A DNA stretch of 64,000 bases from Adineta vaga (GCA_021613535.1 CP075492.1:9114001-9178000), one strand, 5' to 3'; shown: positions 1-64,000, counted from the first letter of the stretch. Notes: a model not told the origin generated them from the sequence alone. Program-made: numbers and translations.

Positions 1-574
1 GCCATGTTACACGTTCTACTTTCAATAAACCCGTTGTAAACCATGTTGCAAGTAAATCTTGAAGATTATCACTCATTCGTTTGCCATACTCATGTGATTC
101 TTAAAAAGAAATTGTCCATAGAATGAAAAAGATGGAATGACATGGTTTTATTCAAACCCATTTCTGGTAAAAATTTCAATAAATCAGCACGTAGATGAAC
201 AAGTGAACGAACACCATCCGGTTGTCGTCCAATTAAACGGAATAATTCTGCATATTTAGGTGTTGTAGATGCATGAATTTTCTGACAATCTTTAATAAAA
301 TTCGTTGACGTCATTTTTTGAATCTCCAAAGCAAAAAAACAACAACAGATAAAAATCCATCGAATTCAAAATATGTATATACCTGTGTTGTTACTTCACG
401 TTCATCGGGATGATAGTCTTTTGCGATATGATCAAGAATGGCAATTTTATTATGTTTATCACTGGTATTATATTGATGAAGAAGTGTTTCGATTTTTGTA
501 TGTGCTAAAATTGGACTACGTAAAGCCAAATAAAAGATTTCATTTGTTAATGTTCGAATTATTTTTGTATTCAT
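1..574 (-). CDS. MLYCD: Malonyl-CoA decarboxylase, 5' part (spliced; runs off the left edge)
   Basis: Exons translate to PKYAELFRLIGRQPDGVRSLVHLRADLLKFLP and MSDNLQDLLATWFTTGLLKVERVTW, matching MCD motifs (GGVRFLVQLRADLL; WFSSGFLNLERVTW). Confidence 0.88.
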
Positions 575-804
575 TTCTATAAGAAAAGATTATCAAATAT
601 ATTCATCTTGATATTCAAATAGTGCTGATAGTAAATAGAATCATGACACTGTTAAAAGATAGATGAATTTATTGTTATTGTAGAATAAAAGTCAAATATT
701 ATCACATAAAATACTTAAAATGCGATCACAAACGATAAAATAATTATCAAAAAAAAACGAATAACAAAGGAAGACAGTATCTAGTAAATATATTTGTGAG
801 ATTA

Positions 805-2769
805 TTAAAGAGGACTTTGATTGAGAAATTGATTCTTCGGTGGTTTTTTGCCAATACAGAAGACATTAAAACCAATGCTCACCAAATGATCATGATCAAG
901 TATAAGTCGACCATCGAATAAAAACGAAGGTTTTTGCATTGTACTATAGATTAATTCATAATCTAATTTCTACAAAAGAAATAAAGTTAACGAAATAAAA
1001 AGGTTAAAAAGAGATTTTTACACTAAATTCATCCCATTCAGTACAAATAACTACAGCATGAGAATCTTTCGAAGCTTCATAGGGATCATTTGCAATTTGA
1101 ACGTGATGTCGTACTAAAACGACAAGAATACTATCGATATGTGTTTGAACGATAAAAGTCTCTTTTACATTCTCGTTCACTTAAACCAGTTTGTTCGGAT
1201 AAATCCAAATGAATTCGATTTGATGTTACTTTTGGATCGTAAATATGTAATGATGCACCTTCAGCAATTAAATATCGACAAACATAAATACTCGATGATT
1301 CACTTTAGAGAAAAAAACCCAATCATTTCGATTCGAGAGAACAAAAAAAATATTTACCGAGTATCAGCCGTATCTTTTTTAAAAGCAAAACCATAAATAG
1401 CTATTTTTTTACCACTAACACTTCCAAACAAATTCTGAACAATCATTTGTGCAAAACGTTCACGTTGCCAATCATTGACTTTGATAACTTGTAACCAATA
1501 TTGAGCAACTGGTTCAAGTTTTAAAGATTCAGCCAAATAAATTAAATTATAAACATCCTTTTGAAAACAACTACCACCAAATCCTTATATTTTCGAATTA
1601 ATAGAATTATTTAGGTAAAGAGAATTTACTCCTTACCAATACTAGCATTGAGAAATTTCGGTCCAATACGTGAATCAAGTCCAACAGCTTTAGCTACTTC
1701 ACTTACAGATGCACCTGTTGCTTCACAAATTGCAGATATTGTATTAATACTTGATATACGTTGAGCAAGAAATGCATTTGCTACCTAAAAAGAATTACAT
1801 CACTATCATTATACAAATGATCACTTACTAATTTTGATAATTCTGACGACCATGTGTTTGTTGTAAGAATTTTTTCTTTCGGAACCCAATGTTCATAGAT
1901 CCAAGATAATTTTTTGATTGCTAATGATCCTTCAATTGTTTCATCGCCACCAATTAGTACACGATCAGGTGCTAGAAGGTCATGAATAGCTGAACCTTCA
2001 GCAAGAAATTCAGGATTTGAAAGAACTTGATAACTAACACCACGTTGTTTATTTGTTTTCAAGATTGTTTTGATTGATTCACATGCTTTAACTGGTACAG
2101 TAGATTTTTCAACAACAATCTTATTGTTTGTCGATATATGAGCAATTTGTCTAGCAGCTTCTTCAACATACCGTAAATCAGCAGCACGACCCTAATGAAA
2201 ATACAGAAATTTATCTATTGAGTATTTCGAATTGAATTTACCGTGCCAAATCCATAGGATTTTGTTGGTGTATTGACACTAATAAAAATCAAATCAGCTT
2301 CTTGAATGGCTTTTTCTGTATCAGTTGAAAAGAATAAATTTCGATTACGAATTTTTCGAACAATTTCATCCAATCCTGGCTATAAAATAACTTTTTTTTT
2401 ATCAAATTCAAATAAAAGAATTCATCTACCTCAAATATTGGTAAAGCATCGGAATTCCATGCCGATATACGTTCATCACTAACATCAACAACAGTTACTC
2501 GAATATGCGGACATTTACTTGCAATAATTGCACACGTTGGACCTCCAACATAACCAGCACCTGCGGGTAAGAGACATATTTTTATATAAAACTCATTATT
2601 TTAATCAACTAGATCTTTTTCTATACCAATACAACATATCCGAAATTCAGGTTGATTGGAAGATACATTGGAATCGTCAATATCTAGATCGATCATTTTC
2701 ATAAGAAAATATCAAGCATAAATATCTACCTGAAGATGTAGATTCAATGTTTAGTTCATTGCTAGTCAT
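805..2769 (-). CDS. UGDH: UDP-glucose 6-dehydrogenase (multi-exon)
   Basis: [14 protein letters not shown] Rossmann motif, [59 protein letters not shown] catalytic Cys motif, [19 protein letters not shown]; stop TAA at 805-807. Confidence 0.97.
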
Positions 2770-3575
2770 ATTTATCACAAGAGAAGGTCTGAAGAATAAA
2801 CAAAATGTGTGATATACCGATAATCGTTGTATACAAAAAGAAATGAAGTCGATCGATAACAAAAGAAAAGGAAAAGGTAAAATCAGTCATGACGACAAAA
2901 CGAATAATATAACTCATTTATTTGCTAACGTATTCATCATTATATTATATTGACTCGTTGATCAAGGTCTTTTTCCTCTAATGAAATAGTTATTTGATCT
3001 AAAGTTCGGTCCAAGAAAAGGTAAGAGTTGATGCTCAAAAGAATATCACTATGACTCGCGATTGCGATGAATTATCCGACAAAATTTACTCTACCAACAA
3101 GTTCTAACCCCTGAAGATGTCACCGAATGACTCAATCGTTACTCTTGAGTTCTAATGTAAAGAGAGTATAGTATAATTTATATATTTATTTTAGAAAAAA
3201 ATAGTTGAATTACGAATGAATAATATAGTAGACACACAAACCAAAAAGATTAAGTATAAACAAAAAGAAAAGAAAAAGAAAGAAGGAATTAGATAATCAT
3301 ACCAAACACGATGCAAAACGTAACAATTGTCTGTTCGTTTCTTTTCAAGTAATAAGAAAGGAAAACACAAATAAACTACTGAATGGTTCTTTTGTATAAA
3401 GTACAGAAGAGAAAGAAAATAATTGACTTCTTCATCTTAAACGTTCAAGTAAGTAAAAGAAGTCAAATAGGAAACGAAACTTTGATTATAAATAGATATG
3501 ATTAGAAGGTTTTCTTCGATAGAGAAGAAAATCCATCTATTATAATCAGTAATTACAGAGATAAAGATATGAATG

Positions 3576-3597
3576 CACACACACACACACACACACA
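3576..3597. repeat. (CA)n microsatellite
   Basis: About 11 CA units seen directly, 3' of the giant minus-strand gene. Confidence 0.85.
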
Positions 3598-3691
3598 AAC
3601 GAAAGAATCATTCAATTCGATGTTCATTCACATGCAAAGACAATACCAAGAGAAGAAATCATCTGACATCCATGTATTTTGGATTATTTTC

Positions 3692-6600
3692 TTAATGATT
3701 ATTATAATTATATGATCGAGATGCTGAATGTGGACGTTGTTGAAAATTTCCATTGGTCCAAGATTGTGAATCACGTTCATCATCATCATCTGTATATGGT
3801 CTAGAAGAAGAGTATGCTTTTCAAATATTTGACTTTCTATCTTCCGTTTTCGTCTTACTCAGGTGTATTTGCATTTCGTTTTCTAGCAGCATTTTTTTGT
3901 TTAACTTGTTTAACTGATGCACGATTACGTTGAACTATTTGTGATTGTCCATTCAAACGATTTTGTTGTACAACCATATTTTGTATTGAACCATAATTTG
4001 AATTAGGACTCATTGAACCTGATGTACCATAATCAGCTAAAATACCTGAAGATGTTAATGATTGAGATGGTCGAGCTGTTGTTGATGTAACCAAATGTGT
4101 TAATGATGAGGATGAATTCCAATTTGGATTAGAATTGTGATTGTTATTATCATTGGTATTGGATGGTTGTTGATCAGTTGGAATATGTTGAAAACCAGTG
4201 GATGTAAAACGTTCATTATATTCGTTTGGATTTAATTCTAATTGTTTTCGACGATTGTATGTTGAAGATGATTTGGAAAAATCATATGGTCGAGAATTGA
4301 TTTGAATATCAAGATTATTGTATAATGCATCAATCTGATCGATTGTTTCATTAAAACCCATGGCATTATTTGATGGATGAGTAAATCGATGAACTAAATC
4401 ATTGACTTGATCGAAACGATAAGCTTGATCAGTTGTTTTGGGATGTGGACGTTGTGGTGATGGTGAAAACGAATTTAAATTACCACCACTTGATTGTTCA
4501 TCACTTGAATAGTTTGTATTATGACCTTGTGAACGAAGTTCATCGGAACTAAAATAACCTGACGAACGATTTAATGAACGATCCGATGCATGAAAATCAC
4601 TATTGATTACAACAGTATTTCCAGGTCGTACAGCAATATTTTGTATGCAAACACGACCATCTCTTGATGTTGTGACAATTGCACGTGAGCTTTGATCAAG
4701 TGAAACGATTGTTGGTTGTTCAGGATATTGTGGTGGACGTTTTTCAATTTCAATTTCAAAATCTAAATTATCAAGACTACGTGAACGATAGTGTGTGTGT
4801 GAACGAAGTGTCATATCAGGATCGGGAGAAAAGGATCGTTGTTTTGCTTGCATATTTTGATCGTGTGAGGGTGATTGACGTACGGTTGAACGAACGGCGT
4901 AATTTATTGGTGATGCACGATTATTCGTAGTTTCAATCGTACCTGTAGGAAAAAAGAAGAATATACATGGGTTAGTGTTTCTGTGAAAGAATAACAATAA
5001 TTAGTATCCTAAAAAAGCTTAGAAGAAAGATTGCACCAATGAAGACAATTACAAGCGAGAAAGAAAGAAATATAGGTCTAGAATGATTTCTTTTTTTTCA
5101 TGAAAGACAAATATATATATATGCGTGTGTTTATTCATAATATTTGATATTACTTACCGACTCTTGCTCGAACTTGTTGTTGATAACCTTGAGTAATAGG
5201 TGAAGATCGATAATTTGTGGAATGTGAACGTTGATAACGTTCGTTTTCAGATCTGAATTTTTCGTTTTGATCAAGATCATATGTTCCTTGATGTATCGTT
5301 GGTGGTGGACTTGTTGTAAGAGTATTCATTTCTGGTATACGAACTGTAGCAATGATTTCATTGGAAGGATTTTGTTCAAATGTAATTTGAGTTTGTGTAT
5401 TTAAGGATGTCATTTGTGAGAGATGTGGACTAGTTTGATATGTTTGTGTATGAGAATGTGAAGATCGAATGGATTCTTCCTCGTTCGCTGGAATTGGTTC
5501 ATAATATTGTGGTTGTTCTCGGATGACAACACGTTTTAATGGAGTTTTCTCATCCGATAAATTATATGTTGGTCGAGTTCGTTGTGGTGAACCTAATGGA
5601 CTAGTAGTTGCTTGTTCAGTTCTTGTTGTTTCATTGATTTCATGTTTTCGTTGTACTTGACATTCAACTTGAGTTTCGGTTTCGATTGTTTCAATTTCAT
5701 CGACTACTAATGGTTTTATTGAACGAGATTGAGTTGTGATAGGAACTTTTCCTTGTATATCTAATCCATGACGATAAATTGTCGGACTTTCATAACCTGT
5801 TGGTCCTGAACGTGTTACTTGTCGACGAACAGTTCGTTGTTGTTGCTGTTGATTGATAGGTTCAGTAGTTAAAAATCGTTCGGATCCATATCGATAAGTG
5901 GATCGTAATGGTGAATCATCAAGATCAGACACTTGTCGTCGAGTATATGGTGAACTTGAACCTGTTCCTGTTGTAGCAATATAAACACTACCATCACGTG
6001 AATGAAGGGCATCGTCATTAATTGATGTCGAAACATTATTTCGCCATGAACCTGCACTACTAGGATATTGATAACTTGTTCCTGTTCGATCGAATACACC
6101 AGAATCTGTAGTAATATTGGATTTATTTCGTTCATAAACTACTGATTTTGTTGGACTTTGATATGTATCAGGTGAAAGTTCAATCATTACACCTTTACCT
6201 AATTAGACGAAAATAAAATGTCAAAAGGTTGAACCGAGAAAAGAAAAAAAAGTATACCTCTGCTTGATGGAACATGTGAAAGCATATTTTCCATACTTGT
6301 TTCATTGAATCTTGTAGTTGATCGTTCCATCACATGATTTGTATCATTGTTTGGTAATGAACTTTGTGGCAAGTATTGAATACGTGTTTTTGAAGAATGT
6401 CGTCCAAAACTTCCTTTTGGTTCACTTAATTCATCTTCACTTTCATGACCGAGATCATCATCATAAGTTTGTTTTATTGTTTTTGGTGTACTATGATACA
6501 TTGGTTGTGATGGTCCACCAAAATCCGAATCAATCGATGAAATGAATTGTTTATTATTCAATTGGATATCAATAGATGTTTTTTCAGGTGAAGATTTAGA

Positions 6601-9600
6601 AGCATTAGAATCAAGAGATAACTTAATGGCATCAATACCTGTTCGACCAAGACGTTCAGTTGATTGAACACGACTCATTGATGTAGCTTCCGTATTTTCA
6701 AATCGAGAGATTCGATCATTAACAAGTGAGGGTTCTCTCGAAACAGTATCCGTACGCTGCTGCGTCGATTGAAATTCATTGACCTATTTTATATCAGTGT
6801 GCAATTTTGACTACCTTAACAATAATCCTCTTATTCTTGATCTAATCTATGTATGCTATCCCGAAAAGAAAAGAAAAAATCTACTTTTCCACTCTGAATG
6901 AAGTAAAGAAAGCCAACTTCATAGTAGCGAAATAGATATTAATTCCCTCAAAGCATCTGAAAAAACAAAATGAAGGAATATCTTACCGGTCGTTGAGTCC
7001 ATCCTCGATTTGTTTGATCTTGTGTTTCAAAAATTTCTCTTCGTTGTTTTGTTAAACCTGTTGATATTGATCCAATATATTTTGATGGCTCTTCTTTAGA
7101 TTGTTCACTGTTTACTGCTTCAAATGTATTTCTCAATACACCTACACGGCTTAATGTTGGTCGTTCGGTTTGATTCATTACAATTCGACGTTCATCCAAA
7201 GTTGACGATGAAGAAGAAGAACGTTTTGGTCGTTGTATATAATCGTCGTCAATTGTCGAACTTGAAATTGTTTTCTTCGGTGTCTCATACTAAATTAAAC
7301 ATGCAATTACTACATTGAAATATCAAACAGTGGAAAAACAAAACAACCGTTAGTATCAATATCAAACAAACACTAAAGAAAACATGCACACGTGCAACAC
7401 GATTGTTATCTCAATCCCTAACTTACATCAGCAAAATATAGATTTCTTTCCTTTTTATCTTCATAATCATCAAGCAATGAACGATGATACTGTTTCTCTG
7501 GTGATGAACTTCGTGATATACGAACGAGAACCTCTTTTACGGCATGTCGTGACGAAGGTGATGGTTCAAATTTTCGTTGACTAGGTGGTGTTCTATGCTG
7601 TGCAGATATTTTGATTTGAACTTCTTTGAAACGTTGTTGAGAATTCGGCGGAATAATCGAAATTTTTTGAGCAAGATAATTACCATTGTTTTGTTTTTCA
7701 TACTATAGGGAATAGGGTTTCTCCTCACTCGAAGTCATATGTATAATATAATTTAGGAAAGGAAAAAACACAAGAAAAGGTTTCTTCTTTTCTTTATTTA
7801 TCTTACCTGCTCGTATTGAGTATCCGATGAATTTGACGAATATTTTTCACGTAATTCATTTCGCCACTCTGAATTTCGTCGGATTGGTGATGTCTGATCG
7901 TTCATATCTTCGTGGCGGTTAGTTGTTTCAAATTCAATATGATATTCTTCACTAACATTATTTTCTTTTGATGGAGTAACATATTTTACTGATGGAGAGA
8001 CGGTTTCAGCATGACGATAATCGCTTGTTGTTGTTGTTACAGTTCCGGGATATACTGAAGGAATAGGAGAGTATCGAGTAGGACGAGCATGATTTGATGT
8101 TGTTTGTCCATCGGATTCTTGTACAATAACAGATTCATAAACTTCTTCTGAAGCCCATTGTTGATCTTTTGTTGACGACGTCGTCGTCGTAGGTTTAAGT
8201 ATAGGACGAGGAGGAGATTTTTCAAACTCCTCATGTAAATGAGTTTGTACTTGATCAGTATGTACTAATTTACTCGCGGGTACACGTCGATGAACCTGTT
8301 TAACAACATCATAACTTTTATGTCCTTTAATACGAACATTTTTTCCTTTATATTCTTCTTTAACAACATCTCCTTTAATTCGATCACTTGTTTCATCAAT
8401 CGTTGTACGAATTAATTGTTTCGTATCAGGATCATATTCATCTGTACGACGACATTTGAATCGTTCACTCCATTCTTCGAAAACAACTTCTTCACTCGAA
8501 GTCGATTTCTCATCTTCACTTATATGTTCAACAATTGTTTCAGGCACAAGAATTGTATCATCTTCTTGATTATAAATATTTGAAACGACATGTGTTTGTT
8601 TAGTTTCTTGTATAAGTTCATTCGCCATAGTTTCATTTTCATATTTATATTTTGAACGATCTCGATATTGATCTTCACTATCCATGTTAACATTAACATT
8701 TTTCTCAACGGAAACATCTTCATAGACAGGACCAGATTCTGTTGCAGTTGGTGGACGAACTAAATTAAATATACAACGTATATTTTATTCAATAGAATCC
8801 ATATAATTCAGAAGTATCATATAGTTATATGTATAGTTTTCTAATTGAATTCTTTCATTTCTCTTACTTCGATATTCAACGGTTAATTTAATTGAAGCAC
8901 CACGTGGTACTGTTGCATCTGCTTGTAATTCAATGGTTTTTTTCGTTGGTGATGTAGTCATAATTTAACCCAAAAAAAGAAATGAAGTATGCAGCGATAG
9001 ACGAGTAAGTAAAAAGGATTTATAACCGTAGTACGAGTATAACAGACATTTAGGGTTTTTTCTTTAATTCTTGCGTAAAAAAAATCGAATGAATATGTAA
9101 GTAGGAGAATAACTAGTAGATGCAGCTCATCGTCAATCGACGAGCAGAATCAAATACGAATGTATTATAATAAACAACTACTTGTTGGAGCAGACGTCAT
9201 GAAAATATAAAAGAATGAAAGAAAGCAGAAGATTCATTGTTTCTTGATACCATGCACAACGTTTATTTTATGATAATAAGCAGAGAGAGAGAGAGAGAGA
9301 GAAAGAAAAAGAGATGATTTGATATCTTTTTGATTTCAATACATTCCCATCGACGATTGATTACCTTTTTTTCCTTTTCGTTCTATGGAATTTAATAATG
9401 GGAGAAGAAAAAAAAAGTAAAAGTGATGCTTATTATATTTGCCAAAGTTCAAAACTTTTTTTCTCTCAACCGCAATAATCGAAATGAATCTATATTTCAT
9501 TTTTTCTTCTTCTTCTCTCTCCTCTTCTCTCCCTTTCTTAAACGAGCACCATACATACCAGCAAGCAAGCAAGCGTCAAAATATCGCCAAAGGCTGTAAT

Positions 9601-12600
9601 GACGATACACGAATCATTTAAATTATGCTGATTCTCTTCATTTCTTTTTCTTTCTTTCTCTCCTTCATCGAATTGCATTACTTGTTCCGTTTCTTACACA
9701 AACAGAGCTCAATAGCGGTTCGATACTCTTCAGCAAGCCTTATTAAAATATGTTGTCGACTTGTTTCTATTATATTGAAATGCGAAAAAGGTATTTTATT
9801 TTGGTGTTGTCGCTTAAAATGAAACGACCAAGAAGAAAAAATCACGAGAAAAAACGTGTGAAAAAACACCTTTACAATCATGTGCATTCACTAATGACTG
9901 ACCTGTCGACAGTAGCCTTGCCCTCCTTACATATACATATATTACATGAACGAACAATAAAAAAAGAAAAGAATGAGAACTATCAATTTGTTCAAACGTA
10001 TTTATATATATATATATGATTTTTTCAAGGAAAATCTATTAGGTAGTCATACACACAATGCCCTTGCCTCTTATGCATGTCATTTGAGCTGCTTCGTTTT
10101 TCTTTCTTTTTTTTTCTTATTCTATTATGGAACATAAAACGACCTTGAAATTTCATAATATTGATGAAAGAATTGGCCTTCAATCTTAGCTTTTTCTTTT
10201 CTTCTTTTTCCTCAACTATTAAAGTGATCTTGTCGAAAACAACAAATACTCTGACATTTTACATTTTAATAGTTATTACGTTCTAAACTATAACGGTGAA
10301 ACAGGATCATATCGTAATCCCTAGTAGTAGTTATTCGTGTTTTTTTTCATAACCAGAGAAACTTAATCTTGACATTCTAATCGGTATCATCATCATCTGA
10401 TTGTCATGAAGAATCGGATGTATTTCGAAAGAATAATATCTATGCTTAGTGTGAATATGTTTGGATTATTCGACGCAAAGAGAAGAGGAGAAAACGAATA
10501 AATAATCATAATAACTAAATTGATGGAAAAAAAAAGAAAGAAGAAAAAAAAAACAAAATAATTCAATTGGAAGTCGCTGTTCAAGGTGAAAATAATTGAC
10601 AAATATTTATGTTTTTTTTTTCAACTGAAAAAGTGAAAACCATGATGAAAATATTTCTTTCAAATATAAATATTTCAAGGGTTTCAATCGCTTCAAAATG
10701 ACAAGACTCCTTTTTTTGTCTTCTATTCATACCTGCAATGGGTATCGTTGGCAAGTAACTTGATTTACCATATTGATTTTCAATTGTAATCTTACCAAGA
10801 TTTTCTTCCATAAGTTTTATTTGATCACCTTGATTTAATTCATCATCATCCTAAATAATCAAGATATATTTAAATATATCAATATTCAATTGGTCATTCT
10901 TCTGAATAACATGTTCAATTTGTATTAGTCATTTCTATTCTTTTATATTATATTGAAATATACATCACTAATCGAACAAGGTTATTAGACCGTTCAATAG
11001 AATGTATACAGTAGTAAGATGATTATCGTTCATATGTATAATACAACTCTTTCGTTTGCATGGTCTTTTCAAAAAAAAAAAGAAAAGAAAAGAGATGTAG
11101 GAACAAAGAAATACGAGAAAGAAAGATGATTATGTCTCGACAGTACATATATATATATTGGACAGCGGGATACTGTCAATCAGTTAAGAAATATAATGAT
11201 GTTAGTATTGACAAGAACTCGGCCTCTTTTTATTATACGAATGAATATATGTACATTTTTCATTTAATTATTTTGTTTTTGAAATCCAAAATGAATGGGT
11301 TATTTCCTTTGTTCGAATTCATACAAGAAGATATGATATCGATTAGATCAAAATGAATTAAATTTCTTGTATATTGATGATCGTAGTATAGAAAAAGATT
11401 TCAATAGGATAGATTATGTAATGGCAATAGATCTTGTTATGTTAAACATAATAATGATCTATTTGTCCATTTCGATTAATCGAAGAAGAAACAAAATCTA
11501 ATGTATTAGATGAAGATAGTAACAAAAAGTGAGAGAAATAAATCTAACAGTGAAATTTTGTGATGTAATCAATATCTCAATAAAGCTCATCTAATATCCA
11601 ATTCTCATTTCAATACAAGCAGTATCATAACGGATAACTAAGATATTATCGATGGTTTTCTTTCTCTCTCATTCAAAATTGAACGATTGCTCAGTAGTTA
11701 AACTCACATTAATTACGCATGCTATAGTAAATGATCTATGAGAATATTCTCACATGTTTTTCGATCAAATTACAATCAGGAAAATACACTTTTTTAACAA
11801 AAATTTTTGATTAGAATCGAATGAATGAATATGTGTGATGGTAATAAGCATTAGCATATTGATTAGTAATAGCAGTAGAAGCAGAAAGCATGAATGCTTT
11901 TATTTTTTGCTGAATTTGTTAACAAATTTTACCTCAATATTTAATAGATTCAAGGAAAAATTCTTCTCATTCTTATTGATGATTTCTGGTTGATTGATTT
12001 CTGCATAGCATACTTCAGGAAATGGATGTAATGGTTGGACATGATAATGTTCTATATAACTTGGTGAATCCAATTTTCTTGTTAATATTTGAATATCTTC
12101 TTCGTATTCGAGTAGATCATTTATTTGAGCGAATGCTAATATTTTTGGTTGTTTTACTTGACATTCAGTTGATGGAAGAATAGCATCTTCATGAGTTTTG
12201 GAAACAAGAATATGTGGTAAGATATCAGGTGGATGAAAAAGTGGAAAGTCATGATGAAAACTCATTCGATAGACGTATATTTCATTGATAATAGGGAGGT
12301 GTAAATATGATGGTTCAAAAACAGGACATAAGGGTTTTTGGACATTTTCACTCAGATCATGACCGAATTGTAAACGATATGAAGGAACAATCAATGCAGT
12401 TTCATCATCATCATCAAGTTGATTTTCATTAGCATAATGAAGATTTGCTTCTTGTCTTGGTTCTTGAGTTAGTTGATCTTCTTGATGAATTATCGTTGGT
12501 AGCATAACCATTTTTTCCGATAGAGGACGATTGATCCATGTTGGTCGTGATAATTGATCAACTGCTGAGACTGTATTTGTTAATTCATTCGTGTCATTTT

Positions 12601-15600
12601 GACCGAAACCAATGGTTAATAGAAAATCTTTCATTGGATTACTTGTTTGATTTTGATCAACAGCTAATGCATCAAGAAAATAAGCAATTGGCACTGCAGG
12701 TGCTGATGATGGTGTCAGAGGTGGTGAAGACTGTGATAGTAGAGTTGTGGTTGCAATTGAAGAAGTTGGTAAATTATCTTCTAAAGCTTGTGGATTGATA
12801 AGAGTGTTGTTTATGACACAGGTGATAGTATCGTTATCTTTATCAACTGAATCATCTGATGAAAATTGATGACTAACACTGTCAGGCATGTGAGTATGAT
12901 TTTGGACATCGATTAGAGTGGAATTATTGGATTTATTATCACTATAACATGCATCCGTATCTGTGAAAATATTAATATGTGCACATTTTAATTCCATTTG
13001 ATGACGTTGTAATGTACCTTCCTGTTGAAATGTATCGACATCTTTTATCACAGTGACTTGTTCGGCAAGTTGTTCATCGTGTAAATGTAGTGTTGGTTGA
13101 AACCATTCGACAGGTAACGAACGAGTTGGATGTTCATTTTTTGCAGCAGCAGCAGCCGCATATGATGTTGCATATGAAAGAGAAATTTGGTCGACTAATG
13201 GAAGATGTTGTTCATGACTGAGAGTTTCTTCGAAATGATTTAGATAGACTTCCATATCTCGAAAGGACGATGATATAGAAGAAGGTTCTTTCTGTAAATG
13301 TTTTCGATTATGATGAGCATAATTCAAAGTTAAAACTGTTTTGCTATGAAGTGGATTTTCAAGAACAGGTTGAGTATTGATCTGCAATGTTGATTGTTGT
13401 TGATGTTGAATAAAATTTAAATTTTCAGTTGCTAAAGATTTGATTTGTTCTTCGTTATCGAATATTTCAAAATTTTGTTCGGGATGATTTATTTTTACTT
13501 GTTCATATTCAATTGATTCAGAATATGTATAATGAGCATTTTGTAGCGTAGGAAGAAGAGATTCATCAGGAATGATTTCAAGTTGTTCATCCTTCCATTC
13601 ATTGTCATCAACAATAATTGCCATTCGAACGTTTTCTTGAACTATTTCACAAGGTTTTAAATAATAATTATGGTCGATTATCTGAGTTGCATGTTGTATC
13701 TCTGCAGTAGAATGCAATTCTCCGAGAAGCGAAGCAGGCTAGAAGGATACACACGTTACAAAAGCAAGGAAATAAGCAGCAATATATGTATGTGTGTAGA
13801 TATGCTAGCAAGGATCATCCGATTTTGTTACTTACTGGAATTGTATGATTGATGGGAAGTTGAATAAAAGAAGTTACATATGAATATTCCATTTGAACCG
13901 TCGTTTTTTCAATCTCAGGTAATTGTTCATCCATATTCTATTGCAACAAGAGATTTAAAAAAAAAGAACATGTAAGTTATCAATCGAAAGAAAACTTACC
14001 GCGAATTCTTCTGGTAATTCAACAGTATGTTCGTCGATCATGTTTTCATCTGTTAGATCTAATTGACAAATATTTGACGCTTGTAATACAGTAGGTTGTT
14101 CATTGATTTGAGAAGTGAACAGCGAATATTTATTATCATTTTGTATTTCATTTACATTACTAATTGATGGAATGAATGGATGTGAATTACGAACGACTTC
14201 AAATATTGGAATATCTTGTTGAATTTTTGCAATTTGTTCTTCTTGTGAAATGAATAAAGTGCCATGTTCATATTCAGGTTGTTGTGCAATAAATTGTGTC
14301 AATTGTTCATCATCCGATTGATCCACTAATGATAGTAGATGTTGTGGTGATGTGAATATTGTCGCATGTTGATAATCGTGTACAGGAATTCGAAGCGGCT
14401 GAGCTTGCTGTATTGGTATCGTTTGATTTATACTTACCATCGATAAATGTGGATCATTTGATTCGACTAAATTAGCTTGACAAATTTCAATAGAGTTGGT
14501 TGAATGAATATTTGTGTAAATTTTTGCTTTAGGTCGTGGTGGAATAGGGGGCGGAGAATGGCAAGTTATGATCTAAAGAATAGAAACATAACAGCATTAA
14601 GTTAACGTTAATCTGTGTTTTACTCCATCAAACTGAATACAATAAATCGTCTTAAATTTTCAGAATTTCAAACTATACCTGTTTAGATGCGCTGATCACA
14701 CCATCCATCATTTCATCATTTAGATATTGTTTATTGATGGAATTCTGTAAATCAACATCTGTCACGGCTGTTTCTTTGCAATGATCATTGATAGTTGCTA
14801 TTATTGTAATTTTTCGTCGTGATGAAGATGGTTTTCTACAATCGGAATGAATTGGTGGTGGTAAAGTCGTACTAACATGTTGAATAATCATATCACCACC
14901 ATCATCGGTTAAAGTACGACGTGCCCGACCCATAACAATTTCTTTTGTTTGTACGATTGTTGGCGCTGATACAATAGGAAAATCAGGTTGTAGATGATTT
15001 CCATGATGAAAATCAATAATTGGTGGATGAGATGATTTAATTACATTATTACTAAAATGTACATCAGATGTATAGGTTGATACACTAGATATTCCAGATA
15101 TTGGTTGAGTTGGTCTCTGTCTTCGACGTCGTTCAAGTTCAATAGCAATTTTTCTTTTATAATTTTCTAATATCGATGGTTTATAAATATCTGCGACATC
15201 TTCTGTTGTAAATGATGTTGGCGTAATAAATGGTTGTTTATAACGTAAATGTTCTTTTCGTACTTGATATAAATGTTCAGCTGAAAGACTTCGATTTAAT
15301 TTTGTACGAATACCATCAATAATTTCATGTTTATACGCTTTATCACGTGCAATTGTTTCAATATGTCTTACACTATCTTGCATATTTCGATTCAATTGTG
15401 AAAGATAGAAGTCAGCAATCAAATCACTTGGACGATCGAGTAATGAACGATTGACTGTTGACAAATAACGTGAAAGTTTTCGTTGATGTGGAATAGTCTT
15501 TCTTTGATGTTTATCTTCTGTTTGTGGTCCTTCATCTTCATCAGACCAAAACGATGAATTTGATTTAATATCAATATCACTATCATATTCACGAGTTTTG

Positions 15601-18600
15601 GTCTGAGATGGATGCGATTTTTGTTTTGTATATTGTGATGCTTTGGAAACATGACCAGCAATCGATGCATCAACACCACGAAAACTTTCATGCATAATCT
15701 CATAGAAGACATCAACATCCAAACGAGTATTGGCGGGAGTTTGTGAAATCTAGATAAGACCAGCAAAGAAAAAGTTGATTAGATCTTTCGTCTACATGTA
15801 AATATCTATTGATTCGAAGGAATAATATGTTTTTGATACTCCCAAGGAAGTCTCTTCTTTTCGAAAGATAACAGTTATTTTATAAAAACAGAATTGATTT
15901 TCGAAATTTTCGTTTTCGAACAAGACAAGGTCCTGGAAATGAAATAGGGTGCAAAAAAAACATCTTACCTCACTCATCAGACGATCTAGTGCATACTTAT
16001 TCTATTTTAATACGTAAAGGTTCTTTTTTTAGGATAAATACTTGACGCATAAGGTTCATTAAGTTCGAAGAATAATTCCAGCTGTCACTGTCGCTTTTTT
16101 CTACACACCGAACGAGAGGGATAAAATATAACAGACTTAAACAAAAAAGGAAAAGGGACCAAGACAGTAGAAGGACTGCATATAAATTCATCAGACATGT
16201 CCTAAGCTGGTGCAAGATGATTTGACACAGAATAATTCAAGGTTATAGAGAAGTTTTGATATTTAAACACAAACTGTTATTCATATATGCCAAGAACTCA
16301 CAATAAGGGAGTATTCCGCATGATTTGTAAATGATAAAAGAAACTTTTTCTGTGTCTTTTCTTACCGATAAATGAGACTTTTGTTCACTTGCAAAACTTC
16401 CTATTTGTGTATCCATATTATCATTGTAACTTTCAATCATAATTGGACTATATCCAGATGAAGATACAGGTGATAATTGACCTACAGGTATTGATGATTG
16501 AATCCGAGACTGACGTTCTCTATCAATGCCTGTCCTTATTTTATAAGCTTCTAACACCGATGGAACATAAATATCTTGAATATCTTCGTAGGTATATGAA
16601 TACGTATACTGTCGTGTTTGATTATGACGTATTTCTTCATGTCGAAGATCATCTAAATAGGTTGTAGAAAAACAACGTATGAGATTATAATTTAATTCTC
16701 GTTGTAATGCTTGATTTTCATATGAACGTAAATAAAGACGTGCATTCTGTTCGAAATGTTTCAAACGTGTCTTTTCACTCTGATAATTTCTATCAAGTAA
16801 ACTTTTATTAACATTTTTCATAATTTGTGTATGAATACGATTTGTATTTAAACTTGAATATAATTTTTGACGATCATTTTCATTTTCTAACAAGCATTCA
16901 TTCAAAACTTCCTCCTCTTTAGCATAATATTGACTTATATAACTTAATGATGTTGTTGCTGTCGATGATGAATGTGTTTGTTGTGATCGATATTTTTTAT
17001 TAACAGATGAAATAAGACGGTCAACTGATTTTTCAAATGGTTCTGGTAACGGTTGACGAGTTTTCCTAAGAGACGTTCACGTGCTTCAGTTAAATATGAA
17101 CGTACAGTTGATGTTGGCTCAAAATGAACAGCTGCAAGTTTACCCGTTGGTGATCGTCGTAAGATAGACAGTTCACCATTTGTTGATGTAACTGTATCCG
17201 TACGTGGTGGTGGTGTTGTTGGTTGTCGTGTAAAGGTTCTCACGGTGTTTACCATTTTTTGAGAAGGTGGACGTCGATATGACCATTTATCTAATATAAA
17301 AAAAAGACGTCACGCCTTCATTGGTCTAAAAATCATCAACTTTCCTACCATCTGTGTAGATAAATGTTGATGCTGTACTTGGATATCGTACAGATTCAGT
17401 TGTATTTGAAAATAAATAAGGTGTATCTGATGTAATCGTAGTTGTCTCTTCGAGTAACTGCATTGATCGAGGTTCAAGATGACTTCCCGTCTGTAAATAT
17501 GTTAATGTTAATGGTGAATATTTCATTGAATTATCTGATGAAAAATAATATCGATTGGAATCTGATGAATAGGATCGTTGTTCGTTTTGATTAGTTGAAA
17601 AATTATAAATTTGATCTGTACTCGATGTAGAAGAAAATCTATAACGTTTTGCTAATGATGGTGATGTCTGATTTGATTTATGTTTTCTTGATAGTCTTTT
17701 ATGAAAGAAGTATCGATCATTAATATGTGTTGATAAGGGAAGTAAAGTTTCTGTTGACATATCTGCCGTATTATAAAATGTATCCAAACGAGAAAGTAAT
17801 CGTTGAAATTTTTTTAAACATTCACTTTTATTTGATGATAAAGGTAAACGTGTTTCAAATTGAAATTCTTCTTCGATAGATGAAGAGGAGGAGGAGGAAG
17901 ATGATGATGAGGCGATTTCAATGAGCGAGTCATCATTTAACTAGAAAGATAAAGAATATTGGATGATGGATATTTATTCTAAGAGCGATAAACAAGTTGT
18001 CAAGTGTGACTTGAAATCGAATTGAAAGTGTTTATTGACGAATAATAGTTGAAAAGCAAAGCACAATACTATCGATTTAATTTCAATATGTTTGAAAGAG
18101 AGAAAAAAGAGTCTTATTAACGCAAAAAGAAGCAATGAGCCTAAAGGCTATTATTGATTAAAATATAAAGAGTAAAGGACGTTGTTTATCGATAACTTAC
18201 TCACTATTATTCTCCGATACATTCTTATGAACTCAAATTCTAGATGAATCTCTATGTAATCATTTGACTATATATCAAAATAAGATGGAATGTTTCAACC
18301 AAATGTAAACAAAAAACATATACATATATATATATATATGTATACTCATTGACTAGTAGTATCGTTTTTAAGAAGAATGATCGTCTGACGATTTTGCAGT
18401 GCGCGGCCTTCGACTCTTTAAAGGGATATATGTATGAAACAAAAGTAAATGTCTGAAGGAATAAAATCAAGGATAGTAGAAATTAATATTTTCCTCGTTG
18501 GACAAATCTGCTATGTAGGATAGTAATCGAATATTCGTCTGATGATGGTTATCATCATTTTTCGAATCGATTGGAAGAAAAAAATCGCTTTTTTTTTGTT

Positions 18601-19452
18601 ACAAATATTTAATAAGTATCAATGTGTTATTTTATATTTCTTAGCTAGAGAATACCAATAGAAAAGGACCTTCAAAGGTTTTTTCTACTATACCTCGTCT
18701 AATAGTCATTGATATGTTTTTTGTCTTTCATTTTAAAAATCTGTAAAAATAAATAGTCACATTAGAAAAGAAGTTCACGTCTGTACATTTCTCTCTTACT
18801 CTCTGAATTTTGTCTGATGCGCATACTCCATCTCATCTTACATGAAGAATGAAGAATGAAGAAATCTTATTTACCTGATAATTGTCTCTTCTGCTCGTCG
18901 ATTAATTTCTTTACGATGTAGTCTATTTTAATACAGAAGAATTACTTGAATAAATCGTGTGACAATGTCTTCGCATTTTATCATAAGTCAATATTGAACT
19001 TAGCTTATTGTTGTTTAATAAATGATGCTACACTATCGACGATTGTTGTCGTTGTCTTTCTTTCTTTCGAATTATCGAAAGATTAACTAAACGTTCGGCG
19101 AGTGATGAGAGTGACCGTCATATTTCCTTTTCTCTTCTAGATTATGTCATTAGATCAATTAACTACTTGCGATGTTTTCTTTTTGTAGTTAGTAAAGATC
19201 TCAATTTCAAGACAATGATGATATCATATACATATATGACATAACCAAGAAATAACGATCGTATACACTTACATTTGGTAAAGGAGAAACGACACGGTTA
19301 TGTTCCGGAGTTTTTGTATATAACATTGATGAAGATGGTTGTTTAAGAGAAGCAAAAGTACGTAGTAATGCATCTGCATAAGAATCATTAATTGAAAAGT
19401 GCTTATGATTAGTAGAAGTTTTCTCTGATTGATTGAAAAGTACAGATGCCAT
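3692..19452 (-). CDS. Very large (about 3000-3200 aa), Ser/Thr/Gln/Glu-rich, mostly disordered uncharacterised protein; about 16 exons; possibly a cytoskeletal scaffold
   Basis: The minus-strand ORFs at 19207, 17326, 16944, 16243, 14673, 13955, 11900, 7798, 6948, 6199, 5150 and 3855, plus small exons (about 13938-13835, 10850-10769, 7702-7427, 3799-3692), join through GT-AG introns with matching phases. One junction near 17045-17145 is unresolved, so two genes remain possible. Confidence 0.7.
8868..8961 (-). CDS. Alternative first coding exon of the giant gene (MTTSPTKKTIELQADATVPRGASIKLTVEYR)
   Basis: ATG at 8961, then a GTAAGA donor in phase 1. This is the phase needed by the acceptor at about 8759 and also used by exon 10850-10769. 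Confidence 0.6.
9282..9302. repeat. (AG)n microsatellite
   Basis: About 10 AG units, upstream of the alternative first exon. Confidence 0.8.
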
Positions 19453-20340
19453 ACGAGAGATTGATTCGAATGTTTAATGAAGACGAGAAAGAATTAATTT
19501 GATTTTGTAAGCAAAAGTTATATAGAGACAATACTTGTCTTATCAGATACATTATGAATATAGTTATGATCACACTTCATTGATGAGATAGGATAGAAAA
19601 GAAAACGATTGATAATAGTCAACTTGTTAAAATATTCTATTAAATGATTGTATCAATACAACTAATGTTTATATGTATGTCTATTGAACTGTTCATGTGT
19701 AATAAAAAGTCACATCTCTTTGAACTTATAAAACAATCAATTGAAGAAAAATACATCTCCAACAGTTAACCTTCTTGAGAAAAGTGTGCATAGTTATGTT
19801 GATGAATTAAGTGCAAAAGTGATTCTAATCTTGTCAGCTGACTTATGTCTTGTTCAAAATTGAATATAGGAATACTTGAATGCTAACAAAATTTTATGAA
19901 CGTGATATTTGTTAAATGCAATGGATCATAAATAAATACGAAAAAAAAGGATCATATAATTTACATCTGTGATGAACATGAATGTTAATAGCATTAGAGA
20001 ACAAAATTTGAAATCATCTGATTTGTACTGTTCGAAGAGGATTATTGATATTGATTTTACGAATTTCCGTTCTTTTGTTTTCTTCTTTCGCATAAAGTTT
20101 ATTTTCTGGACAACAACAATAAATGTATATTAAAATAGAAAATGAAGTGAGGTTTGAATTTTAAAAGACAACATACATAAAATAATCAGTGTTTATGGAA
20201 AACAAGAAAAACACAAATAAATATTTGACGAAAAACAAACAAACAAACAAACGAAGAAAGATTTTAGAAATCACAGATATAAATATATAAAAGGAAAGAA
20301 GACGAACTTAGTTAGATTTCTGCTTTTTAACATTATAGTT

Positions 20341-23300
20341 TTAAACGACACCATGCATTTCTATTTCATCATCAAGAGAACTAGAGTTCAGTAATAATGC
20401 TGCTCTTTGTTTATCATACAATGAATTTGTTGCTTGTTGTTTAACAGCTGAAACTGCGCCGGAAAAGATTTGAGCTAAGCGACTACCACGTAAACTTGAT
20501 ATAAATGATCCATTAGGTGTTCGTTCTAAACCATCAATTCCTCGATGAACATTAATATTTTTTCCTTTGTTCATTGACCAAAGAATAAATTCATGATTAT
20601 CATACGTTTGAATATCTGGTTTACGAAATCTTCTTAAAAGTAATGATGACATGACAACACTAACAGATGATAAAGCCATGGCAGCAGATGCCATCCATGG
20701 CATTAATGATATACCTAATGGAAGAAAAACACCAGCTGCAACAGGTATACCGATAAGATTATAGATAGTAGCAAATAGAAAGTTTAAACGAATTCTTTGA
20801 ACAGTTTTCTTCGATAAAAGTATTGCTCCAAGAACATCTTCAAGTGCATCACGAATTAAAACAACATTTGCAGCTTCAACAGCAACATCAGCTCCAGTGC
20901 CAACCGCAATACCAACATCAGCACGTGCTAAAGCCGGAGAATCATTGACACCATCACCAACCATAGCAACTTTATCACCTTTACGACTGTTCTCTTTCAA
21001 TGTAGCAATGAAGCGTTCTTTTTGCGTTGGTAACACTTCAGCATAAACATTTTTAATTCCAACTTGTGCAGCAATAGCTCGAGCAGTTTTTACATTATCA
21101 CCGGTTACAAGCAGAACATTAAGACCCATAGATTGAAGAGCAAAGATTGTCAATGGTGCTGTAGGTTTGATACGATCAGCAATTGCAATCATACCAATAA
21201 TTCTACCTAAAAATATAATATTGTTCTACATCTGAAGTTTGAGGGTGATATAAAAGAATGGAGAATACACTGCCAGATAAGATAATAACAAATTAATGTA
21301 ATCTGCGATTTACAGAACAAATAGTATCTTATGTCTTACCTTCAGCAGCAACTATTACAGCTGTATTACCATCATGCTCATGTCGACCCATTGCTGAATC
21401 GATTTCATTTGTAACATGTATACTGTTTCTTTCCATCCATTCTCGATTTCCAATTAAAACAGAATAGGATTTATCTTGAAATGTCGTACCATCACCTGAC
21501 CCATTGTTTTTTGTCATTAAATGTTCAATTTTACTAACTTTAGCAGCTAAACCATAACCCCAAACAGCATTAAAATCTTCACAATGACCAAATTGTTCAC
21601 GACCAAAATAATCTTTACAATAGTTTTGTATAGCCTTTCCTAGCGGATGTTCTGAACCACTTTCAGCTGTACCAGCAATGGCTAATAATCGTTTTAATGT
21701 CCAATAAGGATCATTTAGAAGAAATAGACGTGTATCGACAACTGTTGGTTTACCTTGTGTAATTGTACCAGTTTTATCAAAAACAATGGTACGAATTTTT
21801 TGAGCTGCTTCTAAAGGTTCACCACCTTTAACAAGAATTCCTTGGGATGCACCGACACCTAAAAACAGAAAGAAAGAAAGATAATGATCTTTTTCCACTG
21901 ATATCTTTATCTTTACACGTATTACTTACCAGTACCAACCATAACTGCTGTTGGTGTTGCAAGGCCTAGTGCACATGGACAAGCAATCGAAAGTACTGTA
22001 ATTGCAAAGCGAAATGCTAGCTCAAGTACTACTTCCATTTTACTTGGCTCTTTTCCTGGATGATGATTCATTTTTGAATCTCCTCCCATCATAGAATGAT
22101 GATACTAAAAATGAACAGGAAAAAGTCTTACTTGACATTTTCAATTAGTAATTTACTTCTTACCATAGAATATTTTTGTATAGAATCGTAATGTGTATAA
22201 CCAATTACAAGCCAAGAAATTAATGTAATACCAGATACAGTAACAACAACCGGTACGAAATAACCAGCAATCGTATCTGCTAATGCTTGAATAGGTGCTT
22301 TTGATGTTTGTGCTTCTTCTACTAATTTAATAATTTGTTTAAGAGCTGTTTCATGTCCAACATGTGTAGCACGAATCAATAACATTCCATTTAAATTTTT
22401 TGTACCACCCACAACTTGTGATCCGACTGTTTTTTCAACTGGCATTGCTTCACCGGTTAATAATGATTCATCACATGTTGATGTACCTTCTATAACTCGA
22501 CCATCTGTTGGAACTGTTCCACCTGGTAGAACTTTTAAGATATCATTACGTTGAATAAGTTTTGCTAGAATTGTTTTTTCTTCGAGAATTGTACCCGTTT
22601 GTTCATCTAGACGAACTAATATTCCTTGTGGTGGTTGCAATGATAATAATTTTGTCAGAGCATCGGATGTTTTCCCCTAAAATCGATATTGTCTGATTAA
22701 TTTAAAAATAAAATCTATCTCGAAACAAACCTTGGCAATATGTTCAAGCCATCTTCCAAGTGCAACAAACATCATAAGCATTGGTGGTACATCGAAAAAT
22801 GTAATTGGACTAGGAAGACGTTGATAAATATTAAATAAAACAACGATACATGAATAAACATATGCTGTTGTAGTTGCCATAACAATTAAAACATCCATAT
22901 TTGCTGAACGATGTTTTAAAGCTTTAAATGCTTGAATGTAAAAATAACGACCACTAATCCACTAGAGAGAAAGAAAGATGAATTAGATAGTAGATGAATA
23001 AAAAAATACGAAAACACTTTACTTGGACTGGTGTTGATAAAAGAAACATAATGAGATTCTCAAGAGATAAACCACGAATAACTTGTGGAGCATCTTCATG
23101 ATTTTTCCATTTGAACATAAATGCCATCATAATAATCATAGCTGGAATGCCAAAAATAGCTGCAAGTAAAAATGAATTTCGCCAACGTTGAGTTTCACGA
23201 TGATGAACTTTAGCTGAACTGGATGCTTTCGTATCTTCATCGATTAAGGAAGCTGGAAAACCAATAGACTACAAAATTAAGAATATTTTTTCAAAATTAC

Positions 23301-25292
23301 AATGAAAAATTTCATACATCAAGTTCACGAATAATATCTCTCGGACCAATTTGAGAAACATCATATTTGAATCTACCACGATGAGTTAATAAAGCAACTT
23401 CTGCACTATGTATACCAGGTAATTTTCCGATTGAAGTTTCAATTTTTCGTACACATGATGCACATGTCATATTTTCAATCTATAATAAAATCAATCATGA
23501 CGAATCGGTTCGATAGATTTTCAATTGTACATACATTTAAATCGATAACTTCAACGCCATTTTCCATCGTTTCTAGTACTTCAGCACGGAAACCGAGTTC
23601 ATTTACTAAATGAGCAATTTGAGACGGAATGATATATTCGGGATTATATTTGATTTCAGCTTTATTTGACAAAAGAGCCACCAGAACCGAATGAATTCCT
23701 TTTGAATAGATATACATAATTAAGAAAGATGAATATTTTAGAAAGATAAATATTACCTTCAACTTTGCAAAGATTTCGTTGAATGGAATCCACACAACTA
23801 GCGCAAGTCATTCCGATAATACTTAAATAACAAGTTTCAGTATCATCATTATTGACCGGCGATAGTTGAACAAGCGTTTCGCGAGGATTTGATCGTTGAA
23901 TTTTTTCACCTTAAAAAAACATTTCTGATAAAAAATTGATATTTTTGAACCTTGAAACAATGTTGATGTCATGTTTAGATAACTATTTGTATTTACTTTA
24001 ACAATCAATGACATTTTGTTTATCAACTATGTCAATAAATTTTCCTCAAGCAAATATGTAAAACTTTTGTTTTCTTTCATTAAAATTCAAATTGATTATT
24101 GACAGGAATTCCGATCGATTATCAGTAGATAAAACATTATTTGAACAGCAAGAACTGAGTCATCATACGTGATAAGAATTATTCATTTATATCTTAAGAC
24201 GTAATTAAACAAATATTACATGACATAGGAGATTAGAGTATTCGAATTATTTTACGAATTAATCCTTTTGAGAAAGAAAAACAAGGAATCAAGTCTTCAA
24301 TTACCAATATACAGAAAACATAATATCATCTCTCGTAATGTACTTCCTTTGTTCTATATATAATCGATGGTAGTATGTCTGACTTTTTCTTTCTTGTTCT
24401 CCGAAACTAATCGTTGTTTAATACTCGATCCTTTTGACATTTACGATTTGAAAAACGAACCTGATAAGATTGGTGTATTTGAATTTACAATATTTTCTAA
24501 AGAGAAAAAAATATAAGAATGAATTGATTTGATTTTTTCAAGATATTTACCTTTTGATTGATCTGCATCATTCGATGGTATGACTGCTACTTGAAAATCT
24601 AATGATTCAATTTCTTTGATAATAATTGAGAGAATTATGATATTTGGATCATAAAGAATATTTGCTGATTGATCATCGAAGGAAACTTTAATATGATGTA
24701 TACCTGGTAGATCTTCGATAGTTTGTGTAATATTCATTACACAAGAATTACAATGCATGCCTTGTACGCGTAAATAAGCTCGAGCAATATTTTCTAATTT
24801 TGGATTGACTTTATAACCGATTGATTGTATTTTTTGATAAACTGTATAAGGATCTGTTTGATTTTTATCATAAGCAATTAAAACATGAGAACTATCATTT
24901 TTTAAAGGGAAAACTACATTTAAAACTCCGTTAATTGATGAAATACGTTCGGTAGCAGTAGGAATATTCTCATCTGAGATGCCACCAAGCTCAAGATCAA
25001 GGTTATTACTGTTAGTTATTTGATTTAGTTCTGCATTGAAACCGATTGTATTGATATGTTCAATAATATGATTTATATCAATATCATTTGGATTATAAAC
25101 AACAGTTCCTAATTTGTTTTCTAATGAAACCTAAAAAGAAAGAAAAAAAGTCAACTTGAAAGTATTCATCAATATATGATTCACTTGAATAGATTTGATT
25201 CCAGATATGTTACTTAATTTACTTTCAATATTTCGTACGCAACTTTGGCATGTCATACCATCAATATGAATATATTGTGTTAATTCTTCCAT
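20341..25292 (-). CDS. ATP7: Copper-transporting P1B-type ATPase (ATP7A/B family), multi-exon
   Basis: HMA motifs GMTCQSC, GMHCNSC, GMTCASC, NMTCASC; DESLLTGE; [13 protein letters not shown]; DKTGT; SEHPL; TGDN; [10 protein letters not shown]; YN and MALSS in the last transmembrane helices. Confidence 0.97.
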
Positions 25293-25573
25293 AGTTGCAA
25301 ATGACGATGCAATTCTTTTTCTTAGTACTTATGTGATCGCAGTCATTACTTATATATTATAAACATATGAATGATGAAGGAAAAAATTCTCATGAAATAT
25401 GATTGGTTAGAAAAACAGAATTGATTATTTTATTTTCGTGTATATAGATGAGGTAACAATCGTTTAATATGATTGGTTCCCGATAAATGACTAATGAAAT
25501 AATGCCCATCTGATGTAGTAGTGGACAGTAAACGTATTTTTGTTCGTAATATTTGGTAAAATAAAAAGAAATT
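25293..25573. promoter_or_regulatory. Putative bidirectional promoter between ATP7 and VPS41
   Basis: Divergent start codons about 280 nt apart; positional inference only. Confidence 0.55.
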
Positions 25574-28500
25574 ATGTGTCCTGACACAAATAATAATATA
25601 GGTAATGAAAGAGATGATAATAATGATGATGATGATGAAGTCGATGACGAGGAAGAAGAACAAGAAGAGCCTGTATTCAAATACTCGACAATTACAATCT
25701 CTTCTGGACTGCGGAAAGCGAATGATACTACTAAAAATATGCCGGCTGATTTTAGTTGTATTGCTGTTCATGAAAAATTTCTTGTTATTGGAAAAACAAC
25801 AGGTGAAATTTTAATTACAGATCATTTGGGAAATATCATACCACAATATCAAATTAAAGCAGTAAGAATATCTTTTTTGTTACTCAAAGATAGAGACATC
25901 ATATTTTCTAGCATACATATCCCGTCAATGCTATATCTATTGATGATAATGGTGATTATATTGCTAGTTGTTGTCAAGAAGGAAAAGTAAAATTTTGAAA
26001 TGAAATCGATTTCGAATACAAAACTATCGTCTATTTGTAGGTGAAAATTTCTGGATTATTCAGTAAAAATGATGATCAATTAAATGTTTTTTCTCGTCCA
26101 ATTAAAGCTGTTTGTCTTGATCCAAATTTTACGAAAACAAAACAATATGTTACAGGTGATACATCTGTAAGTTTGAATAAATCTTTCTGAAGATGTTCAT
26201 AGAAAAAGTTCTTTATTCAATAGCTCATTCTTAATGAAAGAGGTTTGCTTGGACGGCATAAACAAACAATTTTACTGGATTTAAAAGGTGGACTTATTCA
26301 TACACTTCGTTGGAAAGAATCTTTGATTGCTGTTGCTAATGATCAAGTAATTATCTTATAATAAGAATGTCTTGTTTTTTACAAAATTTATACATATTTC
26401 AGGGTGTAGGTGTTTATGATCTACGTGCTCGTCGATTAGTCGGATTTGAATATAATGATAATCAAGCAGAGTATGATCTTTTCTATGACAAAAAAAGACA
26501 AAAATTCTTTTTTTTATAATTTAATTTAGATTTCCACGTGGTATTTATCCAAGTCGAATATCATGGAATGATCCCATAACATTAGTAACTGCATGTGCAA
26601 AAACTATTAAAATTCTTTCTATTACAAATGAAATATCTAATGATCATCAATCAACAATACCTAAGAAACGCATGAATATAGGTTAGGAGACATTTAAGTT
26701 AGAAAACAAGGAATTTAGATTTTGATGTTTATGTTAATGTTAGTTTTGACATTTAAAATCGAATTTTTTGCATGTGGTTTAACATCAGTCAATCGAGATT
26801 TAGTTTTACTTGGTATTGAAGATTTTAGTAATGCGGTAAGTTAGATCTGTTCTAATATTTTCCTTGAAATATTTATTTATTTCTTCGATCAAGAATGGAG
26901 TAACTGATCCATCGTTAACAGTTTTAAAATCAATTAATAAAAACTATGAAGAAAAAGCTCATGATCCATTTCATATGTTTGGTGATAAAGAAACGGCACC
27001 ATTTCAATTTCAACTCGGTAAAATAGTTTTCAAACGAACAATTAAGTTTTCATTTCAATTTTTTTGTTTCGTTTCAAATAGAATATTTACCAGATGAACA
27101 ATGTTTCTTTATTTTAAATCCATATGATATTGTTAAAGCTGAACATCGAAATTATGATGATCACATCGATTATTTAATCAGTAAGAAAAGATTCGATGAA
27201 GCAATTCAAGCATTTGAAACACCAAAGAATGCTAATGATAAACCTCGACAACATACGAAACAAGTAATAGACATTAGAAAACATATTGTGTACGATATAT
27301 AATTGTAGAGTGTGTATCGAGAATATGTGAAGGAATTGATCGAAACAAAACAGACAGAAAAAGCAGTGAAATTATTTCCAGATGTTTATAAAACAGCACA
27401 AGAATGGGAAGAACAAATACAAAAATTTATTGAACGAAAAGAACTCGATGTAAGTTCAAGTGAAACAAAAACAGCATATGTATTCGTTCATATCGACATA
27501 TTTAGTTTATTGTTCCATACATTCCAATTAGTTTACCTAAATTGGATCCATCTGCTTATGAAAAAGTATTGACTACATATTTAAAAGAGAAGAAATATGA
27601 AGTAAGCTAATCCGTTGTCTTTTTTGGAAATAATGAGAATTTTCTTCGTTTTTATTAGAAACTAAGAGAATTATTAACACAATGGCCATCGGATATTTAC
27701 AATGTAACATCTATTGATCATTTAATACGTATCCAGAGGGATGATGAACGTACACCCAAGACATTACTTGAATGTTCAGCAATATTGTAAGTTGAACATA
27801 AGATTGTTTTCGATTTCTATTCTTTTCTCATTGTAGAGCAGAAAAACAAGGCAACGTAGCACAAACATTGGACATCTATTTGAAGTAAATCGATCTACTT
27901 ACAATACTGCGAAAACATTAGAATCATCGGCTTGTTTCAGTTTAATTTCCTTTTCTCAGCTAGTCTAATTCAATATGGGTTCATCATAAGAACATCGAAA
28001 AAAAGGCAGGATAGATGTTGTCATTTTGTCACAAAAACTGTTCTATCTCAAACTTAGTAAATGGTATTAGGAATCTGATATCACATTGAATGAGACTTGC
28101 TGAGAAAAGGAAAATAAACTGACACAAGCAGATGATTCGATATATTTTCTCAGCGCTGTGCCAACAACATCAAATGCTTTTGTGATTTTTTAGAATGGGC
28201 AATATTCAAGCATTTCAATTGATTGAACGAAAAAAACTTCATGCCGAAATTCTTCCACATATTGAAACACTCATGATAATTAATAAAGATGTTCGTTAAA
28301 TACTCTAAAACTTAAGGATTTCATCTCTATCTATTGTCTGTTCTTCTAGTTAACACTCGACATGTTGGTTAATCATATCGATCAATTACCTGTAAGTTTG
28401 TTGAGAAAACAAATCTTTTAATATTAATTGTATGGAATAGGTAAAATCAGTTCACAATATTCTACAAACCAATCCACGATTTTTACATGCTGTTTGTATA

Positions 28501-29716
28501 AAATCTTGATTTAATGATAAAGTCTTCTTCATTTCTTATATGATTAGTATCTTGATGCGGTATTCTCGAAAAATCCAAGTGATACACGTGATTTTTATAC
28601 ACTTCAAGTCTCACTATATGCTGATTATGCACCAGAGAAATTATTGGGATTTTTACGGAAAGCAGGCGGTTATAATATACAAGAAGCAATTGTGATTTGT
28701 GAAAAGAAAAAATTATATCGTGAAACTGTTTTTCTCTACGGTAGAAAACATGTTTGTTTTGTTTTGAAAAGAAAGAAAATGTGAATGATTTTTACATTAG
28801 GACGTGCCGGAAATGGACGTGTTGCTTTGCAGATAATTCTTAACGAATTAAAAGATATTGAAACAGCAATAGATTTTTGTCGAGAAACAGGTGATCAAAC
28901 TTTATGGCCAATATTAATCGAAGAATCGAAAAATAAACCAGGTAAATAGTACACTTGATAATTTGAAAAATTCTACAGTTCTGTTGTTTAATCAAGATTT
29001 TATCAGAGGTCTATTGAATCATGCTGGTAGTGATGTTAATTTACAAGATCTAATTGATTCAATTCGAACTGATCTACAAATTCCGGGTTTACGAGATTCT
29101 CTTTGTAAAATAATGCAAGATTATAATATTCAGGTAGGATAATTTCAACAGTAAATTATTCTCAAATGTATTGATAAGAAAAATATGAATTTGTTCCTTT
29201 ACTAACGAGTTAGACCGAAGTTTTACGTGTATTCGTATTAAATCATCAGTTTCTAACATTGAATTCATTTATTAGATGTCTCTGTCAGAATCTTGTCGAA
29301 AAATCATCGTTCACGACTGTTTGGGTCTACGCAAGAAGACGATAACATTACTTCAAAGTGGTTATCCAGTCAAAGGTAAGAAGCTACCTCTTTTTTTCTT
29401 CTTTTAATAAATATATCTTTTCTTTGTTCATTAGATACTGATCTATGTGCTAAATGTCACAATCCCGTTTACAGTCCTGGTTAGTTTCATATGTTTTTCA
29501 TAGGAGAGACATACTTTTTAAATAACAAATCTTTTCAGGTATTCTAGCAAATCTTCCAGTATCTGTCTTTTTCTGTTTACATGTCTTTCATGCCAAATGT
29601 ATTGAAACAAATCCTGTAAGAGCAAATGTTTCCTTTCACATCTAAATATTTAACTTTGATATTTTCAGGATGTTTGTGGTGTATGTTCAACTAGTTCTCT
29701 ATTTGGTACAACTTAA
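25574..29716 (+). CDS. VPS41: HOPS subunit Vps41 (WD40 - clathrin repeat - RING-H2), many exons
   Basis: Acidic N-terminus ending EEPVFKY, SCIAVHEKFLVIG, RPIKAVCLDPNF, DDHIDYLI, LYADYAPEKLLGFLR, IPGLRDSLCKIMQDY, C-terminal CAKC...CLHVFHAKC...CGVC; stop 29714-29716. Confidence 0.95.
27900..28160. mobile_element. MITE-like non-autonomous element in a VPS41 intron
   Basis: About 75 bp imperfect terminal inverted repeats (27900-27977 vs 28082-28160), e.g. gaatcatcggcttgtttcagtttaatttccttttctcagctagtct against the reverse complement gaatcatctgcttgtgtcagtttattttccttttctcagcaagtct. No coding capacity; no clear target-site duplication. Confidence 0.75.
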
Positions 29717-30033
29717 TTTCAAAAATGGATTCAACCGAGTGAATTAAATGCTTGTCTTTCTTCTCTTCCGTCCTTATTTATTCACAGTGATTTTTCTTTT
29801 CTTTTGTTCCTCTATGTGTGTGTGTGTAATTGTAACTGAAACTGATTATCCATAGAAAAGAAAACAAACAAATAACAGTAAGAATTGATTGTATGTATTT
29901 CTTCGAACAAACTTGTCGTCTTTTTCTTTAATTTTCGTCTTTCAATTCGATAAGTCAAATGTAAAATGATATTTTTCACAGAAAATTATTTGATGATTGT
30001 ATGTGTGTGACTATTGTTATGTTTATATTTCAG

Positions 30034-31539
30034 ATGGTTTTACTTGGATTTATAGATGAACCAAAAGGAGGAAAGAAGGGCGGTGGTGATGATGATGATG
30101 ATCCATCCAACTGGACTATTTCAAGAATTGGTGGACAACCAGTAAGTTATGAATGCAAAGAGTTTTCTATTTATTCAAAAATGAATTCAATTTAGGCATT
30201 TCCCAATGATATCGTTTCGAATAAATTGAAATCGTCTCTTCATTGTGCAAAATGTCAAAAAGAACAAGTATTTGTCTGTCAATTGTATTGTCCATTGAGT
30301 GGTCATAAATATGATCGTGCTTTGTATCTATTTGCATGTCGAAATTCATCATGTTGGAATGCATCAAATAGGTTTGTTTCGATTGATGTCTTATGAAATT
30401 CATTATTGTAGAAAGAATCGTTTTAGTTGGACTGCAATTCGATGTCAAAAATATGACGAAACAGTTGAAGAAGTTGTTCCAATTGAAACCGAATCATTAC
30501 ATACTGTTCCATTATCATCTACAGATTGGTGTGATGATGCTAATGCTTGGAATAGTGATGAAGAAGAAGAAGATGATCCTAGTCCAAAGAAAAAACCATC
30601 TCCTGCACCACCAATAACAGTGAAAAAAGATATCAAACAAGAGCCGGAAGTTATGCTTAATTCCATGAAAATAGAAGATGAAAATGAAAAATCATCCAGT
30701 GATGATGATGATGACGATGATGATCAAATGGACGTTAAAACGAAAAAGAAGACAAATGAAAAGAATATTTCAGTTGCTTCCTCCGATGCTTTCAATGAAT
30801 GGAAGAAAAGTAATCTAAAGAAACAAGAATTAGATAGTACTACTAGTGCATCATTTCCATTTTGTTACATTGATATTGATGAAGAAGATGTCATTATTGA
30901 TGAGGCGAAATTGAGTGAACAAAAAAAGATGAAAAAATCAATGAAAAAGTTTAATGATGTCGATGAAGATGATGATGATGATGAAACGATGAAAGGTGGA
31001 AAAGAGTAGGTATTTCGTTTGAATTACTGATGAACTCGAATTGATTCTCTCTAGAAAATATGAAAAAACACCAGATATTGAACATGGTGATGTTGTTTTC
31101 TATCGATTCCAACAAAAAATTCGATATGCACCTGATCAAATCATTCGGTAAGAGTTTGTCACTTGAAAATCAACACATAATTTAACTAATCAATCTCTAT
31201 CATACATAGCTACGATTGGTCTGGTAATCCACTCATTCTAACCAAAATCGATAACAATGCATTATCAAGCGTTCAAAAATGTCGTCATTGTCAATCATCA
31301 TGTTATTTCGAGTTTCAACTCATGCCAGCACTTGTGAACTTTCTCAGAATCGATAATCAAATAGGTAAAAAGATCATTCTTTTATAATCCATGAGAAAAT
31401 AAAAGTTCATTTAGGTTTGGAATTCGGCACTGTATTTGTTTATACATGCTCTTCTAATTGTTGGGATGAAACTAATGATTTGTATCGGTTTGAAAATATT
31501 TTTGTTCAAGCTGATCCAGATCAAACTTTATTTGATTAA
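30034..31539 (+). CDS. PDCD2L: Programmed cell death protein 2-like (uS5 chaperone, Tsr4 family)
   Basis: VLLGF...SRIGGQP, CAKC...QLYCPL...DRALYLFAC, acidic middle, KYEK...FYRFQQKI...PDQIIRYDWSGNPL, CRHC...FEFQLMPALV, LEFGTVFVYTCSSNCW; no MYND finger seen. Confidence 0.9.
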
Positions 31540-31578
31540 TAAAAAGAAAGAAAAAACACATCGTTATTTGTTTTTCAG

Positions 31579-32967
31579 ATGATTGAACAATTGATTTTAG
31601 CGTTTTTTGTTCTTGTGATACTTGGACTTCTTGTTCTAAGTGTAAGGATTCAATTCTTTTTCGATAAAGAATACAAATTTCATTGTGATTTTTTCTCATT
31701 TGAATAGACGATCTGTTTATTACGTTCATTTGCAATGGCATCTCGAAGTGAAAATGAAAAACATTATCAAGATCCAAAAACAAAATCTCGAAAACCATTT
31801 CCATCATTAAATGAATCACCTTCAAAATATTTGTCCGTAATCATTCCAGCTTATAAAGAAGTTGATCGTCGTACGAAAAGATACATTTCAATCTTCTTTT
31901 GTTTATTCATTTATTTATCTCTTGATTTTAGTGCCAACGATGATCAAAGATACAATGGAATATTTAGAAAATCGACAGGTTTGTATAAAATATCGTCAAA
32001 CATAGTTTCAACTATTTCTTTTCTTTTAGGCAAAAGATTCCAAATTTACCTATGAATTGATTATTGTTGATGATGGTAGTCCAGATAAAACGAGTGAAGT
32101 AAGAGAAATTCAATGATATGTAAAGTATACAAATGAAATCTTGTTCAGATTGCTCTTCAATACAGTGCTCAATATGGAACAGATATTGTTCGAGTATTAA
32201 CTCTAGATGTTAATAGAGGAAAAGGTGGTGCTGTCCGAATGGTAAGATAGATTAGTTAGAAATTGATATTAATTTCTTGTTTGATTCTTAGGGTGTTTTA
32301 AGTGCTCGAGGTCAATGGATATTATTTGCTGATGCAGATGGTGCTACACAATTTAGTGATTTGACTAGAGTTGAAAAGAGAGCTCTAGATGGAATGAAAG
32401 TAAATAGAAGAAACCATTCAAATGTTTTTGAATTTCATTGAAATTTAGAATGATAATGTTGTTGTTTGTGGTTCAAGACGTCATTTAGAAAAAGAATCTG
32501 TTGCTCAAGTATGTTGATATATTATGCTCTTGATAAACTTAATCAAATTTCTCTTTCAGCGATCACCATTTCGTACATTACTTATGTATGTATTTCATAT
32601 TGAAGTTTGGTTGTTTGCAGTTAAATCTATTCGTGATACTCAATGTGGTTTTAAATTATTTTCTCGTGAAAGTGCACGAACAATTTTTACTCAAATGCAT
32701 GTCGAACGATGGTAAAACAACGAAATAAATCATGATGAACAACTAAATTTATATTTTCTCTTTTCGTTTAGGGCATTTGATGTTGAACTTTTATATATAG
32801 CTGAACAATTGAACATTCCAATTGTTGAAGTTGATGTGAATTGGCAAGAAATTCCAGGATCAAAATTGGATCCATTTACCGCTTCATTTCAAATGGGTAT
32901 TGATATATTAGCTATTTGGTTACGATATACTCTAGGACTCTGGAAAATTCAACGTAAAAATGAATGA
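31579..32967 (+). CDS. ALG5: Dolichyl-phosphate beta-glucosyltransferase (GT2)
   Basis: N-terminal transmembrane segment, LSVIIPAYKEVDRLP, YELIIVDDGS, NRGKGGAVRMG, LFADADGATQF, IRDTQCGFKLF, RWAFDVELL, VNWQEIPGSKL. Confidence 0.95.
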
Positions 32968-33776
32968 AAACAAAAACCATGAAATATATATTTGGGTGAT
33001 TTTTATTGTTAGACGTTTTTGTTATACTTATTCTTGACTATATTATTTTATTTATCATTCAAAATCTGCTTTTAGAAAAAATAAACTTCTTCTTCTTCTT
33101 CTTCTTTTCGAGTAAAATACAATTTTAATAATGAGAATTTGACAGCAAATTGTTTGAAATATAAATTTTGTCAACGAAGAACATGATAATATAAAATTTA
33201 AATAAAAATCACGGAAGAATATTCTCACGTAACTAAATCAACAAGAAAAATGCTCGTAAAGAACTTTTGCACATCTACTTGCGTGTCACTGTCATAGATC
33301 GCTAATTGAAATTTAGTAAATAATCTTCTAAATCAACATGGAACTATATTCTTCTACATAATCTCTGTTTCTCTCTCAAGACTTATCAATCAACCATACT
33401 ATATATATATATTGATATATATTGATATATATGCATATATAAACTCTATTGAGATTCAATCTGTGATAATTCAAAGCGAATCTCTCGTGTATATTGTCTT
33501 TTCAACATATTGATTTTAGACAAAAAAAAAACAAAGTAGAGACATTGTTCTCATGTGAATAATAGATTGGCAAGATCTAATCTTGATTGAGTCAAACAAT
33601 AGAGATATTGTAGACTTAGCGTGCTTTCGAAGTCAAGTTAAATAGGCAGAGATCTCAAATCGTCACACACTCGATTTGAAGAAAAGAAGCGAGGCAGAAT
33701 ATTGATTTTTATTCTACTACGTAGTCGACTGTCTATTGCTTAGTATTCACATTTTTTTCAAGTGAGATATTTCTTC

Positions 33777-36240
33777 ATGGATGCGGATGAATTTCGTCAA
33801 CGAGGAAAAGAAATGGTTGATTTTATTGCGGATTATTTAACAAATATTCGAACACGACGTGTGTTTCCAAATGTTAAACCCGGTTATATGCGTCCATTGA
33901 TTGATAATGAAGCACCAAGACAAGGAGAACCATGGGATCAAATTTTTAATGATATCGAACGAGTGATTATGCCTGGTGTATGTATGAAAATAGATTGTCT
34001 TATAAGTTTAATTGAATTTATTTTCTTATAGATCACTCATTGGCAATCTCCTTATATGCATGCTTATTTTCCAGCATTGAATTCGTACCCATCGATGCTT
34101 GGAGTGAGAAATAGATATTTGACATGAATAGAATTAATTGACATGTACTTTTAGGATATGCTAGCAAATTGTTTAAATCAAATAGGATTTACATGGGTAT
34201 GTGTATTCTAGTCAGATAATAAGATCTATTCTCATGTAATTAGGCATCGAGTCCTGCATGTACGGAATTAGAAACTGTTGTCATGGATTGGTTAGCAAAA
34301 ATGATTGGTTTACCTGATGATTTTCTTCATTCACGTGCTGATACAACTGGAGGTGGTGTAATACAAGTAAGTTAAAGAAATTATTTATGTTTGTGAGAAA
34401 ATGCGTAAATAAAATTCATGATAGACAACGGCATCGGAAGCAACACTGGTAGCTTTACTTGCTGCTCGAAAAGAAGTTATTCGTCGTATTCAAGCCCAAT
34501 TTCCTTACTTAAGTCCTGCAGAAATCAATGGGCGTCTTGTTGCTTATTGTTCTGACCAAGCTCATTCATCGGTAGAAAAAGCTTGTTTAATCGGTTTGGT
34601 GAAACTCAATCTCGTACCAAGTGATGAAAAATTACGTTTACGTGGAAATGCTTTAAGACAAGCAATTGCTAAAGATAAAGAAAATGGTCTTATTCCATTT
34701 TATGTACGTGATAAAACTATTATTAGTATTGAAAGGGAATAATGATTTCTTCTTTGCCTTTTGCAGTTATGTGCAACATTAGGTACAACTGGAGCTTGTG
34801 CATTTGATAATTTAGTTGAACTCGGAGCAATATGTAAGTATTGTGTAGGTTCAATGTGAAGATTATTAGAATCTATGAATAGGTGAAAGAGAAAATATTT
34901 GGATTCATGTCGATGCAGCATATGCAGGAAGTGCTTTTATTTGTCCAGAATTCCGACATTTTATGGATGGAGTTGAATTAACTCATTCATTTGCATTCAA
35001 TCCTTCGAAATGGATGATGGTTCGTTTCAGTTCTTTTGAATTTATTCAATTACATCTCTTAATTTAGGTACATTTTGATTGTACGGCAATGTGGTAAGAT
35101 CGAAGATATCATATAAATCTTCGATAGTTTTGTTTTCTTTGAGGGTTAAAACAAGTGCGGCATTGCATCGAGCTTTTAATGTTGATCCATTGTATCTTCA
35201 ACATGAAAATGCTGGTGTTGCTATTGATTATATGGTAGTAGATTAATATGTCTTTTCTTTTTCTTTCTCTAGTTCTCCTTTAAATTTATTTGTGATCTTA
35301 GCATTGGCAAGTACCATTAAGTCGTCGATTTCGTGCATTAAAACTTTGGTTTGTCATACGTTCATTTGGTATTGAAGGTTTACAAAAACATATTCGAAAT
35401 GTATGTCTTCCTAGTTCAGTATCACTCTCTCTCTATGAATCAAATAAATCATTCTGTTTTTTTTTGTAGGGTGTTCGAATGGGAAGTATCTTTGAATCAT
35501 TTGTTCGAGCAGATGAACGTTTTGAATTACCAGCTGATCGTCATCTTGGCCTAGTTGTTTTTCGTTTGAAAGGTGAAAATGAATTAACCGAACAATTATT
35601 AAAAGAAATCAATAGTGGTGGTTTAATTCATTGTGTTCCAGCATCTATCAAAGGTAAATATATCATTCGATTTACTGTAACAGCAACTTCAACAAATATC
35701 GATGATATCAATCGTGATTGGGAAATCATTCAAACAACGGCAAGTAAAATTCTTCGTCCATTGGATAGTTTAACACCACAAGAACGACGACATAAAATGA
35801 AAAATCTTCATGATGATTTTCGTATGTCACTTGTTCTCTCAAATACGCCACATAGTCCATGTTTAATTAATGGAAGTTTTGCTGCTATACTTCCACTTAA
35901 TACACGGCATATTTATGCCATGACACATGAATTAAGTCAACGTGGATTAAAAAATTCTCTTCTACCAATATCAACACGACGACGTACAAAAAATTTTTCA
36001 GGTCATCGAACATTTTCCAAACAGATGAGTATGGATGGTTATATGATTAACAGTAATCAACAGAAATATTTAATACCAATAACAACAGCATCATTACCAA
36101 TAAGTCGACAAGGAAGTTTAGATTCTCGTATTGAAGAAATTTTAGAGAATAGTACAATTGAAACAAAAGAATTTCTCTCCAAATCACCCCATAGTCATGA
36201 TCAAATTAATAAAATGATTCCAAAAATTGTTAAACAATAA
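33777..36240 (+). CDS. HDC: Histidine decarboxylase (PLP-dependent group II decarboxylase)
   Basis: [53 protein letters not shown] (PLP Lys), [14 protein letters not shown] (Ser where DDC has Gly), and the HDC-type tail [21 protein letters not shown]. Confidence 0.88.
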
Positions 36241-37012
36241 TAAATATCTATTTCTCGTTTCTTCTTTTTTGTTTTCTGTCTTCTATTTATTTTAATCACT
36301 TATGATAAGAAAAAGCACAAAAAAACGTATGCTTATTTGTTTTTGTTTTTTTTTTGCAATGAAAAATCTTCTTCAATGTTTTGTCTGTGTACGTGAAAAA
36401 TAAATATTCTTTTGATGAAAAACAACACAATTTTCTTTCAATTTATTCAAGAATTAATTATCATATCGCATATTTTGTTTTTGTTTTTCATTATTAGATT
36501 AGATTAATCCTCCTCCAAATTCCCTTGTAGTGTACACCCACGGATATATATATATATATACCATAGAAATCTATAATAATAATATATCGGTTAATTTGTT
36601 TCTTTTCAATCTAAATTTTTCCTTTGTCGTTTTGAATAGAACTAGTAGCAATTATCTGTGATGTGTGACCGCCTCCTTACGTTTAAAAAACAAAATAAGT
36701 AAGTAATCAAGACTATACGAACCAATCAGAAGTAATGCCCCTTCTTTTTTCCTTCTATACATATATATATATTAATATATTACTTGTCTAGTTAAAAAGC
36801 ATATACATTAGTATGCGAATGAAACGATGTATAATATAATGAAGCACTTCAATTGCCAATACTTATAGAGGAAACCAAATGATTTCTTTATACCACTTTG
36901 AAACTTTCATGCACTGAAAGAAGGACAATATTTTTGGAATATTTTATTAAAAACAAATGATTACATGTGACTGAATAGGAAACAGAAAAAGAATAAAACT
37001 AATAAATATATA

Positions 37013-37804
37013 TTATCTTGTCGAGAGAATATCCATTGAAAATCCTCCAATACTTTGATCCATCCATTCAACTTCTGGATCATTCATTTTCGTTATTGTT
37101 GTTATAACACTAATAACCATAGAAAAAAGCATTAAACCAACTGCACTATAAATAATCAATGCTAATGATAACGCTAATCTTCTTAATCTTTCTACAAGAA
37201 CAGTTCGTTTACGTTTTAAATTTAAAACATGATTAACTTCATTTAAAAAATCCCAAAAAACTGTACCATGTGGAACATCTTGTTTACTAAAATAATACAA
37301 TAAATTTTGTAAGGCTAATGGTTCTTCACCGAGACGATCGTATATGAGTGCATCATCAGGTTTAACATGACGTGTATCGAATTTTCTTGAAGGACCTTTA
37401 TCTGTTGCAAGTGAAAATTCTTTCACAACCTGAAAATTTTCATCTAAATCGACATTTTTTATTTGTTGTTGTGCACGTCTTAATTCTCGAGTCATTTGTA
37501 AACCTAAGTAAAAATCAGGTACTTTGCCTTCCGTCGTACCACGAAAACCCATGAAACGAATACGATGTATATTACGACGAACAACTAACCAACGAGAATT
37601 AGGTCGAAGAGAATTAGCTGTCATAGGTGCTTGATAATCATAAGCAGTTAGAGCTTCACGTTGTAAACGAGATGGACTTGGTGGAACAAGAGCTTGAGAT
37701 ACGTCTTGTTGTTCAAGTACTTCTAATGGATTACTAATGATATGTAATTCTTCTTCCTGTTTAGGAAGTCGCATAAGTCGTGTACGATGTGATGGCTGAG
37801 CCAT
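37013..37804 (-). CDS. Uncharacterised 263 aa protein with one C-terminal transmembrane helix; paralog of 39583-40380
   Basis: Intronless ORF with full-length similarity to the neighbouring ORF; hydrophobic segment LALSLALIIYSAVGLMLFSMVISVI. Confidence 0.85.
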   Translation of the reverse strand: MAQPSHRTRLMRLPKQEEELHIISNPLEVLEQQDVSQALVPPSPSRLQREALTAYDYQAPMTANSLRPNSRWLVVRRNIHRIRFMGFRGTTEGKVPDFYLGLQMTRELRRAQQQIKNVDLDENFQVVKEFSLATDKGPSRKFDTRHVKPDDALIYDRLGEEPLALQNLLYYFSKQDVPHGTVFWDFLNEVNHVLNLKRKRTVLVERLRRLALSLALIIYSAVGLMLFSMVISVITTITKMNDPEVEWMDQSIGGFSMDILSTR

Positions 37805-39582
37805 GTTTTATTTCAATCTTAAAAGCAAAATATAATAATTGAAATAAAATTCGAAAAATATTCAGATAAATATTTACAACTTATTGAAAACAAAAATCTT
37901 CTCGCTAAGCGACTAGTGAGATTTGTTCTCAAAAGGTGAATTGTGGATTATTTTATTAATCGATGACTGTATATGAAAACATACATGTACATCAAAACTA
38001 GAACGTATCTTTTGCTTTACCTGTACGGATGTAAATATTGTTTAGTTGCAAACGATGTTGAAATCGAAGGTATATAATAATGTATGTACATATCAAGCGG
38101 TAAGAGAGAAAAAAAGGTTAACATAAACACGTTATTAAATGTAGTGCAAGCGCACATGGACATAACTCAAGGTGGAAACAGTATCTTTTCTCCATGCTTA
38201 TCAAATATACAAATCTATACTGTATTGGCTCACTAATATGCATAAAATGGTGAAAAAGAAATGACAAAAAAAACGAGTATTACTCATGAGTGAATGAATG
38301 AATAATTTTTTTTCAAAAAAAAGATTGTACATAAAACGCTCGAGGATATGTTTACAATTATTTATGAGAAAAAAGCCTTTTTCAATATTTTTTGCGTCCT
38401 GTTTCTATTTCTAACAACTTCCATTGTTTTAAACTAACTACCATTAGTAGTAGAAAGAAACAGTCAAATTAAATAAGAGAAGAAAAAAAGGCCGAGATGT
38501 ATACTCATTTTGTAATTAAAATTATATGGTCTGGGCATAAGTTGTTTCATGAGTCAAACTACTGTAAAAAAAAGAAGAAGAAGAATCATTTGAATTTGAA
38601 AAACGGTGTGAATGGTGATTCGAACTCAAAGAATTGATGAGTGATGAGAAAATGAAAATAAGATAGATCGAATGTTTTATAATTTTTTTTGTCAAAATAA
38701 TTTACCTAATGGAACATATCTAGCACGACAATTTTTCTTTTTGAATTACTAAGATAGTGAAGTTCATGCAAAAGAAAGTTTTCATATTACTAAACATTCA
38801 TTTTATTGAAAATGACAAATTAGTTTTTTCAAGGTAGAACAGTCAATTGAATGAATCTTTGAAGATAGCGAATTATTAAAAGTATAGATTCAAATCTCGA
38901 TATGAGTATTTAATTTGTCTTATCTTTCATAAATCTACGTAATCACACTTCAGGCATTATGGATGATGACCTTAACTGTATAGGAATTGTTTTCTTATCG
39001 ATTTATTATGAGAAAAAGTGTTCTGTATCGTCTACTCTATCGATCAGAAGCGATCGAGTGCTTTCCTAATGTATTTCTTGTTTAAATTGGATTGATTTAC
39101 TTTTTTCATTCAGACTTTGATACTTTAATAATGTACAGTCAATTTAGAAGTTTACTCTCTTTGCTCTTGAAAATATTCATGAAGGACACAGTAGTTTAAT
39201 CGATCGCATTGAATTACATACCGTCATGAATAATCAAAAACAACTTCTACATACAATAATCCTTTTGCAATCTTTTTACATAAGATAAAGATAAAGTCTT
39301 AACGACATGTAAATTTGTCTGTATAATATCACGTTTTGAATGACAATCAATCTCTACATCAAGTCAGTCGAGTTAGCTCGATGGAATCCAGAAGGTGATA
39401 AAAAGACCGAAGACAGTTCGTTATTGTCTTCGGAGAATAATGAAGATGATAGATATGTTATATGGATGATAAATGATCTCAGTTATTTTCCTATATATAT
39501 AGATTTTATTTGCACTCGAAAATTGAAGTTAACCAATCGAATTTTATATCAATCAGTAATTGGTTTTATAAAACAAATAATG

Positions 39583-40380
39583 TTACTGATCGTGATCATG
39601 ATCATGTTGATCATCAATATCTTTATATAATGATGTAACCAATCGAGATATTTGTGTTACATTTGGAATTGTTTCTGAAATAGGATCAATTCTATACATT
39701 TCTCGTAGATTTGATGTTGTTGTTAACACACTCAATATCAATGAGAAAAACATAATAAGAAGTAAAATAAATACAGCTAATGTAAAAATTAATGCTAATT
39801 TTCTAAAAACGACCACACGATGAATACGTTTTCGATTTGTATCTAATACGGAATTAACATCATATAGAAATGAATGAAATATACTATTATATGGTACAGG
39901 ACAATCTTTACTGAAATAATAGAGTAAATATTGTAAAACAATGGGTTCAGAACCAAGACCAGCATAGTAAATACCATCGGTTGGTCGAACATGTGAAACA
40001 TTATAACGTTGTACACGTGTATCATCAATAGATAATTCAAAATAATGTACAGGTATAAAATCTGGTCGATATTGTAACGCACGAATTTGCTCTTCTGCAC
40101 GTTTTAATTCACGTCTCATTTGAAAAAAGATATACCAATCTTGAAATGGTTGATTTATACCTGTCTGTCGAATCATTCCCCAACTTCGAATCCTATGAAT
40201 ATTATGACGAACAATCAACCATTTCGATTTAGGAGATAATTTATGAGCTGTAAGTGGCGCTTGATAATCATCATTTGATATCAATGGTGTTCGAACTGAT
40301 GCATCAGAACTAATAACAACATGCGATTCTTGTTCACGTTTGGGAAGTTTTCGTAAATTCAATTTTGTTGATAGTGACAT
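39583..40380 (-). CDS. Uncharacterised 265 aa protein with one C-terminal transmembrane helix; paralog of 37013-37804
   Basis: Intronless ORF sharing LPK-E-E-H, DYQAP-TA, WL-VR-NIHRIR, QM-REL-RA--QI and LG-EP--LQ-LLYYFSK with its neighbour. Confidence 0.85.
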   Translation of the reverse strand: MSLSTKLNLRKLPKREQESHVVISSDASVRTPLISNDDYQAPLTAHKLSPKSKWLIVRHNIHRIRSWGMIRQTGINQPFQDWYIFFQMRRELKRAEEQIRALQYRPDFIPVHYFELSIDDTRVQRYNVSHVRPTDGIYYAGLGSEPIVLQYLLYYFSKDCPVPYNSIFHSFLYDVNSVLDTNRKRIHRVVVFRKLALIFTLAVFILLLIMFFSLILSVLTTTSNLREMYRIDPISETIPNVTQISRLVTSLYKDIDDQHDHDHDQ

Positions 40381-41393
40381 ACAGATCTAAATCAAATGAA
40401 AAGAGAAAATATTTTATACATATATGCACATTTAAAAACAAGTAATAATCTTAATTAATCCGTGATATTTTACTATTAATCAAAAATTAGCATAATACAT
40501 TAAGACCTTCGTCTTTACAATAGATTTATTGAAATTTTTTCTCTATTATCAAGGTATGATATATCTTTTCGATTACTTTACTTACGAGCATACATTGATT
40601 TTGTATGTAACTTTCAACTAGATACAATCTTATTCTTACGTAGTCATCAATATGTATTCAAATTGAATTTGTAACAGTTAGTGTTGATTCTTTCTTACTC
40701 ATAAAACTATTCGATATACATATTGTATTGAATATTAGAAATGAACTCGATGAAATAATTGATGTCTACATACCTAATAGTCTTAATACTTTTTACAGAA
40801 CTGCAAAAGAAAACTAAACTTACAATGTGAATTGATAAAATATTTTATTATTTGATGAGAAAATAAAATAATAAAACTCCATCTTTTCTCTCACTGATTT
40901 ACGTCAATAAATCATCATATTGAGATACGAAAAGAATGAAAAACACATATACGTTGCTTATCTTCATACACTCGTATCTTCTTCTTAACTATATATATCT
41001 CTATTACTTTTGTCTATTCAAATTATATCATTCTATGCATGCGCATTTGTGTCATTATCATTTCAGTCATCAAATAGAAAAGGCAGGTCAATGATGAGTA
41101 TATTTTTTTATCATACATAAATCATTTTTTGTTATTAGTCAATCAAACCAATATTCTCGAAATAAAACGAGTGACGATCCATGAATAAAAAAAAACGTAC
41201 AAAATAGTGTACTCATGTTCCTTTATTTTTGTGAATAAGAATTAAAGGAAAATTGAATTTTTGCGTTTTTTACAAAGGATACAATTTGCAATTGTGAAAT
41301 ATTTGTTATTGCGCAACTTTTCGAAGAAATGACTCATATAAAAACAACATTATCAACTATAGTTTCTATCATTATTTTTATAACGGAAACAAG

Positions 41394-42122
41394 ATGAAAG
41401 ATGCTGTTTTAATTCTTGGTGGAGCTTTTAATCCCGTCCATACTCAACATATTGCTCTTTTTGATCTTGTCAAACAAGAATTAGATGCTATTGGCCAATG
41501 GAATATAATTGGTGGTTATTTAGCTGCTGCACCTGAGAATTATGTTCTTCATAAACTACGTGCACGAAATGAACGAACAATTAAACTTCAACATCGTCTA
41601 GCACTAGTTAAAGAAGCAATGAAAAATGTTCCTTGGTTAATCAATAGTCCATTTCAAGAAGAAATGTTAAAACAACATGATGGTTCAGCAACGGGACTTG
41701 GCCGACGTTTAATGAATCTTTTCAAAAATCCAAATATTCAAGTTCTAGTTCTTGTCGGTGGTGATCGAATGATAAAACAAGGTGTACCTATTTGGCGACG
41801 AGCGGGAACCAAAACATCAGTTATGCACGTTGGTGTTGGTCGAATTATGGATGAAAACGTCAATCTGCTCGATCTTTGGCAAGCTGATCTAGATAAAAAT
41901 CTGATTCATAATCCTAAAGATTATGTGATACTAAATATTCCTCTTCGATCTGTTAGTTCATCAATGATTCGTGTGTATCTTCAACAATGGTTTGATGCAA
42001 AAGATAATATTGAAAAAAAAAATGAAATCGAAAATGATTTAGTTGATACGAACAACTATCTTCATTTGAATGTAATGAATTATATAAAAACCCATCACAA
42101 TGATTTATTTGTTGATATTTAA
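41394..42122 (+). CDS. HIGH-superfamily nucleotidyltransferase, NMNAT/NadD-like
   Basis: Intronless 242 aa ORF: LGGAFNPVHTQH (variant of (H/T)xGH), IIGGYL, HRLALV, VLVGGDR, VSSSMIR (ISSTxIR), VMNYIK..LF. Confidence 0.8.
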   Translation: MKDAVLILGGAFNPVHTQHIALFDLVKQELDAIGQWNIIGGYLAAAPENYVLHKLRARNERTIKLQHRLALVKEAMKNVPWLINSPFQEEMLKQHDGSATGLGRRLMNLFKNPNIQVLVLVGGDRMIKQGVPIWRRAGTKTSVMHVGVGRIMDENVNLLDLWQADLDKNLIHNPKDYVILNIPLRSVSSSMIRVYLQQWFDAKDNIEKKNEIENDLVDTNNYLHLNVMNYIKTHHNDLFVDI

Positions 42123-42184
42123 TTATCTCCATTCTCTAATACGTACAAAATAAAAAATGTACATTTCAAAAATAAATAAAAATA

Positions 42185-45100
42185 TTAAAACTCTTCACCA
42201 GCCGTTCGATTAAGATCTGATTTCGTAGCTATTTCACCGCTAAAATTTATAAATATAGATAAAAATTAAACGAATTTCAATTCACATACATAACATCTTT
42301 AACCCAATCACGAAAAAATGGTAATAATTGATCATCCATTGCTGGAAGAACGAGAAGGCGCTAAAAGAAGGCAAAAAAAAGAATATCAATACGTCGCAAG
42401 TTTCATTTTATAAAAGATCTTACTTTGATTTCATCTCGAATACGAGCTTCGAGAAAATCATGAATAAATGTATATGAATATTTACTTTCACCGAATACTG
42501 GAGTCACTTTAAGATTTAAATCAGGCATTTCAGAAAAACCAATCCTAGAGAAAAAGAAAAGAAATTCTTAATCGAAAATAATTCATTTGTCGTACCACAC
42601 ACGATCACTAGGTGGTGGTGGAATATTGATCTAATCAACAAAATAGAGAAGATACGAAGAATAGTAGAAGATGATAATTACTGTCATAAGTCCACTTAGA
42701 TTCATAATTTCAATATTGGCACCAATTTCAGCATTTGCAAGTTTTTCTATAACACCAGCAACTGGTTTTAATGCTGCAAAGCGTTGAACATGTTTATTTG
42801 CAGCTACTTTTGTAAGTAAGGTACCAATTTTCCGTGCAGCCGCACTTAATTTAATATTTTATAGAAATAAAATAAGAAGACAAGAGTTAAAAACATACTT
42901 CTCTGGTAATTCAATTTCTTTATTAACTGGTTTTTGACGTTGAATAAGTTCAGTATTTTCTGTATGCTCATCATCTTTATGCATGGCATCAGTTGAATGA
43001 TGTTGGTAATGCAACGGTTGATCAGCAATTGGATTATAATTCAGTAATCTTTTAAGAACTATTCGTGTTTTAATAGTAAAACTAAAAAAGAAAAAGTTAA
43101 GTTACGAAATTATGATCATTTAAATGATTTAACTTACTTAAAACTGCCTCGATAGAAAACAAATACACTAAACCATATTCCTTTCGTATTCCATTGCATT
43201 GGTTCAACTTTAAGGATTACTGGAAAGGTATTTCCCATATCAATTGTTTCAACACGAAGATCTTCGATTACACTGACCTAAAGAAACAAAAACACACATA
43301 GATCAAACTTCTTCTTTTCTTTTATGTAAACTAACCGCAATTTCTTTCAATTTAAGTTCAATTTTTTCTTTCAATAAATCTTTAAAGAATGATTCTTCAA
43401 AAATATCGCAACATAATCGACGTGTTAAAAAATTCAATGTAACTGCAGCTTCATCAAGACAATCCGACGAATTAAGTAATCGATGAAGACTTTCTTCTTG
43501 TTTACGAAGTTTTTTCTTTCCTGATCCTGTTCGTTGTGTCGTAGGTGAATCTTTTTCCAAAGCATCTCGAGCACCTTGACGAGCTTGAGCTATATCACTA
43601 AGTATATCAGTTTCATTGATTTGACTTCGTAGTACTTCAGTTTCACTATTTTCTAACGATGAAGTGTCAGGATAAGGTGGACCAACAGGTTCAGTTGGTT
43701 TCATTTGTATATGACTTTCCAGATTAACTGTATTTGTACGAGAATTTGATATAGGACTGTGTGTATCTGGAATACTTTGAGTAGTTGTATTTAAAGGTGG
43801 TGTACTCGATTGATGATTATCTGTGTGTTCATTATCATCTTCACCTTTGAGTAAAACAAGTGACAGTCTATCAAAAAATCAAATGAGTATTTCAGTTAGG
43901 AAGAAGATGCTGTTAATCTATCGAACACATACTTATGAAACCAATCTTCTTTTTCAGGACACGTTTCAAAGAATAAACTTATTGTTGTATGAGTATTATT
44001 GAAAAAATCATCGGTATCAAATTTCGATTTTTCATAATATTGTTTATTGAGAATTTGTTTATTTAATATTTGTATATTTTGTAAGACGATAGGATATTCA
44101 TTGAGCCAATATTTTATACGAGTTAATGTTGTTTCTGGAACAAGGATTAGATTTGCTCCTAAATGAATAAATAGAAAAGAAAGAAGATTTAATTATATTA
44201 ATCATAGAATTTGTATGACAATTGAATGTCATCTGTAATATACTGAAGAAAGAAACGATAGGATAAATCTCGACGGAAATTAGACTTCATTACTGAGATG
44301 TCAATTAAGTTATTCATTTAGCGGGAATATAAGTACATTTGTTCTAAAACTAAATCAATTATTTACCTTTAATTTTATATTCTCGAAATCCGATCAATTT
44401 CATTTCTTTCTCTTTTTTATCTTCTAAAACTGTTTTTGTTGGTAATTGAATACTCAGACGATGATTATTCAAACGAATAATTGCTGGATAACGAATAAAT
44501 TCATGATCTTTATCTACATCATATCGTCCGAAAACAACTTCACAACATGTCTAAACAAAGAAATCTTTCATCTAGTTTTGAAAACTTTTCAAGAAACGAA
44601 AGTCTTTACATGTAAACTTGTATGTTTATCTTCTTTGATAATTTGATCTTGAAGAACATTTTCTAGTTCAGGAAAATCGATCCATTCATGTGCAATTGAG
44701 TCATCACCTTTAGCACGAAAATACATTTGCATAACAATATAAGCAAGAGCAAAAGCAGTTAAAAAGCCAAGAAAATATCCACTAAAAAAGGGTGATAATG
44801 GTTTCCAAAACATAATTAATATTGAAATAGCACCAATAACACCCTATGCAAAGCAAAAGTGAACTATGAAAAGCTTCTTTTATTCTAATACTTACTGAAA
44901 TTGGGTAAACAGTTGTCTGTTTAAAATCATCTTTTTGTTCGATTGTTTGATAACGAAATCTTGGTCCAGCTAATAACATAGTTGGTTTTCGTCTTGCTTT
45001 TTCGGTATTCATCACGGTTGATTTTACTGTTGTTTCTACATGATCATTTCGTTGAAGTAGAAAATCGTCCGATCCACTTTCACTCGGTGCATGACTAGAT

Positions 45101-45619
45101 CGACGATTTAATTCACAACGTATACTGTTCATAATCATATCTTTTGCTTGTTCACTGTTCTCAGTGGAAAATATATCTTGAAAAGAATGACTTTGTGTCA
45201 TGCCTCCTATCGAGGAATTTAAGCTCTCATTGATACTTTTCTTTGCCGAATTAGTAATAAATTGAGTTTTTGGAAAGGAACGTTCAGAACCAGAACCATC
45301 ATCATCTATTCAATTCGAAAGAAAAACATCTTCAAAATTGAAACATGATCAATGAAAATATATATAATTGCTTACTAGATGGTAATCGTTGACGAACTTC
45401 AATTGGTGTCGATGGTTTCTTTTCAATAACTAATGTCTCATCTGCTTGATTAGCACGCGTAGTAAAATGTACTTGATTGTTATTTGCATTATTATATGAT
45501 TGTTTTCGACGTTCAATATTATCAGCAATATCGTCTTTAAAATTGTTTATTCTTTGTCCAAGTTTTTCCAAAAAGAAACTACTACTTTTCTTCGGTTGAT
45601 CCTGATTAGGCGTGCTCAT
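42185..45619 (-). CDS. TEX2: Testis-expressed protein 2 / Nvj2-like SMP-domain lipid transfer protein
   Basis: Disordered N-terminus, transmembrane hairpin (SPFFSGYFLGF), PH-like region (YWLNEYPI; LFFETCPEKEDWFH) and SMP domain (NFLTRRLCCD, LDMGNTFP, INIPPPPSDRVWIGF, LLVLPAMDD). Confidence 0.88.
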
Positions 45620-47212
45620 TTTATATGAGCTCACAAAGCTATTTAATGTGGATAAAGAGAAATTTTCAGATAAGCGATGATATGATTTTGTCTAGAATAA
45701 TAAGAGAACAATAGAATCTTATTTTGTTACAATTTGGTGGGGAAAATGCTAATAATATTCAGATGATGAAAAGAAATAAATAAAGATAAAGATTGACTAG
45801 AAGGAGAAAAAAACATTTGATCTGATATATATGTATAGACGAACAAAAATAGTATGATGAATCATTTGACGAGTATAAATGAGTACATATCGATAATTAA
45901 CGATATGAAGAGTCACTCTTAATTCATTTTAATTTCAATATAATGAGTAATAGAAATGCGTGGTTTACTGAGAAACAAATTTTTTAGTTTACTTTACGAA
46001 ATAAACGACGAATTCGTTTGATAATTGCCATAAAAGATCAAATATATTTGAAGGAATAATAATAATAATAATAATATATATATTTCAACCAGTATGAAAT
46101 TCCAGCTATCAGAATATGACTAATTTCATGACGCTTTGAAAGAAAAAGCGCGTAGATAAAAGATAGATGTAACAAGAAAAATACGTTGGCAAAAAATCCA
46201 TTAGTAGCTTATGATTTTGTTTATTCCTGAGACAAAATGAGTTACAACGTGTTAGACTAAACTAGTTTTATAGATGGCGTTAGCTATCGTTTTTCGACAT
46301 CGGAAATTTTCACTGTCGGATCAATGCTTGTATCATTCGAATTCATGTGAAATAACGTGTTTCTTCGATATCTAGAGAAAGAGATTCACCGAATTGTATT
46401 TGTAATTTCGTTTCAGATAAAACAAATTCGTTATATCACAATATCAGTAGTGATTCAAGTCAAAATCAATGTTTAATCTGTAAGAATATTCTCGAAGTAG
46501 ATTCTTTCATCAAACCGAAACAAAACGTTTATTGTAGGTCTTCAATTCAACACTAATTTTCGAAATCCTAAAAGAACAAAAATAAACGCTATTGTTCGTT
46601 TTTACAAGTCTTCCCAATCATTTATTTTTCCAAGTGCGAAAAATATCTTCGTTAGATTTGAAAAACGTCAATGTTCGTCGTTTCTCTTCTTTATGGTCAT
46701 ATGACTATCTGTTGATCTCAAATTCTGAGTTGATATGTTTATGCAAAATACATATTATCGATAAGATTCGATTTCATAACTATTGGTTTCATTTTCTTTT
46801 CTCAGGTGAAGAACCGCTTTGGATTTTCTGTTTATAATGAGTCAATATTGACCATAAACGAACGACAACATTGAGAAAAAATTAACGAAGACATTTATGC
46901 ATACTTGTCAAACGAACTTGATCAAAGAATGGACATCTCAATTCGGTTTCTTTTTCAAGGTACTGAATTACATATGTCAAAAGGGGAGACGAGAAAAAGT
47001 GAATGTTTGTTATTGCGATCTGCATATGTAAGTATGATTTAAGAGAATCATCACATATATATATATACCATAAGACATAAACGAATGAAATCATAATAGA
47101 GTCAAAGAATTCATTGCTATTTTTTCTTCTTTTAACAACAACAAATAATGTACGCTTTGATGCTCGTAAATTTTAATGATATTTTTGTTCTGTTTTTTAG
47201 TAAAAGACAAGT

Positions 47213-47728
47213 ATGGATGCTGAATATACAGTAACAGAAAGTATCTATCGAAATCGTGCTGGTCAAGTCACACAAATAGATTATTCATTTGATGAAACAC
47301 TTGTTATTGATACATCCGATTCCTCTTCATCAACATCGAGTATTACACGACAAAATAAAGAAAAACGAAATCGTTCCTATGATGTGAAAATCACACGTGA
47401 ACAATATCTGAATATTGTACGTCAACAACCAAATGCATTAGGTTTTGATGCATTCATTGATGTTTTACGTCCATTTATCATGGGTTTTTATGATCAAGAT
47501 GAACTTGAACAAGCATTTCGTAGATTAGATCGTGATCGTTCTGGTACAATACATTTAGACGAATTGAATAGTTTCTTACCAATCTTGAATGAATCAATAA
47601 ATAATCAAGCTTTACAAGATTATGTCAGAAAAGTAGATGAAAATTTTGATGGAACAATGAATTATGATGAATTTCGTACACTTGTTTTACGTGGAATTGG
47701 TCGAGATATCATTTGTAATCATATATAA
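47213..47728 (+). CDS. Calmodulin-like EF-hand protein with two intact C-lobe EF hands
   Basis: Loops DRDRSGTIHLDE and DENFDGTMNYDE with ELEQAF and EFR helices. Confidence 0.85.
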   Translation: MDAEYTVTESIYRNRAGQVTQIDYSFDETLVIDTSDSSSSTSSITRQNKEKRNRSYDVKITREQYLNIVRQQPNALGFDAFIDVLRPFIMGFYDQDELEQAFRRLDRDRSGTIHLDELNSFLPILNESINNQALQDYVRKVDENFDGTMNYDEFRTLVLRGIGRDIICNHI

Positions 47729-48858
47729 ACAAGACAAAAGAATAAAGATGACTTACTAATTTTTCTTAAAATATAAATTAGTTTGCTTATTCTTTTTTTT
47801 TATCTTGCAAATTCTTTTTCTTCTTAGTATTATTATTATTATTATTATAGCTTTTATTTTACTTACTTTATTCATAGAATTATTTTTTATATAAATAACT
47901 ATGAACATTTTTATTCAGGATAAAATAAAAGGAAAAACAAGAATTATGCATATAGATAAAATAAAATTGTGGTTGAATTTCCATATCATCCATCTGTTTA
48001 ATTCTGTTCTGTTCGGTAAAATCCGGATGGATTCGATTTGTCTACATTCAACCAATAAAAAATCATTCATCTCTCATAAATTCTTCTCAGATACGAAAGA
48101 AAAACTCGGTCGACTGATAATCTGATATTTTTCTGAAATATTTTTAATCAAATAAGAAAAAAAAATTGAAAATAAACAACAAATAATAAACAATCTTAAT
48201 AAAATATAAACATACAATACTGTCGCATTGATGTGTCTAATTTTCATCTATTCTTCTTTTTTTTTATCAAAAATTTCTTTCAAGACAAATGACAACAATG
48301 TATTTCTTGAAGGTATGTTGAAGAAAATAATTCGATTGACTTTTATTCTGATTTTTTTCCTATGTCATCTAGATATTTAGAGAAAACTATTGAAAAAAAA
48401 ATATATACTATTCCAACGAGGAAATTTTGTTAACCCGTCTGTATCTTCATTCTAGATTCCTCCGTTATGATTGGGAAATATATCTACTCCTGGCCTTAAC
48501 ACATCCGTCTGATCTCCCTTTCCTAATTCCTTGGGATCCGAGATTTTCATATCATTTTTACCGTGTAATTTGGTTTAAACGAGGAGACATACTTGTTCCC
48601 CTCTATTCATCACTATCATCGAACATTCGCTTTCCTTTTACGAGAGAAAATTAGGCTGATTATATACACACTTATCTGTTTTTATTTTCTATTTATCATT
48701 GTTTTTCATTTTTCTTTTGCTCCAATGTTTTCTATTTTATTTTGTATTGAAAAGAAAATCATTTGTCTATTTGCTCAATATAATTAATCATTTTTCTTAG
48801 TCAATCTTGCAGATCCTTTGGGACATTTGCATACAGCGATTCTATCCATTTGTCTACA

Positions 48859-50498
48859 ATGGAATCGAATCTCAATTCAAATAATAAACGCTTAGCAACG
48901 GATGGAAACGATTATCCAGACAATAACAATAACAATAATAAAAGATCACGAACGAATCGAATCGATTTAAGATTTTTATTAGCTTCACGTATGTTAACTT
49001 TTGTTTTTGTTAGCAAAAGGAGGAAAATTATTATAAACGTATTTAAAATATTTAGGTGATGCGGGTGCAATAATTGGTCGACAGGGAAAAAATATTCAGA
49101 TGTTAAGATCAAAATATAAAACAATCGTTCAAGTGCCGGTAAGAGTTTTCAATCATTTCTTTGTTTTTAATAAATAATGTGATTTTATTTTTTATTGAAA
49201 TCTTAGGATCAAGATGGACCTGAACGTATATTAACGATTGCAGGTGATCTTGAAGCTTGTCTAGATTGTCTTACAGATGCATTAGCAACAATGGCTGAAA
49301 ATCAAAAATTACGTCAAGACATTAGTGAATTACGTACTCTTGTTCATACATCACAAGCAGGTAAAATATTTCAATCATTTTATTTGAATTAATCATAGAG
49401 TAATTCATTTTCAGGTGCCGTTATTGGAAAAGGTGGTGAACGTGTGAAAGAATTAAGGTATGAGAGAAATAAAGCGATGATTCTCTTCTTTATTTTCAAT
49501 TTATGTAGAGCTCGACATGGACTTGAATTGAAAGTCTTTAGTGATACTTGGTAAATTAGTTTTTATATTTCATATTCTATCTATTATTTCTTCATTTTCT
49601 TTCAATGTATCATTCAAGTCCGAATTCATCTGATCGAGTTATCTTATGTCGTGGTGAACAACGAGCGATACTCAATTGTCTTCGCGATATTTTTACACAA
49701 ATTGATAAAATTCCTCCTCGCGGTCCAGTTCATCCATGTATGAAAGAATGAAATATACTTTTCTTTAAATCTGTATGTTCCTATTATTTTGTCAATGTTT
49801 AGATGATCCCTCGTGTTATTCCGAACAGCAAATCCATGGTTATGGTAAGACTAATAATTAGTTTTTCAATCTGTATCTGATTTTTTGCTAGGTGGTTTCG
49901 CGCATGATGAAACAAGTGTGTACGGCGATCGTCGAGGTCGTGGTGGTGGCGGCGGCGGCGGCGGCGGCAATGGTGGTGGGGGTAATAATGGAGGTGGTGG
50001 ATTTCATGGTTACGATAATTGGGAAATGAACAATATGCGAGGCGGAGGCGGAGGTGGAGGAGGTGTTGGTATGTATAATGACGATTACGGTGGTCCACCT
50101 AATCACGGTTTTTATCCACCTCCACCAGCACCGCCACCACCACAGATGATGGGTGGCGCTCAAAGTCTAATGCGTCCTATGATGGATTCGTATGATCAAT
50201 CTCCTGATACCGAAACACAACAAGTAAAAAAAGCGACTATCTATTCTGTTTTTTTTTGTAATGCTTGAATATATTTTAGGTTACAATTCCACATGAACTC
50301 GCTGGCGCTATAATTGGACCGCGTGGTACACGTATATCTCAAATTCGTCAACAATCAGGTGCATCAATTAAAATCGATGATCCGTTACCTGGTACAAACG
50401 ATCGAATAATTACTATAGTTGGTGCTCGTAATCAAATTTCTCAAGCTCAATATTTACTACAAACAGCTGTTCGACAATCAGGTCTTTATCCAGGATGA
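48859..50498 (+). CDS. HNRNPK: Heterogeneous nuclear ribonucleoprotein K (three KH domains, Gly/Pro-rich KI region)
   Basis: [29 protein letters not shown]...[37 protein letters not shown] linker, [18 protein letters not shown]...[17 protein letters not shown]...AQYLLQ. Confidence 0.93.
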
Positions 50499-50769
50499 TG
50501 CAAACATATACATATATGATTAATAGAAACAAAGAGGAAACTTATAATGAATATGTGTATTGTCTTTCGAAATAAAAACAAAACTAATCCTAAGTTATTT
50601 GTCTTATTTGTTACTGTTTCATTTTACATTTTATTTTTGTATAGTGATGCACTAATGACATATAGTTGATTTTGTTATTATTTATTCTTCGAGAGTTCTT
50701 TCAATGATTATGAAAACATAAAGAAAATAGATTTGTTCTTATGCATGAAAAACAATCTTTCATTTTAGT

Positions 50770-53700
50770 ATGCTCTATTTGTGTTTCATTACCATACTTT
50801 CTTCGACTAAAGCGTTTCATTTGTCTTCGCCATTCGATATTCGTATTGATTCCTACAAAGTTGATACAACTCGAGACTTGATCATTCATACATCTCAACC
50901 AAAATTGTCATGGAAAGTCCCTGTTTCATTGAAAAGAAATGTAAAACAAGTAGCTTATCAAATGCAAGTAAGATGGCATGAGAATCAATGGAATAGTGAG
51001 AAAATTTTTTCCAATCGATCGATTCATGTATCAGTAATGAATGGCACTAATCTTCAATCAGCAACATATTATTATCTTCGTCTTCGTCTTTGGACAACAT
51101 TATCGAATCAATCAACTTTATGGACAAATTGGATTCATTTTCGAACATCAATCTTTAATCTACATGAATATATAATCGAAAGAAATCATATTACTCATTG
51201 GATTGGTTCGACAGAAATTTATATGAATGAATTAAGAAAAGAATTCAATATAACAAATGAAAGTTCAATTCGAACAGCTATTGCTTTAGTATCAGGTCTT
51301 GGATATTATGAATTGTACATCAATGGAGATAAAATAGATTCTAGTCGAAAATTAGATCCAGGTTGGACGACATATGAAAAACGTACTCTTTTTAATTCAT
51401 TTGATTTAACATCAAATATCAAGGTTAGAAGAAGAAGAAGTTTCTCTTTCTGATATGAATTCATACCAATTGAACTTTAGATTGGTATGAATGCTATTGG
51501 TATTAAACTTGGCAATGGTTGGTATAGTGAAGAACAGTATTTATTATCATCACATAGTGAAGCGATTTATGGTTAAGTTAACTGATTGTTGTGATGTGTT
51601 TTAAGAAAGTCTTTGAAATAGTCGCATACTTACACTAGTTTATGTTTTTATTAGGTCCTCCTCGACTATTGTTCATTTTAAATATTGTACTTGAAAATAC
51701 TCAAGAAATACAAATCTGCAGTGATCAAACATGGAGTGGCCGGCAAGGATCAATCTTACATGATAGTATTTATAATGGTGAAATAATTGATGCTCGATAC
51801 GAACGTTCACATTGGTCTGAAGTAGATTTTCATGATCGACTATCCCTCTGGCTAACACCAGAAATAATGCCATCACCCATTGATATGAATTTGAATGGAC
51901 AATATACTTTTCAAGATATGCCACCTATTCGTGTTGGAAATGATGCTTTACATTCTGAAATCAATATTTCATCGGAATATATGAATGAAATCATAGGCGC
52001 ATCTCTATACGATGGTGGAATTTTAAAACCAATCAGTGTATCCACACCAGTTTCCGGTATTCATATATTTGATCTGGGACAAAATATGGTTGGTTGGTGT
52101 CGTATTCATTTTCATGGATCACGTGGTATCGCTGTTCAGATTCGTCACGCAGAAATTTTAACTCCACCAGTAATATCGACGAGGTAAACGATTGAAAGAA
52201 ACAATCAGACGAAAACGAAAAAACTTTCGATTCTAGAAAATCATCTGAACTACCCTATGTAGAAAATCTTCGTAGTGCAACACAAGCTGATATATATATA
52301 CTACAAGGTGATGCCAATGGTGAACTGTATGAACCACGGTGAGTACTTTATAATTGTGTTCTCGGTAAATCTCAAGGTTTCTTTAGATTTACTGTGCATG
52401 GTTTTCGTTATATATCCGTTTTTGGTTCACCAAATTCTTTATCATTGAATGATGTCGAATGTCCTGTTGTTCATAGTGAAACAACGGTAAAAGGATATTT
52501 TACAACTAGCAATGAAGTTATTAATCAAATACAGCATAATATTCAATGGAGTCAGTTAAATAATTTAATGTCAATACCAACAGATTGGTAATAAAAATAA
52601 ATCACATTTTCATTTAATCATTTTCTTACATTTTTCTTTCTAGTCCACAACGTGATGAACGAAAAGGATGGTTAGGTGATGCTTCCTTATCAATCAATGA
52701 AGCTTTATATAATTTTGATCTAAACAAATTCTATATTAATTTTCTCAATTTGATCATTGATATTCAACGTAAAGATGGTTCTATACCAGATACAGTTCCA
52801 TTTACATCTGGAAGTTATCCAGCAGATCCAAATTGGGGCACTGCTCTACCAACAATTGTATGGCAGTTGTATCGGCACTATCAAGATCGTGCTATTCTTC
52901 AAACCTATCACAAACATATTCGTGCATATATTGAATCTGTTCATTCTGATTATAATAAAACAGGTTTGATTAAACTTAATTATCATTATGGTGATTGGGT
53001 TTCACCACCTCCACATCCCATGACCAATGTACATTTGATATCTTCATTTGCCTTTTTACATGATGTCTATATCTTGATAAATATTTCTCAAATTCTTGCC
53101 ATAGACGAAGATATAAAAGTCTATTCTGAATTATATCAACAATTAACTGATGAATTTCATCGTGTGTTTTATACATCATCAGCTGGATATTATGCTGATG
53201 GTATGCAAGCAGCACAAATTCTTGCACTAGCTCTACCAAATGTTGTACCAAATGAAATAAGACAATATGTTGTTGAATATCTCGTAAAAAATATTCATGA
53301 TCAAGGTGATCATATCACTACTGGAATTATTTCAACCGCACAATTATTTACTGTTTTATCTGATAATGGTTATCATGATTTAAGTGTTGAATTAATTTCT
53401 TCAATAACCTATCCATCGTATGGTTATATGTTTAATAATCCATATGAAAATGCTACAACTTTATGGGAATTATGGGACGCACCATTTGAGGGTGCAGAGA
53501 TGAATTCACGAAATCATATTATGTTTGGAAGTATTGGTAGTTGGTTTTATACACATTTGGCTGGTATAGAATATCAATCAGATATGATAATTATTCGCCC
53601 GCGAATGGTTTCTGAAAGAAAGAAATATCTTCTAGATAGAATTCATTGTCAAATAAGTACATTATATGGATTAGTTGATGTTTCCTATACACGTAATGAA

Positions 53701-53952
53701 AAGGACACATTTTCTAATTCAATCCTACTTCAAATTACAATTCCATCGAATATGAAAGCAAAAATAATATTTGAACCATTATTTCCACATGCTCAATGTG
53801 TATTATTAACTGAAGGTGATAAAATAATCTGGTCAGATGTTCAAGGTAATATCAATGATAAAGATTATGATGTTCTCTATAATTCTGATACAAAACTCAT
53901 GGTTGTGCAAATTAATTCTGGTCATTATGAATATCAAGCTTTTTGGAGTTGA
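50770..53952 (+). CDS. Secreted GH78 alpha-L-rhamnosidase, about 5 introns; candidate horizontally acquired gene
   Basis: Signal-peptide-like N-terminus, SGLGYYELYING, LGNGWY, FDLGQNMVGW, PRFTVHGFRY, SIPTDCPQRDERKGWLGDA (split by an intron), YGDW, ATTLWELW, NSRNHIMFGS. Confidence 0.93.
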
Positions 53953-54262
53953 ATATAAAAGTTTTCTGTGATATCTCTTTTTATAAATGAAATTTGAAAA
54001 TATTGTATCTCAAATGTACTAATAATTATATAAACAATTGTTATATATACATGTATATATTGTTAATATCGAAGAAACTAAAGTTATAAGTTAGAAATAG
54101 CAATAAAGCGAACGAATGAAAGTTAATATATGAGTATTAGTACGAAGAGAAAGTATAGCAAAAGAAAATAATCAAACTACATAACAATCACAATAATACA
54201 ACAGTAAAAATAAGACAAAAAGATCATTATATAAAGCAAGTCAAATGTTAACTATAATCGAA

Positions 54263-55986
54263 TTATCCAGCAACGGCTGCAAAAAGAAAAATTTGATACA
54301 GATACGCAGCTCCAGTAGTCACATTGGTGAAAGTAGCGGCACTTAAAGAAGTGAAATTTGTAGGAGTAAGAGTGGCAAGAGCTTGATTTTGTACACCAGC
54401 TAAACTACCACCACCTGTACTTTGTCCTACTCCCACATATTGACCAGTAACGACAGGAAGTTGATTGCGAGGAAGCGTAAATGTCTGAACGCCTGTAGTT
54501 GCAGTAATAGATGTTGATGGTATTTGATAGATCGCATTCGGAGTAAATGTTAATGTTGTACCTGTTCGATTCATTACATAGACATAAATTAAACCTGATG
54601 ATGCAGTTGGTGCAGAAAAGAATGACATCGACACTTGACCAACATAACCAGTAGTCAGTGTTCCGTCTACTCCTTGGACAACGTTGTTCGTATTGATTAC
54701 TATGAGGCCATTTGTTGCTTGATCAGCACCATTATTGATAGTACTTCCATAATTCACTTTAAACAGTAGAAATAGAATGTTTTGTTTTTATATTTTATTT
54801 GAGAACAGATTATTTTGTCATAAATTATAAAAATTTCTGACTTGTTCAAAAAAGAATACGAATTATATTCATTGATATCACAAACATCTATTCTACTTTG
54901 TTATCTTGTAGTATGCAACTTAACTGATTATTTATCGAAAATAACACACTGAACATATACGTCTTTGATGGTATTTTGAAGGATTATATACTTACCGACT
55001 TGTGAGAATACGTTTCGGCGAGTAAAATATATGGTTCCTGGGCCAGTTGCAGTAATATTGAATGATCCTGTTGACGTTCGATTTGCAGTTGTCACAACCA
55101 AGACATAATCAGTAAGCGATTGAAGAGTGCTTGTCAAATTAAATTGTGATGCTCCTGATGAATTGTCTGATCTTGCAATTAAATTTGTTTGTGGATTACT
55201 AGGAACAAATGTGTTGTTATACAAATATCCATAAAATTGTAAACCAGAATCACCAGTACTTGTAAAAGTATAACTACCATTACTAGTAGGATACACGTTA
55301 ATTGCTTCATAAGTATAGTTGGTTGTTGATTGATTCACACCACCATATACTGCACTACTGCTCGTTAACGTACCTTGATATGATGATGAAGTCGATGCTG
55401 TTGTTGCTAGACAATAAAACGAAAACAGATGGATAGTTTATTGCACGTAGCAATGATCACTCAAAAACTAATAACACGAATTATGTCTCCTATTGTTTAT
55501 AGAAAAACATTTCATTTAACAGTTTGTTAATATCTTACTCACTTGTTAGAGTTGTAGTTGTAGAAACCGTAGTGCTATCTGTTGTACTAGCTACAATGAA
55601 AATCAGAATAAGTTGAGAAGATTCAGTTTGATAACAAGGCGAAAGGAATTGGTCGAAACATCATCGATTTTGAAGATAAAATACATGAAATGTCACAAAT
55701 CATAGTGCATATGTCGAAATAATCAGAGAATTGATTGTTGGATAAATTATAATGTTTCTACCATGAGTAAAAATCCATGATTTTCGATCATTCCCTTTCG
55801 TTCATCATCGATCAACGTTAATCATTAAAATAAGTAAAAGTACTTACTAGTTGACGTTGTCGTAACTAGAGTAAGATTTCCACTATCACCATGAAGTCCA
55901 ATGCCTAGTCCTAGGCCAAGACCTGTACCAATGAAAACAAGAGCTAAAAATCCGCCCACAGCTGCCATCAATCCTGTAGACTCCAT
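54263..55986 (-). CDS. Membrane-anchored Thr/Ser-rich extracellular protein with a PPC-like beta-sandwich and a second beta-rich domain (4 exons)
   Basis: Exon 1 hydrophobic anchor AAVGGFLALVFIGTGLGLGLGIGL; Thr-rich stalk exons; YEAINV...GSYTFTS...YGYLYNNTF-P-NP--NL...DNSSGASQF...YVLVVTT...GSFNI...GP; last exon 54757-54263. The start could lie further upstream. Confidence 0.72.
55627..55816. mobile_element. Decayed inverted-repeat (MITE-like) element in an intron
   Basis: cgaaaggaattggtcgaaacatcatcgatttt (55640-55671) pairs with aaaatccatgattttcgatcattccctttcg (55770-55800), about 27 of 32 positions. Confidence 0.5.
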
Positions 55987-57038
55987 AGGATCGAATGAAT
56001 TAGTTTTCTCTGTTTCGTAAATTGTGAAGTAATAAATCTAAAAGAAAAAAAGAATAAATCGATCTAAACCTTGATTCGTTTTCAAATCAGAATCTATGCT
56101 TTTAACTCTAAACATAACAACTAACACTGATTAAGCGATATAGAAAAAGCATTCATGCATCGTTCACTTAATTGAAATGAAAAAAAAAACAGACGATATG
56201 GAGTAACCTTGATATTAAAATAAAGATATGTCGACGAGTTATTAGAATATTTATCGTACATTTTTCATTAGCCAAACATAACCTTGATTTTAATTCATAG
56301 CTTCAATTGAAGTTCGACGAAGTATTTGTACATCATCAAATTAGAATAAAAAGAAAGACGTCGATCTTTCGAGATGACATACATACAGGTATCCATATAC
56401 CAGAAATAAAATGATAGTGTGCCTAATAAATATAAACATTATGGCATATTTTATTTTCGTTTCGAATATGAATATCGAAAATAATTAGCGTTTTTCGTTA
56501 TGGTTCTTTTGCATGTTCTGTTTTCTGTCTATCTATTTGTTTTTTTTTACTTGACAAGAGAAAAAAACAAATTGGTAATTATTTAGCTTTCTTAATGAAG
56601 TTGCAACCTTGCTTACAATCATGTTCTATGTGAAATGTAATCATATTCTTTAGCAGAGAAGATCATTTTAATCGTATGTTTAAATAGACTATCAAGCTTG
56701 ACAATAGAAATAAATACTCTCTGTAAGAAATACATTCTAAATTCATTTTTAGTTTTAGTTTTTTTTTGGAAAATGACGTAATGATTATATAACATGATCA
56801 ACAACAAACTATTAACGAGCGTAACGACTTTTCATTGATATTACATACTTGAATCATCTTCATATTCTTCAGTTCTATGATTGACTATTAATATACATGA
56901 TATACTCAAAGAAAATTGAATACGATACAATGAAGAATGACTAATATTCTAGATCGATTACTATCTTTCACCTATACAAGCAATATGTTTGAAAGTTTTA
57001 TTTCATATAACTTTCAAGTATATTTTCTTTTTATTTAT

Positions 57039-57515
57039 TTACGATTGCACAACAACTGTAATATTATTTTGTTTTTTACAAAGAAATATTTTCAAAAATA
57101 TCCAACCCACTAATAAATACAATGGTATTAAACAATGAAGAAAAACATTCAGTGAGAAAATATGTCGTTCAAGAAATGTTTTATATAGTAAATAGTTGAA
57201 GATCATCAAACAAACAATTAATGGTGTATGAATAAATAGTTTATGTATAATCATTCGACATGTATAAGTTGCTGTTAAACCAGTTCGTTGTTTTAATTCA
57301 AACAAGATACGTAAGAAAACGATGAGAACAAAATAGAAATGTATAGCATTGGTTATAAATAATGGAAGAAAAAGATGAAAATATGAGATTGATGAAAATT
57401 GTAGATCATAACGTAAAACAAGTAATATTGAAAAGATTAACCATCCAGATAGAATGAATAATAATTCAATTGGACGAATACTAAACCATGAATAAAGTTC
57501 AGTAAACGAAAGCAT
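57039..57515 (-). CDS. TMEM203: Transmembrane protein 203-like (TMEM60/185/203 family)
   Basis: Intronless hydrophobic ORF; MLSFTELYSWF...ELLF...LIFSILLVLRYD...LFLPLF...YFVLIVFLR aligns with the TMEM203 N-terminus (MLFSLRELVQWL...VFSVLLALRVD...VFVPFF...YFTTIVSVR). Confidence 0.78.
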   Translation of the reverse strand: MLSFTELYSWFSIRPIELLFILSGWLIFSILLVLRYDLQFSSISYFHLFLPLFITNAIHFYFVLIVFLRILFELKQRTGLTATYTCRMIIHKLFIHTPLIVCLMIFNYLLYKTFLERHIFSLNVFLHCLIPLYLLVGWIFLKIFLCKKQNNITVVVQS

Positions 57516-57661
57516 GTTTGATTGAATGAATGTATAAATGTATGAAAAAGAATGAATGTCGCTCAATCGATGATTCATCGCTAAGAATGGGTAAACTATG
57601 GAATAAGATTGTCAAGTCAAAGCAAAGGAAAAAGAAAGTAAACATATTCATAAAAAGACAA
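57516..57661. promoter_or_regulatory. Putative compact bidirectional promoter between TMEM203 and STRIP1
   Basis: Divergent ATGs only 146 nt apart. Confidence 0.55.
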
Positions 57662-60600
57662 ATGGATACGGCGGGTGTTGTTCGACGAGTTATCAATAAA
57701 CCTCGAGATATTATACCAAGAAATCCAGCACTTAATCCAGACGTAAAGTTTTGTCTCTGTTTTCTATTCACTATGAGTTTCTTTGTTTGTCATTAGACAT
57801 TGTTGGATGTACCGGAATTTAATTTTACGTACAACGACGCTGATACAATACAAGCAGAGATCTCTGGTAAAGATCTTTTTCTTTCAGTGTATTTTTCAGA
57901 ATGATTCTATGTTTGATTATTGCAGAATTGTATACATATTCGGAAGAACCAGAATTTGTTTGGAATGCAGAAGCATTTAATGTTCTATTTCAAGCAAAAT
58001 GTAAGAAGATTGATTTAAATGTATTTTAAAGATTTTTTTTTGTTTGAATAGATGGTGACAATAAAAATTGGAAAGAATGTTCACGAGATGAAAAAATTGA
58101 TTTTATTATTTATCTATTGGAACAATGTGAACTAGTCGATCGAAATCGAAGATCACAAGCGATGAGAGCAATTCTATATCTTGTACAAGGTAAATTCATT
58201 TCATAGAGATTTTAATAACAAACAAATACATACTTTCGTATTAGGTGTATTTTATCAATGTTCGGATGTTGATGAATCTATGGCAAATGCAAAAGAGAAT
58301 GTTTTATTATTTTACACATGTGATGGCGTGCATATATTTATTGATCTATTTAATATGGAATTGAATTAGTAAGTTTAATTGATAGTTGAATCATCGATTC
58401 GAATATTTATTTCTTCATAGTTTATGTAATGAAAATAATTTGAAGACAACAAATAGAAATCTAAGTGATAATCAAGAGATGCGGTAAAGATAATTATTAC
58501 ATATATATTTTCATTTTAAATCGTACGTTTAATTAGAGTTATTATCAGTATACTCTATACTGTTATTGAATTCGCTCGACAAATTCATGATGAAAACGAT
58601 GAACAATGGACAAATTTTCAACGATTACTCAATTATGAATTATGTAAATTATAAAAAATTCTTGATATCTTTTCATTTAGACTTTGCTTTTTTGTTTTCT
58701 TTTATCAAATAGCTCATCCAAATGATAATGATGAATTATTTGCTAGTACATTATATCATGCTATTTGTGTCTTTTGTAATGCACCATCACCACCATTACC
58801 TATTCGAAAACTTCTTTTACTTCTTTGGAAAGTTCTTCTAGTATGTATAAATAATTGAAGATTTCGAATTTTCTCTATGTATTTTATTCAATAGTATACA
58901 CTTGGTGGTCTTGATGAAGCATTTGAACAAAAGAATAAAGCAAGACGTGAACATGATCTTGAACCTATAAGTGAAAATCCGACCAAAGTTATTGCACGAA
59001 TGCCACCGATTCTACCACCATTAGCAGGTGCTGAATGTTTAGAAATGCAAGGTCAAACTGAAGGTGGAAGTAGTGCTCGAAGAGCAAAACGACAAGTAAA
59101 TCTATATAGATATTTATTCTTATTTTTCATTATTTATTTATCAATAGAGTTTTACAAAACAATCAGCTTTAGATTCCGATGTGGCAAATGATGATGGATC
59201 AGGAAATGGAACGAGTAGTGGAACTAATTCATCAACGGATGACGATACAACAACTCTTGCTTCGTCCTCATCAGCATCTTCACTTACTTCATCAGAATCG
59301 ATGACATCATTGGCTAGCGATGCATCTAGTATCGATCCAGCAACGACTTTAATGATGAAAGAATTACCTTGGGTACCAAAAGTTAGGTAAGAAAGATATT
59401 CATCTGTACTTGTAGAAGAAAAACAATAAAATTCGCTTTTATTTTCAATAGACAGAAAGATTTAGAAGCATTTCTGGATCATACACGAAAGAAGTTCGTC
59501 GGATTTTCGATGAAAGATGATTTAACAACACTAATCGGTTTACCTAAACCTATTCATGAAAGCATTAAAATTCTTAAACAAGTAAGATATTTAGCTATCT
59601 CTATATTTTGATATAATTTCATTTTCTCTAGCATTTGTATATTCCGTTGTCTGAAATGCAGATCAAAAATGAAGATGAAATTGTCAAATATCCACTTTCA
59701 AAGGTAAGAAAAACACGACTATATGAGAATTTTCTTACATAATCATATCTATTTATCTAGAAAGAAACCATTGTCTTAGATACTCCTGCTGAACGATTAT
59801 ATCGAGCTACTCTTACACAAATCCCACAATTTCTTGTAAGTAAAATTAACGATTTTCCAATTTTCATCGACATTTTTTTGCATAGATTGCTCTATTGAAA
59901 TTACTTTTAACATCAACACCGACAGCAAAACCGAAAACAGAATCTATCAATATTCTTTGTGATGTCATACCAGAAGAAATGCCATGTTCAATGGTACAAA
60001 CAATGAAACTTGGTTTCGATATCAATCGACATAAAGTATGATATGATCAGTTTGATAATGACATAATACGTTCAAATTTCTTCTCAAGGAAATGATTGTT
60101 AAAGCTGTTTCAGCTATTTTATTACTTCTCTTAAAACATTTGAAAGTCAATCATATCTATCAAGTAAGACACATCATGAGATTTGTTTTCGTTCAAACTA
60201 ATTTATTCTCTTTAGTTCGAATATATTTGTCAAAATCTTGTCTTTTCAAATTGTATTACAGTTATCTTAAAATTTTTCAATCATAATATTCTTTCACACA
60301 TTCAAGCAAAAAATACGTATGAATACAAAAAGTTTTCTTTTCATTTCATCTCTGATTGTTTTCGTTGTAGAATACCACCTTTAGATTTTCCAACATGTGT
60401 TATTGGACCTCAACCAGAACTGACAGCTGATCTATTCGATGTACCAGAAACTGAAAACTACTGTTGGCGAAATATGTTTTCCTCCATAAATCTTCTTCGA
60501 ATTTTAAATAAACTCACAAAAGGAAAACATGCTCGAACAATGGTAAGTTGTTTTAGTCAAAGAAAGTTAATTTTTTAAAATCAACATCTACTATCTCTAG

Positions 60601-61173
60601 GTTCTTGTTGCGGTTAAATCTGCACCTATTCTTCGTAAAACATTACGTGTAAAACAAGCAATGATGCAATTATACGCATTGAAATTATTAAAATTACAAA
60701 CACGTTATCTCGGACGACAATGGAGAAAATCTAATATGATGGCGATTTCAGCTATCTATCAACGTGTTCGACATCGTCTCAATGATGATTGGGCATATGG
60801 AAATGAACAAGAAACACAAACATGGGATTTTCAAACAGAAGAACGTGCTTTACGAAATAAAATTGATATATTTAATCAACGACGTTATCATCGATTATCA
60901 TTATCAAATGCACATAATCACAATAATACTAATAACCCAGCCAATGCTAGTACACAAAATGCATCAACGAATGAATTTGATTTTGATAGTTTTACTCCTG
61001 TTAATAATGATTTATTAACTGCACTTTCATCCAATCAAAGTTTAGGTGATCAAGATCTACCTGAAGCATTTAAACGACATTATGAAGAATGGCTCAATGA
61101 TGAAGTATTTAATGCTGAACAGCAAACAGATTGGGATGCTTTATTACAATCAAAATCAATTATCATTTATTGA
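57662..61173 (+). CDS. STRIP1: Striatin-interacting protein (STRIP1/2, FAM40, Far11; STRIPAK subunit), many exons
   Basis: FTYNDADTIQAEISELYTYSEEPEF, PIRKLLLLLWKVLL, LPWVPKVRQKDLEAFLD, DINRHKEMIVKAVSAILLLLLKH, CWRNMFSSINLLRILNKLTK, LKLLKLQTRYLGRQWRKSNM, VRHRLNDDWAYGN. Confidence 0.96.
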
Positions 61174-61377
61174 ACAAATAACATTCGATTTTTCTTTCAA
61201 TATTTCCTTGTTTATTAGTATATAATGGAGAGAACAAAGGAATAATAAAACACAACATGAGAAAATAAATTTCTTATGTATTTAGAGTTTGAATGACAAT
61301 TCTAATAAAGATGAACTTGGTTCAAAAACAAGGCGTATTGTAGAAATGTAAAGTAGAAAGAAGAGAGTGGAATATAA

Positions 61378-64000
61378 TTATTTACAAGTTTGTCGAAGAA
61401 TTTCGACATAGTCTGACCCATAATTCGCAATAACCATGTCTAATAGATTATCTTGATTAACATCTCCAATACGAATTGATTTTGGATGTGCATTATAACC
61501 CATCGAATAGATTTGTGCTTCTAAGAAACTTCCATTTCCAATTCCATAGAAAATCAGAACATTACTTGCACCATAATTAGCAATAACAATATCTAAATAA
61601 TGATCATTATTCAAATCATTGATATCGATCGATGAGGGAACAGAACGTGAACCAGTTGAATAATTTCGTAGAAATCGAAAACTTCCATTGCCATTATTCA
61701 GAAATATACTTAGATCATTTGTTTGTGAATTAATAACAAGAATATCAGTATAATTATCAACATTGATGTCACCTACAGCAACACCACTTGGCATTGAATT
61801 GATTTCAGTCGAATAACTCTGTTGATTTCCAAAGACTCCATGACCATCACCATAATAAATTAGAATATTATTTGTAGCAGAATTTGCTACAACAATATCC
61901 AAATGTTGATCATTATTAAAATCATTAACAGCAATCGCTTTTGGTATTGATTGATTTCCTGTTGAATACATAATTGGTGTGGCAAATGGTTCATTACCTG
62001 AACGAAATAAAATACTTATACTATCACTAAAATAATTTGCTGTAACAATATCTAATTGATTATCTTGATTAAAATCAGCAAAAGCAGCAAAAATTGGATT
62101 TGTATTAAAACCAATGAGATAACTTTTTAAAACTGCAAATTCACCATTTCCAAATCCATATAAAACAGCAAGATTTCCCAAATTATCATTTGATATTCCC
62201 CAATCAGTAAGAATAATATCAAGTGAATTATCATTATTTAAATCAATAATAAATATTGAACTTATAAATGGTTGAGAAATAATCGAATACGTAATCATTG
62301 AAGAAAATGTTCCATTGGAAGAACCAAAAAAGATTCCAATATTTGAACTTGTATCACCACCAATGACAATATCAATATTATTATCTCGATTTAAATCACC
62401 TAATGCTAATGAACGTGGTGTAATAGAATTATTTGTTGAATAAATTATCTGTTGTCGAAATGATCCATTACCAAAACCAAAGAAAATTCCAATATTCATT
62501 GTACCTGGATTAGCAACAATTAAATCCAAATATGTATCTTGATTTAAATCATCAACAAGAACATAACTTGGTAAAGATGAAATACCAGTTGATAATGTTC
62601 TTCGACTTATTGGTGAATAATTTCCATCACCAAAATAAATTTCCAAACGATTTAATTCATCATTTGCAACAATAATATCAAGATTTTTATCATTATTTAA
62701 ATCAGCCGAAGCAATGGAACGTGGACTAAATACTTGAGGACTTGTCCAATGTATTTGAGATTGAAATGATCCATTACCAAAACCAAGAAATATTCCCAAT
62801 GTTTGTATATTATAATTACTAAGAATTATATCAAGATTATTATCATGATTAAAATCAATTAGAAGAATACAAGTTGATGAAGATGATGTTTCTAATAATA
62901 ATGTAATTTCATTAGTAAATGATCCATTTCCATTTCCTAAATAAATATCAATAGTATCACCAAATTGATTAAGAACAACAATATCACTAAAATTATCATT
63001 ATTCAAATCAGCAACAACAACATAATTTGGACTTGGTGTTATACCTGATATTGAAATATCTTCTTTTCTATATGTTGGATAATTAAATGCAATAAAAAGA
63101 GCAAAATTATTTGTTCCTTCATTTGTAATTATCATATCAATCCATTGATCATGATTAAAATCACCTAATACAATTGAATTTGGTAATGATTGAGTTCCAG
63201 TTGAATATTTTATTGATTTATCAAATGTTCCATTTAAATTTCCATAAAAGATCTCAATATTATCTTGTAGATAATTTACAATAATTAAATCTGATTGATT
63301 ATCATGATTTACATCACCTACTTGTACATATTGTGGATTTGAATTGATTTCTGTTGAATATTTCAATGTTTTTCTTAGATTTTCATTTGAATAATTATAT
63401 AAAATTTCAATATTATCATTTCCGGGATTTGTTACAATAATTTCAATTTGTTGATCAAAATTTAAATCAGCTAATACAATTGACGATGGATGTGGACCAG
63501 AACCAGTTGAATATGTTTGATTATTTTGAAAATCTGATATAAAATTAACAAGAAGAATTGCAATATTATTTGAACGAGTATTTGAAACAATAATATCGAT
63601 TTGTTTATCTTTATTTATATCAGCAAATACAATTGATGATGGTTCAGATAAAGATCCAGTTGAAAATTTATATGATAAAATAAATTCATTAGTTAATGTT
63701 CCTAAAAGAATTGAAACACTTGAATCCCATAGATTAACAACACCAATATCAAATATTTTATCATTATTAAAATCAATTATTGCTAATGACCATGGATAAG
63801 ATCCAATACCAATTGAATAACGAATTATATTTGTAAAATTATTATTATTTAATCCATAAAGTATTCCAATACAATAAGTTAATGGAGAAGTATAAATAAT
63901 ATCTAATTGATTATCTTGATTTAAATCTTTTACAATTAAATCTGATGGTTTATCATTATTTGTTGAAATATATTTATTATTTGAAAATATTCCATTCGAA
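61378..64000 (-). CDS. FG-GAP/VCBS-repeat beta-propeller protein, 3' part (frame open to the right edge, at least 873 aa)
   Basis: 17 copies of D-[FLVI]-N-x-D-x-x-x-D-[IL] (one with E) with G-x-G-N-G-x-F and YSTG motifs at about 50 aa spacing; no introns; frame stays open from 63999 to the stop at 61378. Confidence 0.92.
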   Translation of the reverse strand, partial: SNGIFSNNKYISTNNDKPSDLIVKDLNQDNQLDIIYTSPLTYCIGILYGLNNNNFTNIIRYSIGIGSYPWSLAIIDFNNDKIFDIGVVNLWDSSVSILLGTLTNEFILSYKFSTGSLSEPSSIVFADINKDKQIDIIVSNTRSNNIAILLVNFISDFQNNQTYSTGSGPHPSSIVLADLNFDQQIEIIVTNPGNDNIEILYNYSNENLRKTLKYSTEINSNPQYVQVGDVNHDNQSDLIIVNYLQDNIEIFYGNLNGTFDKSIKYSTGTQSLPNSIVLGDFNHDQWIDMIITNEGTNNFALFIAFNYPTYRKEDISISGITPSPNYVVVADLNNDNFSDIVVLNQFGDTIDIYLGNGNGSFTNEITLLLETSSSSTCILLIDFNHDNNLDIILSNYNIQTLGIFLGFGNGSFQSQIHWTSPQVFSPRSIASADLNNDKNLDIIVANDELNRLEIYFGDGNYSPISRRTLSTGISSLPSYVLVDDLNQDTYLDLIVANPGTMNIGIFFGFGNGSFRQQIIYSTNNSITPRSLALGDLNRDNNIDIVIGGDTSSNIGIFFGSSNGTFSSMITYSIISQPFISSIFIIDLNNDNSLDIILTDWGISNDNLGNLAVLYGFGNGEFAVLKSYLIGFNTNPIFAAFADFNQDNQLDIVTANYFSDSISILFRSGNEPFATPIMYSTGNQSIPKAIAVNDFNNDQHLDIVVANSATNNILIYYGDGHGVFGNQQSYSTEINSMPSGVAVGDINVDNYTDILVINSQTNDLSIFLNNGNGSFRFLRNYSTGSRSVPSSIDINDLNNDHYLDIVIANYGASNVLIFYGIGNGSFLEAQIYSMGYNAHPKSIRIGDVNQDNLLDMVIANYGSDYVEILRQTCK

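What the first reader, a model, noticed from the sequence alone, without database searches (positions are those of the whole stretch)
25574..32967. Operon-like VPS41-PDCD2L-ALG5 array: 39 nt gap and TTTCAG|ATG acceptors
Seen: the PDCD2L stop (31537-31539) overlaps an AATAAA (31538-31543). The ALG5 ATG follows 39 nt later, directly after tttttcag (31571-31578). That leaves no room for a 3' UTR, a promoter, a 5' exon and an intron. The PDCD2L ATG is also directly preceded by tttcag, 317 nt after the VPS41 stop. Known: spliced-leader (SL) trans-splicing occurs in bdelloid rotifers, and in nematodes, tunicates and flatworms it resolves polycistronic transcripts. Inference: this is a polycistronic unit driven by the ATP7/VPS41 divergent promoter and resolved by trans-splicing. 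I know of no detailed description of operons in this group.
Basis: partly seen in the sequence, partly recalled or inferred. Interest (0 to 1): 0.8.

Follow-up and report, generated by a model that had tools for sequence, protein, structure and literature searches.

The report
Candidate spliced-leader operon in rotifer
In the bdelloid rotifer Adineta vaga the ALG5 gene begins 39 bases after the PDCD2L gene ends, right behind a splice acceptor kept in every bdelloid genome I could examine; this fits a sea-squirt- or worm-style operon cut up by a spliced leader, a layout not yet reported for rotifers, but the RNA test that would prove it could not be run.

Summary
The window is Adineta vaga. My exon-by-exon ALG5 model equals the annotated A. 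vaga protein.

The genome carries 42 copies of the published bdelloid spliced-leader exon followed by a GT donor.

The block ATP7(-) | VPS41 > PDCD2L > ALG5 > DDC is kept in Adineta and Rotaria. PDCD2L > ALG5 is kept in seven genomic sequences. The PDCD2L-ALG5 gap is always 34-62 nt and always ends in a pyrimidine tract plus AG directly before ATG.

An old paralogue of ALG5 (A. steineri, R. sordida) has lost VPS41 and PDCD2L. It now sits 115-160 nt behind a rare sequence module that aligns with the ATP7/VPS41 promoter. That module occurs only twice in the 100.8 Mb genome. This suggests that promoter served ALG5 ancestrally.

Against a single three-gene unit, the VPS41-PDCD2L spacer holds strongly conserved blocks and may contain a promoter of its own.

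Verdict: a good, deeply conserved but RNA-unproven operon candidate. The scan has noted the same kind elsewhere in this genome (38 notes). The papers I could search report no rotifer operons.

The parts
25444..25512 (+). Rare composite module in the ATP7/VPS41 divergent promoter: ATAGATG, 20 nt, GATTGG, 25-nt spacer, CCATCTG. A further GATTGG lies at 25401.
   Evidence: It is the only three-motif cluster in the window. The pattern occurs twice in the 100.8 Mb genome, with 0 in the backwards control. It is conserved in A. ricciae and R. socialis. It aligns colinearly with the region upstream of paralogue-B ALG5.
25574..29716 (+). VPS41 coding region, many short introns. The ATG has no acceptor in front of it.
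   Evidence: Pfam matches Beta-prop_Vps41 and TPR_Vps41 (E 1.5e-13) on exons. The C-terminal CGVCS...stop is conserved in relatives. No AG precedes the ATG in three species.
29717..30033 (+). VPS41-PDCD2L spacer, 317 nt, with blocks invariant across bdelloid families. It is the VPS41 3' UTR, a PDCD2L promoter/outron, or both.
   Evidence: Five-species alignment, 64% mean column identity with invariant blocks. Only a weak consensus RNA structure, -6.5 kcal/mol. No Rfam match. Unique in the genome.
30026..30033 (+). 3' splice acceptor directly before the PDCD2L ATG; candidate SL trans-splice site.
   Evidence: Read. An AG directly before the ATG is kept in A. ricciae, R. socialis and two metagenome bdelloids.
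30034..31539 (+). PDCD2L, 6 exons (30034-30141, 30196-30371, 30427-31005, 31055-31147, 31210-31364, 31415-31539), 411 codons.
   Evidence: Exon-level Pfam PDCD2_C. Bdelloid homologues of 376-409 aa. Spliced cDNA contigs of relatives join the same exons.
31538..31543 (+). AATAAA overlapping the PDCD2L stop codon; likely poly(A) signal.
   Evidence: AATAAA or AATGAA lies within 1 nt of the stop in five of seven genomic sequences; the other two carry AATACA-type hexamers in the gap.
31540..31578 (+). The 39-nt intercistronic gap. It holds the conserved ACATCGTT motif (31558-31565) and the acceptor tttttcag (31571-31578).
   Evidence: The gap is 34-62 nt in seven genomes. A CGTT motif plus pyrimidine tract plus AG is also kept upstream of the stand-alone paralogue.
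31579..32967 (+). ALG5 (dolichyl-phosphate beta-glucosyltransferase), 9 exons (31579-31641, 31708-31870, 31932-31978, 32030-32098, 32149-32241, 32292-32399, 32449-32508, 32560-32711, 32772-32967), 316 aa.
   Evidence: The exons tile full-length ALG5. They match P0151 from A. vaga. Only one copy exists in this genome.
32968..33776 (+). ALG5-DDC intergenic region, 809 nt, with conserved blocks. It marks the end of the array; the DDC ATG at 33777 has no acceptor.
   Evidence: AATAAA at 33080 is a likely ALG5 poly(A) signal.

Best explanation
PDCD2L and ALG5 form a spliced-leader (SL) resolved operon of the sea-squirt / nematode SL1 type. ALG5 has no promoter of its own. RNA polymerase II reads through from PDCD2L, and probably from the ATP7/VPS41 divergent promoter through VPS41 as well. 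The PDCD2L message is cleaved and polyadenylated inside the 39-nt gap under the AATAAA that overlaps its stop codon. The ALG5 message gets its capped 5' end by trans-splicing of the 23-nt bdelloid leader onto the acceptor at 31578|31579, which leaves the leader as the whole 5' UTR. PDCD2L is handled the same way at 30033|30034. Shown here: the anatomy, the SL genes, deep conservation of the junction, and the link between ALG5 and the VPS41-type promoter in the paralogue. Inferred: co-transcription, leader addition at these two sites, and where the poly(A) site lies.
For: (1) Thirty-nine nt between stop and ATG, with AATAAA on the stop and a strong acceptor on the ATG. (2) The genome has 42 copies of the published SL exon followed by GT, against 0 for the backwards control. 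More than 50% of bdelloid mRNAs are reported to carry this leader (PMC1925144). (3) Gap lengths are 39, 34, 58, 62, 34, 35 and 34 nt, always ending in a pyrimidine tract plus AG|ATG. This holds in A. vaga, A. ricciae, Rotaria socialis and four metagenome bdelloids. Didymodactylos carnosus has the pair annotated as one fused 680-aa protein. (4) Within the five-gene block only the two downstream same-strand genes have AG|ATG. VPS41 and DDC do not, in three species. (5) PDCD2L introns 4 and 5 show no conserved blocks, unlike the true intergenic regions. (6) Paralogue B of ALG5 (A. steineri, R. sordida) forms a clade with 83/92 support. It has lost VPS41 and PDCD2L with no remnants. It lies 115-160 nt behind a module colinear with the copy-A VPS41 promoter. 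The blastn E-value is 2e-7 and 0 of 500 dinucleotide shuffles reach that score. The composite pattern occurs only twice in 100.8 Mb. The same AG|ATG acceptor is kept. (7) Annotators fused VPS41+PDCD2L in A. ricciae and in one R. socialis assembly.
Against: A scan of metagenome and metatranscriptome contigs for the leader joined to the ALG5 start found nothing. The ALG5 cDNA contigs I reached belong to paralogue B and start exactly at AG+ATG. That is ambiguous, because the leader ends in GAG and the acceptor in CAG. PDCD2L cDNA contigs stop 10 and 27 nt past the stop codon without a clear tail and without ALG5 sequence. The stand-alone paralogue also has AG|ATG, so the acceptor shows trans-splicing at most, not an operon. 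The whole block, including non-operonic neighbours, is syntenic between families, so conserved adjacency alone is weak evidence. The VPS41-PDCD2L spacer is conserved like a promoter region.
Confidence: 0.6

Rival explanations
1. Two units. VPS41 is transcribed alone from the divergent promoter. A second promoter in the conserved 317-nt spacer drives a two-gene PDCD2L-ALG5 operon, or a hybrid operon in which both promoters contribute. This is a sub-case of the best explanation and differs only in where transcription starts.
For: The spacer is 282-328 nt long in four genomes. It holds blocks invariant from Adineta to Rotaria and a GC-richer metagenome bdelloid. That conservation is similar to the two regions that must hold promoters. 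It is not a repeat or a known RNA, and its consensus RNA structure is weak.
Against: The spacer lacks the ATAGATG / ATTGG / CCATCTG module of the neighbouring promoter. It has no similarity to the region upstream of paralogue-B ALG5. The conserved blocks could be VPS41 3' UTR elements. The paralogue evidence points to the VPS41-side promoter as the ancestral ALG5 promoter.
Confidence: 0.25
2. No co-transcription. ALG5 has its own promoter hidden inside the PDCD2L gene body. Its primary transcript starts within PDCD2L, and the overlapping outron is removed by SL trans-splicing at 31579.
For: The AG|ATG acceptor is equally present in the stand-alone paralogue with a 750-1300 nt upstream region, so trans-splicing of ALG5 does not need an upstream cistron. 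From my own knowledge, not tested here: internal promoters are known inside C. elegans operons.
Against: A promoter would have to sit in coding exons, because introns 4 and 5 carry no conserved blocks. The gap stays at 34-62 nt in seven genomes. The paralogue that lost PDCD2L uses a VPS41-type module rather than anything derived from PDCD2L.
Confidence: 0.15
3. Cis-splicing. The acceptor at 31578 receives an ordinary 5' exon from upstream, for example a donor of PDCD2L or VPS41. ALG5 would then be an alternative 3' part of a longer gene or would have a remote non-coding first exon. This is the layout that the fused gene models imply.
For: Public annotations contain fused models: PDCD2L+ALG5 in D. 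carnosus and VPS41+PDCD2L in A. ricciae and R. socialis. PDCD2L exon 1 ends in phase 0, so it could join ALG5 in frame (read).
Against: The D. carnosus fusion drops the ALG5 membrane anchor and the PDCD2L C-terminus, so it looks like a prediction error. Separate 316-aa ALG5 and roughly 400-aa PDCD2L models exist in most assemblies. ALG5 cDNA contigs of relatives begin at the ATG with no upstream exon. The same acceptor works in the paralogue with no upstream gene nearby.
Confidence: 0.05

Closest known systems
Tunicate operons (Ciona, Oikopleura) and C. elegans SL1-type operons
   Same: Same-strand genes with almost no intercistronic region. The poly(A) signal of the upstream gene lies a few tens of nt from the trans-splice acceptor of the downstream gene. 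My search found one leader family used for all genes. The genes are unrelated housekeeping genes. The comparison with tunicates rests on established knowledge; PMC1488885 was listed but not read.
   Different: The phylum differs (Rotifera). Leader addition and the precursor are not shown here. The first junction (VPS41-PDCD2L, 317 nt) is much longer than the second.
C. elegans SL2-type operons
   Same: A polycistronic pre-mRNA resolved by coupled 3' end formation and trans-splicing. Linkage is conserved in evolution (PMC1657053, listed).
   Different: Those operons have an intercistronic region of about 100 nt with a U-rich element and a dedicated SL2 leader. Here the gap is 34-62 nt, and I found no second leader, though I searched only for the published leader.
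Chaetognath operons (Paraspadella gotoi)
   Same: The same superphylum (Gnathifera). There, operons are called as genes less than 250 bp apart with a leader on at least one gene, there is no operon-specific leader, and the genes are housekeeping genes (PMC12460157).
   Different: The leader sequences are unrelated. That paper treats trans-splicing and operons as independent origins and gives no rotifer operon data.
Ordinary SL trans-spliced monocistronic bdelloid genes
   Same: An acceptor lies directly before the ATG and the leader serves as the 5' UTR. Paralogue-B ALG5 looks like this.
   Different: Those genes have hundreds of nt of upstream DNA with a promoter. The A. vaga ALG5 has 39 nt and a coding gene.

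Membership tests
SL trans-splicing-resolved operon (general) | Two or more same-strand genes separated by a distance too short for a terminator plus promoter | tested here: met
   The PDCD2L-ALG5 gap is 39 nt, and 34-62 nt in six other genomic sequences. The VPS41-PDCD2L distance is 317 nt, which is not too short.
SL trans-splicing-resolved operon (general) | The organism has SL RNA genes and SL trans-splicing | tested here: met
   Forty-two copies of the published leader exon plus GT donor, against 0 for the control. [quoted passage not shown]
SL trans-splicing-resolved operon (general) | The downstream cistron begins at a 3' splice acceptor | tested here: met
   tttttcag|ATG for ALG5 and tatatttcag|ATG for PDCD2L, conserved in all relatives.
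SL trans-splicing-resolved operon (general) | The leader is found joined to the downstream mRNAs at that acceptor | not testable with these tools
The pattern scan for the leader plus the ALG5 start found 0 matches. cDNA contigs of relatives break exactly at AG+ATG, which is ambiguous.
SL trans-splicing-resolved operon (general) | A polycistronic precursor RNA spans the junction | not testable with these tools
   No reads were available. One PDCD2L cDNA contig runs 27 nt past the stop towards the acceptor but stops before it.
SL trans-splicing-resolved operon (general) | No promoter between the cistrons | tested here: inconclusive
   Size rules one out for the 39-nt gap, and PDCD2L introns 4 and 5 are unconserved. 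Exonic promoters cannot be excluded. The VPS41-PDCD2L spacer has promoter-like conservation.
SL trans-splicing-resolved operon (general) | The linkage is conserved in evolution | tested here: met
   Adineta, Rotaria, Didymodactylos (as a fused model) and four metagenome bdelloids. Caveat: the non-operonic neighbours are syntenic too.
C. elegans SL2-type operon | An intercistronic region of about 100 nt with a U-rich element and a specialised SL2 leader | tested here: not met
   The gap is 34-62 nt. Only one leader family was looked for and found. A second leader was not searched for de novo.
Tunicate / SL1-type operon | The poly(A) signal of the upstream gene lies within a few tens of nt of the downstream trans-splice acceptor, with a single leader | tested here: met
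   AATAAA at 31538-31543 and the acceptor AG at 31577-31578. The same holds in A. ricciae and three metagenome contigs. The actual cleavage site was not observed.

The most novel reading that the evidence does not exclude
VPS41, PDCD2L and ALG5 are one ancient transcription unit fired from the ATP7/VPS41 divergent promoter. It would predate the split of the bdelloid families and the bdelloid genome duplication. After that duplication, one copy deleted the two upstream cistrons and left ALG5 directly on the same promoter and the same trans-splice acceptor. This would be the first documented rotifer operon, with a natural deletion experiment showing that the downstream cistron depends on the distal promoter.
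Probability: 0.35. Interest if true: 0.75.

Novelty: new member of a known kind. Interest (0 to 1): 0.6.

Why it matters
Operons resolved by spliced leaders are known in nematodes, tunicates, flatworms and chaetognaths. For rotifers the searchable literature says none has been reported (PMC7986045) and my searches found none.

If confirmed, bdelloids would add an independent case, and one close to the chaetognaths. That bears on two questions: whether operons follow whenever a leader exists, and whether they help recovery from arrested states. The second is relevant to animals that survive drying.

It matters for annotation too. Three public bdelloid assemblies fuse these neighbours into single false proteins.

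The paralogue comparison offers a way to find the promoter of an operon from genomes alone.

Tried and rejected
- **Second copy in this genome.** I searched for a second ALG5 or PDCD2L copy in A. vaga and found only the window itself.
- **Unusable protein hits.** P0001 is not on record as a gene product. P0002 sits on a short contig that lacks the junction.
- **Leader scan.** A scan of metagenome contigs for the leader's 3' end joined to the ALG5 start gave 0 hits.
- **Rfam.** A search over 25200-33800 gave only two chance-level matches.
- **Spacer structure.** The consensus RNA structure of the conserved spacer is weak, -6.5 kcal/mol with almost no covariation, so I dropped a structured-RNA reading.
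- **Spacer against paralogue B.** Comparing the spacer with the region upstream of paralogue-B ALG5 gave only short chance matches.
- **DSBA-like gene.** The gene that precedes paralogue B has no counterpart in the window.
- **Second genomic copy of the module.** The site at C6:10641289 has no related genes within 12 kb downstream or 5 kb upstream, so it is not the lost A. vaga copy B.
- **Bacterial promoter/terminator scan.** It gave counts equal to shuffles, as expected for a eukaryote.
- **General promoter type.** I rejected the idea that the three-motif module is a general bdelloid promoter type, because it occurs twice in the genome.


Full report
**Observation.**
- The PDCD2L stop TAA is at 31537-31539 and is overlapped by AATAAA at 31538-31543.
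- A 39-nt gap follows (31540-31578). It ends in tttttcag, and the ALG5 ATG is at 31579.
- The PDCD2L ATG at 30034 directly follows tatatttcag, 317 nt after the VPS41 stop (29714-29716).
- TTTCAGATG occurs twice on the + strand of the window, at exactly these two starts, against 0.42 expected.

**Gene models.** I built the models by eye and checked them exon by exon, always by reference. The full-length proteins I used are database records returned by the tools.
- Pfam finds PDCD2_C on PDCD2L exons 5 and 6.
- It finds Glycos_transf_2 on ALG5 exons.
- It finds Vps41 beta-propeller and TPR on VPS41 exons.
- It finds HMA on the minus-strand ATP7 exon.
- It finds Pyridoxal_deC on the next gene, DDC.
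- The nine ALG5 exons tile a full-length ALG5. They match P0151, 'I4U23_013658 [Adineta vaga]', 316 aa.
- The ALG5 N-terminus MIEQL... is shared by all bdelloid homologues, so 31579 is the real start.

**Organism and leader.** The window is G000:C3:9114001-9178000 of a 100.8 Mb, six-contig genome. The top protein hit names Adineta vaga. The 23-nt rotifer leader is listed in Table 1 of PMC3795323. Followed by GT, it occurs 42 times in the genome with one mismatch at the first base, against 0 for the backwards control. One copy read out shows the exon followed by GTAAAT. PMC1925144 states that bdelloids of two families put this leader on more than 50% of transcripts.

**Reads.** My later protein searches by window reference, the Rfam search, the own-genome DNA search and two DNA patterns used letters of this stretch. 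I had no stated reason to avoid them.

**Conservation of the junction.** Through database ALG5 and PDCD2L proteins I fetched relatives' loci.
- A. ricciae carries ATP7(-) | VPS41+PDCD2L (annotated as one fused gene) | ALG5 | DDC.
- Rotaria socialis, in four assemblies, carries ATP7(-) | VPS41 | PDCD2L | ALG5 | DDC.
- Four metagenome bdelloid contigs carry PDCD2L > ALG5.
- Didymodactylos carnosus has a fused 680-aa PDCD2L+ALG5 model.
- The stop-to-ATG gaps are 39, 34, 58, 62, 34, 35 and 34 nt. Each ends in a pyrimidine tract plus AG directly before ATG.
- AATAAA or AATGAA lies within 1 nt of the stop in five of the seven.
- A motif ACATCGTT, or at least CGTT, sits 11-25 nt before the AG.
- The PDCD2L ATG also follows an AG in all five species.
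- The VPS41 and DDC ATGs follow no acceptor in three species.
- Caveat: the whole block is syntenic, so adjacency alone is not specific. The constant tiny gap is.

**RNA contigs.**
- ALG5 cDNA contigs L010 and L011/L012 start exactly at AG+ATG; in L010 this follows adapter sequence. L013 starts inside the coding sequence.
- The leader ends in GAG and the acceptors in CAG or TAG, so these two bases cannot be assigned. A contig break at that point fits two RNA forms diverging there, but this is inference.
- The tree puts these contigs in the paralogue-B clade, so they do not speak for the operon copy.
- PDCD2L cDNA contigs are properly spliced. They end 27 nt (L023...acatcgttg) and 10 nt (L024, A-rich) after the stop. 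Neither shows a clear tail or ALG5 sequence.

**The paralogue as a natural deletion.**
- A. steineri (L015, L016) and R. sordida (L021) carry a second ALG5 followed by DDC. It is preceded at 754 and 1308 nt by a DSBA-like gene, not by PDCD2L.
- The tree groups these with other Rotaria and environmental sequences (support 83/92). Both genera appear on each side, so the duplication is older than the Adineta-Rotaria split.
- There are no remnants of VPS41 or PDCD2L upstream, yet the ATG still follows ...ttatag or ...tccag.
- The two copy-B upstream regions share a 93-nt block (E 1e-14).
- That block aligns colinearly, in the same orientation, with the ATP7/VPS41 promoter of copy A. The shared order is GATAGATG, about 20 nt, ATTGG, about 25 nt including AC.AAT.AA, then (G)CCCATCTG.
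- For A. vaga against R. sordida, blastn gives E 2e-7. For R. socialis against R. sordida it gives 2e-5. Of 500 dinucleotide shuffles, 0 and 2 respectively reach those scores.
- The composite pattern occurs once in the 64 kb window and twice in the whole genome. The other site has unrelated neighbours.
- So this is not a general promoter type, and common descent is the simplest reading.
- The ancestral layout would then be promoter - VPS41 - PDCD2L - ALG5 - DDC. In copy B the two upstream genes were deleted, and ALG5 kept working behind the same promoter and the same acceptor. This is what an operon predicts, although an internal promoter lost together with PDCD2L would also have forced this outcome.

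**The VPS41-PDCD2L spacer.** It is 282-328 nt long. It is conserved in blocks across five species, about as well as the ATP7/VPS41 promoter and the ALG5-DDC intergenic region. PDCD2L introns 4 and 5 are not conserved. The spacer has no Rfam match, little consensus structure and no other copy in the genome. It may hold VPS41 3' UTR elements, a promoter for PDCD2L, or both. This is the main reason I keep the three-gene unit at roughly one in three.

**Mechanism proposed.**
1. Transcription starts near 25520-25570, and possibly also in the spacer.
2. The polymerase reads through.
3. Cleavage and polyadenylation occur under AATAAA, within about 35 nt of the ALG5 acceptor.
4. The leader is trans-spliced at 31578|31579. 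The leader contains no ATG, so the ALG5 AUG is the first one.
5. The same processing happens at 30033|30034 for PDCD2L.

The CGTT motif is kept in copy B, where no upstream 3' end is needed. It therefore more likely serves the acceptor, for instance in the branch region, than polyadenylation.

**Known systems and novelty.** With its near-absent intercistronic region the junction resembles tunicate and C. elegans SL1-type operons. It does not resemble SL2-type operons. PMC7986045 (2021) says operons have not been reported in rotifers. PMC12460157 (2025) describes chaetognath operons and mentions rotifers only in a list. My other searches found nothing. The scan itself holds 38 notes on operon-like clusters in this same genome, some said to have RNA support. 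I did not test those loci. They do not count as evidence here, but they show this locus is one of many.

**Verdict.** This is a real, deeply conserved, operon-like pair with new comparative support for a distal promoter. It remains unproven at the RNA level.

Noticed in passing
window 27921-28138: Inside a long VPS41 intron lie two 57-nt arms, 89% complementary, 104 nt apart. This is a long hairpin or a MITE-like insertion. Rfam gives only a chance-level hit there.
   Followed up: partly
window 29717-30033: The VPS41-PDCD2L spacer has blocks invariant across bdelloid families (for example CCGAGTGAA, TTCCGTCC, ACTGATT, TTGATTGT, TGATGATTG). It is unique in the genome, has no Rfam match and has a weak consensus structure.
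   Followed up: partly
window 33266-33327 and 33547-33625: The ALG5-DDC intergenic region holds a block of about 60 nt and a second block of about 55 nt plus TTAGCGTGC. Both are nearly identical in A. vaga, A. ricciae and Rotaria socialis. They are probably DDC regulatory DNA.
   Followed up: no
G000:C1:2551158-2551338; C5:9884354-9925971 and others: Many spliced-leader RNA genes lie in head-to-head pairs with starts about 156 nt apart. They cluster on contig 5 (9.88-9.93 Mb and 10.91-10.93 Mb).
   Followed up: no
L014 2340-7966; L019 1143-7942; protein P0296: Public annotations fuse the neighbours: VPS41+PDCD2L as 1241 aa in A. ricciae and 1192 aa in one R. socialis assembly, and PDCD2L+ALG5 as 680 aa in Didymodactylos carnosus. 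These are likely prediction errors caused by the tight spacing.
   Followed up: partly
L026 (minus strand) 850-990; L027 780-1120: In two moss-metagenome bdelloid contigs the junction is intact, but the ALG5 exon 2 region has in-frame stops and then runs into unrelated A-rich sequence. This is either a decaying copy or an assembly chimera.
   Followed up: no
G000:C6:10641289-10641352 (minus strand): This is the only other genomic match to the ATAGATG / ATTGG / CCATCTG composite pattern. No homologue of any gene of this locus lies within 12 kb downstream or 5 kb upstream.
   Followed up: partly
It may be a second junction of the same kind in this window. I did not look at it.
   Followed up: no
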